Positions 1-64,000 of a DNA stretch of 64,000 bases are shown in pieces. Source of the DNA: an uncultured Candidatus Saccharibacteria bacterium (GTDB lineage Bacteria; Patescibacteriota; Minisyncoccia; UBA6257; UBA9933). Position 1 is the stretch's first letter, and the number at the start of each line of letters is the position of its first letter. Where the stretch lies: contig CAZXNT010000003.1 of NCBI GenBank assembly GCA_964642155.1, positions 64,899-128,898 of the forward strand. Direction: 5' to 3'. The position numbers and the translations under genes are program-made. The notes under the pieces are model-generated. The model did no database searches, was not told where the DNA came from, and was given only the letters and a program-made list of their open reading frames with translations.

Positions 1-109
1 TTTGTCGCTTTACCGAGAAATTTTGAATATTCTTTTTTAAGTTGTGGAATATAAACGCCAATAGCCGACGGTCCGGGATTGCTCCGCGAACCACCGTCGC
101 AATATGCGA

Positions 110-946
110 TTATTTTATTTTTTTCCATGGAAATTTTGTTTCAGCGTTAAATGTAAAACCGGCAGCTGATTTATGCCCTCCGCCGCCGTATTTTTCCGCC
201 AAATCGGAAAGATTGATTTCTCCGCTATTTCTCAGCGACCCTTTAAATAATTTATTTCTGCGAGACCAAATCAAACCAATGGTTTTTTTGTTTTTTGAAA
301 CATAATTTCCCAATTCTGATTCCAAAATCGGCGAATTGACGACAAAAACTTGATGACCTTCAAAAATTGCTTTTTCGCCATATCCAACAATTTTTTTTAT
401 CAGATTATCCTGATATTTTACAATCGCCCTGCCCTCATTAATATATTTTTTTCTTTTTTTCGTATTTTCAAAATCATTCGCGATTTTATTCCATTTAACA
501 AAATCTAAATTATAAGTATTTAAAGAAGCCACTAATTCTCTTGTGTGGGGAATCTTGAATTTCCATATATCCATATCTTCAATAGCTCTTAAAAGTCGGG
601 GGATTTTTTTTGAGGGATAAAAATATTTCCAACTTAAAACCGCGGCGGAATTATCCACATTAAACAAATAATCCGTAGAAATTTTAATTTCGTCTTTTCT
701 GCCGATGTGATGGTCAATGACAACAACTTTTTTATTTTCATTTAAAAGGCGTTTCATCGTATTTTTATCAAAACATAAATCAACCAGATATATTTCCTTG
801 TTTTTTAATCCCTTCGGTAAAACGTCTTTTTCGCCCTTATATTGAATCGGCGTATAATCGGCTTTTCCGCCGAATTTTTTCCAAGCTGCCCAAGCGGCGC
901 CAAAACCATCCAAATCACTATGATATAAAACTATAATTTTCTTCAT
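110..946 (-). CDS. DHH-family phosphoesterase (NrnA-like nanoRNase/pAp phosphatase)
   Basis: DHH motif (VVVIDHHIG) and C-terminal DHHA1 GGGGH motif; 278 aa. Confidence 0.7.
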   Translation of the reverse strand: MKKIIVLYHSDLDGFGAAWAAWKKFGGKADYTPIQYKGEKDVLPKGLKNKEIYLVDLCFDKNTMKRLLNENKKVVVIDHHIGRKDEIKISTDYLFNVDNSAAVLSWKYFYPSKKIPRLLRAIEDMDIWKFKIPHTRELVASLNTYNLDFVKWNKIANDFENTKKRKKYINEGRAIVKYQDNLIKKIVGYGEKAIFEGHQVFVVNSPILESELGNYVSKNKKTIGLIWSRRNKLFKGSLRNSGEINLSDLAEKYGGGGHKSAAGFTFNAETKFPWKKIK

Positions 947-950
947 AAAT

Positions 951-2099
951 TTATTTTAGCGCTTCTATCCCCGGCAGTTTTTTGCCCGCCAAATATTCTA
1001 ACATTGCTCCGCCGCCAGTGGATAGAAACACTGACTTATGCGGACTCAACATCGACTTATACAGACCGCTTTCCGTATTAGTCCGTGTATAGTCAGTATT
1101 AGTCCGTATAAAAAGCGAAGCGGTTTCGCCGCCGCCGATAACCACAAAAGATTTACTGTTTAAAATCGCTTTTGCGATTGCCTCCGAGCCTTTAGCGAAT
1201 CGCTTATCTTCAAAATATCCCATCGGACCATTCCAAATTATTGTTTCGGATTTCTTTATAATATCAGAATATAACTTCACTGTGTTTGGACCGATATCCA
1301 AAATTCTATTCTTATCAATTACATAATCAACCGGTAAAATCACCAAATTATTTTTTAATATTTTTTTGGCGAAATCAACGGTTTTTTCTTCAAAAATGGA
1401 ATCGCCTATCGGCAATCCTTGCGCCAATAAAAAATTATGAGCAATGCCTCCGCCAATTAAAAAATAATCGGCGCGATTAAGAAAATTTTTAATCAATCCG
1501 ATTTTATCGGAAATTTTCGCTCCGCCCAAAATTATAACCAGTGGCTTCTTGGAATTTTTCATCACCGAAGAAAGATTCTTAATTTCTTTTTCTAAAAGCA
1601 ACCCCGCATATGACGGCAAAAATTTCGTGATTGCTGAAACTGACGCGACATTGCGATGACTTACCGCAAAAGCATCGTTTATATAAATATCGCCTAATTT
1701 TGCTAATTGTTTTGCCAATCGCAAATCATTTTTCTTTTCCCCTGGCAAAAATCGCAAATTCTCAAGTAAAAAAATGTTGTTTGATTTTGATTTTTCAATT
1801 TCTTTCTTTATTTTTTGAAAATCAAAATTGCTTATAAATTTTATTTTACGATTCAATAATTTTGATAAAATTCCCGCAAACGGCTTTAAACTTAATTTTT
1901 TATCAAAACCATTTGGCCTTCCGCGATGGCTCAAAATCACCACTTTCGCGCCGTTATTAATTAAAAATTTTATTGTCGGTAAAATTCCCAAAATTCGCGG
2001 AGAATTTCTCGCCTCTTTTTCGGCAATATTCAAATCAACCCGCAAAAGACAAGTTTTCCCGGATAAATTTTTTTTGTTTAAAGACTTGAGAAATTTCAT
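951..2099 (-). CDS. pgk: phosphoglycerate kinase
   Basis: N-terminal LLRVDLN...ILSHRGRP and overall PGK architecture, 382 aa. Confidence 0.9.
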   Translation of the reverse strand: MKFLKSLNKKNLSGKTCLLRVDLNIAEKEARNSPRILGILPTIKFLINNGAKVVILSHRGRPNGFDKKLSLKPFAGILSKLLNRKIKFISNFDFQKIKKEIEKSKSNNIFLLENLRFLPGEKKNDLRLAKQLAKLGDIYINDAFAVSHRNVASVSAITKFLPSYAGLLLEKEIKNLSSVMKNSKKPLVIILGGAKISDKIGLIKNFLNRADYFLIGGGIAHNFLLAQGLPIGDSIFEEKTVDFAKKILKNNLVILPVDYVIDKNRILDIGPNTVKLYSDIIKKSETIIWNGPMGYFEDKRFAKGSEAIAKAILNSKSFVVIGGGETASLFIRTNTDYTRTNTESGLYKSMLSPHKSVFLSTGGGAMLEYLAGKKLPGIEALK

Positions 2100-2112
2100 A
2101 ATATAAACTTCT

Positions 2113-2186
2113 TGGAGCGGGTAACGGGAATCGAACCCGTGCCTTATCCTTGGGAAGGATACATAATACCACTATACGATACCCGC
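2113..2186 (-). tRNA. tRNA-Gly (anticodon CCC)
   Basis: Reverse complement folds as cloverleaf: acceptor GCGGGTA/TACCCGC, anticodon stem TATCC/GGATA with loop TTCCCAA, T-arm ACGGG-TTCGATT-CCCGT, encoded CCA. Confidence 0.75.
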
Positions 2187-2203
2187 GCACCATACTTTTA
2201 AAC

Positions 2204-2776
2204 TTATTTTACTATAACTTCCTTCCCGTTCCACTCAAATCCAGATAAAAAAATATTCACTCGCGCTTGCGCCCTGATATCTTTTATTTTCTCGTCAAAA
2301 TCTATTCCCGCCAAAAACAATCTATTCTCCAAAATTTCTTTTTTCGCCTGCGGTTTTAAAACTCTCTCTTTAAATTCACTAAGTGAAAAACTATATAAAG
2401 TTTCAACCGCCTTATCGGCAATCTGGTTTTCCGAAATTTCGCTTATTTTTTTTTCAACCAACGCATTTAAGTCGTTTTGTTTGATCTCTTTTTTTAATTC
2501 TCGGTCAATTAAAATATCTTCAATTAAATTATCGAGCACCGCGCGTTTTATTTCTCGCCTGGCTTCATCGGCTTTAAGAACTTGTGAATCTTGCGCGTAT
2601 GTTTCAAGAGCTTTTTCGTAATAATTTAAGGAAGTTGAATAATTCCTATTATAATCATTGACCATAATGGGACTGATACCGACAAGCGCAATGGGATAAA
2701 CACCGAATAAAATTAAAATAACAATAATTCCAGTCGCCGATGCCGAAAAAATAATAAGCTTTTTTTTATTTATCAT
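2204..2776 (-). CDS. membrane-anchored SurA-N-domain-like protein (hypothetical)
   Basis: N-terminal TM helix then helical domain. Start moved to MINKKK to avoid the 90-nt overlap with lepA. Confidence 0.4.
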   Translation of the reverse strand: MINKKKLIIFSASATGIIVILILFGVYPIALVGISPIMVNDYNRNYSTSLNYYEKALETYAQDSQVLKADEARREIKRAVLDNLIEDILIDRELKKEIKQNDLNALVEKKISEISENQIADKAVETLYSFSLSEFKERVLKPQAKKEILENRLFLAGIDFDEKIKDIRAQARVNIFLSGFEWNGKEVIVK

Positions 2777-4554
2777 TTTATTATTTTTTTGAACACTTCC
2801 GCCGATATCCTCACCTGCGCCATGCTCAATAATTTCTTTTTCCCTTTTTTCTGCTTTTTCCATAATTTCATTTTACGCGTTCTATCGCCACCGTAAAGAT
2901 ACCCCGTAACGTCTTTTTTCATTGCGGACATGGTTTCCCGAGCGACAATTCTGCCGCCAGCCACCGCCTGAATTGCCTGACTAAACTGCTGACGCGGTAA
3001 AACATCTTTCAATTTTTCCACCATTTTACGCGCTTCATATTCAAGTTTTTTGCGCGGCACCACGCGTACCAACCCGGCAACCGACGCGTTAGCGACTAAA
3101 ATTTCCATTTTTTCAAGCTCAGCTTTTTGATAATCCGTCAATTCATAATTGAAAGAAGCGAATCCTTCGGAAACAGATTTCAACCGGTCATCAAAATCTG
3201 AAATAAGCTCAGCCAAGGGCATTTTAGCGGTTATTAAAATTATTCCTTCGGTCCCCAAATTATTCGTCGCTATATTTTCCATTCTGAAAATTTCTTTCAA
3301 TTGCAAAATTCCTCCGAGGTGTTCGCTTGGTGAAATAATTTCCAAATTTATCATCGGCTCTAAAATTTCCTTAATGTCATCCGGCAAATCCGCTGGATTA
3401 TCTATTATTAAATTATTAACTTTATAAGCGACTGACGGAAAACTGTTTATTGTTTTTATATCAAATTCTTTTTCCAAACGTTCAGCGGTAATTTCAAAAT
3501 GAAGCTTACCCAAGAAACCGACTTTAAATCCACGCCCAAGTACCTCATTAAAATCCGCTTCAAATTTTAAAGACGAATCATTTAGTTTCAACCGGCCAAA
3601 CGCTTTTTTCAAATCGTCGTATTGGTTACTTTCTTCGGGATAAAAAGAAACAAACACAACCGGCTTCGGTTCGTCATAGCCTGGCAAAGCCAAGTTCGCA
3701 AACTCACGCTGACTCAACGCAGAATTACGCAGAATGGTATCGCCAATTTTAATGTGACTTGGGTCTTTCAAGCCGGTGGCGATATAGCCGATTTCACCGA
3801 CTGATAATTTACCAATCGGCTTTAATTGCGGTAAAAAATATCCGATTTCTTTCATTTTAAATTTTTCATCGGCAGCTATTAAATACGCTTCTTCATTAAC
3901 ATTAAATTCTCCGTTAAAAACACGAATGGAAGCAATAATACCTTTGTGGTCGTCGTAAAATGAATCAAAAATGAGAGCGCGGGACGCGCTTGATAAATTT
4001 TCATTAAGATTTGGAATTTTTTCTATAATTTTTTTTAAAAGTTCTTCCACGCCTTTGCCGGTTTTAGCGGATATTTTATGAATTTCTTCCGGCTCACAGC
4101 CGATTAAATCCGCCAAATCTTTTATTCTTCTGCTTAATTGCTCTTCGCCGCTTATTAAATCAACCTTATTAATAGCGCCGATAATTTTAAGTCCGGATTT
4201 TTTAGCAGCATAAAATTTTGCCAAAGTTTGCGCTTGAATTCCCTGCGTTATATCAACAAGCAAAATCGCGCCTTCAACAGCCGCCAATGCCCGCGATACT
4301 TCGTAAGAAAAATCAGAATGCCCGGGCGTATCAATCATATTTAGAATATAATTTCCATAAATCATCCGTACCGGCGCCATTTTAATAGTGATTCCCCTTT
4401 CCCGTTCCGATTCCAAAGAATCCAAAAACTGCTCCTTCATTTGCCGGCTGTCAACGGTTTTGGTAATTTCCAAAAACCTGTCCGCCAAAGTTGATTTGCC
4501 GTGGTCAATATGACTGATTATCACGAAATTTCGGATATTTACAGCATTATTCAT
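2773..4554 (-). CDS. lepA: elongation factor 4 (LepA)
   Basis: GTPase G1 motif HIDHGKST, LepA-specific C-terminus, 593 aa. Confidence 0.9.
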   Translation of the reverse strand: MNNAVNIRNFVIISHIDHGKSTLADRFLEITKTVDSRQMKEQFLDSLESERERGITIKMAPVRMIYGNYILNMIDTPGHSDFSYEVSRALAAVEGAILLVDITQGIQAQTLAKFYAAKKSGLKIIGAINKVDLISGEEQLSRRIKDLADLIGCEPEEIHKISAKTGKGVEELLKKIIEKIPNLNENLSSASRALIFDSFYDDHKGIIASIRVFNGEFNVNEEAYLIAADEKFKMKEIGYFLPQLKPIGKLSVGEIGYIATGLKDPSHIKIGDTILRNSALSQREFANLALPGYDEPKPVVFVSFYPEESNQYDDLKKAFGRLKLNDSSLKFEADFNEVLGRGFKVGFLGKLHFEITAERLEKEFDIKTINSFPSVAYKVNNLIIDNPADLPDDIKEILEPMINLEIISPSEHLGGILQLKEIFRMENIATNNLGTEGIILITAKMPLAELISDFDDRLKSVSEGFASFNYELTDYQKAELEKMEILVANASVAGLVRVVPRKKLEYEARKMVEKLKDVLPRQQFSQAIQAVAGGRIVARETMSAMKKDVTGYLYGGDRTRKMKLWKKQKKGKKKLLSMAQVRISAEVFKKIIK

Positions 4555-4575
4555 AATTGCTATAATAATATATAA

Positions 4576-5358
4576 ATGAACAAAAAACTAATTGTTTTTA
4601 ACTGGAAAAGTAATCCTGCCACTGTTGGCGCGGCAATAAAATTGACAAAAGCAGTTGAAAACAATATTCCTCAAAAAAACGCGCTGGAAATCGTTATCGC
4701 CCCGCCGTTTCTTTTTATGGAAGAAATTGAGAAGTTAGTTAAAAAAGCGAAATTGGGAAGCCAAGATGTATTTTGGTCCGCCAGTGGGCGGACGCCAGCC
4801 GGCAAAGGCCCGTATACCGGAGAAATTTCGCCGAAAATGCTGAAAAATTTGGGAGTTGAATATGTTATTATCGGCCATTCCGAACGCCGCCGAATTTTGG
4901 GCGAGACTGACGAAATGATAAATAAAAAAGTTTTGGCGGCTTTGAAAACCGGCTTAAAAGTAATTCTCTGTGTTGGAGAAAATTTAATAATTCGCAAACG
5001 CGGGAAAAAAACAATTAAAAATTTCATTAAAAACCAACTAAAAAAAGATTTAAAAAATTCTAAATTCTTAATTCTGAATTCTAAATTACGCAATCACTTA
5101 GTGATTGCGTATGAGCCTGTCTGGGCAATCGGCACCGGACATAACGACACTCCCAAAGATGCAGTAGAAATAATAAAATTCATCAAGCAAAATCTACAAT
5201 CTACAATCTATAATCTACAAACTAAAGTATTATACGGCGGTTCGGTAGATGGTAAAAACATTAAAAATTTTGTAAAATATAAAGAGATTGACGGATTTTT
5301 AATCGGTGGTGCAAGCTTAAAACCGAAAGAAATAAAAAATATAATTAAATCAATATGA
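4576..5358 (+). CDS. tpiA: triosephosphate isomerase (with internal heptamer-repeat insertion)
   Basis: NWK...GHSERR...AYEPVWAIGTG...GGASLK motifs. Confidence 0.85.
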   Translation: MNKKLIVFNWKSNPATVGAAIKLTKAVENNIPQKNALEIVIAPPFLFMEEIEKLVKKAKLGSQDVFWSASGRTPAGKGPYTGEISPKMLKNLGVEYVIIGHSERRRILGETDEMINKKVLAALKTGLKVILCVGENLIIRKRGKKTIKNFIKNQLKKDLKNSKFLILNSKLRNHLVIAYEPVWAIGTGHNDTPKDAVEIIKFIKQNLQSTIYNLQTKVLYGGSVDGKNIKNFVKYKEIDGFLIGGASLKPKEIKNIIKSI

Positions 5359-5438
5359 AAAAGTGGACAAAAATACTCGCTAAAATAATTATAATTTTGA
5401 TTGCTCTGATGACAATCGCGTCATTAAGCTTTTTCTAA

Positions 5439-6107
5439 ATGCCTGAAAAAATATTTCTAAAAACAAAAGATGGCGTGAAAATCGCCACTGATTTGTATGA
5501 CGTTGAAAAACCGATTGGTTGGCTCATTTTATCGCATATGATGCCCGCGACAAAAGAATCTTATGAAGATTTGGCGATTAAACTACAAAATGCCGGCTAC
5601 GAAAACATTGCTATTGATTTGCGCGGACATGGAAAATCCGATGGCGGCCCAAAGGGATTTTTTAATTTTTTAGACGAAGACCACCAAAAAAGTATTTTAG
5701 ATATTCAAGCCGCGGTTGATTATTTAATAAAAGAACGCAATGCGACGCCGGATAAAATCTCACTTATCGGCGCTTCCATCGGAGCCAATTTATCGTTACA
5801 ATATATTATAGAAAATTCAAAGTTCCAAACCGCAATTTTGCTCTCGCCGGGATTAAATTATAGAGGAATAAAAACCGAACCATTTACCATAAAAATTAAA
5901 CCTGATCAAAAAGTATTTTTAATCTCTGCTAAAGATGATAATGTCCCTCAAAATGCCGAACAAACTAAAAAACTTTATGATTTAATTTATGAAAATAAAA
6001 ATAAAAAAATCCAGATTTACGAAACCGGCGGCCATGGAACGGATATTTTAAAAAACCAACCGAATTTATATAATTTAATTATTCAATTTATTAAAAATAA
6101 GATATAA
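5439..6107 (+). CDS. alpha/beta hydrolase (dienelactone hydrolase/S9-like)
   Basis: GxSxG nucleophile elbow (IGASIGA), HGxxD, 222 aa. Confidence 0.65.
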   Translation: MPEKIFLKTKDGVKIATDLYDVEKPIGWLILSHMMPATKESYEDLAIKLQNAGYENIAIDLRGHGKSDGGPKGFFNFLDEDHQKSILDIQAAVDYLIKERNATPDKISLIGASIGANLSLQYIIENSKFQTAILLSPGLNYRGIKTEPFTIKIKPDQKVFLISAKDDNVPQNAEQTKKLYDLIYENKNKKIQIYETGGHGTDILKNQPNLYNLIIQFIKNKI

Positions 6108-6114
6108 TAAATTT

Positions 6115-6621
6115 ATGGACATTCAATCAAATTCCTTAAAAAAACAAGTTGGGAAGTTCGCGATTGTCGGAGTTATAAATACGCTTATTGATATTGCCAT
6201 ACTCAACAGTTTGGTATTTTTAGGATTTACCGTCGCCTTAATGGTTGTCGGGCAAAAATTTTTAATCGCGAATATTATTTCCGTCGTCATTGCTATGATA
6301 AACAGCTTTATCTTAAATAAACAATGGACTTTCAAGACCGAAGAAGGAAATATTTACAAGCAAATTTTCCAATTTTTAGCCATTACGATTATCGGCATGT
6401 TTGTAATCCATCAAATAATTTTCAACGCGCTTTATTACGGCTTGCCGTCAATTTCAAATTTTATTGTTTCAATCGTCCACTTCTTAAAACTTAGCGGTAT
6501 TTTTTCAGATTCTTTTATAGCGCTTAATTTTGCAAAAATTATCGCCATCATCGGCTCTTTAATTTGGAATTTTATCGGATATAAATTTATTGTTTTTAAG
6601 AAAAAAGAGTTGACTTTTTAA
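6115..6621 (+). CDS. GtrA-family membrane protein
   Basis: Four TM segments, FAIVGVINTLID N-terminus typical of GtrA-like proteins. Confidence 0.65.
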   Translation: MDIQSNSLKKQVGKFAIVGVINTLIDIAILNSLVFLGFTVALMVVGQKFLIANIISVVIAMINSFILNKQWTFKTEEGNIYKQIFQFLAITIIGMFVIHQIIFNALYYGLPSISNFIVSIVHFLKLSGIFSDSFIALNFAKIIAIIGSLIWNFIGYKFIVFKKKELTF

Positions 6622-6703
6622 AAGTCTTTATATATAATGTTTCAATGAGTGGTAATAGCTCTGTACGATGATATCTATAAAGAGCCATTATTCCGGTTTG
6701 CAA

Positions 6704-6730
6704 CCCCGCCCTTGTGGCGGGGTTTTTGTT
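6704..6730 (+). terminator. rho-independent terminator after gtrA-like gene
   Basis: CCCCGCC-cttgt-GGCGGGG hairpin followed by TTTTTGTT. Confidence 0.6.
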
Positions 6731-7038
6731 GTGTAAAATTGTTTATTTATATAAAATAATATTGGGACCGTTGAAAGCACTCACTCATTGCAAGCTGGAG
6801 GTAAACGTCAGCGGTCCCATTTTAAATTATTTTTCCATTAAGAGCGCTTACCTCAGACAAACTTGTCTTTCAGAAACAGAATAATTTTGCTCCAGCGGCA
6901 AAATTTTCTTCGCCCTCGGCGCGCTGGCTTCACTTCACTCAGACCAAGCCCAGCGCGCCTGCGGGATGTTCCTCAAAACAAGTTCGTCTTCGGTTTTAAA
7001 TATCGTTAATAAAAAAATTTAAAATGATATTAAAATAA

Positions 7039-8040
7039 ATGGATTTTGAAACAAATGTTCCGTTAAAACAAATAAGCCATTATAAAATCGGCGGAAACGC
7101 CAAATATTTTTTTGAAGCGAAAAACACCGATGATTTAATTAAGGCGATAGAGAAACAAAGACAATTAAAAACGCCCTTATTTGTTTTGGCCGGCGCGACA
7201 AATGTTTTGATTGACGACAATGGATTTGACGGTTTAATTATAAAACCTGATTTAAAATTTCTTAAAAAAGAAAATGATGTTTTAATAAGCGCCGGCGCCG
7301 GCGTTTTAATAAAAGACTTGGTGAATTTCACTTTGGAAAAAAACTTTTCCGGACTAGAATGGGCCGCCGGCTTGCCCGGAACTTTAGGTGGAGCGATTCG
7401 CGGCAATGCCGGAGCTTTTAACGGAGAAATGAAAGATGCGATTAAAGAAGTTGTGAGTTTGGACATATCGCAGAAAAATCCCAAAATAATAAAACGCAAA
7501 TTTAAAGATTGCGATTTTCAATACCGTTCCAGTGTTTTTAAGAAGCAATCCTTCGACAAGCTCAGGACAAGTTCCTTCGACAAGCTCAGGACAAAAGAAA
7601 TTATTATGGAAGCGACGTTAAAACTCCAGAAAAGTAGCCGAAAAAAAATAGAAGAGGAAATGATAAAAAATATCAATTATCGCCTATTAAAACACCCCAT
7701 GGAATATCCCAGTTTAGGCAGCACATTCAAAAATGTTCCGCTAACACAAATAAATTCTAAAATTATTAACATAAATCCGCTTTTTAATCCGCATAAATCT
7801 GTGTCTATTATAAAAAATGACCCGTTCCCGATTATTCCGGCCGCTTATTTGATTTCTGAGGCAGGATTAAAAGGAATTTCCATAGGCGGAGCAATGATTT
7901 CGCCGAAACATCCGAATTTTATCGTTAATGTTCTTGACGCAAAAGCAAAAGACGTGGAAAATTTAATTCAACTTATAAAAAATGAAGTGAATAAAAAATT
8001 TAAAATTGAGCTTCAAGAAGAAATAGAATACTTAATCTAA
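7039..8040 (+). CDS. murB: UDP-N-acetylenolpyruvoylglucosamine reductase
   Basis: FAD-binding N-terminus (KIGGNAKYF...LAGATNVLI), MurB C-terminal domain. Contains a 24-nt tandem duplication. Confidence 0.85.
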   Translation: MDFETNVPLKQISHYKIGGNAKYFFEAKNTDDLIKAIEKQRQLKTPLFVLAGATNVLIDDNGFDGLIIKPDLKFLKKENDVLISAGAGVLIKDLVNFTLEKNFSGLEWAAGLPGTLGGAIRGNAGAFNGEMKDAIKEVVSLDISQKNPKIIKRKFKDCDFQYRSSVFKKQSFDKLRTSSFDKLRTKEIIMEATLKLQKSSRKKIEEEMIKNINYRLLKHPMEYPSLGSTFKNVPLTQINSKIININPLFNPHKSVSIIKNDPFPIIPAAYLISEAGLKGISIGGAMISPKHPNFIVNVLDAKAKDVENLIQLIKNEVNKKFKIELQEEIEYLI

Positions 8041-8058
8041 ATTTTTGAGCCGAAAAAG

Positions 8059-8077
8059 TTATCCACAGTTATCCACA
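8059..8077 (+). promoter_or_regulatory. two tandem perfect DnaA boxes (TTATCCACA g TTATCCACA)
   Basis: Exact matches to DnaA-box consensus, 1-nt spacer, in AT-rich murB-hpf intergenic region. Confidence 0.4.
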
Positions 8078-8344
8078 TTGCATTTCATTTTAAATTTGTT
8101 AAAATTTATATAAGAAGAATTAAAAATTATTTAAAATTAGAGAGCGAAATAAAAAGAAAAAGAAATTTTATTTTTATTGAGCGAACTAATTATATGAAAT
8201 ACAATTTCATATAAAAAATTCTTCTTTGTAAAAAAGTCGTCAAAGGTCAGCGTGTAAAATTAGGTGGTCGTCAATTTTATCGCTGATTATAAAATAAATA
8301 TCCGTCTTATCTTTAATAAAATTAAGATACAACGGATTACTTAA

Positions 8345-8386
8345 ATGGCTGCTAAGAAAAAAGCAAAGGGAAAGAAAAAGAAGTAA
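8345..8386 (+). CDS. tiny lysine-rich ORF (MAAKKKAKGKKKK), doubtful
   Basis: 13-codon ORF immediately followed by a perfect 13-bp-arm hairpin terminator. No clear SD. Confidence 0.15.
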   Translation: MAAKKKAKGKKKK

Positions 8387-8393
8387 TTTTCTA

Positions 8394-8430
8394 CCCCGCC
8401 AGTCCATGGACTGGCGGGGTCTTTTATTTT
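8394..8430 (+). terminator. rho-independent terminator (perfect palindrome)
   Basis: CCCCGCCAGTCCA|TGGACTGGCGGGG then TCTTTTATTTT. Confidence 0.65.
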
Positions 8431-8455
8431 AAAACAATTAATTTATAATAATAAC

Positions 8456-8794
8456 ATGCAAATAATCATCCATTCAAAAAATCTTGACATTACGCCGTCA
8501 ATTCGCGAATACGTGGAAATAAAAATCGGCTCGTTAAACCATCTTTTGCAAAGATTTGAAACTAGGGGAGAAATTAAAACGGAAATTGAAATAGCGAGAA
8601 CTACAAAACATCACAAACACGGAGATGTCTTTTACGCCGAAGCAAATCTACACTTGCCGAAAAAAATTTTACGCGCCGAACATTACGATTCCGACATCAG
8701 AATCGCTATTGACGAGATAAAAAACAAACTTCACAACGAAATTATTAAATATAAAGAACTTTCAGTCGACCATCGTCCGGAGAAAAAACAATAA
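8456..8794 (+). CDS. hpf: ribosome hibernation promoting factor (HPF/RaiA family)
   Basis: MQIIIHSKNLDITPSIREYVEIKI... typical sigma-54 modulation/S30EA fold N-terminus, 112 aa. Confidence 0.8.
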   Translation: MQIIIHSKNLDITPSIREYVEIKIGSLNHLLQRFETRGEIKTEIEIARTTKHHKHGDVFYAEANLHLPKKILRAEHYDSDIRIAIDEIKNKLHNEIIKYKELSVDHRPEKKQ

Positions 8795-8825
8795 AATAAA
8801 AATCGTCCCGCTAAGCGAGGGATTT

Positions 8826-9422
8826 TTATTTTCTGCCTATAATCTGTATCCAAGGAGACTTAATTTCAGAAAACACAATTTTAATCCCTAAATTTTGCAA
8901 ATATAATTTTATTTCATCAACGGTAAAATAACTAAAAAATCTTTCGTATTGGTATCCGTAATCATTTTCAATTTTTATTTCCTCTTCTACTCCTTGCGAT
9001 TTTTTCTCTTTAACCGCGATATAAATATATCCTCCTGTTTTCAACTTTGTTATAACTTTCTCCAATTTATCTTTTACTTTTCGTTTTGGAATATGAAGTA
9101 AAACCGCTTGCATGAAAATACCGTTAAATAAATAATCTAATTTATCTATTTCACTTAAATCAAACACAAAAAAATTTCCATTTGGAATCTCCCGCTTTGC
9201 GATTTCAATCATTTTTTCAGAAAAATCAACTCCAATCACTCGCAACCCTTTTTTAATAAGATATTTTGATTTTGTGCCGGCGCCACAACCAACATCAAGC
9301 GCCAAATCGCCTTTTTGTAAAAAAGAAATAAATTTATCCGTTCCTCCCGCCCACCAGTCGTCTTTTTGGTGATTTCTATGCCAATCTTCGGCTATTCGAT
9401 TATAAGTTTCTTTTAAATTCAT
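8826..9422 (-). CDS. class I SAM-dependent methyltransferase
   Basis: Motif I LDVGCGAGT, 198 aa. Confidence 0.75.
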   Translation of the reverse strand: MNLKETYNRIAEDWHRNHQKDDWWAGGTDKFISFLQKGDLALDVGCGAGTKSKYLIKKGLRVIGVDFSEKMIEIAKREIPNGNFFVFDLSEIDKLDYLFNGIFMQAVLLHIPKRKVKDKLEKVITKLKTGGYIYIAVKEKKSQGVEEEIKIENDYGYQYERFFSYFTVDEIKLYLQNLGIKIVFSEIKSPWIQIIGRK

Positions 9423-9450
9423 ATCTTATCCCCCATAACATTTTAAAATC

Positions 9451-9876
9451 TTATCTTTTTATCCGTAGAAATAATTTTAAATCCTTTACGCTTTTTTCTG
9501 TTAAATCATACTCAAAAACTTTATCCAGAGATATCCAATCAAAGCCCTCACCCTCCGATAACTGCATCTGCGATTTACCCAAATCACTTTCTACAAAAAA
9601 TACATATCTGTATGTTTGTAATTCTTCATTTAGATAATCGCAAAGTGGTACAATTTTTTCTTCTGGAATTTTTATGCCAAGTTCTTCTTCTAATTCTCTC
9701 ACAAAAATCTGCTTTGGCGATTCATCTCCCTTATTCAATCCACCGAAGAAAGCCCATTAATTTGGATTTATATTTGTCTTTGAATCTCGTTTATGCAACA
9801 ATACTGATTTATTTTTGAGATTGTATAAAAATCCGCCGGCGTAAAATTTTTCTTTTTTTATATTTTTATTTCCCAT
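9451..9876 (-). pseudogene. NUDIX hydrolase interrupted by in-frame TAA (codon 40)
   Basis: N-terminal MGNKNIKKEKFYAGGFLYNLKNKSVLLHKRDSKTNINPN then TAA, then in same frame WAFFGGLNKGDESPKQIFVRELEEELGI (perfect NUDIX box GX5EX7REUXEEXGU). Confidence 0.6.
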
Positions 9877-9984
9877 GGCATTTTTTGATTTTATTTCTGT
9901 GTCCGCAGAAATTGTTTATGACCATTTTCTACGTATTGTCTTGCAATTTTATCATCTTCAATAGTTCGAAACTTATGATGATAG

Positions 9985-10350
9985 CTAAAAAAAACTTTCA
10001 ATTAATTTCCTTTCATCTTCGGGTATTTCACTCCATTTCTTAATTGATATCATGGTTTCATCAACAGCCACGATTTTATCGTCTTCATCGTCACGTCTTA
10101 TTAAAGCTATGGGTTCAACCTCAATTTCTTGACCAACTTCTAATGCCTTATTTGATAATATCAATATATCAATCTCGTCGCCTTCCTTTTCATTCAACGT
10201 TTCAGGAATATATCCATAGTGAATTGGCATAATTCCATCATTAACTGAAATTACATCTTTAGTAGGACCAAGATCTATAAATCCAGACTTATCATACTTG
10301 ATATGTCGTCTCCTATTATCACCTTTTGGAATTTCGATAATTGCCTTCAT
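9985..10350 (-). CDS. ppa: inorganic pyrophosphatase (family I)
   Basis: EIPKGxxxKYE...DGDPLDILIL-like motifs. Start trimmed to avoid secA overlap. Confidence 0.8.
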   Translation of the reverse strand: MKAIIEIPKGDNRRRHIKYDKSGFIDLGPTKDVISVNDGIMPIHYGYIPETLNEKEGDEIDILILSNKALEVGQEIEVEPIALIRRDDEDDKIVAVDETMISIKKWSEIPEDERKLIESFF

Positions 10351-10360
10351 ATATTTATTC

Positions 10361-12682
10361 CTATTTTCCATGGCATTTTTTAAATTTTTTCCCGCTTCCG
10401 CAATAACATATGTCATTTCTTCCAAGTTTATGCGATTTAATATCTATAGATGAATGGCTTACTAAATTTTCCGTTTCCTGATTCCTATTTACTGATTCCT
10501 GCTTACTAAATTTTTCTTTATTCTCTTCCAGCCATTTATCAAAATTCGCGACCATTTCTTTATACATCATATTGCTTTCTCTGCGATATTCCACCAAAGG
10601 GTCGTGCTGACCGTAAGCGCGCAAACGCACTGATTCGCGAAGCGCTTCCATATTTTCCAAATGGCTCATCCAAAGCGCGTCAAGCATTCCAAAAATTTGA
10701 GGATTAACTCCGCCCTCAAGCATCTTTTGTCTTTTTTCGTAAATCGCGGTTCTTTGTTTGTTTAAAACATCGTCGTATTCCAATAAATGTTTTCTGGAAT
10801 CAAAATTCAATCCCTCAATTTTTTTCTGGGCCTCATTGACGACTCTGGAAATAAGCCGCGATTCAATCGGATGGTCTTCAGGTAAATCAAGCCGCTCCAT
10901 CAGCGATTTTATTTTTTCTCCGCCGAAAATTCTCAATAAATCGTCTTCCAATGAAAGAAAGAATCTAGTTTCTCCCGGGTCGCCTTGCCTTCCGCTTCGG
11001 CCGCGCAACTGATTGTCAATCCGACGAGCTTCATGGCGTTCAGTGCCAATAACGCACAATCCTCCCAATTCTTTTATTTTTTGTTGTTCTTCAACGCTTG
11101 AAGGAGTGCCGCCGAGAACAATATCAACGCCGCGCCCCGCCATATTGGTCGCCACTGTCACGGCTCCGATTCTTCCCGCTTGAGCAATAACCGCTCCTTC
11201 TTGTTCATGATTTTTTGCGTTTAAAACTTCGTGAGGAACGCCGGCTTGCCTCAATAGATAAGAAAAAAGTTCGTTATGCTCAATTGAAGCGGTACCGATC
11301 AAAACCGGCTGGCCCAATTGGCGGCGTTTTTTTATTTCTTCAACCACAGCGCCGCATTTCGCCTTAAAAGTTTTGTAAATCAAATCCGCTTGGTCTTTGC
11401 GAACCATCGGTTTATTGGTCGGGATATTGGCAACTTCCAGATTATAAACTTTGTGAAATTCCTCGGCAGAAGTCTGAGCCGTGCCGGTCATTCCGCTCAA
11501 CTTTTCATACAAACGAAAATAATTTTGGATGGTAATGGAAGCGTATGTCCGCGACTCCTGTTTCACTTCAATGCTCTCCTTTGCTTCAATCGCCTGATGC
11601 AAACCGCCGGAATATCGGCGGCCGTACATTTTCCTGCCGGTAAATTCATCAATAATTACTATTTCGTTATTCTCAACGATATAATTTTTGTCTCTCTTAA
11701 AAAGCGCGAAGGCTTTTAACGATTCTTCAAGATAATGAACCAGCCGAAGATTTTCCGGCTCGTAAAGATTTTTGATGTTTAAAATTTTTTCGATCTTGGC
11801 AATGCCTTCGTCCGTAATCGTCGTCGCTTTCGCTTTTTCCTCAACTGAATAATCTTTTTCTTTTTCAAGCCGACTGACAATTTTGGCGAATACTTTATAA
11901 TATTCGCTTGATTCAGCGTCGGGCGCGGAAATAATTAAGGGCGTCCGCGCTTCGTCTATTAAAATACTGTCAACCTCGTCAATAATCGCGTAGTAAAACG
12001 GTTTTCTCTGAGCCTGGTCTTCCGGCCGATACGCCAAATTATCCCTTAAATAATCAAATCCGAATTCATGGTTGGTGCCGTAAAGAATATTGCATTGATA
12101 AGCTTCTTTGCGGGAAATCGGCCGAAGAAAATCATAAAAAATTTTATAACTTCCAAAAATATCGCGTTCTTTGTCTTCTTGGGTAGTTTCTTTTTTATAA
12201 TGCGAATCATAAATGAACGCCGCTTCATGCGTTAAACACCCAACCGTTAAACCAAGCGCGTCGTAAATCTGACCCATCCAAATCGCGTCTCTGCGAGCTA
12301 AATAATCATTAACAGTAATTATATGAACTCCTTTTCCGGATAAGGCGTTAGAGTAAGCCGCCAAAGTGGCGGTTAAAGTTTTCCCTTCACCGGTCGCCAT
12401 TTCCACGATTTTGCCCTGATGCAAGACAATGCCGCCAATAAGCTGAACGTCAAAATGCCGCTGGCCAAGAGTTCGTTTAGCGGCTTCGCGGCACAAAGCG
12501 AATGCTTCCGGTAAAACATTATTTAATAATTCACCTTCAGTAATTCGCTTTTTCAACGCCAAACTTCTTTCTTTTAAATTATCATTATCGAGTTTTTCCA
12601 ATTCCGGCTCCAAATTATTAATAGCCGCGATTAGCGGCTTAAAATCCTCCTTGCCAAATAAATTCCTTAAAAAACTAAACAT
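10361..12682 (-). CDS. secA: preprotein translocase ATPase SecA
   Basis: DEAD-like motor motifs, 773 aa, C-terminal Zn finger CYCGSGKKFKKCHG. Confidence 0.95.
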   Translation of the reverse strand: MFSFLRNLFGKEDFKPLIAAINNLEPELEKLDNDNLKERSLALKKRITEGELLNNVLPEAFALCREAAKRTLGQRHFDVQLIGGIVLHQGKIVEMATGEGKTLTATLAAYSNALSGKGVHIITVNDYLARRDAIWMGQIYDALGLTVGCLTHEAAFIYDSHYKKETTQEDKERDIFGSYKIFYDFLRPISRKEAYQCNILYGTNHEFGFDYLRDNLAYRPEDQAQRKPFYYAIIDEVDSILIDEARTPLIISAPDAESSEYYKVFAKIVSRLEKEKDYSVEEKAKATTITDEGIAKIEKILNIKNLYEPENLRLVHYLEESLKAFALFKRDKNYIVENNEIVIIDEFTGRKMYGRRYSGGLHQAIEAKESIEVKQESRTYASITIQNYFRLYEKLSGMTGTAQTSAEEFHKVYNLEVANIPTNKPMVRKDQADLIYKTFKAKCGAVVEEIKKRRQLGQPVLIGTASIEHNELFSYLLRQAGVPHEVLNAKNHEQEGAVIAQAGRIGAVTVATNMAGRGVDIVLGGTPSSVEEQQKIKELGGLCVIGTERHEARRIDNQLRGRSGRQGDPGETRFFLSLEDDLLRIFGGEKIKSLMERLDLPEDHPIESRLISRVVNEAQKKIEGLNFDSRKHLLEYDDVLNKQRTAIYEKRQKMLEGGVNPQIFGMLDALWMSHLENMEALRESVRLRAYGQHDPLVEYRRESNMMYKEMVANFDKWLEENKEKFSKQESVNRNQETENLVSHSSIDIKSHKLGRNDICYCGSGKKFKKCHGK

Positions 12683-12722
12683 TCCTTAATTATAATGTTT
12701 TTTTGCCAAAAATAAAGAAAAT

Positions 12723-13583
12723 CTACGGACTCCAATTTATAATCACATCGGTTACTGTCGGGGAATTCGTTCCGGAAGCGTCAGAATATAAAAATATTTT
12801 GTAACGGAAATATCTTTGATTGTTATGATACGCCAAATTTATTTGAGTCGAAATTCCCGTGTTCGCCGGAGCGTAATAAGTTGTTGCCGAACCGTCCGGA
12901 CCCTTGTAATCCCATGGTCCAGCAGCGCTGTTTGACGAAGCGATTTGAAATTTAACGCTTGTTCCGCTCAACTGCGTTCCTTGCCACATAATGGTATTTA
13001 TCGCTGAACCGCCAATTGCCCAAGTGTCAAAAACCGAAGAAACTAAACTGCCAGAAGTGGATGTTGAAACAGAACTTGTTTTAACTTTATAATCGGACGG
13101 TGAACAACCGCCAGCGCCGGAATTAACGCAATTAAAACTAAACCAGCCGACATTATCATTCCACGCCCAGCCGGAAAAATCGCCGTTTGACGGATTAACA
13201 AAAACGCCATAAGCCTGGCTTTGTGTTGTTGTACCGGAAAAACTGAGCCAACCAAAATTATCATTCCAAGCATAACCGCTCAAACTTCCGGTTCCGTCTT
13301 TTAAAACTTTAAAATCGCTCGTTCCGCAAACATTACCGCTCGGCGAAGTAGCGCAATCAAGTGCGATAAAGCCGATTGATGAAGAAGCGTAGCCAGTCAG
13401 TTGTGTTGAAGAGACATTGACATTATTCGTCGTATAAAAATCAACCCAACCGATTACATCATTCCAGGCATAGCGGTAGGTTGAATCAATATTGGTGGCG
13501 GCGGAAACAGTAGTAAGTAGAAAGTAGATAGTAGATAGTAAAACAACGAGGCACACCGCAAAAATAATTTTTATTTTAAACAT
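12723..13583 (-). CDS. secreted protein with three W-A-W-N-D-x-x-G-W-x-x-F repeats
   Basis: Signal peptide. Repeats YAWNDVIGWVDF / YAWNDNFGWLSF / WAWNDNVGWFSF. Paralogous repeat block in 15650..16822. Confidence 0.55.
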   Translation of the reverse strand: MFKIKIIFAVCLVVLLSTIYFLLTTVSAATNIDSTYRYAWNDVIGWVDFYTTNNVNVSSTQLTGYASSSIGFIALDCATSPSGNVCGTSDFKVLKDGTGSLSGYAWNDNFGWLSFSGTTTQSQAYGVFVNPSNGDFSGWAWNDNVGWFSFNCVNSGAGGCSPSDYKVKTSSVSTSTSGSLVSSVFDTWAIGGSAINTIMWQGTQLSGTSVKFQIASSNSAAGPWDYKGPDGSATTYYAPANTGISTQINLAYHNNQRYFRYKIFLYSDASGTNSPTVTDVIINWSP

Positions 13584-13696
13584 ATTTTAATTTATTTTAT
13601 CATAATCCAATTATCATTACAAATTACCTATGTTCAATTTCGTATAAATTTTTATATAAATTATCGCAGATATTAAATTTTATATCTTTAATCTTT

Positions 13697-13720
13697 CTTG
13701 CTATCCCATAGGATAGCAAG
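13697..13720. promoter_or_regulatory. palindrome CTTGCTATCC-cata-GGATAGCAAG (candidate operator)
   Basis: Perfect 10-bp arms. Family member of 8 related palindromes around the two TrpR-like genes. Confidence 0.5.
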
Positions 13721-13772
13721 AATAGTTGAGTTAAATTGAGATTACGGGGCCTGATCACGAAATCTTTAATTT

Positions 13773-13800
13773 CCCTTACAATCCTATGAAATAGCAAGGG
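13773..13800. promoter_or_regulatory. degenerate copy of the CTTGCTATCC palindrome
   Basis: CCCTTACAATCC-tat-GAAATAGCAAGGG; right arm intact, left arm degenerate. Confidence 0.3.
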
Positions 13801-13929
13801 TTTTGTATAAAAAATTAAAAAAAATACCCCGTTAGAAATAATACCTCTTTGTTCTACGGCGAGGTTACATTTTAGAATAATTCTGGCGGGGTCTAATGCC
13901 CCGCTGGAATTTCTAACGGGGTTTACTTT

Positions 13930-14454
13930 TCAATTTATTAATTTCTTTCTCCGCCTTGGCATTGTTGGGTCAAGGAATTTCCATCTCCCCTTTCCGGATG
14001 CGTTCGGCAATCTGTCAAATATCTCATCCATAATATTAATGATATCCGCCATTCCGTCCGCCATATCGCTAAATGAAAATTGAAGAAAATGTTTTGGTGT
14101 TTTATCTGATTTATTGTTATTTTTATTTTTTTTGGAAATTTCAAAATAACTCTTATATTCGCCGTTTCCAATACTTTTTTTAATTGAACTAATGGTGTTC
14201 GGAGACAGCCAAAGAATTTCGCTGATTTGGTGATAATTCATTCCTTTTTTAAATAAAGAAATGATCGCCAATCTCCTGATAATATTTCTTTTTTCTTGAT
14301 TGGTTAATAAATTATTTAAAAATAATTCTAATTTTTTATTGCTCGCGATTTTTGAAAACTCTTTCCAAAGATAGTTTTCCCATTCTTTCCGGGACGAAAA
14401 TTCGGAAAGATTTTTTATATTTTCCATAATTTTAAATTTTGATATTTTAAGCAA
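13930..14454 (-). CDS. TrpR/YerC-like helix-turn-helix regulator (paralog 1)
   Basis: SRKEWENYLWKEF... and HTH QISEILWLSPNTISSIKKS. Paralog of 28218..28745. Confidence 0.55.
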   Translation of the reverse strand: MLKISKFKIMENIKNLSEFSSRKEWENYLWKEFSKIASNKKLELFLNNLLTNQEKRNIIRRLAIISLFKKGMNYHQISEILWLSPNTISSIKKSIGNGEYKSYFEISKKNKNNNKSDKTPKHFLQFSFSDMADGMADIINIMDEIFDRLPNASGKGRWKFLDPTMPRRRKKLIN

Positions 14455-14496
14455 AATAGAATATTAAGATAAAACATTAATAAGATTTTAAAACAT

Positions 14497-14534
14497 CCTT
14501 GCTCTTGCTATCTTATAGGATAGCAAGAGCAAGG
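14497..14534. promoter_or_regulatory. 38-bp palindrome CCTTGCTCTTGCTATC-N-GATAGCAAGAGCAAGG
   Basis: 16-bp perfect arms, in promoter region of TrpR-like gene. Confidence 0.5.
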
Positions 14535-14614
14535 AAAAAAGCAAACAAAATAGACAAGGAATAGTAAGAAGAATGATAGAAGAGCAAGAAGAAAAAGAAT
14601 AAAGAGGATATATT

Positions 14615-14640
14615 CCTTGCTATCCTGTAGGATAGCAAGG
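14615..14640. promoter_or_regulatory. palindrome CCTTGCTATCCT-gt-AGGATAGCAAGG
   Basis: 12-bp perfect arms, upstream of TrpR-like gene. Confidence 0.5.
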
Positions 14641-14903
14641 AAAAGAATAGGTGGAATACTTAAACAGATTAATAGAAAAACGGAAATATAAAAAAATCAC
14701 TCTAAAATGGCTAAAAGAAATTGATTTGGGCAACGAAAAAATAAAAAAGTTAACTCTGGAATAAATTATTGACTTACGAAGTCAATAAGATTGGGGTAAT
14801 TATTTATTTTCTAACGCTTCAATTCTTGATTTTAATTCTTTGATCTCAGTGTCTTTTTCCGCTTTGAGTTCTTTAATTGTCAACCATTGTCCCTATTTAT
14901 TTT

Positions 14904-15629
14904 TTATTTTCCTAGTTTATAAACCCTTGAATAGAGTGTTGTTGTGCCGTCATGATAACATCTATAATTTTCTCCTTTTCTAACAACCGCCGTACATCCA
15001 GCTTGATTGACTGCCGGTAGAGCATTTTGTGAATATACAGATATTCCACCCGCCTCACACAGTATATAAGTCAATGTTCCGCCAACGCCATTACACATAA
15101 AAATTAAGTCTGTATCTGCTAGATAGTAAGTAGTATTAGTCATACCTGTTGTTGGCACTCTCAAAATTGAAACTGTCCCCACAACATCAAGAGTTGCATC
15201 CGGCGTTGGCGTCCCAATGCCGACGTAGCCATTGCTCCCGTCTATAACTAAATAATTTGCTCCCGTAAAATTACCAATTTCAAATTTTCCTGCTCCAATA
15301 GCATTCCCTGACCCAGACGACATTAAACTAAAAGTTCTCGCCCCAACTCCTCCTCCAGTAAGATTTAAAATTCCGCCGGCAGTTCCTGTATTAGTGATAC
15401 GCGCAAGAGTATTAAGAGAAAAAGGATTATTATTTGATGCCACGATATCTAAGGAAACTTGAGGTGTTGATGTCCCGATGCCGACGTTGCCGTTGTAATA
15501 ATATAAAGCGCCGCCGCCGGAAGGAGGGTTGGCGGTAGGATTGGTCCAAGCATTAACCAAAACAGCAATTAAAAGACCGACTATTATTGAAGTTAAAATT
15601 GGAAATAAAATTTTTTGTTTATTTTTCAT
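14904..15629 (-). CDS. secreted Gly-rich repeat protein (GxVGIGTxTP...LDVVG repeats)
   Basis: N-terminal signal anchor, two GNVGIGTSTPQVSLDIV-type repeats. First gene of pilus locus. Confidence 0.5.
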   Translation of the reverse strand: MKNKQKILFPILTSIIVGLLIAVLVNAWTNPTANPPSGGGALYYYNGNVGIGTSTPQVSLDIVASNNNPFSLNTLARITNTGTAGGILNLTGGGVGARTFSLMSSGSGNAIGAGKFEIGNFTGANYLVIDGSNGYVGIGTPTPDATLDVVGTVSILRVPTTGMTNTTYYLADTDLIFMCNGVGGTLTYILCEAGGISVYSQNALPAVNQAGCTAVVRKGENYRCYHDGTTTLYSRVYKLGK

Positions 15630-15649
15630 TTTTTTTATTATAACATATC

Positions 15650-16822
15650 CTACGGACGCCAGCTAGTTTTCACCTTATAATTAACCGTTCCGCAAGTGCT
15701 TGTGTTGGAACAATTGAACGAAACCCAACCCTTGATATCGTTCCACGCCCAGCCGGAAAATTCTCCCGTAGAAGTATTGATAACGACCTGATACGTTGGA
15801 TTTGACGGACAAACCCAATTACTGCCACTTAAAGTTGAACCGCCGGAAGCGTTTCCGCAAAAACTTGTCCAGCCGATTCCATCATTCCACGCCCAACCTG
15901 CCAAATTTCCGCTCGCGTCATTGGAAACTTTAAAATTACTCGTCCCGCAAATATTATTATTCGGCGTGGAATTACAATTCAAAGCGACAAAACCGACTGA
16001 TAAACTTGCGTATCCTTCAAGCCGGTCAGAATAAACTTTTACATTGCCTGTTGAAAATCCGAAATCAATCCAGCCAATTAAGTCATTCCATGCCCATTTG
16101 TCCGTTGAATCAATGGTGCCAGTGGCGTTACTGCCCCCCCCCGCAGCGCCGCTAATCGTTATTGCGCCCGTTGAACTTGAATAATTAATATTGGTTGAAC
16201 TGGCGAATTTATTGTTTATTAAAGTGTTATTGGTGCTGGTTGAAAAAAATTCTTGATTATTACCGCCGCTCCAATCGGTCTGAATAAAAACTTTATTCTG
16301 GTTCCGCGTCAGATATTGGATTTTATTCAGATTGCGTCCGCCTTCCCAATTTACATAAACCATTATTTTTTGAGTTGAAGGGTCATCCGCAATTCCGCTG
16401 TCGCCCACAGCCGCGCAGGAAGTAGTGGCGTTAGTTGTGATATTGCCGATGCCGCATAAATCACGACTTGCGTTTTCAATTAAAAAATAACGGGTAAAAT
16501 TTTTGCCTTCAATAATAGTAGTGGTAGCGCCGGAAACCAACGCAAAAGCCGTGCCCGAAGCAGTTAAATAAAATTGTGAGTCCACTCCTTTACTCGCCGG
16601 TGGAATATAAACTTTTTGCCAGTCGGAATAAGCGAGCGATTGAAGATTATCAATATATTCCGAAGCCAAAGACAAAGCGATTTGCGCTGTTTTGGTGTCA
16701 AAATTACTTCTTAACACAACAACGATCGTTGTGGCCGCCGCGCCGATTAAAATAGTGGCAATCGCCATGCCGATAATGACTTCTATTAAACTTTGTCCCT
16801 TATTAGTATTGAATCTGTCCAT
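15650..16822 (-). CDS. minor pilin (prepilin-type N-terminus) with C-terminal WAWND repeat domain
   Basis: KGQSLIEVIIGMAIATIL prepilin cleavage/methylation-type N-terminus. Repeats KWAWNDLIGWIDF / GWAWNDGIGWTSF / GWAWNDIKGWVSF. Confidence 0.6.
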   Translation of the reverse strand: MDRFNTNKGQSLIEVIIGMAIATILIGAAATTIVVVLRSNFDTKTAQIALSLASEYIDNLQSLAYSDWQKVYIPPASKGVDSQFYLTASGTAFALVSGATTTIIEGKNFTRYFLIENASRDLCGIGNITTNATTSCAAVGDSGIADDPSTQKIMVYVNWEGGRNLNKIQYLTRNQNKVFIQTDWSGGNNQEFFSTSTNNTLINNKFASSTNINYSSSTGAITISGAAGGGSNATGTIDSTDKWAWNDLIGWIDFGFSTGNVKVYSDRLEGYASLSVGFVALNCNSTPNNNICGTSNFKVSNDASGNLAGWAWNDGIGWTSFCGNASGGSTLSGSNWVCPSNPTYQVVINTSTGEFSGWAWNDIKGWVSFNCSNTSTCGTVNYKVKTSWRP

Positions 16823-17261
16823 TTGTGTTAACGATTATTGTTTTGGAAATTGACGCGTCTCTTTTAAGGGAAATTATAATAGTGGTTGACGCGTTCGGCA
16901 AACCGCTGACCGGAGCGAAAATAACGTCTTTGCTGTTTCCGGATGTTGGGTCGGAAAATTGAATAGTCGGCCTAAACGAATTTTTAGAGATTATCGTTCC
17001 AGTGGCATAAGTCGTTCCGGAAAATAAATCGTAAAATCCGCCGCTGGAAACTGAATTTTCAAAATGAATGCCATAATGGCTGCTTGATTCCTGCGAGATT
17101 GACCTATCCTGCGCGTTTCTTAAAATTATCGTAATTTCCCGCGCCGTTAAATCAAGGTCTTGCGTTCCGCGATAACCGAAAAGATTTAAAAAAGAAACCG
17201 TGGATACAACTGCAATAATGCCGATAGTTATTAATAATTCTATAAGTGTAAAGGCTCTCAT
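16803..17261 (-). CDS. type IV pilus pseudopilin/minor pilin
   Basis: MRAFTLIELLITIGIIAVV prepilin N-terminal domain. Confidence 0.7.
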   Translation of the reverse strand: MRAFTLIELLITIGIIAVVSTVSFLNLFGYRGTQDLDLTAREITIILRNAQDRSISQESSSHYGIHFENSVSSGGFYDLFSGTTYATGTIISKNSFRPTIQFSDPTSGNSKDVIFAPVSGLPNASTTIIISLKRDASISKTIIVNTNGQIQY

Positions 17262-17262
17262 T

Positions 17263-18474
17263 TTAGAATTGTCCTACTAACTGATATATCGGCACGATGA
17301 CCGCCAAAGCGATGGTGCCGATGATAAGTCCGATAACCAAAAGCAAAATCGGCTCCAAGAATGAAACCATTGATTTTATCGCGGTCTCTATCTCCGAAGT
17401 GTAAAAATCAGCCAAGGTCGTTAAAATGCTTTCCATATGGCCGGCCTTTTCAGAAATTGACATCAGATTAACCACCACTCTCGGGAAAGTCGGCTCTTTG
17501 CGAAAAGCTTCGCCGATGGTCAAACCTTTGGAAATTCCTTCCCGCGCTATTCTGCGTAAGCTTGTTTTTAATTCTTCATTTCCGACGGCATCAGCGGTGA
17601 TTTCCAGAGAATCAAGGATCGGCAATCCCGAAGAAAGTAATGCCGAAAATGTTGAAGCAAACCGCTGTAAGGCTATTTTTTTAAGAACTCCTCCGACAAT
17701 CGGCGTTTTTGCGATAAATCTTGAAAAAAGTTTTATTCCGATAATAGACTTTGTTATAAAAAACCAAGCGCCAACTAAAAGAATAATTATAAAAACCAAA
17801 ATAAACAAAAAATATTTTCCCATAAAAAGGCCGATTGCAAAAACGATTTTTGAAAATAACGGCGGCTCAAAACCTCCGGACGTAAAAATGTTGGCGATTT
17901 TTGGAAGCGCGAAACTCACCAAGAGGAAAAGAATCGCGGCCGAAGCGGTTAAAAGAATAATTGGATAAGTAATCGCCGCTTTAATCTGCCGTCTTAAATC
18001 CTGCTCTTTTTGCAAGGCAATGCTTAATTGATTAAAAACAAGTTCCAAATTTCCGGAAGTTTCTCCGGCTTTAATCATATTTATAAAAACCGAGGAGAAA
18101 AATCTCGGATACCTGACAAACACGGAATGAAAGGGCTGTCCCTTTTCCAGTGAAGTCCTGATTTCCATCAATAAAGCTTTAAGCGCCGGCTTTTCAAAAT
18201 CAGCGATTAAAATATCAATCGCCCTTAAAAGGTCAGTGCCGACTCTTAGCATTAAAGCCAGATACTTAGTGAGAAAAACCTTGTCTTCAACGTCAATTGA
18301 CTGGCTAAAAATTTTAAACCGGCCGGTTTTTGAAAGTTCTTTCGGCGCTTTTAATGAAATCGGCCTTAATCCCTGGCTGGCGAGAAACCCCAAAACTTCA
18401 GCCACACTTTCAGCTTCATGGTCGCCTTCAATTATTTTCCCATTGGATTGTGATGCAATATAATGAAACCTCAT
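17263..18474 (-). CDS. pilC: type IV pilus assembly platform protein PilC (GspF family)
   Basis: Two GspF repeats, 403 aa, three TM segments. Confidence 0.85.
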   Translation of the reverse strand: MRFHYIASQSNGKIIEGDHEAESVAEVLGFLASQGLRPISLKAPKELSKTGRFKIFSQSIDVEDKVFLTKYLALMLRVGTDLLRAIDILIADFEKPALKALLMEIRTSLEKGQPFHSVFVRYPRFFSSVFINMIKAGETSGNLELVFNQLSIALQKEQDLRRQIKAAITYPIILLTASAAILFLLVSFALPKIANIFTSGGFEPPLFSKIVFAIGLFMGKYFLFILVFIIILLVGAWFFITKSIIGIKLFSRFIAKTPIVGGVLKKIALQRFASTFSALLSSGLPILDSLEITADAVGNEELKTSLRRIAREGISKGLTIGEAFRKEPTFPRVVVNLMSISEKAGHMESILTTLADFYTSEIETAIKSMVSFLEPILLLVIGLIIGTIALAVIVPIYQLVGQF

Positions 18475-18640
18475 CCCTCACCCTTCAAAGATTTTAATTT
18501 TCATTTAAAAAATGAAAAATATTAATTCTTTGAATTTTTATTTTTATTTGAATTTTTATCCACTTACTCTTCAACCCCTCACCCTTTAATTTTAAAGGGT
18601 GAGGGGTTATTTTTTCAAAATATCTTTGAAGGGTGAGGGA
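18474..18640. repeat. IR-bounded element (19-bp perfect terminal inverted repeats TCCCTCACCCTTCAAAGAT) with internal 32-bp perfect palindrome
   Basis: Left IR 18474-18492, right IR 18622-18640 (exact reverse complement). Central CCCCTCACCCTTTAA|TTAAAGGGTGAGGGG 18575-18606. Fills the entire pilB-pilC gap. Confidence 0.6.
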
Positions 18641-20350
18641 TTATTCTCGTATTACACGAAACACTTCTTCTATCGTTGTCATTCCCAATTCGGATTTTCT
18701 CAATCCATCTTCAAACATCGTAATCATCCCTTTATTTTTCGCCAATTTTATCAAATTGTCCAAAGAAAAATTAGGATTAATAATTTCCTTACGGCTATCT
18801 TCATTAATATTTAAAATTTCAAAAATTCCTATTCTACTATAATAACCCGTATTACCGCAACTCATACATCCCTTACCTTGATATAAAATTTTCGGCGCCC
18901 TAAATTCAAATTCAAGATTTAATTCTTTTAATTGTTTTTTAATGGAATTTAACAAATCTTCCGACGGCACAAATGAACTAATACAATCCAAACAAATTTT
19001 TCTAACCAAACGCTGAGCAACAATCATATTTAAAACAGCGGCGGTTAAAAATTGCGGAATTTTCATATCAATCAAACGCGGAATCGCGGTTGCCGCGTCA
19101 TTAGTGTGCAAGCTGGATAAAACCAAATGGCCGGTTAAAGCTGAATGCACAGCAATTTCAGCGGTTTCTTCATCACGAATTTCTCCGACCATAATAATAT
19201 TCGGGTCTTGCCGAAGTATTGAACGCAATCCGCTTTCAAAAGTGATTCCCGCCAAAGGATTAATTTGAATCTGATTGATATATTTCATATTGTATTCAAT
19301 CGGGTCTTCAATGGTCACTATATTCACTTCCGGCCTGTTTAAAATGTTTAAAATGGCGTAAAGCGTGGTGGTTTTTCCGCTGCCGGTCGGTCCAGTTACA
19401 AGAATCATTCCGTAAGTTTTTTTAATATTTTCTTCAACGATTTTAACCATATCATCCATCAACCCGACTTCTCTTAAAGAAAGCGGTTTTTGGGCCGCGG
19501 GCAAAAGCCTCATTTCTATCTTTTCGCCGTAAAAAGTCGGAATAATGGAAATCCTGATATCAACTAAATCCGAACCGACTTTATAATGAGTTCTACCATC
19601 TTGTGGCCTCTGATGTTCGTCTATTTTTAAAGCCGCGAGCAGTTTAATCCTTGCCACAATCGCCGGATGAACTTCTTTCGGAATTTTGGTTATTTCATGA
19701 AGAACGCCGTCAATCCTGAATCTCATTAAAATTCCGTCTTCAAAAATTTCCATATGAATATCCGAAGCGCGCAAAGAAAAAGCATAAAAAAGAATATTAT
19801 CAATAAGGGCGACGATGGGAATCGCCGAGGCCGCTTCTTCAACTGTGCCGGCCTTTTGCCTCAATGACGCCTGAATATTTTCTTCAACTATTTTTTTAAA
19901 ATTTTCCGCAAAACGGCGGCTATACATCGCAAATCCTTTGTTTAAATCGTCTTGAGTCGCAAGATACGGCTTGATATTAGCTTTTAAATTATTTCTCAAA
20001 AATTCCACCGTTCCCAAATCACTCGGATCTTCCATGGCAACGCTAATGCTCCCATTGGACTCCTTGTCAAAAACAATAACCATTTTTTGCTTGGCTAAAT
20101 TTTCAGCAAGAAGATTAAGAATTCCTTCGTCTATTTTTCTGCCGATTAAATTGGCTTTCTGAACATTAAAATAATCCGCTATAACATCATAAAAATAATC
20201 TGTTGTGATAATATTGCGCGAAATCAAAATATCGCCGATATTCTGGTCCATATGCTTCGCCTCGCTTACCAAAAAGTCAAAATTTTCCTCAGTTATCAAA
20301 CTATCTTTAATTAAAATCTCTTTTAATTTTTTATCGGGAATTTTAAGCAT
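18641..20350 (-). CDS. pilB: type IV pilus assembly ATPase PilB (GspE family)
   Basis: Walker A GPTGSGKTTT, Asp box, His box, tetracysteine motif CLDC...CMSC, 569 aa. Confidence 0.9.
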   Translation of the reverse strand: MLKIPDKKLKEILIKDSLITEENFDFLVSEAKHMDQNIGDILISRNIITTDYFYDVIADYFNVQKANLIGRKIDEGILNLLAENLAKQKMVIVFDKESNGSISVAMEDPSDLGTVEFLRNNLKANIKPYLATQDDLNKGFAMYSRRFAENFKKIVEENIQASLRQKAGTVEEAASAIPIVALIDNILFYAFSLRASDIHMEIFEDGILMRFRIDGVLHEITKIPKEVHPAIVARIKLLAALKIDEHQRPQDGRTHYKVGSDLVDIRISIIPTFYGEKIEMRLLPAAQKPLSLREVGLMDDMVKIVEENIKKTYGMILVTGPTGSGKTTTLYAILNILNRPEVNIVTIEDPIEYNMKYINQIQINPLAGITFESGLRSILRQDPNIIMVGEIRDEETAEIAVHSALTGHLVLSSLHTNDAATAIPRLIDMKIPQFLTAAVLNMIVAQRLVRKICLDCISSFVPSEDLLNSIKKQLKELNLEFEFRAPKILYQGKGCMSCGNTGYYSRIGIFEILNINEDSRKEIINPNFSLDNLIKLAKNKGMITMFEDGLRKSELGMTTIEEVFRVIRE

Positions 20351-20389
20351 AGTGGTTAATAATTAAATTATACTATACAATTATTAATT

Positions 20390-21301
20390 ATGAAAACCCT
20401 TCTTCTCGTTGATGCCAATGCTTTAATTCATCGTTGCTTTCACGCTTTGCCGCCGTTCACCACAAAAGAAAACAAGCCCAGCGGCGCGATTTACGGACTA
20501 GCGAGTATTCTTATTAAAATCGCGCGAGATAACTCCGCCTTCGCTAAAGCTTCGGTGGACAAGGAAGAAATCGGCGTCAATGGAAAAGCGCCGGATTACG
20601 CAGTGGCTTTTTTTGACCGGCCGGAACCGACTTTTAGAAAAGAAATGTACGACGAATATAAAAGCCATCGTCCCAAGGCGCCCAATGAATTAATTTCGCA
20701 AATTATTGAAGCTCATCGGCTGTTTGAAAATTTCGGAATAAAAAGTTTTGAAATCCCGGGATTTGAAGCTGACGATTTAATCGGCACGGCGGTTGAAAAA
20801 TTCAAAAACAATCCGGATTTAAAAATAATAATTTTAACCGGCGATTTGGACGCGCTCCAACTTATTGAAAATGAAAAAATTATGGTTGAAACTTTTAAAA
20901 AAGGAATCAGCAACACGATAATTTATAACGAAAAAGAAACTTTGGAGAAATTCGGCGTTCTGCCGCGCCAACTTATTGATTATAAGGGACTTGTCGGCGA
21001 CCAATCAGATAATATCAAAGGCGTTTCCGGCATCGGGCCGAAAACAGCGGCTCAAATAATCCAAAAATACGGCACAATTGAACAATTTTTGGAACAAGGG
21101 CAAAAGGAAAAATCTTATGAAAAAATCAACGCTTCGCGTGAAATGGCTTTATTATCAAAAAAATTGGCGACGATCAGACGCGACACGCCGTTGGAAATAA
21201 ATAATCTTGAAGAATTAAAATACGAAGGAATCTTCAAAGAAAAACTCCTCGCGTATTTTGAGGAGTTTGGATTCCAAAGTTTAGCAAAGAGAATAAACTA
21301 A
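20390..21301 (+). CDS. 5'-3' exonuclease (FEN/PolI N-terminal domain homolog)
   Basis: LLLVDANALIHRCFHAL..., GIGPKTA helix-hairpin-helix, 303 aa. Confidence 0.8.
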   Translation: MKTLLLVDANALIHRCFHALPPFTTKENKPSGAIYGLASILIKIARDNSAFAKASVDKEEIGVNGKAPDYAVAFFDRPEPTFRKEMYDEYKSHRPKAPNELISQIIEAHRLFENFGIKSFEIPGFEADDLIGTAVEKFKNNPDLKIIILTGDLDALQLIENEKIMVETFKKGISNTIIYNEKETLEKFGVLPRQLIDYKGLVGDQSDNIKGVSGIGPKTAAQIIQKYGTIEQFLEQGQKEKSYEKINASREMALLSKKLATIRRDTPLEINNLEELKYEGIFKEKLLAYFEEFGFQSLAKRIN

Positions 21302-21726
21302 ATAGGTTTTATTACTACGTACCTCTCCCTCCCCTCTCCCACGCTTTCCGTTTTAATATCAGGATGTTTAGCAAGTTCCGTATGGACAAGACGGCGCTCA
21401 TAAGCATTCATTATCGGCAAAGACATTTCTTTTTTCTCGGCAATAGATTTTCTCGCCGTCACCCGAGCAATTTCCAAAATTAAATCTTCGCGTTTCCGAC
21501 GATAATTATTAATATCAACTATAACAAAATCAACATTATTTTTTTTGGCTATCAATTTAATAATTGAATCAAAACTGTTCATAATTGACGGCAAATTATT
21601 TTCCGAAATAAAACTGTCATTTATAAATATAGAAAATCTTCCGTTGTCAGCGGAATAATTAACCGAAAAATCATCAAACCCCATCATCCCGATAATTTCT
21701 TTAATTATTGATTCAATTTTTTCCAT
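21298..21726 (-). CDS. khpB: Jag/KhpB-like RNA-binding protein (KH + R3H)
   Basis: C-terminal R3H motif (ERRLVHTELAKHPDIKTESVGEG). Position after yidC. Confidence 0.7.
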   Translation of the reverse strand: MEKIESIIKEIIGMMGFDDFSVNYSADNGRFSIFINDSFISENNLPSIMNSFDSIIKLIAKKNNVDFVIVDINNYRRKREDLILEIARVTARKSIAEKKEMSLPIMNAYERRLVHTELAKHPDIKTESVGEGRERYVVIKPI

Positions 21727-22396
21727 TTGTGTTTATGTTTAACCGTTTATTGATGACTATTTGTTGAATAACCGAAAAAATAGACGTTGTCAACCAATAA
21801 AGTCCAACGGCCGAAGGCAAATAACTTAAAAACATCACCGTTAAAACCGGACCGAAAAAAACCATTTGCCTTCCCATTTTTTCCATCGGCGACAATTCTC
21901 CGCCGTCCTTGACTGTTTTCGGCAAAGCCAATTTTCCCTGAAAATACTGCGCCAAAGCCGCCAAAACAACAATAACCAAACTACGACTGTTCAAATCAAT
22001 AAAACCGAGAAAATAATGATTTAAAACTCCATTACCGTTTATGCCCTTAAGAAAAACCCAATAAAGAGCGATTAAAACCGGCAATTGAATGATAATAATC
22101 AGAAACTGAGAAAGAGGATTCACTTTATGTTCGCGATAAAGTTCCATCATCACCTGCGCTTGTTTGGCGCGGTCGTCTTTATAGTCTTTTTGAATTTCTT
22201 TTATTTTAGGCGCCAAACGCTGCATAATCGCCTGGTCTTTAGCGCCCTTATAAAACAACGGCAATAAAATAATTCTAATCGCAATTGTTAAAACAATAAT
22301 GGCAACGCCCAAATCATGGCCGGGAATATTTTCGTATAAAAAAATCAAGGCGCTTAATAATGGATTATATAAATATGTGTTAAAAAGTGATGACAT
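21713..22396 (-). CDS. yidC: membrane protein insertase YidC (short form)
   Basis: Five TM, 227 aa. Conserved rpmH-rnpA-yidC-jag synteny. Confidence 0.85.
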   Translation of the reverse strand: MSSLFNTYLYNPLLSALIFLYENIPGHDLGVAIIVLTIAIRIILLPLFYKGAKDQAIMQRLAPKIKEIQKDYKDDRAKQAQVMMELYREHKVNPLSQFLIIIIQLPVLIALYWVFLKGINGNGVLNHYFLGFIDLNSRSLVIVVLAALAQYFQGKLALPKTVKDGGELSPMEKMGRQMVFFGPVLTVMFLSYLPSAVGLYWLTTSIFSVIQQIVINKRLNINTNGKN

Positions 22397-22706
22397 TTTT
22401 TAATTCTTTTTCAATTTCATTTTTATCTAATTTCGCGGTTGCGGACAAAACAGTTATCGCCGCATCCCGACCGCCGATTTCATATAACTTATTCAATCGA
22501 ATAAAATCATAAATAATTCTTTTAATTCTATTTCGTTTTACCGCTGATTTTGAAACTTTTGCGCTGATAATCACTCCAAAACGGCTGAAAGATAAATCAT
22601 TAGCGGACATCCTTACAATAAAAAAATCGCTTCTGCGGCTTATTATTTTCTTATTCCTATTTTTCAACCAATTTTGAATTTGAAGCCGAAATTTTTTAGC
22701 AAGCAT
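22380..22706 (-). CDS. rnpA: RNase P protein component
   Basis: Basic 108-aa protein, RNR-like motif (KRNRIKRIIYDF). Follows rpmH. Confidence 0.8.
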   Translation of the reverse strand: MLAKKFRLQIQNWLKNRNKKIISRRSDFFIVRMSANDLSFSRFGVIISAKVSKSAVKRNRIKRIIYDFIRLNKLYEIGGRDAAITVLSATAKLDKNEIEKELKNVITF

Positions 22707-22708
22707 AT

Positions 22709-22843
22709 TTACACGGTGATTTTCTTTCTTCCCTTTCTCCTTCTTCTATTCAAAACATTCGTTCCTCCGACGGTTCGGCTGCGCTTCAAAAATCCATGCG
22801 TTCTGCTCCTTTTTCTTTTTTTCGGCTGATATGTTACTGACAT
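22709..22843 (-). CDS. rpmH: 50S ribosomal protein L34
   Basis: Not in ORF track (<60 aa): [44 protein letters not shown], classic bL34. Confidence 0.85.
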
Positions 22844-22920
22844 TTTTAAAATATATCAAAACAAACAATAAAAAACAATACCCGCAAATGCGGGTATTGT
22901 TTTTTTCTAATTTCTAAACT

Positions 22921-23268
22921 TTATTGTCCTGTTGCCAAGAAGGTGGATACAATCGTGTCCACGCTAACGGCAATAAGAGCGACGATAATCGCGATTGCCG
23001 CGTAAATAATTTGGTCTCTCGCGTTTTTCACTTTCTCCGGGTCGCCTTGCGCGGTCAGATAAGTAAAGGCCGCGAAAAGAATGAATAAAACCGCGATGAT
23101 AAAGAATATTATATAAACCCACCTGACGAGATTTTTAATCACGTCAACGGTGCCGGTTACGGTTGTCGGACCAGTCGGAGTAATTCCGGGGATATCAACT
23201 GCCATTGCCGAACTCGCCAACACCAAAGACATTGCCACGATTCCTAAAATTCCAAAAAATTTTTTCAT
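22921..23268 (-). CDS. T4SS-pilin-like small membrane protein (TrbC/VirB2-like; paralog 1)
   Basis: Signal peptide plus 2 TM. Conserved YLTAQGDPEKVKNA...QIIYAAIAI core shared by 6 paralogs. Confidence 0.55.
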   Translation of the reverse strand: MKKFFGILGIVAMSLVLASSAMAVDIPGITPTGPTTVTGTVDVIKNLVRWVYIIFFIIAVLFILFAAFTYLTAQGDPEKVKNARDQIIYAAIAIIVALIAVSVDTIVSTFLATGQ

Positions 23269-23324
23269 ATTTGAACTTTTAAACTTTGAAACTTTTATTT
23301 TCTCGACCTTTTTGATTTATTCTA

Positions 23325-23407
23325 TCCCTCACCCTTCAAAGATATTTTAAAAAATAATTACTTATTATTCAAGTATCTATGTCTTTCTATTTTTGAAGGG
23401 TGAGGGA
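23325..23407. repeat. second copy of TCCCTCACCCTTCAAAGAT inverted-repeat element
   Basis: Left IR 23325-23343 perfect, right IR 23389-23407 (1 mismatch), 45-nt spacer. Confidence 0.55.
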
Positions 23408-23436
23408 TAATACAAAAAATTTTTTAAAATTACAAA

Positions 23437-23880
23437 TCATTTTAGTGGCTGATAGCGTTGTTCAAAACCTTTCGGCGTTGGCCAATACTGTTTGCCACCA
23501 CCCCCACCTCCTTGATTATCTATAATGCTCTTTACAATCAAATCAATTCCCAGCGCCATAAATGCCACAACAATCGCTATTGCGGCATAAATAATCTGAT
23601 TATGGGCATTTTTTACTTTTTCCGGATCGCCTTGGGCGGTCAGATAAGTGTAAGCCGCGAAAATAATAAACAGCACGGCAATAATGAAAAATATAATATA
23701 CGTCCATCGAACAATGGTTTCAATGATGCTTTTGATTCCGCCCGCCGTTTCATTTTGTAAAGTTTTGCTAATACCCAAATCGCCGGAATCGGGAATCTGA
23801 CCGGCAGTAATAGCAAAAACCGATGAAATCAAAATTAAGAAACTTATAGAAATTAATAAACTTAAATATAGTATTCGCAT
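23437..23880 (-). CDS. T4SS-pilin-like protein (paralog 2)
   Basis: Same conserved core, Gly-rich C-terminal tail. Confidence 0.55.
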   Translation of the reverse strand: MRILYLSLLISISFLILISSVFAITAGQIPDSGDLGISKTLQNETAGGIKSIIETIVRWTYIIFFIIAVLFIIFAAYTYLTAQGDPEKVKNAHNQIIYAAIAIVVAFMALGIDLIVKSIIDNQGGGGGGKQYWPTPKGFEQRYQPLK

Positions 23881-24011
23881 TATTTTAAATTAAATTTGTA
23901 TATTTGCGTTTGATTTGTATATTCGCGATTACTCTTATATTTTATAATATGTATAAAAAAAAGCAATAATAAATCCCCTGCTCGCCATCGCGAAAACAGG
24001 GGATAAAAAAA

Positions 24012-24512
24012 TTATTTCGGCTGGTATGCATACCAATGGTAGTCCTTGCCGAAATATTCAAACATACGCGGGCCTGATGTAATTTCACCAACGCGGTCCA
24101 ACTTTCCGTTAATAATATAAAAAACTTTGTAAGTGCCTGGCAAAAGATAATTCTCTTTCCAGTCGCCGGGGGACAAAACATAACTCTTCACCTCATATCC
24201 CTTTTTATGTTTTATAACAATCTGAACGGTTTCGTAATTACTATCATTATGCACAACGCCCTTGTAACCCTGATTAACACCATTAATAATTTTTGTTTCT
24301 ATCGGTTGCTCTTTTAATTTAGAAATAGCCATCGCGCCCACTTCCTTATCAAAAGCCAACTGAGCTTTGTCGCGCTTAATTTCTGCGACTTCGTTTAAAT
24401 ATGCATCGCCCTTCCATTCACCTTTGTCATACTGCGCTTCACTTTTGAAACGCGGTCCAGCACAACCTATAAACAAAAACACTACCATAACTATCATCAC
24501 TATCTTTTTCAT
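24012..24512 (-). CDS. lipoprotein (hypothetical)
   Basis: Lipobox LFIGCAG after signal peptide. Confidence 0.5.
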   Translation of the reverse strand: MKKIVMIVMVVFLFIGCAGPRFKSEAQYDKGEWKGDAYLNEVAEIKRDKAQLAFDKEVGAMAISKLKEQPIETKIINGVNQGYKGVVHNDSNYETVQIVIKHKKGYEVKSYVLSPGDWKENYLLPGTYKVFYIINGKLDRVGEITSGPRMFEYFGKDYHWYAYQPK

Positions 24513-24645
24513 AGTAATACCTCCTTATTTAAATATAGTTATTTATTTTTAAGAACCTTAAATAGGGTATCACAAATTTTTTATTTTGTCAATACTATTG
24601 TCCAGGAAGATTAGTAGCACTTCTTTCCTTCGGAGTGAATGTTTT

Positions 24646-25113
24646 TTAATAAGTAGGAGCAGAAGCAGGAGTAGGATAAGTAGGACTTTGTGTTTGAGAT
24701 GCGCCACTATTGCCTCCGCCACTCGAAGGGCCAATAATGCTTCCGACTATCGCGTTTATGCTTACCGCCAGCAAAGCTACGGCAATCGCTATAGAGGCGT
24801 AAATAATTTGGTTGGTGGCGCTTTTAATTTTTTCCGGTTCGGCTTGGGCGGTCAAATAAGTATAAGCCGCCAATAAAATCATAAACACCGCGACAATGAA
24901 GAAAATTGTGTAAGTCCATCTAAGAACCGTCATAAGAATGACGACTACTCCTTCAAACCTTGAAATACCCGCTCCTTTGGGAATAAGAGGATTTGTAGTA
25001 GGAGAAGCAACTTCACCAGTATAAGGAATAACAGCATTAACAAAATTACATGACAAAAAAACGCTAAATAATATAATTATTGATAAAATAATAAAATTTT
25101 TTCTAATAAACAT
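24646..25113 (-). CDS. T4SS-pilin-like protein (paralog 3)
   Basis: Conserved YLTAQAEPEKIKSA core. Start set to MFIRKN to avoid overlap. Confidence 0.5.
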   Translation of the reverse strand: MFIRKNFIILSIIILFSVFLSCNFVNAVIPYTGEVASPTTNPLIPKGAGISRFEGVVVILMTVLRWTYTIFFIVAVFMILLAAYTYLTAQAEPEKIKSATNQIIYASIAIAVALLAVSINAIVGSIIGPSSGGGNSGASQTQSPTYPTPASAPTY

Positions 25114-25114
25114 T

Positions 25115-25468
25115 TTATTTAATAAAATTTTTAATAATTTCATTAGCGCCGACGGAAATTAAAGCCACGGCAATGGAGATAGCGGCATAAATAATTTTGT
25201 GATTTGCACTTTTAATTTTTTCCGGGTCATCGCCGCCGGTTAAATAACTGAATGCCGCCAAAATAACAAATCCAATTGCCACTATAAAAAATGCTGTGTA
25301 AAGAACATTAACAATTTTTGTTAAAATATTCATTACATCGTTTATGCCTGTTACTGGACAATCTACGCTTGTATTACCAGGACATGGTTTAGCAAAACCA
25401 ACAGCCGGGAAAATAATTATTAAATAAAAAATTGTTAAAAATAATAAAATTTTTGAGAATTTATTCAT
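25115..25468 (-). CDS. T4SS-pilin-like protein (paralog 4)
   Basis: YLTGGDDPEKIKSA core. Confidence 0.5.
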   Translation of the reverse strand: MNKFSKILLFLTIFYLIIIFPAVGFAKPCPGNTSVDCPVTGINDVMNILTKIVNVLYTAFFIVAIGFVILAAFSYLTGGDDPEKIKSANHKIIYAAISIAVALISVGANEIIKNFIK

Positions 25469-25941
25469 TTTTTTGTTGAGATAAACGCATCCGACTTATT
25501 GGTTATTATTTCTCCCATTATATAAATAACTCCCCAAGAACACAAGACAATAATATAACCCACCACCGCCCAAAGAATGACATCCTTGCCGGATTTCACT
25601 TTTTCCGGACTGTCGCCCGCGGTCAAAATAAGAAAACCGCCGTAAATCACCATAATCGCCAAAATCGGCGCGCCAATTTTAATAAGATAACCGATAATGT
25701 TTTGGATAATGGTGAAAATTGTTTTACCGGCGAAGGGGTCTTGGAGGTTACCATTAGATGATCCTCCTTGAGCATAAGGTGAACCCTGACCAAGGGGCAA
25801 TGGACCAATAAAATTAGCATCGCCTGGCTGCGGCGCTGCCATTACAATATCATTATTAATGACAAAAAATAAACCACCAAAAGAAATAATAAATATTATA
25901 ATCAAATATAAAAACTTATTTCTGAAAAATAATTTAATCAT
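25465..25941 (-). CDS. T4SS-pilin-like protein (paralog 5, divergent)
   Basis: LTAGDSPEKVKSG core, 2 TM. Confidence 0.45.
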   Translation of the reverse strand: MIKLFFRNKFLYLIIIFIISFGGLFFVINNDIVMAAPQPGDANFIGPLPLGQGSPYAQGGSSNGNLQDPFAGKTIFTIIQNIIGYLIKIGAPILAIMVIYGGFLILTAGDSPEKVKSGKDVILWAVVGYIIVLCSWGVIYIMGEIITNKSDAFISTKK

Positions 25942-26086
25942 TTAATTAATTATATTATAAATTAAATTTATTAATATTTCAAGACTTAATATATTAATTT
26001 TATTATAACAAATAATTTAAAAATAAAATAGCTGCGTTTGGATAAATCCGCGCGCAGCTTTTTTTTAACACCTCCTAATTATATAA

Positions 26087-26881
26087 TTATATTTTGGTTA
26101 TTCTTATTAAGGTATCAGGTTGGATACCCTTAAGACCCAATCTCCCAATAGATCCTGTGCCGTTCCAATATGAAACGCCGGTTGGCATTTCATACTCTTT
26201 TATTCCCACAACTGAATCCCAAGAAAGAGCAATGAATGGCTTATCGCTTTCTAAGCGGTGATGTGTTCCAGAGGACACAACCACTGTTTGAATTTCTTTC
26301 CCGACTTGCAGATAGAACTCTTCTATCGGGGAAATTGCCGCTACCGACGCGCCAGCATTCGTAATTTTTAACGGCTTCGATTCAAACTTACCCGCCGCTT
26401 TATCTCTCCCCCCGAGGAAAAAAATAATGGTTAAGATAATAGCAATAAGTGCCATAGCGCTAATTGCCGTCTTCTGTATCCTTCCTTTTGTTCCAATCGC
26501 AAGGAAAAATATCGCAACAGCAACCAAAACCACTACGGGAACCAATCCTCGGTCATTCCAAACCGGAACGATTGAAAAATAAACTCCGAGAACCAATTCC
26601 GCGGCAATTATTGTGGCAATCCAAGCAAGAACCGTGCGGCCTTTTTTAAAGGCGGCGACTACGGCTATTATAATTGGATCAATAGCGGCAATAATAGAAA
26701 ACGCTATCGCCACAACCGGTATTAAGGCCGCTATGGACGTTACTGCAGGAGAGCCTATTAAAGCTACCCCGCAAATCAATATCGGCCATAATACTATCAA
26801 TAAAATCGCAGCCCGCGCAATTCTATTCCCTGTGTTCCAAAGAGCGACGAATATCGCCCATAATTCTTGCAGAGTGTTCAT
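26087..26881 (-). CDS. polytopic membrane protein with soluble C-terminal domain (hypothetical)
   Basis: About six TM helices. Locally GC-richer codon usage. Confidence 0.45.
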   Translation of the reverse strand: MNTLQELWAIFVALWNTGNRIARAAILLIVLWPILICGVALIGSPAVTSIAALIPVVAIAFSIIAAIDPIIIAVVAAFKKGRTVLAWIATIIAAELVLGVYFSIVPVWNDRGLVPVVVLVAVAIFFLAIGTKGRIQKTAISAMALIAIILTIIFFLGGRDKAAGKFESKPLKITNAGASVAAISPIEEFYLQVGKEIQTVVVSSGTHHRLESDKPFIALSWDSVVGIKEYEMPTGVSYWNGTGSIGRLGLKGIQPDTLIRITKI

Positions 26882-27534
26882 TATCTTATCCCCCTTTCTG
26901 CCATAATTTTTCTGAAACCGCCGAGTTTCTGAGCAACAGCTTGATCAGTTTTTTTAATGGTATCGCTTATCTGGAATTCCTGATTGAATTCCTTACTGAA
27001 CTCTATAAGTCCGTCTGAGAATTCACGGAATCCCTTGATAAAAGACTTCCACTTTTTCTGCCAATCAATTGGTTCATCGACCGGCTCGGTTTTTACCTCT
27101 AACTTTGGCTTTGGTTTTGCATCTTCAATAAGCTTAAGAAGCGCCAGCCGACACTCAAATTCTATTTTCATTCTTTCGGCTTCCGCTTTTGGATCTTTGG
27201 ATTTTTTAAGACGCCATTTCGCGTCGTTAAAAAATTCATCCATCCAATCTTCCACTGCCCCTTTTTTCTCTTTTTCTGAAGCTCCGCCAAGCGCTCCGGT
27301 AAAAAAATCGCTAAAATCAATGGCTTTCTCAACCGCTATCGCAGCAGTTGGTGGTAACTTTTCAGCCATGGATTCAACAAATCCTTTTACAACGCCTTGC
27401 GCCACTCCAAAAAGGTCTGAGCGCAAGTAGCTATTTGTTGGAATCTTTTTTGCCAACTTTTGCGCCCAGTTTTTTAAAACCGGATCAAGGGCGCCAATAG
27501 CTGCGCCTAAAAATTCCTTTTTCTTTGCCATCAC
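26881..27534 (-). CDS. hypothetical charged protein
   Basis: 217-aa ORF start-overlapping downstream gene; GC-richer than neighbours. Confidence 0.4.
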   Translation of the reverse strand: MMAKKKEFLGAAIGALDPVLKNWAQKLAKKIPTNSYLRSDLFGVAQGVVKGFVESMAEKLPPTAAIAVEKAIDFSDFFTGALGGASEKEKKGAVEDWMDEFFNDAKWRLKKSKDPKAEAERMKIEFECRLALLKLIEDAKPKPKLEVKTEPVDEPIDWQKKWKSFIKGFREFSDGLIEFSKEFNQEFQISDTIKKTDQAVAQKLGGFRKIMAERGIR

Positions 27535-27780
27535 ATCCTCCTCGGCTATTCAGCCATTCAGTTTTTTATTTTCAATCATTTTTAATTTTTAAGGTCCAAA
27601 ATCAAAAGACAAAGCCTCTTGATTTATGGCCAAATAATAACATAGGAGTTCAAAAAAGTCAACCCCATGCAAAACCGGTTCAAGAAACTAACGCAACATA
27701 AGTAAATCGAAGTTTTTCTCTATTGTTTATTCTTTTGCTTTTTTACTATTTTTCTTTATTTTTATATTATTATTCTTCTC

Positions 27781-27806
27781 TTCTGCTATCCCCAGGGATA
27801 GCAGAA
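27781..27806. promoter_or_regulatory. palindrome TTCTGCTATCCC-ca-GGGATAGCAGAA
   Basis: 12-bp perfect arms. Confidence 0.5.
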
Positions 27807-27903
27807 ATATTTCTTGGATTTATTTTGTAAATCTTACAAGGTTAAACCTTGTAAATAATTTTGAGAGTAATAATTTTATAAACAAACGCTATCACTAAAA
27901 TGT

Positions 27904-27929
27904 TCCTGCTCTCCCTGGGGAGAGCAGGA
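27904..27929. promoter_or_regulatory. palindrome TCCTGCTCTCC-ctgg-GGAGAGCAGGA
   Basis: 11-bp perfect arms. Confidence 0.5.
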
Positions 27930-28083
27930 TAAAAAAGACATAAGAAAAAATAAGAACATAAAAATATAAGGGGAAAATAAAAAAAAGAAATGAAAGGGGG
28001 GAATAAAATAAAGGAAATAAAATAAAGAATAAAATAAAAAAGATAAAAATAAAAAATGAAGAAAGTGAAAAATAAAAATAAAT

Positions 28084-28109
28084 TTCCTGCTCTCCCCATG
28101 GAGAGCAGA
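28084..28109. promoter_or_regulatory. palindrome TCCTGCTCTCC-ccat-GGAGAGCAGaA
   Basis: One mismatch. Confidence 0.45.
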
Positions 28110-28217
28110 ATAGAATATAATATAAAGAAAACACAAAAGGTCGACCTTAATAATTAATGATAAAAAATAATAAAAATTAAAATTTAATTCATTTATAATT
28201 TATAATGATATAATTTT

Positions 28218-28745
28218 ATGATTAATTTATTTATGAAACATCTTTCTTCTGAAAATTCCATAAAACAACTCCCAGAATTTAAATCAAGAAAAGAATGGCA
28301 AGAATACATTTGGCAAGAATTTATAAAAAAACTTTACAAAGCAAAATCGGCAAAACAAACGCAAGAATATCTGGAAAGTTTTTTAAGCGCGAGAGAGCGA
28401 GATTTAATTATTAAACGAATAATTGCCACTGCCTTAATCAGCCAAGGTAAAAAATACAGAGAAATAGGAGAAATTTTATGGCTATCCCATAACACAATTA
28501 GCGCCATTAAAAAGGGTCTTTTAAAAAAGACTATTTATCACGGATATAAATATTATCGCGTTCAAAAATTAAAAAACGGCCCTGATAATAAAAATTCACT
28601 TAAAATAACGATTGATAATTTAGGAGAGGCGACTTTGGATTTTGTAAATTGGCTTTCTCGATTACCGATTTCACCGGCAGCGATTAAATATGGAAAACTC
28701 TTTAATTCATATGAGCAAGATAAGGCAAAATATAGTAAAAAATAA
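28218..28745 (+). CDS. TrpR/YerC-like HTH regulator (paralog 2)
   Basis: SRKEWQEYIWQEF... and HTH EIGEILWLSHNTISAIKKG. Paralog of 13930..14454. Confidence 0.55.
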   Translation: MINLFMKHLSSENSIKQLPEFKSRKEWQEYIWQEFIKKLYKAKSAKQTQEYLESFLSARERDLIIKRIIATALISQGKKYREIGEILWLSHNTISAIKKGLLKKTIYHGYKYYRVQKLKNGPDNKNSLKITIDNLGEATLDFVNWLSRLPISPAAIKYGKLFNSYEQDKAKYSKK

Positions 28746-28798
28746 AAATAAATTAAAAATAAAATATTCTTGAACTTAAATACTGCTTTGATTAATTT

Positions 28799-28830
28799 TA
28801 TCCTTGCTCTCCCTGGGGAGAGCAAGGATT
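28799..28830. promoter_or_regulatory. palindrome ATCCTTGCTCTCC-ctgg-GGAGAGCAAGGAT (possibly also terminator)
   Basis: 14-bp perfect arms followed by TTTTT. Confidence 0.5.
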
Positions 28831-28920
28831 TTTAAAAAAGATAATTACCATAAAATATAATTACTATAATTTAATACAAATAGTCACTATTTGATTCTCC
28901 TATCTGCGAACTCTAATTCC

Positions 28921-29346
28921 TCAAGGACAATTCAAATACCTTTTGCCTCCCCATTCCCAAGGGACGAAACTACCGCCGCCGACAGCGGAAAGAACCATAT
29001 TAATAATCATCCATGCGCCGAGCGCGATTAAAACTCCGACAATGGCGGATTGAATCATTTTTCTGCCTTGTGAAACTTTTTCCGTGGAATCGCCGGCAGT
29101 CATAATCGTCAATCCGCCCCAAACGATAAAAACAACGACCAAGGGAATGGCGATATTATAGAGAGCGAAATTAATAACATTTCCAATTAATATAATCAGA
29201 TCACAAAATTGACAACCTTTTCCGCCATGAGAATCCGGTCCGCAAGGAACCAAAGGATCAGCCGCTTGCGCGCTAACAACGGTAACTAGTAAATAGAAAA
29301 TAGTAACTAGTAAAATAATTTTGAATTTTGATTTTTGATTTTGCAT
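28921..29346 (-). CDS. T4SS-pilin-like protein (paralog 6)
   Basis: LTIMTAGDSTEKVSQG core. Signal peptide near-identical in style to 12723..13583. Confidence 0.5.
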   Translation of the reverse strand: MQNQKSKFKIILLVTIFYLLVTVVSAQAADPLVPCGPDSHGGKGCQFCDLIILIGNVINFALYNIAIPLVVVFIVWGGLTIMTAGDSTEKVSQGRKMIQSAIVGVLIALGAWMIINMVLSAVGGGSFVPWEWGGKRYLNCP

Positions 29347-29381
29347 AATTATTATCTTTTCAGCTTATCAGCTTTTAAGCT

Positions 29382-30683
29382 TTATAAACTATTCACTTCA
29401 TTTTCCGCTTGTTCCAACGCGCGGTCAACTGACAATCTGCCGCTTGATATTGATTCTATCATATTGGAAAAAATCCGCCTAACCGCGTCGCTATCCGGCT
29501 GAGGCCAAGATCTCGCGGTTAACGCCTGCTGGCCAAAAACTCCCAAATCCAAATCATTAAGATATTTTTGAATTAAGCTCCTTAAAGCCGGCGGTCTTTT
29601 TGATTCTTGAATATATTTTTCGGCAACGGACAAATCGGTAGTAAAATACATAATAAAATTCCAGGCAATTTCCGGATTGCGGCTTTGATTAGAAACCGCC
29701 AAGCCCCAATAATCGGCGTAATTTATCGGCTGGTTCGTCCCGGCTGATTGAATCATCGGCGCCACCGCCAAATTCAAAAACGGATTTTTCGCTTTAATAG
29801 CGGAAATTGCGGATTGATAATTGAAAATCGCCGCCACTGTTCCCTGGCTAAAACTATCCAAAGAATCGCGGAAATTGTCATTCCAAGTATAAACGGAATT
29901 GCCGGGATTGCTGAATTGAAGATAAAAATTCAACGATTTATCTCCGCCGTTTCTCGCAAAATCAATACTTCCCGCCTGGTCAATCATTTTCATTCCCGAT
30001 TGAAGCATTATTAAACTCAAAAGGTCTGTTGCCTTATTAATGCTTTTTTCCGAACCGCCGATGGCGGCCGCGGCTTTGACAACTTTATTGCCAAAATCCA
30101 ACTCCCTTAATCGCGGAATAACATATTGAAATTCGTTCCAATTTTTCGGCACCACTGCCACACCCTTGGCGTCAAAAAAATCTTTATTATAAAGAAAAGC
30201 CAAAGTATCAATGTAAATCGGCAAAGCGTAAATTCCGTTGCTTCCGGAAAAATCCGCTTCCACCACTTGCGGAAATAGTTGCCTTAACTGCGTTATGGAA
30301 AATCCGCTCACTGCCGGCAATGGCGATAATCTGCTTGCATGTTTCGTCAACCAAGTATTATGGAGCATTAAAATATCCGGCGCTTGGCCGCTAGCCATGG
30401 CATTAACCAATCTCTTTTCATAATCGCTCTCGCTAAATTGCGTGTAAGCTATTCTTGCCGCTTTATTGACTTGCGAATAAGAATCAATAATCGGCCGAAT
30501 GAATTGTTCATCTTCCACTCCCCAAAAAGTTATTTCTGTTTGCTGTTCATTGCCGATTGCGCCAAGGCCGGGACCGCCGCCTTGTTTTCTCCCCGGCAAA
30601 ACGCCGATAAAGATTAAAACAATAATTATAACGACCAGCGCCGCCCCGAAAATTATTATTATTTGATTTTTGGTTAAGTTCAT
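29382..30683 (-). CDS. extracellular solute-binding protein (ABC SBP family 1), membrane-anchored
   Basis: N-terminal TM anchor, SBP_bac_1-like fold, 433 aa. No adjacent permease. Confidence 0.65.
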
Positions 30684-33097
30684 AATATTACCACTCCCAT
30701 TACTTTGTCTTTTTCTTTTAATCTCATGATTTTTACTCCACTGGTGGCGCGGCCGGCTGTTCTGATGGCGGAAATTTTCGTTCTGATTATCTGGCCCTTT
30801 GACGAAAGCGCCAACAATTCTTCCTCTTCGCCGATAATCTGAATTGCGACTATAAAACCGGTTTTGGCGGTGATTTTCGCGGCTTTAATTCCGGAACCGC
30901 CACGGCTCTGAATTCTATATTCTTTCAGCGACGTCTGTTTTGCAAACCCGTTTTCCGTCACCACCAACAATTTCTTACTTTCTTTTATTATATCAAGTCC
31001 TGCCACAAAATCACCACTCTTTAATCTAATTGCCGAAACTCCGGCCGCTCCTCTTCCCATTGACCGCAATTGAGATTCTTTAAATCTTATCGCTTGCCCC
31101 TTGGCAGTCGCCAGAATTATCTCGTCTTTCCCCGATGAAAGTTTTACCCATTTCAACGCATCGCCTTGTTTCAAGCCAATGGCAATAATGCCTGTCCGCC
31201 TCACGCTTTCAAATTCTTCCAGCGCCGTTTTTTTGATAACGCCTTTTTTCGTCACCATCACCAAAAAATCTTTTGACCCGTGCGGATAATTTACGATCGC
31301 GTTCACGTTTTCGTCCGACGGAATTTCAAGAAAATTTTGTACCAGTTTTCCTTTTGACGTTCGTGTCCCAACGGGAATTTCATAAACTTTTGTCTGGAAA
31401 GCGCGGCCCTTGTCCGTAAAGAACAAAATATTATCGTGAGTGCTGGCGGAAATAAAATGGCTCAAAAAATCTTCTTCGCCGACTTCGGAACCGATTAACC
31501 CCTTGCCGCCCCGTTTCTGCGATTTAAATGTTTGCGGTGGCATTCTTTTGATGTAGCCGTCAGCGGTCATCACAATAACCGTCTCTTCCAAGGAAACCAA
31601 ATCTTCTTCTTTAAATTCTTTGAGTCCGGAAGCGACAATTTGCGTACGGCGGTCACCTTTATATTTTTCTTTAAGCTCCGTTAATTCGTCCTTAATGATT
31701 TTTAAAATCTTTTGCGGGCTTTTAAGCAAAATTTCCAGTTCTTTTATCAATTTCATTTTTTCCGTTAATTCGTCTTCTATTTTTTTTCTTTCCAAAGCCG
31801 CCAAAGTGGCAAGCTTCATATCAAGAATCGCGTTTGCCTGAATTTCCGTAAGTTTGAATTTTTTAATCAAATTTTCCCGCGCCTCGTCGCGGTCTTTTGA
31901 TTTTTTGATTGTTTCAATTATTTTATCAATAACGGACAACGCTTTCGCCAATCCCTCTAAAATATGGGCGCGTTCTTTGGCTTTTTTTAATTCAAATTCC
32001 ACGCGACGGCGAACCACCTCCTTGCGATGTTCAATATAAAATTCCAAAATGTCTTTAAGCGACATTGTCTGCGGCTGAATACCGCCGGCCAACGCAATCA
32101 TATTAAGATTGAAATTTTTTTGAAGGTCGGTGTATTTAAAAAGCTGGTTCAAAATTTTCTGCGCCGAAACATCTGATTTCAATTCAACAACAATCCTCAT
32201 TCCTTCGCGATCGCTTTCGTCGCGCAAATCCTTAATCCCTTCTACTTTCTTTTCCTGAACCAAACTCGCGATTTTTATAATCAATTCCGATTTGTTCACC
32301 TGATAAGGAATTTCCGTGATAATAATGTTTAATTGATTTTTGCCACGCTCCTGAATTTCGGCTTTTGCCCTCACGGTGATGGGCCCGCGTCCGCTGGAAT
32401 AAGCGTCCGCAATCGCTTTTTTATCGTAAATAATTCCTCCTGTTGGAAAATCCGGACCTTTGATAAAATTCAAAATATTTTCTGCCGCTACCTTAGGATT
32501 GTCTATTAAATGAAGAACTGCATCAATCACTTCGTGCAGATTGTGCGGCGGAATGCTAGTCGCCATACCTACGGCAATTCCAGAAGTTCCGTTTAAAAGA
32601 AGATGGGGCAATTTAGCCGGCAAAACTTTCGGCTCCTGAACACTGCTGTCGTAATTCGGCTGCCAATCAACGGTTTCTTTTTCAATATCATATAAAAGTT
32701 CTTCGGAAATTTTTGACAAACGACACTCTGTGTAACGCATCGCCGCTTGATTATCGCCGTCAATGCTACCCCAATTTCCCTGTCCGTCAATTAACGGATA
32801 ACGCAAAGAAAAATCCTGCGCCATTCTTGCCATTGCGTCATAAACCGAAAGATCGCCGTGTGGATGGTATGATTTCAAAACTTCGCCGACAACCGCCGCC
32901 GATTTTCTGTATTTCACGCCGGCTTTTAATCCAGTTTCCCACATCGCCCAGAGGATTCTTCTTTGTACCGGCTTCAAACCGTCGCGAACATCCGGCAAGG
33001 CGCGGCTCACAATAACGGACATCGCGTAATCCAAATAAGATTCTTTTAATTCTTCCGTTATTTCCCTATTTTCAATTTTACCTATTTGTTTTTCCAT
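30680..33097 (-). CDS. gyrA: DNA gyrase subunit A
   Basis: Active-site region and GyrA box, 805 aa, C-terminal beta-pinwheel repeats. Confidence 0.95.
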
Positions 33098-33139
33098 AAA
33101 ATATTCGCATTATTTAATATTAATTCGCATTATTCGCGA

Positions 33140-33439
33140 TTACTTCTCCACTTCAATAAACATTTTTCCTATTGCCTGGCTGTATAAATTTTTAACTTCT
33201 TCCCAACCAGACCCGCTCACTGAGTTTAATCCTGTTTTAAAAACCTGCCAAAATGAAGTTTCTTCCGATGGTTCAATTTTATCCGTTTTATTTTCTCCGA
33301 TCGGGGAATTTAAAAAAAACAGCCAAATTGCCACAATAATTGCCATTGAAACAACGCTCATTAAAACAAGCCATCTTTTTTTAATTTGTTCATCCGATTC
33401 CTGAATTTTGTTTAATTTATTTTTTAAGCTTTCAAACAT
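33140..33439 (-). CDS. small membrane protein (hypothetical)
   Basis: Single TM, 99 aa. Confidence 0.35.
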   Translation of the reverse strand: MFESLKNKLNKIQESDEQIKKRWLVLMSVVSMAIIVAIWLFFLNSPIGENKTDKIEPSEETSFWQVFKTGLNSVSGSGWEEVKNLYSQAIGKMFIEVEK

Positions 33440-34059
33440 ATGACTTTCGTTTTCTTAATCTCCGCCAAATCTTTCTTTTTGACGGTTAATTTTTCCTGCG
33501 TTTCGGCCTTATATCCCCCTTCTTCAAGAAAAATTTTCAAATCAGCGGACGGCCTCTTTAATCCGGAAATTTTAAAGAAAGACGGAATAACTATTTTTGG
33601 CGCTATTTGTTTGATTAATTTTACAGCCGCTTTTTGCTCAATAAACGGCTTGCCGCCGGCGGGAATAAACAAAACGTCAATTTCTTCTAGATGCTCGGCA
33701 ATATCCGTCGCTAATGCTTCAGAAACATGTCCCAAAAAACACATTTTAATTCCCTCAATTTCAACCAAATAAATCGTCTTGATAAATTCATCCGTTGATT
33801 CATTTGCCAGTCCGTAACCGGAAATAACAATATTTTTAATGTCGTATTCTCCGGGACCGATTATTTTAAATCCCTCTCCATCAACGTTTCTTAAAAATCC
33901 GGATTCAACCTCTTCGCTTGAAACTAAAGTTTTTAACAGAATGTCAAACTTAAAACGCGGCGGGGTTAAACCGCTTTGAGGAGACGGTGGGTCAATTAAA
34001 ACAACCGCTTCTCCGCTTTGAATTTTAAAACAGCCTTCGCCGTAAAAAGAAATAACCAT
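33424..34059 (-). CDS. metallo-beta-lactamase-fold protein
   Basis: MBL-like N-terminus (VVLIDPP) but no clear HxHxDH motif. Confidence 0.45.
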   Translation of the reverse strand: MVISFYGEGCFKIQSGEAVVLIDPPSPQSGLTPPRFKFDILLKTLVSSEEVESGFLRNVDGEGFKIIGPGEYDIKNIVISGYGLANESTDEFIKTIYLVEIEGIKMCFLGHVSEALATDIAEHLEEIDVLFIPAGGKPFIEQKAAVKLIKQIAPKIVIPSFFKISGLKRPSADLKIFLEEGGYKAETQEKLTVKKKDLAEIKKTKVICLKA

Positions 34060-34130
34060 AATTGATTTTTAATAATATCACTATTGCCCTTGATTTTCAA
34101 TATGCGATAGTTTATTATTCACAAATTATT

Positions 34131-35258
34131 ATGGATACAGTGCAAACAGTGAACAATAATAAAGATATTTTAGCGCAGATTATTAAAAATGAGCCGGAGC
34201 TTATTTCATTTTTAAAAGAAGGCGACTTGATAGAAGCCGAATTATTGGAGAAAACTCCGAAAGCAGCCTATTTTGATTTGGGAAAATTCGGCACCGGAAT
34301 CGTTCTCGGCGCCGAACTTAACAACGCGAAAGACGTTTTTAAAAATCTTGATAAGGGTGGGAAAACAAACGCCAAAGTTTTAGTCCCTGAAAATGACGAG
34401 GGATTTATTGAGCTTTCATTGGCTGATGCCCATAAACAAAAAGGCTGGCAGGAATTAAAAAATATTATGGAAAGCGACGAAGTTTTAACGATTAAAATAA
34501 TCGGCGCCAACAGCGGCGGCCTTATCGCCAATATAAATGACATCAAAGCTTTTATGCCGGTTTCCCAATTAAGCAATAAAAATTATCCGCGCATTGAAAC
34601 AAAAGAAGACGGCGAAAATGGCCAGCAAAAGAACGAAATTCTCAAAGAATTGAGAAAATTGGTCGGACAAGAATTGAAAATAAAAATCATTGACCTTAAC
34701 CCGCGAACCAATAAGCTGATTATTTCCGAAAAAGCTTCTGAAGAAGAAGATATTAAAAAATTGCTTGAAAATTACAAGGTGGGCGACGTTGTTGAAGGAA
34801 TTGTTTCCGGCGTTGCCGATTTCGGCGCGTTTATCCGTTTTATTGATAACCCGTCAATTGAAGGATTTGTGCATATTTCCGAATTTGACCACAAAATAAT
34901 AGACAGCCCGAAAGAAATAGTGAAAATTGACGACGTGATAAAAGTGAAAATCATGGAAATAAAAAACAATCAAGTCAATCTTTCACTTAAGGCCCTAAAA
35001 GCAGACCCATGGATAAACGTTGAAGAAAAATTGAAAGAAAATCAGGAAATTAAAGGGGTTGTCAGTAAATTCAGCCAGTTTGGCGCGCTTGTAAATCTGG
35101 AAAATGATTTGCAGGGAGCGATCCACGTTTCCGAATTTGGAAGCTTGGAAGAAATGAAAAAACAAATTGAAATCGGCAAATCGTATGATTTTATTGTCGC
35201 CTCAATTAAGCCGCAAGAAAAAAGAATACTCCTTAAATTAAAGAATTTAGAATCATAA
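34131..35258 (+). CDS. rpsA: 30S ribosomal protein S1 (four S1 domains)
   Basis: Repeated S1 RNA-binding domains. Start set at MDTVQT. Confidence 0.75.
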   Translation: MDTVQTVNNNKDILAQIIKNEPELISFLKEGDLIEAELLEKTPKAAYFDLGKFGTGIVLGAELNNAKDVFKNLDKGGKTNAKVLVPENDEGFIELSLADAHKQKGWQELKNIMESDEVLTIKIIGANSGGLIANINDIKAFMPVSQLSNKNYPRIETKEDGENGQQKNEILKELRKLVGQELKIKIIDLNPRTNKLIISEKASEEEDIKKLLENYKVGDVVEGIVSGVADFGAFIRFIDNPSIEGFVHISEFDHKIIDSPKEIVKIDDVIKVKIMEIKNNQVNLSLKALKADPWINVEEKLKENQEIKGVVSKFSQFGALVNLENDLQGAIHVSEFGSLEEMKKQIEIGKSYDFIVASIKPQEKRILLKLKNLES

Positions 35259-35508
35259 CAGCTGTTTTTCAAAATTAGTTATCCACAGGCGCCGTATTGC
35301 TATTTTTTAATTTTGTCTTATAATCTTAAAGTGGTTCTCATTGCCGGAAAAGGCCGGCGGCCATAATCGCTGGAAAAAGCTGGCGAATATGAGCGAATAT
35401 AAATTTCTCCTCTTTAGCTAAAGGGAACCACTAAAACTCTGTTCTTTTAAATTTAAAATAAAAATAGTGGGGGCGATAAACAATTAAACCAGTTTGAGGA
35501 GGATTTAC

Positions 35509-35802
35509 ATGAAGAATAAGAAGTCTATACCCAATATAATGGTAATTGGGTATGTAAAGGTGGAGAAGAAATTATTACAAATAATTTTTCCGGAGGTGCC
35601 AAGAGGGGTAATGCGTCCCCTTCGCTCATTGATTAAATATAATCATGGTAGGGTGCACAGAAACGCGACAGGAGGTATTACGATTACAGCAGAAGATTCT
35701 TGTTGCGCTGAAGCCATATCCAGCCTAGCACTGGATATCGGAGATTTGGGAGTAGGTCTAAATGTAGACGCCGAAACCATACCAAGGTTAAAATTAAATT
35801 AA
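35509..35802 (+). CDS. doubtful small ORF inside GC-rich island (strong SD GAGGAGG)
   Basis: AGGAGG 6 nt upstream of ATG, but atypical composition. May instead be structured RNA. Confidence 0.2.
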   Translation: MKNKKSIPNIMVIGYVKVEKKLLQIIFPEVPRGVMRPLRSLIKYNHGRVHRNATGGITITAEDSCCAEAISSLALDIGDLGVGLNVDAETIPRLKLN

Positions 35803-35824
35803 GTATTCCCTCGCCCCCCACCCA

Positions 35825-35860
35825 ATATAGTTCGGCTCTCTGAGTCGAACTATATTTTTT
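35825..35860 (+). terminator. rho-independent terminator
   Basis: ATATAGTTCG-gctctctgagt-CGAACTATAT then TTTTTT. Confidence 0.55.
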
Positions 35861-35901
35861 ATAAATTGACATAGCGTTTTTTTAACAATACAATAAATCC
35901 T

Positions 35902-37740
35902 ATGAAAAGCTTTTCTAAAAACATTTTTTGGGCGATTATAGCGTTTTTAATAATAACGTTTCTTTTTTCACTCGCTTATCAAGAAAAAAAGGCGGAGGTT
36001 GTTTTAAGCCTTGACCAATTGGCGACAAAAATCAATTCTAATGAAATTTCCAAAATCGTTGTAAGCGCGAATAATTTGGATATTGAATTGGCAAACGGCG
36101 AAAAAACGACCGCTAAAAAAGAATTTGAATCGGGGTTATCTGAAACTCTGCGAAATTTCAACGTTGACGCCAGCGCGTTTAAAAAAGTAAATATAGAAAT
36201 CAAAGAAGAATCCGGCTGGAAATATTGGGCGAGTATTTTACTCCCCTCTCTTTTGCCGCTTTTAATCATTGGCTGGTTTTTATGGATGATGTTCAAACAA
36301 GCCGGACGCGGAATGAGCCAAGCGATGACTTTCGGCAAGGCCAATATCAAACTTTTTACTCAATTTAAAGACCGCGTCACTTTCAACGACATTGCGGGAC
36401 TAAAAGAAGCAAAACAAGAATTGATGGAAGTGGTGGACTTTCTGAAAAATCCGAAAAAATATCTTGATATCGGAGCAAAAATTCCGCGCGGAGTTTTATT
36501 ATATGGAGCTCCGGGAACGGGGAAAACTTTATTGGCGCGCGCGGTGGCCGGCGAAGCCAATGTTCCGTTTTTTCACATTTCCGGTTCGGAATTCGTGGAA
36601 ATGTTTGTCGGCGTAGGAGCCAGTCGCGTCCGGGATTTATTTGACACTGCCAAGAAAGCCGGACGGTCAATAATTTTCATTGATGAGATTGACGCCGTAG
36701 GCAGAGAAAGGGGAGCCGGATTGGGCGGCGGGCATGATGAAAGAGAACAAACTTTAAACCAAATTCTCGTTGAAATGGACGGTTTTGAAAAAAACGACAA
36801 ACGGATAGTTGTCGCCGCCACCAATAGACCGGACGTCTTAGATATAGCGCTGTTGCGACCGGGCCGTTTTGACCGCCGCGTTATTCTTGATTTACCGGAC
36901 ATCAACGACCGCGAAGAAATTCTAAAAATTCATGCCAAGGGAAAAATTCAGGCAAGTGATATTAATTTAAGAAAAATAGCCGAACGAACTCCGGGATTTT
37001 CCGGAGCTGATTTGGCAAATTTGCTGAATGAAGCCGCTCTGCTGGCCGCCAGAAAAAACCAAAAAGAAATAAAGCAATTTGATATTTTTGAATCAATTGA
37101 AAAAGTATTGCTCGGTCCGGAACGCCGTAGCCGAGTTTTTTCCAAAAAAGAAAAAGATATCACCTCTTTTCACGAAGCCGGCCACGCTTTAGTCGCCGCT
37201 TCGCTCAAAAACGCCGACCCTGTTCATAAAGTTTCCATCGTCGCCCGCGGCCGAGCCGGCGGCTACACTTTAAAACTGCCGCTTGAAGAAACATACCTCC
37301 GCACTAAATCGCAATTTATGACCGACTTGGCAATGATGCTCGGCGGATATATTGCTGAAAAATCTGTTTTTGGAGATGTTTCCACGGGCGCATCCAGCGA
37401 TTTACAAAGCGCTTCTTCTTTGACGCGCAAACTTATTACCAAATACGGAATGAGCGAAAAACTGGGGCCGATTACTTTCGGGAAAACAGATGGAATGGTT
37501 TTTCTTGGACGGGAAATCGCCACTGAAAAAAATTATTCCGAGGACGTGGCAAAACAAATAGACGAAGAAGTGAAAAATTTTATTGATAAAGCTTACAACG
37601 CAGCCGCAAAAATTATTACTTCGCGCAAAAAAGTTTTAAACGCCATAGCCAAAACGCTTATGGAAAAAGAAACCATTGAACGCGAAGAATTTGATAATTT
37701 AATAAAAAGCTTTAAACTTAAACTTGTTGAAATAAAATAA
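35902..37740 (+). CDS. ftsH: ATP-dependent zinc metalloprotease FtsH
   Basis: Walker A GPPGTGKT, SRH, HEAGHA zinc motif, 612 aa. Confidence 0.95.
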
Positions 37741-37744
37741 ATTT

Positions 37745-37821
37745 GCGCCTGTAGCTCAGCTGGTTAGAGCATCGAGCTTATACCTCGAGGGTCCTTGGTT
37801 CGAGTCCAAGCAGGCGCACCA
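37745..37821 (+). tRNA. tRNA-Ile (anticodon UAU)
   Basis: Acceptor GCGCCTG/CAGGCGC, anticodon stem TCGAG/CTCGA, loop CTTATAC, T-arm CTTGG-TTCGAGT-CCAAG, encoded CCA. Confidence 0.8.
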
Positions 37822-38265
37822 CGTTGGAAATGTCAAAGATTCAGATGTCGCCTCGCTTCGCTCGGCGACCAAATCGTACGGATTTTTCGGGGCAAAAAGA
37901 AATTCCCGATTCCGTAAAATATGGTTCGAGCCGATGTTTTTCAGAAATGTTGTCATTTCGGAAAGATTTTCTGATTCAAGCAATTTAGCGGCTTGATTCA
38001 ATGATAAAACGAACTCACGAGCCGGTTCGAGCCAAGACAGACCTTTTTGCTCAAAGTCGGTGATTTTTTCGTTTAGCGCGACCTTTTGGGAAATGAGGAT
38101 GTCTTTTTTGGCGGCATATTCTTTTTGTGTAAGCGCGTCATCCAAATATACATCGAGCAATTTTTGGAGCTTCATCTCGATTTGCGATAATTGATTTTTC
38201 AGATTTATCACTTCGCCTTGTGCTTGTTCCTTTGCTTGCATTTCTTCTGCGTTTAGCGCCGCCAA
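37756..38265 (-). pseudogene. C-terminal (coiled-coil) part of large serine recombinase, in frame after a TAA; 3' end reads through IR-B/IR-A into tRNA-Ile
   Basis: Same frame as 38281..39285, separated by single TAA (38281-38283) plus 5 codons. Coiled-coil-rich sequence typical of large serine recombinase C-terminus. Confidence 0.5.
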
Positions 38266-38280
38266 AACTTTTTCAGTGTT

Positions 38281-39285
38281 TTAGCTCGACAAAGAAACTT
38301 TTTGTAGGAAACTTTTGATTTGTACCACTAACTGATTTTCGCCGAGATACTTTTCTTGGCATTTGCCTCGCTTCTTCGTGCAACGATAGTAAGTGTAAAT
38401 ACCACCATTTCCTTTAGCGTATTGAGCAGTTATCGAACAACCACACGAGGCGCATTTCATTAGGCCAAGAAAAGCAAAATCATGTTTTCTGTCTGGTCGG
38501 ACTTTTCCGCGCTTTGTCATAACTTCCTGACATCTATCAAAAAGTTTCTTTGAAATTAATGGCTCGTGTTTTCCCTCAAAAATTTCCCCTTTGTATCTCA
38601 TTAACCCGATGTAAAAAGGATTTTGTAAGATATGCTGAATATTGCTCATTGAGATTTTGTTTCCGGCATTTGTCAGCAACTTCTTTTTCTCACACCAATT
38701 TGCGAGAGTGTTGAGAGGATATGCTCCGGTGGCGTACATCTCAAAAATCTTTTTCACTTTAGAGGATTTCTCGCTATCAACATCAATACCTCGCGTCTTG
38801 GGATTATTTGCATATCCCACCGGAGCCCAGCTTGGCCATACTCCATTTCGTATCTTTTGGCGTAGTCCTCGTTTCACATTCTCTCGTAAATTGTCTACAA
38901 AGTATTTACTCTGTCCAAAAGCAATGTTCAGCATAAATAATCCTTGTGGTGTTGGTTCAAACCAAAAAGTAGGAAATTTTAGAGAACGAATCAAGCCGCG
39001 ATCTACAAAATGGATAATCTTTCCGCCGTCCACACTATTGCGGGCCAACCTATCCGGATGCCATGAGATTATGCCGTCAGCTTTTCCTTTCTCAATCAAG
39101 GACAACATTTCTGCGAATTTAATTCGCCCGGGTTCTTTTGCGGTTTTGGCTTCCCGAAAGGAAGCAACGATTTCAAGTTTTTCTTTGGCGGCAAATTCTT
39201 TGAGCTCAACGAGTTGCGCTTCAATACTCAATACTTGGCGGTCATCTTCTTCTGTGCTTTTTCTCGCGTAGATAATATATTTCAT
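38281..39285 (-). CDS. large serine recombinase (resolvase/invertase catalytic + recombinase domain), N-terminal 334 aa
   Basis: MKYIIYARKSTEEDD...SIEAQ catalytic-serine motif, recombinase domain, zinc-ribbon CxxC...CxxC. Confidence 0.8.
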   Translation of the reverse strand: MKYIIYARKSTEEDDRQVLSIEAQLVELKEFAAKEKLEIVASFREAKTAKEPGRIKFAEMLSLIEKGKADGIISWHPDRLARNSVDGGKIIHFVDRGLIRSLKFPTFWFEPTPQGLFMLNIAFGQSKYFVDNLRENVKRGLRQKIRNGVWPSWAPVGYANNPKTRGIDVDSEKSSKVKKIFEMYATGAYPLNTLANWCEKKKLLTNAGNKISMSNIQHILQNPFYIGLMRYKGEIFEGKHEPLISKKLFDRCQEVMTKRGKVRPDRKHDFAFLGLMKCASCGCSITAQYAKGNGGIYTYYRCTKKRGKCQEKYLGENQLVVQIKSFLQKVSLSS

Positions 39286-39772
39286 AGTTTTGTTTGGTTA
39301 ATGATTAAAATTTTTCTTTTCTGCTTCTAACGGAATCGGGAATTTCTTTTTGCCCCGAAAACTCCGTACGATTTGGTCGCCGAGCGAAGCGAGGCGACAT
39401 CTGAATCTTTGACATTTCCAACGTGGTGCTCTATTCTTGAATTAGTCCGAACCGCTTTTGCCACCGCAGGCGGCGAGGAAGTCCCCCCGCGAAAATTCGG
39501 GAAGGCGGTGGAGCCGCACGAATCAAAACCGCAAAAGAACCCGTTAAAAACATCGGCTCGAACCATATTTTGTAGAAGCAGAAAAGAAAAATCTTCATAA
39601 GGAATTGGGACTAAGAGAACAGCGGAAACGCATTTTTTGTTTGAGCTTGACTTCCAACCTATAATATGCTATTCTTATTAGAATCAAAATTAATTAGGTA
39701 AGGGCCATTAAATTTGATATACCTGCCACGAGGGAATCGTGGAAATCTGTACTTTAAAAAGGAGGAAAAACC

Positions 39773-40291
39773 ATGTTTAACTTCATTAGGAGTATCTTCG
39801 GATACTACAAGGCGAAGTCCCTTGAGGAATTCGTCGAAGTCTTGGAAAGAGAAAGAAAGGATCGCGGAGTAGCAATAACAGTCAAACCGTACACAAAGTT
39901 TAAGGGGATTTGTATAAGTATAGACAACGCGAATGTCCAGCTTATGCTGAAATTCACGGGCATAATGTCTTGCGGTCGTAAGGTTGTCTACAAACGGCGT
40001 GGCGCCTTTTTGAAAACATCTCGAAACTCTCATTACAAACAAACCAAAGGCAAAGCCTATTTAAAAAACTTTATGATTGGCGAACAGAAAGTTATAGAGC
40101 TACGGGAAAAATTTCCCGGCGTGTCTGTGAACCTTATCTTCGAGAAGATGGAAGTAGAGTTCCATAGCGACAGATCTCTAAAAAGCTTTGGTTTTGCTGA
40201 ACAAGTTATGGACAGTAACTTGTTCAGCAAACTTCATAAGGAGGCGGCGGGATATGGCCTCTTTATCCACGATGTCTTAGAAGAAAACTGA
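39773..40291 (+). CDS. hypothetical protein carried inside IR-C-bounded segment
   Basis: Perfect SD AAAGGAGG 7 nt upstream of ATG, 172 aa. Confidence 0.5.
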   Translation: MFNFIRSIFGYYKAKSLEEFVEVLERERKDRGVAITVKPYTKFKGICISIDNANVQLMLKFTGIMSCGRKVVYKRRGAFLKTSRNSHYKQTKGKAYLKNFMIGEQKVIELREKFPGVSVNLIFEKMEVEFHSDRSLKSFGFAEQVMDSNLFSKLHKEAAGYGLFIHDVLEEN

Positions 40292-40569
40292 TGCCTCCCA
40301 TCATCTACCAGAGGGAATACGCTTACGCGATTCCCTCTTTTTATTTTTTATAATTTAAAAGAATAAAGAATTTGCCGCTAACCAATACATTTTTCAATAA
40401 TTTTTAAATTGAAAAATGTATTGAAATGAGTTATTATTAACTCATTAGAAAAACTTGAAATTGTCATTCGTGCGGCTCCACCGCCTTCCCGAATTTTCGC
40501 GGGGGGACTTCCTCGCCGCCTGCGGTGGCAAAAGCGGTTCGGACTAATTCAAGAATAGAGCACTTTCTC

Positions 40570-40641
40570 GCGCGCTTAGCTCAGTGGCAGAGCATCTCGT
40601 TTACACCGAGAGGGTCGGGGGTTCGATCCCCTCAGCGCGCA
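40570..40641 (+). tRNA. tRNA-Val (anticodon UAC)
   Basis: Acceptor GCGCGCT/AGCGCGC, anticodon stem TCTCG/CGAGA, loop TTTACAC, T-arm GGGGG-TTCGATC-CCCCT. CCA not encoded. Confidence 0.8.
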
Positions 40642-40664
40642 CAAAAAATATAAAAATAATTTAT

Positions 40665-41096
40665 TTAGCGGATTTTTTCCAATATCTTTTTAATCATTTC
40701 TTCCTGTTTTTCAAGATTTTCCAAAATCGTTTCTATTTCCTTTTCAGCTTTCAAATTTATTTCAAAATCGTTTTCTGCTCTCATTTCGGCGTGCCGTTCT
40801 TGAAGATTTTGGCTTATCATAATAAGCGGTAAAAAGAAAAGCTGAAGCATATTGGAAATAAAAAGCCAAAACACGAATGCTGGAAATGGGTCAAAACGCA
40901 ATTCCATCGGCGTAAAAATATTCCATAAAAACCAGAGAATTGTCCAAATTAAAATAATAAAGAAAAATCCGGTTGTGCCAATGCGGTCGGTAATCCAAAC
41001 CGCGAATTTTTCCGACGGCGTCAGACTTTTTTTATGATTGATATTAACATTCCGAATCGACTTTCTTTGTTTTTTTAATTCGGCTAAAGTACTCAT
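40665..41096 (-). CDS. DUF1003-family membrane protein
   Basis: FDPFPAF...LIMISQNLQ...RAENDFEINLKAE matches remembered DUF1003 core. Confidence 0.55.
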   Translation of the reverse strand: MSTLAELKKQRKSIRNVNINHKKSLTPSEKFAVWITDRIGTTGFFFIILIWTILWFLWNIFTPMELRFDPFPAFVFWLFISNMLQLFFLPLIMISQNLQERHAEMRAENDFEINLKAEKEIETILENLEKQEEMIKKILEKIR

Positions 41097-41174
41097 ATAG
41101 ATATTTTAATATTATACAGTTTGCTTGTAAATCCCCTTCTTGCTTTTAAGCTTTTAAGCTTTTAATATTTGAGA

Positions 41175-41261
41175 GGAGGGTTGGCTGAGTGGTCTAAAGC
41201 GCCGCACTCGAAATGCGGTTGGGGAGAAATCCCCTCAGGGGTTCAAATCCTCTACCCTCCG
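41175..41261 (+). tRNA. tRNA-Ser (anticodon CGA)
   Basis: Acceptor GGAGGGT/ACCCTCC, anticodon loop CTCGAAA, long variable arm GGGGA-gaaa-TCCCC. Confidence 0.8.
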
Positions 41262-41426
41262 CAATATTTTTCCGCTACCATTTTAATGGCGGCGGGAAAA
41301 TATATCAGAAATGTAAAGGATTTGAAGACCGCAGCGCAGCGCGAGTTATTGCCGTAGGCGATAAGCGAGCGCCGCGAGGGGCGGCCTGCGAAAAATTTCC
41401 GTCAGGAAATTTATTTGTAGGCAAAT

Positions 41427-41445
41427 CCTCTACCCTCCGCCAATT
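41427..41445 (+). repeat. direct duplicate of tRNA-Ser 3' end (AAATCCTCTACCCTCCGC)
   Basis: 19-nt identity to 41246-41261 region, about 165 nt downstream of the tRNA, separated by GC-rich DNA. Confidence 0.5.
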
Positions 41446-41580
41446 TTCAGAATTCCCCCCTCCTTATATCTTTGGCCGTCCTTGACCCTCCCGCTCATTC
41501 GCGGACGGCAGCAAGGAACCCCCTTATAGTTTAATATTGCTTTGTTTAAGCTAAAATTAGCTTTTTTTGCGACTCATCAT

Positions 41581-41615
41581 TTGACAGAACAGTTATTTTA
41601 TGCTAAAATTTATTA
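41581..41615 (+). promoter_or_regulatory. near-consensus sigma70 promoter (TTGACA-17-TGcTAAAAT)
   Basis: Perfect -35, 17-bp spacer, extended -10. Confidence 0.5.
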
Positions 41616-41786
41616 TTGATCTTTGAAAATTTAATTACGCTGCCTAATGAAGAGAATTTCAAATTTTACTTGGAATTTTGTTTGTTGGGCAGCAAACCAT
41701 CCTTTGGATGGTCAAATTTCCAAACCGACCTGGTGAAACTATGATGAAAGTCAAGTTATCAAAAACAGGCGGTATTAGGAGGATGT

Positions 41787-42227
41787 ATGAACAGCTTTAC
41801 TATCAGAACGAAAAAATGGAGTGGAAAAAGTACAGAAAAAAAAGACTTGGGAATCTTCGATATATACCAAGGCAGGCATGATAGGGATGAGGTCTGTGTC
41901 GAAGTAACCCTTTTGGGACATTTCATCCTTCCTGCTCATCGCGAAATAGGTATCTATTCCATCCCAGCAAATCTTGTTGTAAATTCTGCCGAGATAAGAG
42001 TACCTGTTCCCGTGGCCTGCGACACGACAGTGATGATAGGCGACTACATTGTCGCTGGGGCCGTCGGTACTGTTGTACTGGAAGATTTTTTAGCGAAGCG
42101 CTACAAAATTTTTATCCAGGCAAAACAGGAATATGCTGCCCACTATCTTTTACAGCAAATTCTCGGGGGAGAACTGCCTCCGACAATAAGTCTTGAAAAA
42201 CTACAGATAGCAGCAAAGGAGGAATAG
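41787..42227 (+). CDS. hypothetical protein (island cargo?)
   Basis: AGGAGG SD, strong promoter upstream, GC-richer composition. Confidence 0.5.
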   Translation: MNSFTIRTKKWSGKSTEKKDLGIFDIYQGRHDRDEVCVEVTLLGHFILPAHREIGIYSIPANLVVNSAEIRVPVPVACDTTVMIGDYIVAGAVGTVVLEDFLAKRYKIFIQAKQEYAAHYLLQQILGGELPPTISLEKLQIAAKEE

Positions 42228-42337
42228 GTCTTGCAGTAATTGTAATGGCCTCTCCCTTTTACGCGACCTTCTTAAGGAAAAAGGCAAGGGAAGGTTGGGA
42301 GGCAAGCTTCCAATAAAAGTCGTTTCTATATTATAAG

Positions 42338-42378
42338 CGGGTATGCCACCAACATGGCACACCCGCTTTCTTTTTTTA
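42338..42378 (+). terminator. rho-independent terminator
   Basis: GCGGGTaTGCCA-ccaaca-TGGCAcACCCGC then TTTCTTTTTTT. Confidence 0.55.
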
Positions 42379-42460
42379 AAATTGCATAAAAGTAGGCAAT
42401 ATGCTATATTTTATTTGAAAAGGATTAACTTTTTTAAATATTAATTAAATTATAAACAAT

Positions 42461-43222
42461 ATGTTTGATGAAAGAAAACTAATAAAAATAGAGACTGTGG
42501 ATGAAAAAGGACAAGGCGAATCTGGTTCATCGGTTTCCCGTCAAGCTATTTTAAAAAATTGGGACGAAATAAGGGATACGGCTAATAATGGATTAAATGT
42601 TACGGGAAGCTATAGCCCCGAAGAAGAATTGGAAGATCCCGAAAAATTAAAACACAATCGGTGGAATCGTGAGCAAAGAGTCCAATTGGTGGCTGACACC
42701 ACAACCGTTGTTCCTGAAAAGAGAGCAGAATTTGAAATTGATAACATTTGGGAACAGGTTCTGAGTGATATAAAAGCTTATCGGCAAAATGATATAAATA
42801 AATACGCAAGAATGGCATATGGTGTTAAAAAAATATGGCCTGAAAAATTTTCTGAAATAGACTTTAATGACGATGTTCGTGCTGAAATTAAAGAAAAAAT
42901 AAAAGAAGATCGGATAAATAGCACAAATTGGAGAGTTTGGCCAAATCTTTTAATAATTTCAAAAGAACTCTGCCCCGAAATAATTGAAAAAAATGAATTA
43001 GAAAAAGATCTTGAGGAATTAAGAAGTGTGCTTAAGGTTTGCTATAATACTAACTGGTCAAATTACCTCGATGCTTTGGTTAATTTGAAAATCATTGCCC
43101 CTGAAGAGGTAGCAAAATATTTGGATGAAAAAAGCAAAGAAAATATTAAAAAGATTGTTTCAGATGAAAAGTATAGATATTCGGAAAAAGCAGCTAAATT
43201 AAATATTGTTTCAGGAGAATAA
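42461..43222 (+). CDS. hypothetical protein
   Basis: 253-aa acidic ORF, no recognisable motif. Confidence 0.45.
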   Translation: MFDERKLIKIETVDEKGQGESGSSVSRQAILKNWDEIRDTANNGLNVTGSYSPEEELEDPEKLKHNRWNREQRVQLVADTTTVVPEKRAEFEIDNIWEQVLSDIKAYRQNDINKYARMAYGVKKIWPEKFSEIDFNDDVRAEIKEKIKEDRINSTNWRVWPNLLIISKELCPEIIEKNELEKDLEELRSVLKVCYNTNWSNYLDALVNLKIIAPEEVAKYLDEKSKENIKKIVSDEKYRYSEKAAKLNIVSGE

Positions 43223-43555
43223 AAAAATTGTGAAGGGAGATATAAAATGAAAAAATTTGCGCGCATGGGTGGGCTCAGAGCAAGCAAATTTTACTTTTGA
43301 ATAAATATAGCGTAGTCCTGCTTTCCGCCGTTCCGAATTCTCGGAACTCCAAAACAAAAAATTTTCTTTTCCTTTTTGAAAAAAATTTGGGGCGCGCGAC
43401 ATCAAAAAAATGTGGAGAAAATTTTTCTGTTTTGGACGCAATTCGCCGCGGCGAATTGCGGGCGGAAGCGGGCGGAGCGCTAAAAGTCGGAGTCCGGATT
43501 TTCCGCAAAAAAAGTTCGGATTTTAACCAAAAGGCACCGCCGCCAAAAATTAACA

Positions 43556-44272
43556 ATGTCTAATTTTGTAAAAATAATTAAAAAAGTGATGCCTGCCATA
43601 GTGTCTATTGTCGTTTCGGAAAATCTTAAAGAAATTCCGAAAAAACTTATTACTCCGGCAACGCGAAAGAAATTAAAAAAAATCGTTAATAACAACGGCG
43701 ATATTGAAGTTGGCGGCGGTTCGGGATTTATTATTGATAAATCCGGCCTTATCGCCACAAGTAAACACATTGTCGCCGACCCCAAAGCCGATTATACGGT
43801 AATAATAAATAATGGGAAAAAAATCAAGGCAAAAGTTATTTTTCGTTCCCCGCACAATGATATAGCTATTCTAAAAATTTTCAATTTTCATCCGCCAGCT
43901 GGCGGATCAATTTCTAATTTTCAAACACTTAAGCTTGGCAATTCCGATAAAGTCCAATTAGGCGAAAACGTTTTGGCATTTGGAAGTCCGCTTGGAAATT
44001 TCCCCAACACTGTTTCCGAGGGCATTATTTCAGGATTGCACAGGAAGATAAAAGCGGAAACCGACTTAAAACCCGGCGAAGATACTTTGAAAGAAATGAT
44101 TCAAACAGACGCGGCGATAAATCCGGGCAATTCCGGCGGCCCGCTGGTAAATATGAAAGGAGAAGCAATCGGCATTAATACCGTTGCCGTAATGAATGCG
44201 GAAAACATAAGCTTGGCAATTCCCATTAATCCGATAAAGGATATTTTAAAAACTAATAAACGTAATCGCTGA
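43556..44272 (+). CDS. trypsin-like serine protease (S1C/HtrA-like, no PDZ)
   Basis: Catalytic His (TSKHIV), Asp, and GNSGGPL serine motif. Confidence 0.8.
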   Translation: MSNFVKIIKKVMPAIVSIVVSENLKEIPKKLITPATRKKLKKIVNNNGDIEVGGGSGFIIDKSGLIATSKHIVADPKADYTVIINNGKKIKAKVIFRSPHNDIAILKIFNFHPPAGGSISNFQTLKLGNSDKVQLGENVLAFGSPLGNFPNTVSEGIISGLHRKIKAETDLKPGEDTLKEMIQTDAAINPGNSGGPLVNMKGEAIGINTVAVMNAENISLAIPINPIKDILKTNKRNR

Positions 44273-45176
44273 CCAATAAGCCATCATTGTCAAAAAGGTC
44301 TAAGCGATCGTGCTGGGAATCTAAAATATCGCTGTTCACCCACAATCTCCATTCACTGGACAAAAAATCTTTATCCTGAGAATATTTCTCAAAACAATTT
44401 CCGTATGTGCCGACCGTGTTTAAAAAAGCGCGGCAAACATTTCCTTCGCTGGTCCCCGTAAGAAGAGAATTGTAAAAAGTAACATCAACGGGCTTGCATC
44501 CTCCCAAAGAAAAAAGATATGTCTGGCATTGACCCGATAAATAAGCGACTTCATAACGCGACCTGTATACCATCGGACAGCTTTGCGGTAATAATGGATT
44601 AAAATTAAACGAGTTTTCCAAATATCCCATACATTTATTCAAGCGAAAATTTTTATTTATGGCGCTTGTAGTGCTATAAATATTGACGTAATTATTTGAC
44701 GATAAAATTACGTTTTTTTCTTCATTTGTTCCCGATGGTTTATAAATTTCCACCGCTTTGGGAATAATAAATTCATAACGGTTGCTTTTTAACCGCCAAC
44801 CGGTGATATTAATCGGCGAATCGCCACTTTCCAAACGTGAATAAAGCCTGATTGTTGAAGGTTTATTATATCCCGTACTGAATGACGCCGAAGCAATTCT
44901 TATTTTTTCAAAAAAGGGAGAAAGTTGCTCTCGGCTAAACCCTGATGGAATTCTTGAATTAGAAATCTCTGTTTTTTTAGAAGATATTGTGGCAGAAACT
45001 TGCGGTTGCGTTGAGGGCGCGGTCTTAATTGTCGCTTTTTGCGCCGAGGAAACAATTTTTTCGGTTGACGTCGCATTAAGGCCTTTCTTTAAATCATAAT
45101 CTTTAAAAAATTTAGGCGCGGTAATAACAAAGAATATAATTCCGCCGACAATTACTATAAATAAAATTATTTTCAT
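44253..45176 (-). CDS. secreted/membrane-anchored Cys-containing hypothetical protein
   Basis: N-terminal TM, 307 aa. Confidence 0.45.
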   Translation of the reverse strand: MKIILFIVIVGGIIFFVITAPKFFKDYDLKKGLNATSTEKIVSSAQKATIKTAPSTQPQVSATISSKKTEISNSRIPSGFSREQLSPFFEKIRIASASFSTGYNKPSTIRLYSRLESGDSPINITGWRLKSNRYEFIIPKAVEIYKPSGTNEEKNVILSSNNYVNIYSTTSAINKNFRLNKCMGYLENSFNFNPLLPQSCPMVYRSRYEVAYLSGQCQTYLFSLGGCKPVDVTFYNSLLTGTSEGNVCRAFLNTVGTYGNCFEKYSQDKDFLSSEWRLWVNSDILDSQHDRLDLFDNDGLLVSDYVY

Positions 45177-45181
45177 ATTGT

Positions 45182-48142
45182 TTAAATCACGAAATTAATA
45201 AGTTTATTCGGGACAAAAATTATTTTTTTGATTTTTTGCCCGGAAACGGCATTTTTTATTTTCTCCCGCTTTAATATTAATTCTTCCGCTTCTTTTTGAA
45301 CAATGCCGATTTTTGCCGCGACTTTATCTTTAAATTTTCCATTTATCTGAATAATCAATTCAAATTGTTCTTCAATAATCAATTTTAGATTATATTTGGG
45401 CCATTGTTCAATGTGAATGCTTTTAAAAGTTTGTAGTTTATAGTTTGTAGTTTGTAGTTGTTGCCATAATTCTTCCGCCAAATGAGGCGCGAAAGGAGCG
45501 AGTAATTTAATTATCAATTTCCAATTTCCAATTTCCAATGACGGTTGTTTTTCTATTTCATTGAATAAAATCATCAGCGAACTTATTGCCGTATTAAAGC
45601 GAAAGTTTTCAATATCTTCTGTTACTTTTTTGATTGTTTGGTGTAATAACCTTTCAAATTTTGAATTTTGAATTTTAGATTTTGAAATTTTAGAAGTTAT
45701 TTTATATATTCTATTAATAAATCTTTTCATCCCTCTGATTCCGTCTATATCCCAAGCAATACTTTGCATAAACGGTCCGAGGAACATTTCATATAAACGC
45801 AACGAATCCGCGCCGAATTGTTGAATCATATCGTCGGGATTAACCACATTATTCCAACGCTTGGACATTTTTCGCCCGTCTTCGGCCAATATCAAACCTT
45901 GATTAACCAATTTTTTAAAAGGCTCTTTTGTTGAAACTGCCTTAATATCATATAAAAATTTATGCCAAAAACGAGCATATAGAAGATGGCGAGTCGCATG
46001 CTCCACTCCGCCCACATATAAATCAACCGGCAACCATTTATTGATTATCTTTTTATCCCAGACATATTTTTTGCCCTTTTTAATCAAATAGCCGATGTAA
46101 TACCAGCAAGAACCGGCCCACTGAGGCATTGTATTTGTTTCACGCTTGGCAATTCCCTTGCATTTTGGACATTTTATATTCACCCATTTATCAATTTTAA
46201 CCAATGGCGATTCTCCAGTGCCCGTTGGCTCATAATATTTAACGTCCGGCAATTTTACCGGCAGATTATTTTCCGGAATCTGAATCCATCCGGGATTCAT
46301 CAATCCGCCTTTTGTAAATTCTTCTTTTCTATATTTACCACTTTTTATTTTCTTCGCGCAAGCTTCGCAATAAACCAACGGAAACGGTTCTCCCCAATAT
46401 CTCTGACGGGCAAAAACCCAGTCGCGCATTTTATAATTTATTTTTCTAGCGCCGAATTTATTTTTTTCAAGCCACTTTACCATTTTCTCGCGAGCCTTTT
46501 CAGAAGTTAATCCGGAAAATTGACCAGAGTTAACTACAAAACCGTCATCAATAAATGCTGTTTCATTTTCCTTAAGCCTTTTAATCCAAACATCCAATTC
46601 CGCATGGCACAATGTGCCGTAATTAATTTCGCTTTCATCAATCCACATCATCTCATGTTCATCCGCCCAATCTTTATCTACGGCAGATTTTTCATCGTTA
46701 ATCAAATCAAACATAACCGCCGTCGTAAAAGCAATTCTGTTTTCATCTTTATGTTTAGCAAAATATTCCGCCCGTACTTCTCCGCCCAAAATTTTTACCA
46801 ACTTAAGATTTTTATAACCTGTTTCTTCCTCTACTTCTCTTTTTGCCGCATCAACAAAACTTTCATTTTCTTCAATCCCGCCCATTGGAAAAGTAACCCA
46901 TAAAAACTTTTTTGACCTTAAGCATAAAAATTTATTATTTTTCGGATTCCGCACAAGAACATGAACATTTTTTCTTGCTTGTGTTTTTTTACCCTCAACA
47001 GGAGGATTTTTAATATCTACTCTATTGGGAATAATAACTTCTTTAATCGGCAAATTGTATTTTTTAGCAAATTCCCAATCGCGTTCATCATGCGCCGGCA
47101 CCGCCATCACCGCGCCGGTGCCATAATGCCCCAAAACATAATCAGCGACAAAAATAGACACCTCTTCATTATTGAAAGGATTGAGCGCTTTGATACCTTT
47201 TAATTCCACGCCGGTTTTCTCTTTTGCTAAATCAGTTCTTTGTAAGTCGGATTTCTTTTTTGAATCGTCAATATACCGCTTAACTTCTCCATAATTCATA
47301 ATTCCTAATTCATTATTCTGAATAATCGAATGCTCCGGCGCGACCACCAAATAAGTACAGCCGAAAATAGTGTCTAAACGAGTGGTAAATACTTCAATTG
47401 GAAATTGGAAATTGGAAATTGGAAATTTTATAACGGCACCCTGAGATTTCCCTATCCAATTTCTTTGCTGTTCTTTGATTGATTCCGGCCAATCTAATGA
47501 TTTTAAACCGTCCAAAAGTTTTTCCGCATAAGCGGTCATTTTTAAAACCCACTGCCGTAAAGGCTTTTTTTCAATCTCACTACCGCACCTTTCGCACTTG
47601 CCGTTTTCCAAATCTTCCAGAGCCAAACCGGTTTTACAACTTGGACACCAAATAATCGGCTCCCGCGATTCATAAACCAAGCCGTTTTCAAAAAGTTTTA
47701 AAAATATCCATTGAGTCCACTTATAATATTCCAAATCAGTAGTATTGACTTCCTTTTTCCAATCGTAAGTAAAGCCGAATTTGCTAAGCTGTTCTTTAAA
47801 TCGCTTGATATTTTTTTGAACCGCTATTTTGGGATGAATTTTATTTTTAAGCGCGTAATTTTCCGCCGGCAATCCAAAAGCATCCCAGCCCATGGGATGC
47901 AAAACGCTATAACCCTGCATCATTTTAAAACGAGCGACTATATCGGTGGCAATATACCCCCTCGGATGGCCAACGTGAAGCCCGTCTCCCGAAGGATACG
48001 GAAACATATCTAAAACATAGAATTTCTTCGATTTTTTGTAATTTTTATAAATCCCTTCTTTCTCCCATATTTTTTGCCACTTTTTCTCAATCTTGTTGAA
48101 ATCCATATTGAATATGTTATCACCGCAAAAAGAACTTATCAA
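45182..48142 (-). CDS. leuS: leucyl-tRNA synthetase with inserted NUDIX domain
   Basis: HIGH-type motif (HVGHP), KMSKR (KMSKRWNN), CP1 editing region (TTRLDT...GTGAVMAVPAHDERD). About 165-aa insertion carrying NUDIX box. Confidence 0.9.
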   Translation of the reverse strand: MISSFCGDNIFNMDFNKIEKKWQKIWEKEGIYKNYKKSKKFYVLDMFPYPSGDGLHVGHPRGYIATDIVARFKMMQGYSVLHPMGWDAFGLPAENYALKNKIHPKIAVQKNIKRFKEQLSKFGFTYDWKKEVNTTDLEYYKWTQWIFLKLFENGLVYESREPIIWCPSCKTGLALEDLENGKCERCGSEIEKKPLRQWVLKMTAYAEKLLDGLKSLDWPESIKEQQRNWIGKSQGAVIKFPISNFQFPIEVFTTRLDTIFGCTYLVVAPEHSIIQNNELGIMNYGEVKRYIDDSKKKSDLQRTDLAKEKTGVELKGIKALNPFNNEEVSIFVADYVLGHYGTGAVMAVPAHDERDWEFAKKYNLPIKEVIIPNRVDIKNPPVEGKKTQARKNVHVLVRNPKNNKFLCLRSKKFLWVTFPMGGIEENESFVDAAKREVEEETGYKNLKLVKILGGEVRAEYFAKHKDENRIAFTTAVMFDLINDEKSAVDKDWADEHEMMWIDESEINYGTLCHAELDVWIKRLKENETAFIDDGFVVNSGQFSGLTSEKAREKMVKWLEKNKFGARKINYKMRDWVFARQRYWGEPFPLVYCEACAKKIKSGKYRKEEFTKGGLMNPGWIQIPENNLPVKLPDVKYYEPTGTGESPLVKIDKWVNIKCPKCKGIAKRETNTMPQWAGSCWYYIGYLIKKGKKYVWDKKIINKWLPVDLYVGGVEHATRHLLYARFWHKFLYDIKAVSTKEPFKKLVNQGLILAEDGRKMSKRWNNVVNPDDMIQQFGADSLRLYEMFLGPFMQSIAWDIDGIRGMKRFINRIYKITSKISKSKIQNSKFERLLHQTIKKVTEDIENFRFNTAISSLMILFNEIEKQPSLEIGNWKLIIKLLAPFAPHLAEELWQQLQTTNYKLQTFKSIHIEQWPKYNLKLIIEEQFELIIQINGKFKDKVAAKIGIVQKEAEELILKREKIKNAVSGQKIKKIIFVPNKLINFVI
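46544..47032 (-). other. NUDIX-fold domain inserted in LeuRS (residues about 371-533)
   Basis: GGIEENESFVDAAKREVEEETGY = GX5EX7REUXEEXGU at residues 421-443, between the editing domain and the leucyl-specific region. Confidence 0.6.
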
Positions 48143-49017
48143 TTACTTTGCGAATTTTGAGGATTGGGGCTGGTTTGAATTTTAAATTCGCCGCTATTCC
48201 AAGAGCTGGAAATCCGCTCTAAACTTTGTCCTTTTATAATTTCATCCCAGCTGATATCTTCAATCGCTTTGCCATCGACATTATAAAGAGTCACCGCATT
48301 GTTTTTATAAGCCAAATTTGTTGAATATAAAATATCCGGCCGTGGTGAGCCCGTCAAACCATATCCATCTTTTTGCGCCAATAAAAGATATTTATGCGGC
48401 ATAATTTTTTTATTTTTAAAATTTCCCGCCACATTGCCCGCCCCAGTATTGTTAGACACAAGTGTTGATATATTACCCGTTGAGTTTCTTTTTTTAATTG
48501 AATAGCCCGTTAAATCAATTACTACGTCATTGGGATTATAAAGTTCAATAAATTCATAGTCCGCGTTGCCGTCAATACCGACTAAAATTTCGCTAATACC
48601 GATATTGATAATATTTGAAGAAGCTTCTTGGGTAGCTGGCGTAACGGGAACAATAGGCGCAACGGCTATTAAAGCGGTTGACGCGATTGGCTCAATCGGC
48701 GCGGTTGATGTTGACGTAGATGCTATAGGCGCAATTGGCGCGACGGGCGCTATGGGCGCGGTTGGCGTGATAATCGAAGTGATATTTGTAATTTTATTAT
48801 TTTTATTATTTTTTAAATCGCTTGTTTGCCGAATAGACGAAGAAACTTGCTGATTTTCCAATAAATCCACTTTACCGACAAATTGAAAACCGTTCGAAGA
48901 AATTTTATCGGCTTTCCCAAAAAGATTTTCCGGCGCGTTAATTTTTATAATGCCGAAATAAGAGGCAAAAATAACAATACCTAAGAAAATTAAAACGACG
49001 ATAATGATGTTTTTCAT
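48139..49017 (-). CDS. membrane-anchored lamin-tail-domain (LTD) protein with Ala/Pro/Ile-rich linker
   Basis: ISEILVGIDGNADYEFIELYNPND matches LTD signature. APIAPVAPIAP low-complexity linker. Confidence 0.55.
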   Translation of the reverse strand: MKNIIIVVLIFLGIVIFASYFGIIKINAPENLFGKADKISSNGFQFVGKVDLLENQQVSSSIRQTSDLKNNKNNKITNITSIITPTAPIAPVAPIAPIASTSTSTAPIEPIASTALIAVAPIVPVTPATQEASSNIINIGISEILVGIDGNADYEFIELYNPNDVVIDLTGYSIKKRNSTGNISTLVSNNTGAGNVAGNFKNKKIMPHKYLLLAQKDGYGLTGSPRPDILYSTNLAYKNNAVTLYNVDGKAIEDISWDEIIKGQSLERISSSWNSGEFKIQTSPNPQNSQSN

Positions 49018-49991
49018 TGCGACTTTTTTCCGCCAGAGGCGGATCCGCCAAGGGCGGAAAAATAATCGTTAATATTCAAAACCGCCCTAATGGCGTCGCC
49101 GATAGCGATATTTATCTGGCCATATAGAACATCGGTGACGTCGCCGGCTGCCCAAATGCCGTCGCAAGAAGTTTTTTGAGTTTGATGGTCAATAATAATT
49201 TTTCCGTTTTTATTTAATTTAACCAAATCTTTGACAATGCCACTGTTGGGAGCGTAGCCGATTGCCACAAAAACTCCTTCTGTTTTTATTTCTTTAATTT
49301 CCTTACTTTGCCGGTCTTCATATTTTATCGCCGAAACAAAAGTTTCTCCCACAACTTCTTTCGCTTCCGCCATTGTGATAAATTCAACTTTTCCCGATGT
49401 TTTGGCTTTATCAATATAAATCGGGTCTGCTCGAAATGCATCGCCGTATTCCAAAACATAAATTTTTGACGCATGGGGCAATAAATCTAAAACTGCGTAA
49501 AAACCGGAATTACCGCCGCCCACCACGGCCACCGTTTTATTTTTCATCAAAGGCGCGTCGCAAGTGGAACAATAAAAAACTCCCCTACCCGTAAATTCTT
49601 TCTCACCCGGAATACCAAGTTTGCGGTAGCTACTACCCAATGCGACTAAAACCGTTTTTGTTTCAAATTGTTCGCCTCCTACAAAAACTGAAAATCCCGC
49701 ATCAGATTTTTTAATTTCATTAACCCGCGCGCCTTCTTTAATTTCTATTCCCTCGTGAGAACGCAAATGTTCTTCTAAAATATTTTTCATCTCAATACCA
49801 CTCACGGACTTAAACCCAATAAAATTATTTATTTGAGCGGCAACCACGGACTGACCACCAAAAGATTCGGCAACTAATAAAGTTTTTAATTTTTTCCTGG
49901 CGGCATAAATACCGGCCGCAATGCCGGCCGGTCCACCGCCGAGAATAATTAAATCATAAACCATAAAGCATAAAGCAAATTCATGCTTCAT
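49014..49991 (-). CDS. trxB: thioredoxin reductase
   Basis: GGGPAG FAD motif, redox CSTC, NAD(P) GGGNSG motif. Confidence 0.85.
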   Translation of the reverse strand: MKHEFALCFMVYDLIILGGGPAGIAAGIYAARKKLKTLLVAESFGGQSVVAAQINNFIGFKSVSGIEMKNILEEHLRSHEGIEIKEGARVNEIKKSDAGFSVFVGGEQFETKTVLVALGSSYRKLGIPGEKEFTGRGVFYCSTCDAPLMKNKTVAVVGGGNSGFYAVLDLLPHASKIYVLEYGDAFRADPIYIDKAKTSGKVEFITMAEAKEVVGETFVSAIKYEDRQSKEIKEIKTEGVFVAIGYAPNSGIVKDLVKLNKNGKIIIDHQTQKTSCDGIWAAGDVTDVLYGQINIAIGDAIRAVLNINDYFSALGGSASGGKKSQ

Positions 49992-50015
49992 GCTTCATGC
50001 TTCATGTTTCATGTT

Positions 50016-50243
50016 TCATGCTTTCAACGCCTTATCTATCTCCGGCCTGTTGAATCCGACAATAATTGTTCCATCAATATCAATTACCGGAACTCCCATT
50101 TGGTGGGATTTCGCAACTAATTCTTCGCGCGCTTTCTCGTCAACCGAAACGTCAAAATCCTGATATTCAACTCCGAGCTTTTTGAAATAATCTTTTGCCA
50201 TTACACAGTAAGGGCAAGTTGGCGTGGAATAAATTTTTATCAT
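50016..50243 (-). CDS. glutaredoxin/NrdH-like redoxin
   Basis: CPYC active site, 75 aa. Confidence 0.75.
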   Translation of the reverse strand: MIKIYSTPTCPYCVMAKDYFKKLGVEYQDFDVSVDEKAREELVAKSHQMGVPVIDIDGTIIVGFNRPEIDKALKA

Positions 50244-50413
50244 AGTAATGGTGGTTTATTTCCGAATATTTTCCACAAAGCAGTGATAATAATCAAAACG
50301 CCGGCAACCACATTACTCCACATCGCTAAAGTATATGTGGAAAAACCGAGAATCCAGGGAGAAACTAAAACCCATAATCCAAGCAAAAAAACAATCCATT
50401 TAAGTCCTTTCAT
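50240..50413 (-). CDS. SPW-repeat small membrane protein
   Basis: Not in ORF track: MKGLKWIVFLLGLWVLVSPWILGF..., 57 aa, stop overlaps grx start (ATGA). Confidence 0.45.
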   Translation of the reverse strand: MKGLKWIVFLLGLWVLVSPWILGFSTYTLAMWSNVVAGVLIIITALWKIFGNKPPLL

Positions 50414-50485
50414 ATATTCGTATATTTAATATTTCGTGAATTTCAACGACCTTTTAAATATTATAACAAACCTTCCAAAATAACA

Positions 50486-50508
50486 AAACCCCCGATAAAC
50501 GGGGGTTT
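50486..50508 (-). terminator. rho-independent terminator
   Basis: AAACCCCCG-ataaa-CGGGGGTTT, U-rich 3' flank on minus strand. Confidence 0.5.
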
Positions 50509-50522
50509 CGATTTTTCTGCGA

Positions 50523-50912
50523 TTATCTGCGGAATCCTCCTCTGCCACCTCTGCCTCCGTCCCTGCCTCCTCCAAAAGATTGTCTCTTTTGGCGATGGCA
50601 ATCGCGACACAAAAGCTGTCCAACTCTGGACGGGTCGGGTTCAAAAGGAAGTTCTGAGATCTTTGAATTGCACTGAGAGCACTGCCAGTCGCCTTGGTAC
50701 ATTTGGCTGGTGCCAAACGAGCGTCCGCCTCTGTCTCCTCCGCCGCTAAAAGAACCTCTTTTAGCTTTGTGACAGCTGCTGCACAAAAGCTGATCAAGCC
50801 TTGATTCATCCGGCTCAAAAGGAAGCTCTGTGATTTGGTTGTCGCATTGCGAACATTGCCAATTGCCTTGGTACATCTTGCGCTGAAAATCGCCTTGATT
50901 TCCGTAAGCCAT
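50523..50912 (-). CDS. tandem zinc-ribbon protein with RGG-rich tail
   Basis: Two copies of WQCSQC-x17-LLCxxCH plus GGRDGGRGGRGGFRR tail. Alternative-frame ORF 50426..50818 rejected. Confidence 0.5.
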   Translation of the reverse strand: MAYGNQGDFQRKMYQGNWQCSQCDNQITELPFEPDESRLDQLLCSSCHKAKRGSFSGGGDRGGRSFGTSQMYQGDWQCSQCNSKISELPFEPDPSRVGQLLCRDCHRQKRQSFGGGRDGGRGGRGGFRR

Positions 50913-51089
50913 TTTGCCTTTCTACGAATTACGAATATTACGAATATGCGAAAAAAAATCGCGCCTTAGTATTTATTTTGTATTTCGTAGCACTTATATT
51001 TATCGTCCCTTTTTTACGTTTAATGCTAAGGCAAAATAGCTGAAAGCCCCTTGTCTTATACTAAACTTGTTGTATTTTATTACTAAAAT

Positions 51090-52430
51090 TTGAAATTGTC
51101 AACTGTTTCAATTTGCGGTAGAATAAACCGTATGTTAAATACACGAATAAGCTTTAAAAAATTGATTATTATTTTCAGCGATATTGCCATTCTTTACGGC
51201 TCGCTTATTTTGACATTGATAATCCGCTACGGCGCGGTTCATTTTCCTAACGCCTTCCAAAGCCACTTGCAACCGTTTTCATTGATTTTTATTTTCTGGA
51301 TTTTAATTTTCTATCTTTTTAATTTTTATTCCGAAAAATTTTTCAAATACAATCTGGCGGCGACGCAAAACTTCATTTCGGCGATTATCGTAAACATCGC
51401 CATTTCCATGGCCATATTTTACGCTTTTGAGCCGTTTTTCAAACTTACTCCGAAAACCAATCTTTTAATTTTTTCGCTGATATTCTTAATCGCGGATTAC
51501 GCCTGGCGCGTGGGCTTATCCAAAATTTTTATCGCCCGGGGCTTAAAAAAACAAATTGTTATTATCGGCGATTCGCCGGTTGCCGAAGAATTGGCTGATT
51601 ATTTGAATAATAATCCGCAAATCGGATACAGCGCTAAAATTAAAAAAATTGAGGATATTAAAAATATCAATGGCGCCGAGGAAATTGTCATAAGTAACGC
51701 GCTTAAAAAAAATCCGGACGTCATAAAAATAATTTACGGGCTTTTACCTCTTAACATTAAAATTTTCAATCTTGCGGATTTTTATGAAATGATTTTTCAA
51801 AAAGCGCCGCTTAAAGAAGTTGAAGAATTGTGGTTTATCGAGCAAATAACCGCGACAACTCATTTTTACGACGCCTTAAAAAGAATAATGGATGTTGTTT
51901 TATCCGTAATTTTAATAATCGCATTTTCACCGATAATGCTGTTAATCGCGATTTTAATAAAAGTTAATTCAAAGGGACCAATTATTTATAAACATAAAAG
52001 AACAGGGATCAATGATAAACCATTTATTCTTTATAAATTCAGAATTATGATAGCCAATCACAATGGTCCTCTTGTTACAGAAAAAAATGATTCTCGTCTA
52101 ACTTTTATTGGAAAAATTATTAATTACACTCATTTGAATGAAATCCCTCAATTATTTAATATTTTAAAAGGAGATATGTCTTTTATCGGTCCGCGACCGG
52201 AAAGTAGCCAATTGGTTGAGATTTACAAAAAATTACCGTATTATGAAATCCGCCATATCATTAAACCCGGACTCACGGGCTGGGCGCAAGTAAATTATAA
52301 ACCCAGCGCCTCACTGGAAGAAGCATTTGAAAAACTGCAATACGATATTTACTACATCAAAAACCGCTCGCTAGTTCTGGATTTCCTGATTTTAATAAAA
52401 ACCATAAAATATTTATTTATTTCACACTAA
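51090..52430 (+). CDS. undecaprenyl-phosphate sugar phosphotransferase (WbaP/CpsE-like initiating transferase)
   Basis: Bacterial sugar transferase C-terminal domain (KFRIM...FIGPRPE), N-terminal TMs. Confidence 0.8.
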   Translation: MKLSTVSICGRINRMLNTRISFKKLIIIFSDIAILYGSLILTLIIRYGAVHFPNAFQSHLQPFSLIFIFWILIFYLFNFYSEKFFKYNLAATQNFISAIIVNIAISMAIFYAFEPFFKLTPKTNLLIFSLIFLIADYAWRVGLSKIFIARGLKKQIVIIGDSPVAEELADYLNNNPQIGYSAKIKKIEDIKNINGAEEIVISNALKKNPDVIKIIYGLLPLNIKIFNLADFYEMIFQKAPLKEVEELWFIEQITATTHFYDALKRIMDVVLSVILIIAFSPIMLLIAILIKVNSKGPIIYKHKRTGINDKPFILYKFRIMIANHNGPLVTEKNDSRLTFIGKIINYTHLNEIPQLFNILKGDMSFIGPRPESSQLVEIYKKLPYYEIRHIIKPGLTGWAQVNYKPSASLEEAFEKLQYDIYYIKNRSLVLDFLILIKTIKYLFISH

Positions 52431-53900
52431 ATGATAAATCGCCTTAAAGACCTTTTATTCACAAACCGCTCGGCTAAACAAACAATAGCAAAAAATGTTT
52501 TTTGGTTAAGTGTTGGACAAATCGGTAGCCGCCTGATAAGAGCAGCAATTATTATTTACGCGGCGCGAATTCTAGGCGCTGCGGAATACGGAATTTTTTC
52601 TTATGTTTTAGGATTAGCGGGATTTTTCACTATTTTTGCCGATTTAGGCGTAAGTCCACTGATGACGCGCGAAATTGCCAGCCACCCGGATAAACGCGCG
52701 GCATATTTTGCCAACGCATTTTGGATAAAAAATATATTATTGGCAATTACTGCCGCTTTAATTATTTTTGTCGCTCCTAAATTCTCTAACATAGAAGCCG
52801 CCATTGCTCTACTTCCTTTTGTTGCCCTACTTGTCCTTTTTGATAATTTCCGCGATTTTATTTTTTCTTATTTTAGAGGAATTGAAAAAATGGAATTAGA
52901 AGCGTTTTTAGTTATTATTATGAACACGGCAATAACCGTGTCTGGATTTATTATTTTAAATTTTTATCAAACCGCCGGCGCTTTATTATTTTCTTATATT
53001 TTTAGCGTTGGAATTTTAAGCATTATTTCTTTCTATTTTGTTAAAGATTTTATTAAAGGAGTTTTTAAAAATTTTGACAAGGAAATTTTAAAACAATTTT
53101 TTCATGATTGTTGGCCGTTGGCTTTTAGCGGATTATTCGGCGTATTTATGCTCAATATTGATATTGTAATGCTTGGCTGGTGGCGTAGCGCTGAAGAAAT
53201 CGGCTATTATTCCGCAAGCCAAAAAGTTGTTCAATTATTTTATACTCTGCCTGCGATACTTGCCAGCGCCGTTTTTCCGACGATAGCGCGTTTTATAAGA
53301 CAAAATGAGAAAGATAAAGCGCGCGTTCTTAATGAAAAATCAATGACTATTTTATATTTTATCGCCATTCCTTTAGCAATTGGCGGCATTATTTTAAGCA
53401 AGTCTATTATAAGATTTCTTTTCGGCGAAGCATATCTGCCAGCCTCCGCGTCATTCCAAATATTAATCGCCGCTTTGTTTATTAATTTTCCCGGCGCCAT
53501 TCTTAGCAATTTATTGATGGCATATAATCAACAAAGACGACTTATCAATTATGTGATTGCCGGCTCCGCCAGCAATGTAATTTTAAACGCCCTGCTTATT
53601 CCTTCTTTTGGCATTGTTGGCTCGGCAATCGCCACTATAATTGCGCAATTTGCTTATTTCGCGCCAATTTGGCTGAAAATGAAAAAACTTGGAAATTTTA
53701 AAACCCTTCGCCATTTAAAAAAAATAATAACCAGTGCGGCTATTATGGGAATTTTCTCCTTTTTTATCAATAAATTGGGTTTAAATGTAATTTTAAATAT
53801 TACTATTTCCGCCGGAATTTATTTTCTGTCCCTTTATTTATTAAAAGAAAAAATCTTAAAAGAAGTGCTTGAGCTTTTTAAGAAAGTTAAAACGCCTTAA
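52431..53900 (+). CDS. oligosaccharide flippase (Wzx/MOP family)
   Basis: 12-14 TM, polysaccharide biosynthesis protein architecture. Confidence 0.7.
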   Translation: MINRLKDLLFTNRSAKQTIAKNVFWLSVGQIGSRLIRAAIIIYAARILGAAEYGIFSYVLGLAGFFTIFADLGVSPLMTREIASHPDKRAAYFANAFWIKNILLAITAALIIFVAPKFSNIEAAIALLPFVALLVLFDNFRDFIFSYFRGIEKMELEAFLVIIMNTAITVSGFIILNFYQTAGALLFSYIFSVGILSIISFYFVKDFIKGVFKNFDKEILKQFFHDCWPLAFSGLFGVFMLNIDIVMLGWWRSAEEIGYYSASQKVVQLFYTLPAILASAVFPTIARFIRQNEKDKARVLNEKSMTILYFIAIPLAIGGIILSKSIIRFLFGEAYLPASASFQILIAALFINFPGAILSNLLMAYNQQRRLINYVIAGSASNVILNALLIPSFGIVGSAIATIIAQFAYFAPIWLKMKKLGNFKTLRHLKKIITSAAIMGIFSFFINKLGLNVILNITISAGIYFLSLYLLKEKILKEVLELFKKVKTP

Positions 53901-54619
53901 TAACTTTTTCTCCACCAAGCCAATAAAAAGGCCAAAAAGATTCCTGTAAATAAACCTGACATTCCCCCAATAACAACATTAAGCAACGATTTTCTGTTTG
54001 ATGATTTTTCTGTTGCCGCTGAAAAAGAAATCATTTCTGTTGGTTGGATGTCCGCCATTTCCTCTTTCAATTTGTTAATTTGTTGTATTTCCGCACTTTT
54101 TAACAAAAGTAAAACAAATTGTTGGCCGGATATCTTCATCTCTGATTCTATATTTTTTTCTTCCTGTTCCAATAAATCAATTTTTATTTGTATTCTGTTT
54201 ATTTCGCTTTCCAATATTCCCTTTTTGGCGTTTATTTTTTTATTATGCGCGTTAAGTATCGCGCCGCTCACTTCATCTAAAGCGTTTTTGATTTTTTCTT
54301 GGTTGCCACCCTCTATTTTTATTTCAATTAAATTGGTTTTTATCGGATTTGAAGCGATAATTTTGCCGTCAGCGTATATTCCATAAACCTCTTGCCCAAT
54401 TTTTTCCAATAATTGTTCAGGCTGTTCCACTAATTCTAATTTATTTTTATAACCTGTTTCCAATAATATTTTACCTTCGTAAACTTTATCTTTTGAAACA
54501 AATTCGTAATTAAAACCGGCTGCAAAAATAATTCCCAATAAAAACAGCCCAAAAATCAACTTTTTGTTTCCAAATATCAATTTAATATAATCCCTTAAAT
54601 CAACTTCTTTTTCATCCAT
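53897..54619 (-). CDS. Wzz-like chain-length determinant (two TM flanking coiled-coil)
   Basis: N- and C-terminal TM helices, central coiled-coil. Confidence 0.45.
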   Translation of the reverse strand: MDEKEVDLRDYIKLIFGNKKLIFGLFLLGIIFAAGFNYEFVSKDKVYEGKILLETGYKNKLELVEQPEQLLEKIGQEVYGIYADGKIIASNPIKTNLIEIKIEGGNQEKIKNALDEVSGAILNAHNKKINAKKGILESEINRIQIKIDLLEQEEKNIESEMKISGQQFVLLLLKSAEIQQINKLKEEMADIQPTEMISFSAATEKSSNRKSLLNVVIGGMSGLFTGIFLAFLLAWWRKSY

Positions 54620-54696
54620 TGAATTATCTTAAAATAGTTTTTCTAATTTGTCCATATGAGCATTAAAAAATTATTCACAAAAAATAAAAGCGTAAA

Positions 54697-55878
54697 TTAT
54701 CGTTTAAAATTTCCAATAAATTCAATAATTCTTTTTGCCACTACGCCATCTCCATAAGGATTATTGCCAGACGCCATTTTTTTATAAATATTTTCATTAT
54801 CCAATAATAAAAGCGCTTCCTTTATGATATTCTCTGAATTTGTTCCGACGAGTTTTGATACACCGGCTTCTATTCCTTCTTGGCGTTCAGTTTTATTTCT
54901 CATCACTAAAACCGGCTTTTTTAATGACGGCGCTTCTTCCTGAATTCCGCCGGAATCGGTTAAAATCAAATATGATTTATCCATCAAAAATACGAACTCG
55001 TCATATTCCAATGGCTCAACCAGATGAATATTTACGACACCCTCCAATATCTCATGCGCCAAATGATAAACATTTGGATTTAAATGAACCGGATAAATTA
55101 TTTCCACATCATTTCTTTTTTGCGCGATTTCTTTAATCGCTGAAAAAATATTCTGTAGTCCTTCGCCGAAACTTTCTCTTCTATGTGCGGTGACTAAAAT
55201 TATTTTTTTATTATTTAAATTAACTCTATATTTTTTTGAAAAATTTTCTTCGTATTTTTTAATATTATTTTTTTGATTTTCTTTTATTATAAATAACGCA
55301 TCAATCGCCGTATTGCCGGTTAAAAATATTTTTTCTTCCGCGATGCCTTCTTTTAAAAGATTATCTTTTGCCTGTCTTGTCGGCGCGAAATGAAAATCGG
55401 CCAGGCGGCATATAAGCTGACGATTCATTTCTTCGGGAAAAGGACTATATTTGTCATAAGTTCTTAAGCCGGCCTCAATATGAGCAATTTTAATTTTAAA
55501 GTGATAAGCTAAAAAAGCGGCTAAAAAAGCGGTAGAGGTGTCTCCCTGAACCATTAAAATATCCGGCTTTTCTTTTTTTAAAATCCGTAAAAATTTCAAA
55601 AACGAAAATCCGCTTATGATTAAATTTTTGGCTTTTTTAAAAATATTTATTTTTTTGCCAAATAATGATTTATCATTTAACGTAATTCTTAAATCATAAT
55701 TCGGCTCAATATTAAAAACCTTTAATATGTGGTTGAGCATCTTATCGTGTTGGCGAAAAACACAAATAATTCCCTTTAATGAAGAATGATTTTTAATTTC
55801 TTTAATTATCGGCGCGAATTTAATCGCTTCCGGCCGCGTACCGAATACTATTAAAATTTTTTCCATATTATTATTCAT
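54697..55878 (-). CDS. wecB: UDP-N-acetylglucosamine 2-epimerase (non-hydrolysing)
   Basis: MEKILIVFGTRPEAIKFAPI N-terminus, 393 aa. Confidence 0.85.
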   Translation of the reverse strand: MNNNMEKILIVFGTRPEAIKFAPIIKEIKNHSSLKGIICVFRQHDKMLNHILKVFNIEPNYDLRITLNDKSLFGKKINIFKKAKNLIISGFSFLKFLRILKKEKPDILMVQGDTSTAFLAAFLAYHFKIKIAHIEAGLRTYDKYSPFPEEMNRQLICRLADFHFAPTRQAKDNLLKEGIAEEKIFLTGNTAIDALFIIKENQKNNIKKYEENFSKKYRVNLNNKKIILVTAHRRESFGEGLQNIFSAIKEIAQKRNDVEIIYPVHLNPNVYHLAHEILEGVVNIHLVEPLEYDEFVFLMDKSYLILTDSGGIQEEAPSLKKPVLVMRNKTERQEGIEAGVSKLVGTNSENIIKEALLLLDNENIYKKMASGNNPYGDGVVAKRIIEFIGNFKR

Positions 55879-57101
55879 ATTAACAATTTTTCAAATTTAT
55901 CCACACAAACTTTTTTCTCCATATTTTCCAAAAGATATTTTAAGCCATTTTCGCCATATTCTTTTAATTTTTCTTTTTCATTATACATTTTTAAAATTAT
56001 TTCCAGCGCTTTTTCTTCATCATTTGAAACTGCGCCATAACCGCATTTGGCTTCTTTAACGATTAACAAACCCTCGCTTTCTTTATGTAAAAAAGCGACA
56101 ACCGGCACAGCGGTGGCCATATAGCCCAAAATTTTTGCCGGCACCGCGGGAGTGGTGTTTCGCGCGGTAAGACAAATTATGCCAACGTCGCAATCTTTAA
56201 CCAATTCGGGATATTCTTCCAAAGAAACAAATGGTTTAAAAATCACATTTTCCAAATTATGTTCTTTTGCCATTTTCACCAAATTTTCTTTTACCGATCC
56301 GTCACCCACAAAAAGAAAAATAATGTCTTTATTATTTCTTATTTTATCCGCCATTCTAATAAACAAATTAAGTCCTTGCGACGGCCCAAGCACTCCGCCG
56401 AATAAAAAAATGAATTTATTTTCTAAACCGTATAGTTTTCTGAATTTACCGGTTTTTTTTACATTCAAAAACGGCTCGCTGTCTATCCAATGATTCACTA
56501 TTTGTGTTTTTCCCATTGCCACGTTTCTTTTTTCTTCAATAAATTTTTTATGCTCATTAGAAGGCACTACAATCAAATCAGAATTTTTATAAGCGCTTTT
56601 TTCCATTTGCTTAAAAAGCCAAATAGCCGGCCAATGCTTCCATTTTTTTAAAACTCCAAGATCAATGGCATTTTGCGGAAAAATATCATGAAGATTAAGA
56701 ATATATTTCGCGCCGTAATATTTTTTTACTTTATAAGCGGCTATTGAAAGCGGCAACGGCGGGCTATGAACAATTACGACATCTAATTTTCCTTTAATAT
56801 TTTGTTTAATTTTACGGAAAAAAATATAGGGCATCAAAACCTGCGCTATGCCCCTGATAATAAAATTTACCTTGTGGTGCGGAAGGGTTTTTATGCGTAA
56901 AACTTTTATGCCGTTTTCATCAACAACTTCCGTCCAAGCGGTGTTTCCAGAATCCGCTAAATTATATTTAGGATAAGAAGTGGCAACCCAAACATTATGC
57001 CCTTTATCGCGCAAACCATCCGCTAAATCTTTCATTAATTGCGCGGCTGAACGGATTTCCGGAGGATAAGAATCTGTAATGATTAAAATATTTTTTTTCA
57101 T
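55875..57101 (-). CDS. glycosyltransferase family 4
   Basis: GT-B fold, C-terminal EX7E-like region. Confidence 0.7.
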   Translation of the reverse strand: MKKNILIITDSYPPEIRSAAQLMKDLADGLRDKGHNVWVATSYPKYNLADSGNTAWTEVVDENGIKVLRIKTLPHHKVNFIIRGIAQVLMPYIFFRKIKQNIKGKLDVVIVHSPPLPLSIAAYKVKKYYGAKYILNLHDIFPQNAIDLGVLKKWKHWPAIWLFKQMEKSAYKNSDLIVVPSNEHKKFIEEKRNVAMGKTQIVNHWIDSEPFLNVKKTGKFRKLYGLENKFIFLFGGVLGPSQGLNLFIRMADKIRNNKDIIFLFVGDGSVKENLVKMAKEHNLENVIFKPFVSLEEYPELVKDCDVGIICLTARNTTPAVPAKILGYMATAVPVVAFLHKESEGLLIVKEAKCGYGAVSNDEEKALEIILKMYNEKEKLKEYGENGLKYLLENMEKKVCVDKFEKLLI

Positions 57102-57113
57102 AAAAATGCGGCT

Positions 57114-58739
57114 TCACTTAAAATAACTCCAAAATCTTTCTTTGGCTTTATCATATCTGTCGCCCCAGTCTTTCATTTTTTGAAGTTTCTCTTCAAGGTC
57201 AAGCATTATTTTTGCCGATATAAGAATTGATTCTATTGAATCCCCGTCTTCGTTATTGGCTATTTTTCTTCCTATCTCTTGATACATATCTCTATAGCTA
57301 TTAGTTTTAAATATTCTCTTTTTTCTGATTATTCTGTAATTGTCTTCGGATTGATATTTTATGGCATCTATTATTCTTATGTTTCTTCCGTGGACTTTTA
57401 ATTCCACAATATCCCTTGGCCCCACTCTTAAGCTGCCTTTTTCGCTAAAAGTCGTCGTGAATGTGGCTCCATTTTCAAGTTCTATCCAAACTTCAACTGC
57501 ATTGTCCTGTAACAATTTAATGTCTGAATTTATCGGCTTGCTGAAATTATTAAGATGAAGAAAATGGTCAATCTGATGACAGCCATTGGCGAAAAACGTG
57601 CTTCTTGAAACCGGCCAATTATACCAAAAAAATTCCGGCTGAAGCAATTCATAAACTATTGAGTGATAGGAAATCGGCTCTCCGTATTTTACGCCGAGGT
57701 CTTCAAGGGCAAATTTATTAAATGCGCCATAGCGTTTGTGAAATCCGATAAAAAGTTTTCTTCCGGATTTTCTTAAAGCTTTTTCCAATTCATTTAATTC
57801 ATCATAATCGTTGACAACCGGTTTTTCCACGACAACATACGCGCCTTGGTTTAAAGCATGTAAAGTTATCGGAACATGGGTGTGATTGTAGCTGGCAACA
57901 AAATAAACGTCGTATTTTTCGTCTTTTCTCGGAAGGGGCGAAGAATCCCATCTTTCAATTCCTTGTTCAAAAAATATCTGTGTTGGGTCGATTTCATGGA
58001 CTGATTTTATTTCCACAAAAGGCTTGGAATAAGGAATGATATTGGTTTTCGCGTAATTGCCATAACCAAACAAAACCCCACTCTTTTTATTATTAGAATT
58101 TATATTGCTAATTTGCCCTCTAGTTTCTGAAACAGGATTTGCATTTTTTATATCAATCTTTTGAGAATTGAGCCATTTACTATTTTTAATCTCGTTTACT
58201 AATCCATCCGCCAACTTTTTCCGCGCTTCTTTGGAAATTTCTATTCCCGAATAAACACTCCACCCCATAACATCTTTCCACCAAACGTCTTGCTGTTCAT
58301 TTTTTCCAAAAGAGGAATATAAAATCGCATCTTCCGACATTTCAGGCAAATTAGATTTATCAATTCCAAAAATTAACTCTTCCGGCAAAACAACCCGCTC
58401 TACAAGAGCCGGATGCAAAGGCGCCACAAAATCAACCCAATCTCCTTTTTGAAAAATTTTATTGTCGGGGCTTTCAATAATTTTCCCCATTCCACAAGAA
58501 ACATATTTTTCATTACGCCGTTCTTCTCTGAGTCGAGACCATGTTTTTGTGAATAAACCATGAGGCCCAACAACTGGAAAATAATTAATCAATAATCTCA
58601 AACTTTTTACTCTTGTGTGATAAACATTTTCAAGTTTTTCAAGATTTTTCCAAGCAAAAACCTGAATTCTGTATTCATTTTTATTTCGGCAATAATCCAA
58701 ATAACCCTCTCTCCATTTTTTGCCAGCAAGTATTCTCAT
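57114..58739 (-). CDS. Gfo/Idh/MocA-family oxidoreductase with 210-aa N-terminal extension
   Basis: Rossmann GYGNYA and EKP motif in C-terminal half. Confidence 0.55.
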   Translation of the reverse strand: MRILAGKKWREGYLDYCRNKNEYRIQVFAWKNLEKLENVYHTRVKSLRLLINYFPVVGPHGLFTKTWSRLREERRNEKYVSCGMGKIIESPDNKIFQKGDWVDFVAPLHPALVERVVLPEELIFGIDKSNLPEMSEDAILYSSFGKNEQQDVWWKDVMGWSVYSGIEISKEARKKLADGLVNEIKNSKWLNSQKIDIKNANPVSETRGQISNINSNNKKSGVLFGYGNYAKTNIIPYSKPFVEIKSVHEIDPTQIFFEQGIERWDSSPLPRKDEKYDVYFVASYNHTHVPITLHALNQGAYVVVEKPVVNDYDELNELEKALRKSGRKLFIGFHKRYGAFNKFALEDLGVKYGEPISYHSIVYELLQPEFFWYNWPVSRSTFFANGCHQIDHFLHLNNFSKPINSDIKLLQDNAVEVWIELENGATFTTTFSEKGSLRVGPRDIVELKVHGRNIRIIDAIKYQSEDNYRIIRKKRIFKTNSYRDMYQEIGRKIANNEDGDSIESILISAKIMLDLEEKLQKMKDWGDRYDKAKERFWSYFK

Positions 58740-58791
58740 GATTTTTAAATATACTAAATTTTATTCTGTTTATCAACTTTTAATTTTGTTT

Positions 58792-58858
58792 CATAAATTT
58801 TCGCGTCAATTAAAAACCTGTACCAAAAAGCCTGTAAAAAGTGAAATATCAAGCCCTT
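58792..58858 (-). pseudogene. GT2 C-terminal gene fragment (duplicate of 60334-60400)
   Basis: Translates to GLIFHFLQAFWYRFLIDAKIYE, matching the C-terminus of GT2 60312..61103. About 60-bp direct DNA repeat. Confidence 0.45.
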
Positions 58859-58871
58859 ATTATTTGCGAAT

Positions 58872-59489
58872 TTATATTTTTAAATTATAAAAATCAATAG
58901 TTTTGATAATTTCTTTTATTAAATCTAAATCTATGCCGCCAAAATTTATAAGAAGATAATTTTTATCTACTTCTGATATTTTAATCGGTTTAGGATATTT
59001 TATGATTAAAGCAGCTGATTTATATGAATCATCTTTTGATGTAAAACTTTCAGAAATTATTAATCGTCCTTCCTGCCCATTAATTTGTAATTTCTCAATT
59101 ACGGGATACGCGCCGTATGGTTGCATTCTTTGATTAATTTCATCATAAACAATATCATCCATTGTTATTTCACTTTCTAAAAAAGACGATATAAAAATCA
59201 TCTCTCCTTTATCTCCACTAACCCCTGAATCATTAACACCCCCTGAATCACTAACTGAGTAGTTCCAAAAAACCGGATGTTTAAAAGTAATTCTATAAAT
59301 TGGCGAAGAATAAACGCTCCAATTTATAGTTTTATCCGCAGAAATTTTTTCGATGTTATTTTTTTGGATATTATCGTAAATAAGTTGACTTCGTATTTGG
59401 TATTTGTTCTCAATTTTTTTATAAATTAAAAAAAATATTGTAATAAAAATTATTGCCGTTAAAAAAATAACAAGATTTTTCTTATTCAT
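58872..59489 (-). CDS. membrane-anchored hypothetical protein
   Basis: N-terminal TM, 205 aa. Confidence 0.4.
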   Translation of the reverse strand: MNKKNLVIFLTAIIFITIFFLIYKKIENKYQIRSQLIYDNIQKNNIEKISADKTINWSVYSSPIYRITFKHPVFWNYSVSDSGGVNDSGVSGDKGEMIFISSFLESEITMDDIVYDEINQRMQPYGAYPVIEKLQINGQEGRLIISESFTSKDDSYKSAALIIKYPKPIKISEVDKNYLLINFGGIDLDLIKEIIKTIDFYNLKI

Positions 59490-59600
59490 GTTTTTATTTA
59501 AAATTCAAAATTAAAATAAGCGAAACTTAACGATAAAATAACGAAAACAAATGCTGATTTTTTAAACATAATTTAATATTTTTATTTACATTTCGACTTT

Positions 59601-60224
59601 TTATAATTTAATTTTTTCCGCTAAAACGAAAATTGAATGTGAAATTGGATATATTCTACCATAATATCCAATCTTAACAGCTTTTAAACCGTTTTTATTT
59701 AACAAATTTAATAATGTCTTTTTTGAGAAAAATCTAATATGAGCGCCAGTTGGATTAAAATGTTTATTAAAAGCGAAAATTGTAATCAATAAATTTTTTA
59801 TAAAACAATGATAAGGAGTTGTGAGTAATATTTTACTACTTGGCCGTAAAATGCGAGCAATTTCCATAAAAGCATTTTCCGTATCATAAATATGTTCGAT
59901 AACTTCTGAAGAAAAGATAAAATCGACTATTTCATTATTAAGAGGGAATTTCTCGCCATCGCTGATTTTATAGAATTCAACATCCGGCAAATCTTTTTTC
60001 GCTTGTTCTAATGCCGCCTCAGAAACATCAAGGCCTATTAATTTCGCCTTGGGATTTATTTTTTTTATTTCTCCTAAAATTTTCCCGTTTCCACAGCCAA
60101 AATCAACAATCACAACATTATTATTCAATGGAATATAATTTTTCAATTTAGGCCATTTAAGCGCGAAATCGCTTAAATAATCATCTTGCCCCTTCCAATA
60201 ATTTTCATAAAATTTTTTAGTCAT
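59601..60224 (-). CDS. class I SAM-dependent methyltransferase
   Basis: Motif I VDFGCGNG. Confidence 0.7.
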   Translation of the reverse strand: MTKKFYENYWKGQDDYLSDFALKWPKLKNYIPLNNNVVIVDFGCGNGKILGEIKKINPKAKLIGLDVSEAALEQAKKDLPDVEFYKISDGEKFPLNNEIVDFIFSSEVIEHIYDTENAFMEIARILRPSSKILLTTPYHCFIKNLLITIFAFNKHFNPTGAHIRFFSKKTLLNLLNKNGLKAVKIGYYGRIYPISHSIFVLAEKIKL

Positions 60225-60311
60225 ATCATTAAAATCACTTCAAAATTTTCAAAAACTTGTTGTTTTTTATCCATTAATGAATTATAGCTCTTTAAAATTA
60301 AAAAACAATTA

Positions 60312-61103
60312 TTATTTTGATTTATTTTTATGCTCATAAATTTTCGCGTCCACAAGAAAACGATACCAAAAAGCCTGTAAAAAGTGAAATATCAGGCCTT
60401 CTTTGCCGTCCAAAAAGCCCAAGCGGAAAAAATAACGATAAATAAAATAAAGGAAAGCTCGGCAAAAAATCGGCAGATGGTAATAAAATTTCTTTTTACC
60501 GCACCCATAATCGTCGCTAATCGTAGCCACCATTTCTCTCGTGGAATAATTGTTATGCTTGGCAACCCACCATTCCAAATTTTTTTTATTGTCATCAATA
60601 AAATCGTTTTTCAATTTTCCGGATTTGCCCTTCAGTAAAACAATATGTTCGTCCATTGCTCTTTGTTCGGAACGCGCCTTGCCTTTTTTAAATAATCTTA
60701 AAAACCAAACCGGATAATAAGCGCCGTGCTTTATCCAGCGACCCATAAAATAAACCTTTCGCTTAATATAAAAACCGGTTATTGATGGCTGCGTCTTCGG
60801 CAAAACTTCGTTGATTTCATTTTTAAGTTCTTTCGTTAAATATTCATCCGCATCTAATCGTAAAATCCAATCGTTTTTGATTTTTATATTATCCAAAGAC
60901 CAATTGAATTGCTGCGCCTGATTTTCAAATTTATGCTGAAAAATTTTACATCCGTATTTTTGGGCAATTTCCAACGTTTTATCAGTCGAAAAAGAATCAA
61001 CAATAAAAATCTCATCCGCCCAATCGCCGATGTTTTTCAACAACCGCTCAATATGAATTTCTTCGTTATAAGTTAAAATTATAACACTAAGAGGAAATTT
61101 CAT
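60312..61103 (-). CDS. glycosyltransferase family 2
   Basis: VIILTYNEE...DSFSTD GT-A motifs. Confidence 0.8.
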   Translation of the reverse strand: MKFPLSVIILTYNEEIHIERLLKNIGDWADEIFIVDSFSTDKTLEIAQKYGCKIFQHKFENQAQQFNWSLDNIKIKNDWILRLDADEYLTKELKNEINEVLPKTQPSITGFYIKRKVYFMGRWIKHGAYYPVWFLRLFKKGKARSEQRAMDEHIVLLKGKSGKLKNDFIDDNKKNLEWWVAKHNNYSTREMVATISDDYGCGKKKFYYHLPIFCRAFLYFIYRYFFRLGFLDGKEGLIFHFLQAFWYRFLVDAKIYEHKNKSK

Positions 61104-61111
61104 TTTTTATA

Positions 61112-62314
61112 TTAATAATTATTTACTATCTTTTTAAATTTTTCAATCATTTTGTCGGTAACCTTATTAAAATCAAATTTTTCTTTTGCCAATATTTTCC
61201 CGTTTTTGCTTAAATCTTGGGCTAATTCTTTATTGTCAATAATTTTAATAATAGCTTCACTAAGTCGCAAGACGTCGCCAGCCGGAATAACCAAGCCTCC
61301 ACTTGTTTCTGTTATTTCATTATGAACCCCGACCGTATCGGTGGTAATAACCGGCAATCCGCAAACCATCGCTTCAACTATCGCCATCCCGAAATTTTCC
61401 GAATATGACGGTAAAACAAAAATATCGCTGCCGCTCAACGCTTCCAATTTTTCTTTACCCGTGAGCATTCCAGTAAAAGTTATTTTTTCTCCCTCTAAAA
61501 CTCCTTCGTTTTTAAACCATTCTTTAACTTTCTTTTTAAAACTATCCGGTCCGTCTCCCACAACCAATAAATGGACATCATTTCTTTGTTTAATCACATT
61601 TCCATACGCCTTCGCCAAAACATCCAAACCCTTTTTCCAATCCAACCGACCCAAAAATAATATTACTTTTTTATCTTTAAGCATAGGATATTTATCCCTT
61701 AAAACTCTTTTTGCCGGAAGATTATCAAATTCCGACAAATCAAGGCCATTGGGAATAATAAAAGTTTTATTGTTTTTTATTCCTAAAAAAGAATGGCCTT
61801 TTTTGAATTCATCTATACTTGTGTAATGAATGGCCGCCGCCCCTTCCAAATCTCTTTTTGTAATTAATTTATAATAAGGCCATTTCTTCCAAATTTTTTT
61901 ATTAAAAGTATACGGATAAAATATTCCCCGTGGCGCGATAATATAAGGTTTTTTATATTTTCGGCAATAATAACTTGCGATAGCGGTCGGATAATTCCAA
62001 ACTGCTGAAATATAAATCAAATCAAAATTCGGCACATTCTCTTTTAGCGCCTTGCTTAAAGGAACGGAAAATTGCCAGCCAGTCGGCCCGAAAAATTCAA
62101 AAAATTTTAAAAATGAAAAGTAGGTGACCCTAACGCCGTCTATTAAGACTTCTTTATTCGCGATAACTTTATCTTTTAACCCGACATTTGTAGTATATAC
62201 CGCTATATCAATTCCTTTTTGGACAAATGATTTATTCAAATTATGGACCGAAGCAATAGGCCCTCCGAATTGGAAAGCTGGATAATATGACGGAATTACG
62301 CAAAGAATTTTCAT
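61112..62314 (-). CDS. glycosyltransferase family 4
   Basis: GT-B fold, 400 aa. Confidence 0.7.
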   Translation of the reverse strand: MKILCVIPSYYPAFQFGGPIASVHNLNKSFVQKGIDIAVYTTNVGLKDKVIANKEVLIDGVRVTYFSFLKFFEFFGPTGWQFSVPLSKALKENVPNFDLIYISAVWNYPTAIASYYCRKYKKPYIIAPRGIFYPYTFNKKIWKKWPYYKLITKRDLEGAAAIHYTSIDEFKKGHSFLGIKNNKTFIIPNGLDLSEFDNLPAKRVLRDKYPMLKDKKVILFLGRLDWKKGLDVLAKAYGNVIKQRNDVHLLVVGDGPDSFKKKVKEWFKNEGVLEGEKITFTGMLTGKEKLEALSGSDIFVLPSYSENFGMAIVEAMVCGLPVITTDTVGVHNEITETSGGLVIPAGDVLRLSEAIIKIIDNKELAQDLSKNGKILAKEKFDFNKVTDKMIEKFKKIVNNY

Positions 62315-63741
62315 GCTGTTGATGTCGCTAATTTGTTTAAATTAAATAAAACGCCGATAAAAAACCATAAAGTTGCCAATGTGGTGGCATCGCCGAATGT
62401 CTGATGATGCAAAAATGAAAACCATATTAACATTAAAAAGGAAAATGTAGAAATTGCAACTGCTAAATTCCTTAAGGGAGAGATATTTAATTTCTTGATT
62501 TCTTTTTTCGTCCGATAAAATAAATACCCCCAGAAAAAATAAAAAATAATCAGTCCCGCGAATCCAAGCTCAAAAATAATCTTGCTAACGCCATTTTCAA
62601 ACCAAGAATCAGTCCTTAATTCTTGCGTTTGATATCGAATCCAATCCAAACCGCCGGGAATATAATCCAAGCCCTGAGACATTGTCCCGGCTCCATTCCC
62701 AAACAGCTTCGCTTCGGGAAATGTCCTGTTAAATTCCTTAAACATCATCGAAGGAATTCTTTCTTGAAAAGCGTAATAAAATGCCGTTATTTGGAATATT
62801 CCCAAATCACTGATTATAAAAACCATTAATCCTGCCAACGCCAATATTGAAACTAATAAAGACGCTTTAACCCGGCTATTGCGCCACAAAGAAAATATTT
62901 TATTATTTTTAACATAAACGGCGGATATTATAAATAAAACAATTCCCATTATTGTTAAAACAAAAGCGCTGCGGCTGCCGCTTAAAATTATCCCCAAGAA
63001 AGCGGAAATAGTGGAAATTATCAAAATTTTACTCTTTTTTATTGTTAAAAGCCCCACCCCTAGAAAAAATAATAACATTGAGAAGCGAGCATATCTGTGA
63101 GCGCTACCGAAAACTGATGATAATAATGGTATTTTTTCGCTTTCCACCAAAGTGAAATTATGAAATTGATGACCCGTTGACAAAGACCTTAAAAAAACAA
63201 TATTTGAATCCCAGAATAAATATTGAAATATGATTAATGCAAAAAGCGGAATGGCCGCATAAACCAAAATTCGGCAAAATTTCAATAATTTTTCTTTATC
63301 ATCAAACATATGATAACCCAAAAACGCCAATGGCAAATACCACAAATAATGACGCAATCCAATCGCGCCAAAAAATAAATTTGGCGCGTTATAATTAAAA
63401 ACTTCTATCAAGACGAATCCGATAAATAATAAAAGAGGGACAATAAATGAAGGCTGCCAAATTTTTTTCTTTTTTATTGCCATTATCGCTAAAAAAGAAA
63501 AATAAGTTAAAAAAATCAGAATATCCTTAATTAGCATTATTTGACCCGGTTGGCCGGGAACAAGCCGACGAATTACATCTTCAATTAAAAGCCAACTGAA
63601 TATTAAAATAACCCCCGTCTGCCAACGACGCAAAATAACGGCGGCAATTAAAAAAAATAAAGGAATTACAATAAATAAATATTCGTTAATCATTTTTATA
63701 AGCGAAAATTTCGTTAATTCCATCCAAACTGTTGCCCGCAA
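62311..63741 (-). CDS. O-antigen ligase/polymerase-like polytopic membrane protein
   Basis: 10-12 TM, Wzy/WaaL-like periplasmic loop. Confidence 0.55.
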   Translation of the reverse strand: MRATVWMELTKFSLIKMINEYLFIVIPLFFLIAAVILRRWQTGVILIFSWLLIEDVIRRLVPGQPGQIMLIKDILIFLTYFSFLAIMAIKKKKIWQPSFIVPLLLFIGFVLIEVFNYNAPNLFFGAIGLRHYLWYLPLAFLGYHMFDDKEKLLKFCRILVYAAIPLFALIIFQYLFWDSNIVFLRSLSTGHQFHNFTLVESEKIPLLSSVFGSAHRYARFSMLLFFLGVGLLTIKKSKILIISTISAFLGIILSGSRSAFVLTIMGIVLFIISAVYVKNNKIFSLWRNSRVKASLLVSILALAGLMVFIISDLGIFQITAFYYAFQERIPSMMFKEFNRTFPEAKLFGNGAGTMSQGLDYIPGGLDWIRYQTQELRTDSWFENGVSKIIFELGFAGLIIFYFFWGYLFYRTKKEIKKLNISPLRNLAVAISTFSFLMLIWFSFLHHQTFGDATTLATLWFFIGVLFNLNKLATSTA

Positions 63742-64000
63742 TTGATTTCAGACCATATCCCGCATTTTTAAGAAAATCACAGCAATTTTTATGGATTTTA
63801 TCGTCAAATATATGAATAGACAAAAATATCGCGGGCCCGTATTTTTTTAAAATAAAAGCGGCGCCTTTTAAAACGGAGAATTCCGCTCCTTCAACGTCAA
63901 TTTTGATAATATTCGGCGCCGACAATTTTCCGCTTTTAACCAAATTATCAAGAACAACTGTTTTTACTTCAAATCCTTTATTTTTGACAATTTTAGCGTA
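63686..64000 (-). CDS. FkbM-family methyltransferase (partial, continues past window end)
   Basis: C-terminal FkbM motif (IDVEGAEFSVL). Confidence 0.55.
   Translation of the reverse strand, partial: YAKIVKNKGFEVKTVVLDNLVKSGKLSAPNIIKIDVEGAEFSVLKGAAFILKKYGPAIFLSIHIFDDKIHKNCCDFLKNAGYGLKSIAGNSLDGINEIFAYKND

What the first reader, a model, noticed from the sequence alone, without database searches (positions are those of the whole stretch)
37822..40563. Nested 93-, 96- and 26-bp inverted repeats around a serine recombinase, wedged between tRNA-Ile(UAU) and tRNA-Val(UAC)
Three distinct inverted-repeat pairs are interleaved. IR-A is 93 bp with one mismatch (37822-37914 vs 39331-39423). It extends 6 nt into the tRNA-Ile 3' end. 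IR-B is 26 bp (37916-37941 vs 39546-39571). IR-C is 96 bp and perfect (39426-39521 vs 40468-40563). IR-A encloses the recombinase gene, whose 3' coding end runs through IR-B and IR-A. IR-C encloses a 172-aa ORF with a perfect Shine-Dalgarno sequence. A serine recombinase flanked by near-perfect inverted repeats is the classic arrangement of DNA-invertible segments (Hin/Gin/Cin, shufflon-like). The repeats are far too long and too perfect for chance. I therefore infer a programmed inversion switch, or a recently active tRNA-targeting element carrying one. Two adjacent invertible modules could alternate which ORF is expressed.
Basis: partly seen in the sequence, partly recalled or inferred. Interest (0 to 1): 0.85.

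Follow-up and report, generated by a model that had tools for sequence, protein, structure and literature searches.

The report
tRNA-targeting serine-recombinase gene-cassette element
The nested inverted repeats belong to one 2.7-kb mobile element inserted at the end of a tRNA gene; it is a member of a large family in candidate-phyla-radiation bacteria, not found in the literature searched, that carries an odd internal mirror copy of its own attachment site.

Summary
The repeats are real: 100 nt at 99% and 103 nt at 98%, plus shorter pairs. They are not a Hin-like switch.

Relatives whose FtsH is 95% and 89% identical have tRNA-Ile directly followed by tRNA-Val. The window therefore carries a 2,744-bp insertion (37820-40563) with GCAC at both ends.

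The same architecture recurs in about 77 Patescibacteria loci, next to tRNAs with 22 different anticodons:
- a large serine recombinase (LSR) bracketed by arms A/A';
- one variable cargo gene bracketed by arms C/C'.

The outer arms are the two halves of attP, split by integration at tRNA positions 71-74. The inner arms A'|C form an intact, inverted second attP between the divergent recombinase and cargo genes. The tRNA T-loop motif lies 5 nt closer to the crossover than its mimic in C', as for attB versus attP in known serine integrases.

Arm pairs are about 99% identical within an element but 75-85% identical between elements. The recombinase orientation is fixed in 77 of 77 genome loci; rare flipped copies occur in metagenome assemblies.

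Here the recombinase carries a nonsense codon (Gln335 to TAA) and the cargo is an orphan ORF. What the internal attP copy does is unresolved. I found no description of the family in the literature I could search.

The parts
37745..37821 (+). tRNA-Ile(UAU), the integration target (attB left half). Its last two bases, CA of CCA (37820-37821), are supplied by the element.
   Evidence: ARAGORN and Rfam, 71.9 bits. In the empty sites of relatives the gene ends ...GGCGCAC|TTT with no encoded CCA.
37816..37819 (+). Left copy of the 4-nt core GCAC (tRNA positions G71 C72 A73 C74), shared by attB and attP. The crossover lies within it.
   Evidence: Junction comparison in 45 loci. Synteny with relatives breaks at 37819|40560, and both copies align to the same GCAC.
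37820..40563 (.). The inserted mobile element, 2,744 bp.
   Evidence: Absent from L102, L103/L104 and L105, which have FtsH-tRNA-Ile-tRNA-Val-DUF1003.
37816..37915 (+). Arm A (outer arm, the P' half of attP, now part of attL). Holds a GC-rich hairpin (37848-37870) and, on the minus strand, the last ~33 codons of the recombinase.
37916..37941 (.). Motif B, AAAATATGGTTCGAGCCGATGTTTTT: a near-palindrome with a T-loop-like core. It encodes KNIGSNHIL and is conserved at synonymous sites.
   Evidence: The exact 26-mer is present in 48 of 81 loci and the rest differ by a few bases. It is a third-codon-position conservation island at codons 449-456.
37816..39285 (-). Large serine recombinase gene, disrupted here. 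Codons 1-334 lie at 39285-38284, an in-frame TAA at 38283-38281 (Gln/CAA in homologs), and the remainder runs to ...LTFPTWC at 37816. The frame then continues into antisense tRNA-Ile, with the stop at 37756-37758.
   Evidence: Pfam PF00239, PF07508 and PF13408. Translation. Homologs are 75-90% identical and span the stop.
39129..39201 (-). F (39167-39201, KEFAAKEKLEIV), an 18-nt hairpin (39149-39166) and e (39129-39148, KTAKEP) inside the recombinase gene. These are nucleotide-level conserved blocks whose inverted copies flank the cargo cassette.
39304..39329 (-). D', the recombinase 5' leader block. Its inverted copy D lies at 39573-39598 in front of the cargo.
   Evidence: (pair I5).
39330..39429 (+). 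Arm A' (inner arm, inverted copy of A).
   Evidence: pair I2, 99%.
39330..39528 (-). J2, the intact internal copy of attP. Read on the minus strand it is C'|GCAC|A. It lies between the divergent recombinase and cargo genes.
39409..39437 (+). Sigma-70-like promoter match spanning the A'|C junction and pointing into the cargo module (TTGACA, 17 nt, TATTCT).
   Evidence: The TTG and a TAnnnT hexamer recur across the family. Function is inferred, not shown.
39426..39528 (+). Arm C (inner arm, inverted copy of C').
   Evidence: (pair I1, 98%).
39524..39598 (+). Left frame of the cargo cassette: e (39524-39543), B' (39546-39571) and D (39573-39598). These are sense-orientation copies of three recombinase-gene blocks.
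   Evidence: conserved in 39 of 45 loci.
39647..39675 (+). The cassette's own promoter match (TTGACT, 17 nt, TGcTATTCT), preceded by a short hairpin and T-run at 39623-39639.
   Evidence: The same layout occurs in many other cassettes.
39773..40291 (+). Cargo gene, 172 aa, with AGGAGG at 39760-39765. No known domain.
   Evidence: No Pfam hit. Only itself among 5.8 billion proteins. Seven weak relatives at 31-47% identity among 1.84 billion representatives.
40310..40349 (+). Terminator-like hairpin (AGAGGGAAT...ATTCCCTCT) plus T-run after the cargo gene.
   Evidence: Read directly from the sequence.
40365..40464 (+). Right frame of the cassette: block F, split here (40365-40381 and 40447-40464) by a 65-nt insert that holds a perfect 16-nt hairpin.
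   Evidence: pairs I12, I18, I19. F is contiguous in most other loci.
40461..40563 (+). Arm C' (outer arm, the P half of attP, now part of attR). It ends ...GCGGTTCGGACTAATTCAAGAATAGA-GCAC. The GTTCG motif sits 23 nt from the core, against 18 nt in tRNAs.
40570..40642 (+). tRNA-Val(UAC), the downstream neighbour. It is part of the attB right flank and is not altered.

Best explanation
Window 37820-40563 is a single integrated mobile element of a Wolfebacteria-like Patescibacteria (CPR) bacterium.

How it got there. Its large serine recombinase (LSR) recombines an attachment site on the element, attP = C'|GCAC|A, with the 3' end of a tRNA gene, attB. The crossover falls within G71-C72-A73-C74. 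Integration splits attP into the two outer arms: A next to the tRNA, where it restores CCA, and C' next to the downstream flank.

What the inner arms are. A' and C are not crossover sites of an invertase. Together they form a second, intact, inverted copy of the roughly 200-bp attP region. It sits between the recombinase gene, which points toward the tRNA, and a single cargo gene, which points away from the recombinase and is co-oriented with the tRNA.

Target choice. It rests mainly on the tRNA T-arm plus the GCA(C) end. The GTTCRA motif lies 18 nt from the core in tRNAs and 23 nt in C', the 5-nt attB/attP offset described for the zinc-ribbon-domain motif of serine integrases.

Shown here: the insertion and its exact boundaries, the family-wide architecture, the diversity of target tRNAs and of cargo, the concerted evolution of the arm pairs, the near-fixed orientation, and the nonsense codon in this copy.

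Inferred, not shown: that the enzyme acts as an attP x attB integrase through a circular intermediate; that the T-loop is the zinc-ribbon-domain motif; and that the internal attP copy serves as a promoter/operator region for the divergent genes and/or as a spare recombination site. One locus, L080, looks like the product of the internal attP recombining with a second tRNA.
For: Empty site.
- FtsH-tRNA-Ile-(6-24 nt)-tRNA-Val-DUF1003 occurs in relatives whose FtsH is 95% and 89% identical.
- Synteny breaks exactly at 37819|40560, and GCAC is present at both ends.

Family.
- There are thousands of homologs at 75-90% identity across Adler-, Kuenen-, Moran-, Lipton-, Brenner-, Jorgensen-, Yanofsky- and Wolfebacteria-type genomes.
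- 433 matching stretches were found in the one-genome-per-species collection.
- The same C'..cargo..C|A'..rec..A|tRNA layout holds in the loci fetched.

Targets.
- In 58 of 77 loci a tRNA 3' end abuts arm A. These tRNAs cover 22 anticodons.
- G71-C72-A73 occurs in 50 of 58 targets against 32 of 93 non-target tRNAs (p = 2e-10).
- The core covaries with the target: CCAC for tRNA-Ala, GGACA for tRNA-Arg(UCU).
- Homolog C-termini read ...TWC and then antisense T-arm (xESNx).

Site geometry.
- The 5-nt offset of GTTCR was measured. The matching rule for the LI integrase is in PMC3783163.

Enzyme.
- LSR domain set. Distant relatives with solved structures are SPbeta SprA and the A118/LI integrase.

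Cargo.
- One gene per element, always in the same orientation. Examples are an SSF symporter, subtilase, radical SAM, Na/Ca exchanger, DHODH, SDR and a methyltransferase.

Arms.
- Median 99% identity within an element against 75-85% between elements. Mismatches show no G:U strand bias.
Against: - No excised circle or attP junction could be shown unambiguously. Contigs with F.C'.A.B (L085, L093) may be tandem copies or graph artefacts.
- No directionality factor is evident, so how, or whether, the element excises is unknown.
- Nothing in standard LSR biology requires a second, inverted attP or 100-nt arms. Their function is therefore unexplained rather than demonstrated.
- Two insertions (L009, L032) share only 1 nt of core identity with attP, which fits a strict 2-nt crossover rule poorly.
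- Copies within one metagenome-assembled genome (MAG) are as divergent as copies between genomes, so recent intragenomic hopping is not documented.
- All genomes used are metagenome assemblies.
Confidence: 0.8

Rival explanations
1. Programmed DNA-inversion switch. The recombinase inverts the segment between A and A', and the segment between C and C', to alternate expression of the recombinase and the cargo ORF.
For: - Near-perfect inverted repeats flank each gene.
- Flipped recombinase modules exist. L109 (MEGAHIT k127) and L110 (k141) carry B'.A'.C.e junctions that need real reads. L088 shows a flipped module next to a tRNA-like 3' end.
- Two of 120 homolog clusters read from the recombinase into arm C.
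- Identical arms are what recombination between them would maintain.
Against: - Orientation is canonical in 77 of 77 genome loci, and the non-canonical-junction pattern matched none of the 81 local sequences (80 loci plus the window).
- The cargo gene has the same orientation in all 45 loci analysed.
- The enzyme is an LSR. It is not a Hin-type invertase, and no 26-bp hix-like crossover sites lie at the arm centres.
- The shared core lies at the arm tips, as in att sites.
- Under LSR site rules, attL x attP is not a permitted pair (PMC3783163).
- This copy's recombinase is truncated.
Confidence: 0.1
2. Two separate transposons with terminal inverted repeats lying side by side: a recombinase unit A..A' and a non-autonomous cargo unit C..C'. 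Each would be mobilised through its own ~100-bp terminal repeats.
For: - Each module is bounded by its own inverted repeat.
- In L080 the recombinase unit stands alone between two head-to-head tRNA-Ala 3' ends, with no cargo unit.
- L003 holds two cargo cassettes.
Against: - The empty site shows that both modules are absent together, and the pair is bounded by one 4-nt core repeat.
- The two modules are adjacent in 45 of 45 complete loci, with arms overlapping by the core.
- The tRNA is always joined to A and never to C. The flank is always joined to C'.
- Serine recombinases act on paired sites, not on transposon ends.
Confidence: 0.05
3. Assembly artefact: a collapsed or chimeric repeat in a metagenome contig.
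For: - Arm length (~100 nt) is close to short-read and k-mer lengths.
- Many related contigs break at the arms.
Against: - The same architecture appears in dozens of independent assemblies made with different assemblers (scaffold, k141 and NODE contig names).
- Each assembly has lineage-specific arm sequences.
- Logan unitigs from the same sample reproduce the cargo region and arm edges at 100% identity.
Confidence: 0.01

Closest known systems
Phage and integrative-element large serine integrases (phiC31, Bxb1, A118/LI, SPbeta SprA)
   Same: - Resolvase + recombinase + zinc-ribbon domain order, about 500 aa.
- Integration at a short core shared by attP and attB.
- A DNA motif that sits 5 bp closer to the crossover in attB than in attP (PMC3783163).
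   Different: - Only distant in sequence (E about 1e-11 to SprA).
- The element is only 2.2-3.5 kb and carries one cargo gene.
- No candidate directionality factor is evident.
- It targets the 3' end of many different tRNAs rather than one site.
- It carries a second, inverted, intact attP region with ~100-nt arms.
- The recombinase ORF has no stop codon of its own and reads out into the target.
Tn4451/Tn5397 (TnpX, TndX 'large resolvase' transposons) - from my own knowledge, not checked here
   Same: - Small elements moved by an LSR alone through a circular form.
- The circle joint creates a promoter. Here a promoter-like match spans the C'|A-type junction.
   Different: - Those elements have no tRNA specificity.
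- They have no long internal inverted repeats.
- Neither the circle nor the joint promoter is demonstrated here.
SCCmec-type cassette chromosomes (CcrAB) - from my own knowledge
   Same: - LSR-driven insertion at the 3' end of a conserved housekeeping gene.
- Variable cargo.
- Tandem or composite arrays, as in L003, L066 and L110 here.
   Different: - SCC elements are tens of kb and use two recombinases.
- They target rlmH.
- Their internal sites are direct repeats, not inverted.
Hin/Gin/Cin invertible segments
   Same: - A serine recombinase gene lying between inverted repeats.
- A nucleotide-conserved block inside the 5' part of the recombinase gene (F-hairpin-e). This recalls the position of the Hin/Gin enhancer (from my own knowledge).
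   Different: - The enzyme class differs.
- Arms are 100 nt rather than 26 bp.
- The crossover core is at the arm tips.
- Orientation is almost fixed.
- The whole unit is an insertion relative to sister genomes.
tRNA-targeting genomic islands and tycheposons (tyrosine integrases)
   Same: - Insertion at a tRNA 3' end that regenerates the tRNA end.
- The integrase lies next to the tRNA.
- Small cargo.
   Different: - The recombinase family differs (serine, not tyrosine).
- Only 4 nt are shared, rather than a duplicated tRNA segment.
- Many tRNA species are used.
Integron gene cassettes
   Same: One gene per cassette, highly diverse cargo, fixed cassette orientation, and a conserved frame around the cargo (D...F here).
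   Different: Each cassette here travels with its own recombinase. There is no attC/attI system and no tyrosine integrase.

Membership tests
Large serine recombinase (LSR) family | N-terminal resolvase catalytic domain with the serine nucleophile | tested here: met
   PF00239, E = 6e-22, residues 4-150. The YARKS motif at residues 6-10 is nearly invariant in 13 sequences.
Large serine recombinase (LSR) family | Recombinase domain followed by a zinc ribbon domain | tested here: met
   PF07508, E = 5e-19, and PF13408, E = 3e-7. Matches to SprA and A118 integrase structures.
Large serine recombinase (LSR) family | Coiled-coil insertion in the zinc ribbon domain that controls directionality | not tested
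   Residues ~340-420 look heptad-like by eye. No structure prediction or coiled-coil scoring was run.
Large serine recombinase (LSR) family | Short attP and attB sharing a central crossover, with the zinc-ribbon-domain motif shifted 5 bp inward in attB | tested here: met
   Shared core GCAC. GTTCR lies 18 nt from the core in tRNAs and 23 nt in C'. The rule is taken from PMC3783163. That the motif is actually contacted by the zinc ribbon domain is inferred.
Large serine recombinase (LSR) family | Unidirectional attP x attB reaction, reversed by a directionality factor | not testable with these tools
   Needs biochemistry. No conserved small accessory gene is present in the element.
Hin/Gin/Cin-type invertase switch | Small (~190 aa) serine recombinase with a C-terminal helix-turn-helix | tested here: not met
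   The protein is 509 aa with the LSR domain set.
Hin/Gin/Cin-type invertase switch | Both orientations of the segment present among cells or strains | tested here: not met
   No flipped copy among 77 genome loci. Two of 120 protein clusters and about 7 metagenome contigs are flipped. Within-population reads were not available.
Hin/Gin/Cin-type invertase switch | Crossover sites are the inverted repeats themselves (26-bp hix/gix-like) | tested here: not met
   The sequence shared with the target and flank is a 4-nt core at the outer tip of each 100-nt arm.
tRNA-targeting integrative element | Precise insertion at a tRNA 3' end, with an empty site in relatives | tested here: met
tRNA-targeting integrative element | The target tRNA stays intact after insertion | tested here: met
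   tRNA-Ile scores 71.9 bits. The element supplies CA, completing CCA.
tRNA-targeting integrative element | Excised circular form carrying the attP junction | tested here: inconclusive
   F.C'.A.B junctions occur in L085 and L093. They cannot be told apart from tandem copies or graph paths, because the junction equals the reverse complement of the internal copy.
Insertion sequence or transposon with terminal inverted repeats | The two outer termini of the mobile unit are inverted repeats of each other | tested here: not met
   The outer termini are A and C', which are unrelated. Each pairs with an inner arm instead.

The most novel reading that the evidence does not exclude
The twin arm pairs form a built-in licensing switch for transposition. 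In the resting (canonical) state the recombinase gene faces the tRNA, so read-through from the tRNA promoter is antisense to it. A rare exchange between the identical 100-nt A arms flips the gene behind the tRNA promoter and into an operon with the cargo, as seen in L109 and L088. This switches the recombinase on, and the intact internal attP then supplies a ready recombination partner. A second unexcluded reading is that a single strand of the element folds C'A onto A'C. That would give a 199-bp duplex attP (a dumbbell), letting the element establish itself after uptake by natural competence.
Probability: 0.15. Interest if true: 0.85.

Novelty: new variant of a known kind. Interest (0 to 1): 0.68.

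Why it matters
CPR/Patescibacteria make up a large part of bacterial diversity, yet almost no mobile elements or genetic tools are known for them.

- **What the family is.** It is abundant and tiny (2.2-3.5 kb). Each element moves one gene, and the cargo spans very different functions (transporters, proteases, metabolic enzymes, secreted proteins). It spreads across CPR classes with a recombinase that stays 75-90% identical. It is therefore a candidate major route of gene exchange in these reduced genomes.
- **Possible use as a tool.** The recombinase appears to read a universal tRNA feature (T-loop plus a GCA-CCA end). That would be an unusual, broadly portable landing site for an integrase, and a natural starting point for genetic tools in CPR bacteria.
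- **An open mechanistic question.** The conserved internal inverted attP copy, its concerted evolution with the outer arms, and the recombinase-gene fragments that frame the cargo match no serine-integrase system known to me or found in the searches here. In vitro recombination and long-read data could address them directly.

Tried and rejected
- **RNA families.** Rfam at a permissive threshold found only the tRNAs.
- **RNA-level pairing of the arms.** Arm mismatches show no G:U strand bias (32 vs 34; 17 vs 25). The pairing therefore looks like DNA-level homogenisation.
- **Consensus folding of the arms.** RNAalifold failed because the hairpin region does not align. Whole-arm folding z-scores were not significant for A. 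Only the by-eye observation remains that each lineage has a different GC-rich hairpin at the same position.
- **A small protein encoded by the internal attP copy, from the ATG inside B.** This frame is open for 60 aa or more in only 10 of 39 loci, so I do not claim it.
- **Coding of a conserved recombinase tail by arm C.** The frame is open (median 44 aa), but this rests largely on one conserved motif that closes the other two frames. It is suggestive only.
- **Phage carriage.** Only two partial relatives were found in IMG/VR.
- **Empty site or heterogeneity in the source sample.** Logan contigs break inside the tRNAs and the arms.
- **Independent confirmation of the TAA codon.** The 334-aa product is not on record.
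- **Metagenome scan for non-canonical junctions.** It returned 11 contigs. Most could be graph mis-joins, because the circle junction equals the reverse complement of the internal copy. Only the k127 and k141 contigs found through protein tails count as solid evidence.
- **Literature.** Five searches and one paper on Patescibacteria tRNA genes gave no description of this element.
- **Pathways using the internal attP for replicative transposition.** Worked through on paper, they all predict chromosome inversions, deletions or dimers, so I do not propose one.


Full report
**Observation**

- Arm pair A: 37816-37915 vs 39330-39429, 100 nt, 99%.
- Arm pair C: 39426-39528 vs 40461-40563, 103 nt, 98%, with a perfect 98-nt core.
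- Pair B: 37916-37941 vs 39546-39571, 26 nt, perfect.

Three further short inverted pairs link the recombinase gene to the edges of the cargo region.
- D: 39304-39329 / 39573-39598.
- e: 39129-39148 / 39524-39543.
- F: 39167-39201 / 40365-40381 + 40447-40464.

The inner arms A' and C abut and overlap by GTGC (39426-39429). tRNA-Ile(UAU) at 37745-37821 and tRNA-Val(UAC) at 40570-40642 are confirmed.

The minus-strand gene 39285-37816 has Resolvase, Recombinase and Zn_ribbon_recom domains. It is a single frame of about 509 codons interrupted by TAA at 38283-38281. Homologs have Gln there (SLSSQDTEKVL), so this copy carries a nonsense mutation.

**It is an insertion**

The window's FtsH (35902-37740) has relatives at 95% and 89% identity. 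In their contigs FtsH is followed by tRNA-Ile(UAU), 6-24 nt, tRNA-Val(UAC) and the DUF1003 gene, with nothing in between.

| Site | Sequence |
|---|---|
| Empty site | ...GGTTCGAGTCCAnGCAGGCGCAC\|TTTnTC-GCGCGCTTAGC |
| Window, left end | ...CAGGC[GCAC]CACGTTGG... |
| Window, right end | ...AATAGA[GCAC]TTTCTCGCGCGC |

BLAST synteny breaks at 37819|40560, and both GCAC copies align to the same four bases. The insert is therefore 2,744 bp (37820-40563).

In the empty site the tRNA-Ile gene encodes no CCA. The element supplies CA, which completes it.

**It belongs to a large family**

The read-through recombinase has thousands of homologs at 75-90% identity, 486-656 aa long, in many Patescibacteria lineages. 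The one-genome-per-species collection held 433 matching stretches, of which 80 loci were fetched.

BLAST of the window element against these loci, ARAGORN and self-BLAST all show the same layout. Read in the recombinase's sense it is:
- outer C arm;
- 0.6-2.1 kb of variable DNA;
- inner C arm;
- A arm, recombinase, A arm;
- an antisense tRNA whose last 6 nt overlap the arm.

Forty-five loci have both arm pairs complete and adjacent.

In 58 of 77 loci a tRNA 3' end abuts the arm. These targets cover 22 anticodons and 11 amino-acid types. All homologs end ...LTFPTWC, where TGGTGC is the complement of GCACCA. They then continue with variable xESNx tails, which are antisense T-arms. The recombinase ORF therefore has no stop codon of its own.

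**Site anatomy**

Aligning the three junctions of each locus gives:
- tRNA...[core]CA-A at the tRNA side;
- C'...[core]CA-A at the internal junction, read on the recombinase strand;
- C'...[core]-flank at the far side.

The outer arms are thus the two halves of an attP (C'|A) split by integration. The inner arms form an intact inverted copy of the same ~200 bp.

The core is GCAC in most loci. It covaries with the target: CCAC with tRNA-Ala, GGACA with tRNA-Arg(UCU), GAGCCAG with tRNA-Asn. G71-C72-A73 occurs in 50 of 58 targets against 32 of 93 non-target tRNAs in the same loci (p = 2e-10).

The T-loop motif GTTCR starts 18 nt before the core in tRNAs (31 of 40). A GTTCG motif in C' starts 23 nt before it (33 of 43). 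The attB right half is not conserved.

A 5-bp inward shift of the zinc-ribbon-domain motif in attB relative to attP is the rule described for the LI/A118 serine integrase (PMC3783163). The match supports, but does not prove, an LSR-type attP x attB reaction that reads the tRNA T-arm. The nearest solved structures, SPbeta SprA and the A118 integrase, are only distant relatives.

**Cargo**

Between the C arms each element has one real gene. It always diverges from the recombinase and is co-oriented with the target tRNA.

Examples from Pfam:
- sodium:solute symporter;
- PD40 propeller;
- S8 subtilase;
- radical SAM;
- Na/Ca exchanger;
- dihydroorotate dehydrogenase;
- short-chain dehydrogenase;
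- methyltransferase.

The cargo sits in a conserved frame, C-e-B'-D-[gene]-F-C'. The blocks e, B', D and F are sense copies of blocks of the recombinase gene and its leader. The cargo ATG sometimes abuts D and its stop sometimes abuts F.

Within the recombinase gene, F (codons 29-41) and B (codons 449-456) are the strongest of five islands where third codon positions are more than 90% conserved, against a mean of 68%. These blocks therefore act at the nucleotide level. Their role is unknown.

The window's cargo, ORF 39773-40291, has a strong Shine-Dalgarno sequence. It has its own TG-extended promoter match and a terminator-like hairpin. It has no Pfam domain, no close homolog, and seven weak relatives of unknown function.

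**Is it an inversion switch?**

The recombinase module has the canonical orientation in 77 of 77 genome loci. A pattern diagnostic for the non-canonical junction B'-A'-C matched none of the 81 local sequences (80 loci plus the window).

A metagenome-wide scan for that pattern found 11 contigs.
- Some show the recombinase module flipped relative to the cargo module: L084, L086/L091, L088, L090, L094.
- Some show a circle-type or tandem-type junction: L085, L093.
- One is a rearranged dead copy: L089.

The circle junction equals the reverse complement of the internal copy, and the arms are about read length. Many of these paths could therefore be graph mis-joins.

Protein tails give an independent estimate. 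Two of 120 homolog clusters read from the recombinase into arm C. Their contigs come from MEGAHIT k127 and k141 assemblies, where a k-mer spans a whole arm. They show a flipped recombinase module, and in L109 the far end is joined to a flank. L088 has a flipped module next to a tRNA-like 3' end.

Flipping between the A arms therefore does occur, but at the 1-2% level across the family. That is not the balanced pattern expected of a phase-variation switch. The enzyme class and the site geometry also do not fit Hin/Gin/Cin.

**The arms**

Within an element the two arms of a pair are a median 99% identical, and 18-19 of 45 pairs are perfect. The same arms are only 75-85% identical between elements. 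This holds even between copies in one MAG, whose recombinase genes differ by 19-28%.

Mismatches show no G:U bias on either strand. The arms are therefore homogenised at the DNA level within each element. The mechanism (gene conversion, or something tied to transposition) is not known.

Each arm has three parts:
- a conserved ~30-nt half-site next to the core;
- a GC-rich hairpin whose sequence differs between lineages;
- a conserved inner part, which in A encodes the recombinase tail NREFLFAPKNPYDLVAE.

**What the internal attP copy might do**

This part is inference.
- A sigma-70-like match (TTGACA, 17 nt, TATTCT; 39409-39437) spans the A'|C junction and points at the cargo. Both hexamer positions are kept across lineages.
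- The copy lies between two divergent genes, as res does in Tn3-type elements (my own knowledge). Promoter/operator duty is therefore plausible.
- In L080 the recombinase module lies between two head-to-head tRNA-Ala 3' ends, with no cargo module. That is the product expected if the internal attP recombined with a second tRNA, so the copy may be recombinationally live.
- I could not construct a harmless transposition pathway that uses it. No circle was proven and no directionality factor is visible.

**Status of this copy, and novelty**

The arms are 99-100% identical and the site is empty in relatives whose FtsH is 95% identical. The insertion is therefore recent on that scale. The recombinase is truncated after the zinc ribbon, and no second copy lies in the window. 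This copy is probably immobile unless it is helped in trans.

Five literature searches and a recent paper on Patescibacteria tRNA genes gave no description of the family.

I file it as a new variant of a known kind: an LSR-driven integrative element. Three features set it apart:
- broad targeting of tRNA 3' ends;
- a single-gene cassette design;
- a conserved internal inverted attP.

Noticed in passing
window 41263-43561: A second insertion of ~2.3 kb lies directly after tRNA-Ser(CGA) (41175-41262). It is absent from the same relatives, where about 22 nt separate the tRNA from a trypsin-like gene. It carries two ORFs without domains (41787-42227 and 42461-43222) and no recombinase. The tRNA-Ser 3' end, CAAATCCTCTACCCTCCGC, is repeated at 41422-41440.
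   Followed up: partly
L080 4799-6595: The recombinase module alone lies between two head-to-head tRNA-Ala 3' ends: tRNA-Ala(CGC)|A..rec..A'| then a 44-nt tRNA 3' fragment plus tRNA-Ala(UGC). There is no cargo module. This fits recombination of the internal attP with a second tRNA.
   Followed up: partly
L032 ~5700 and L077 ~6460: Two elements are inserted next to AAAATAGGTTCGAGC-type sequences that resemble motif B or arm C' rather than a tRNA. L077 also has a 267-nt perfect inverted repeat nearby, which suggests nesting in another element.
   Followed up: no
window 39623-39700 and the left edge of many cargo cassettes (L003, L004, L006, L009, L015, L017, L023, L024, L027, L042, L053): Many unrelated cargo genes are preceded by the same module: a terminator hairpin, TTGACn-17-TGcTAtnnT, and a similar leader (GAAATCnAGAC...). 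This looks like a shared promoter/leader cassette of unknown origin.
   Followed up: no
window 38536-38562, 38278-38307, 38011-38040 (recombinase codons 242-250, 327-336, 416-425): Three further islands of synonymous-site conservation lie in the recombinase gene. No repeat partner was found for them. The second contains the codon mutated to TAA in this window, and the third contains another GGTTCGAGCC.
   Followed up: no
L110 4101-4377: The contig end reads C'-A-B-e'-C'. It may be a ~250-bp recombinase-less mini-element (A-B-e'-C') in tandem with a full element.
   Followed up: no
L089 1930-3334: A rearranged copy. The first 172 nt of the recombinase gene and its leader are replaced by an inverted copy of the gene's last 42 nt (motif B). 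The breakpoint lies just after block e.
   Followed up: no
L103/L104 1-3050; proteins P0129, P0132, P0161: In close relatives GyrA carries an intein. Some FtsH homologs (~1,066 aa) carry an intein with a LAGLIDADG domain. The window's FtsH has none.
   Followed up: no
L003 199-2502: One element carries two cargo cassettes separated by a partial C arm (positions 10-68 only). This suggests that cassettes accumulate or fuse at the C arms.
   Followed up: no
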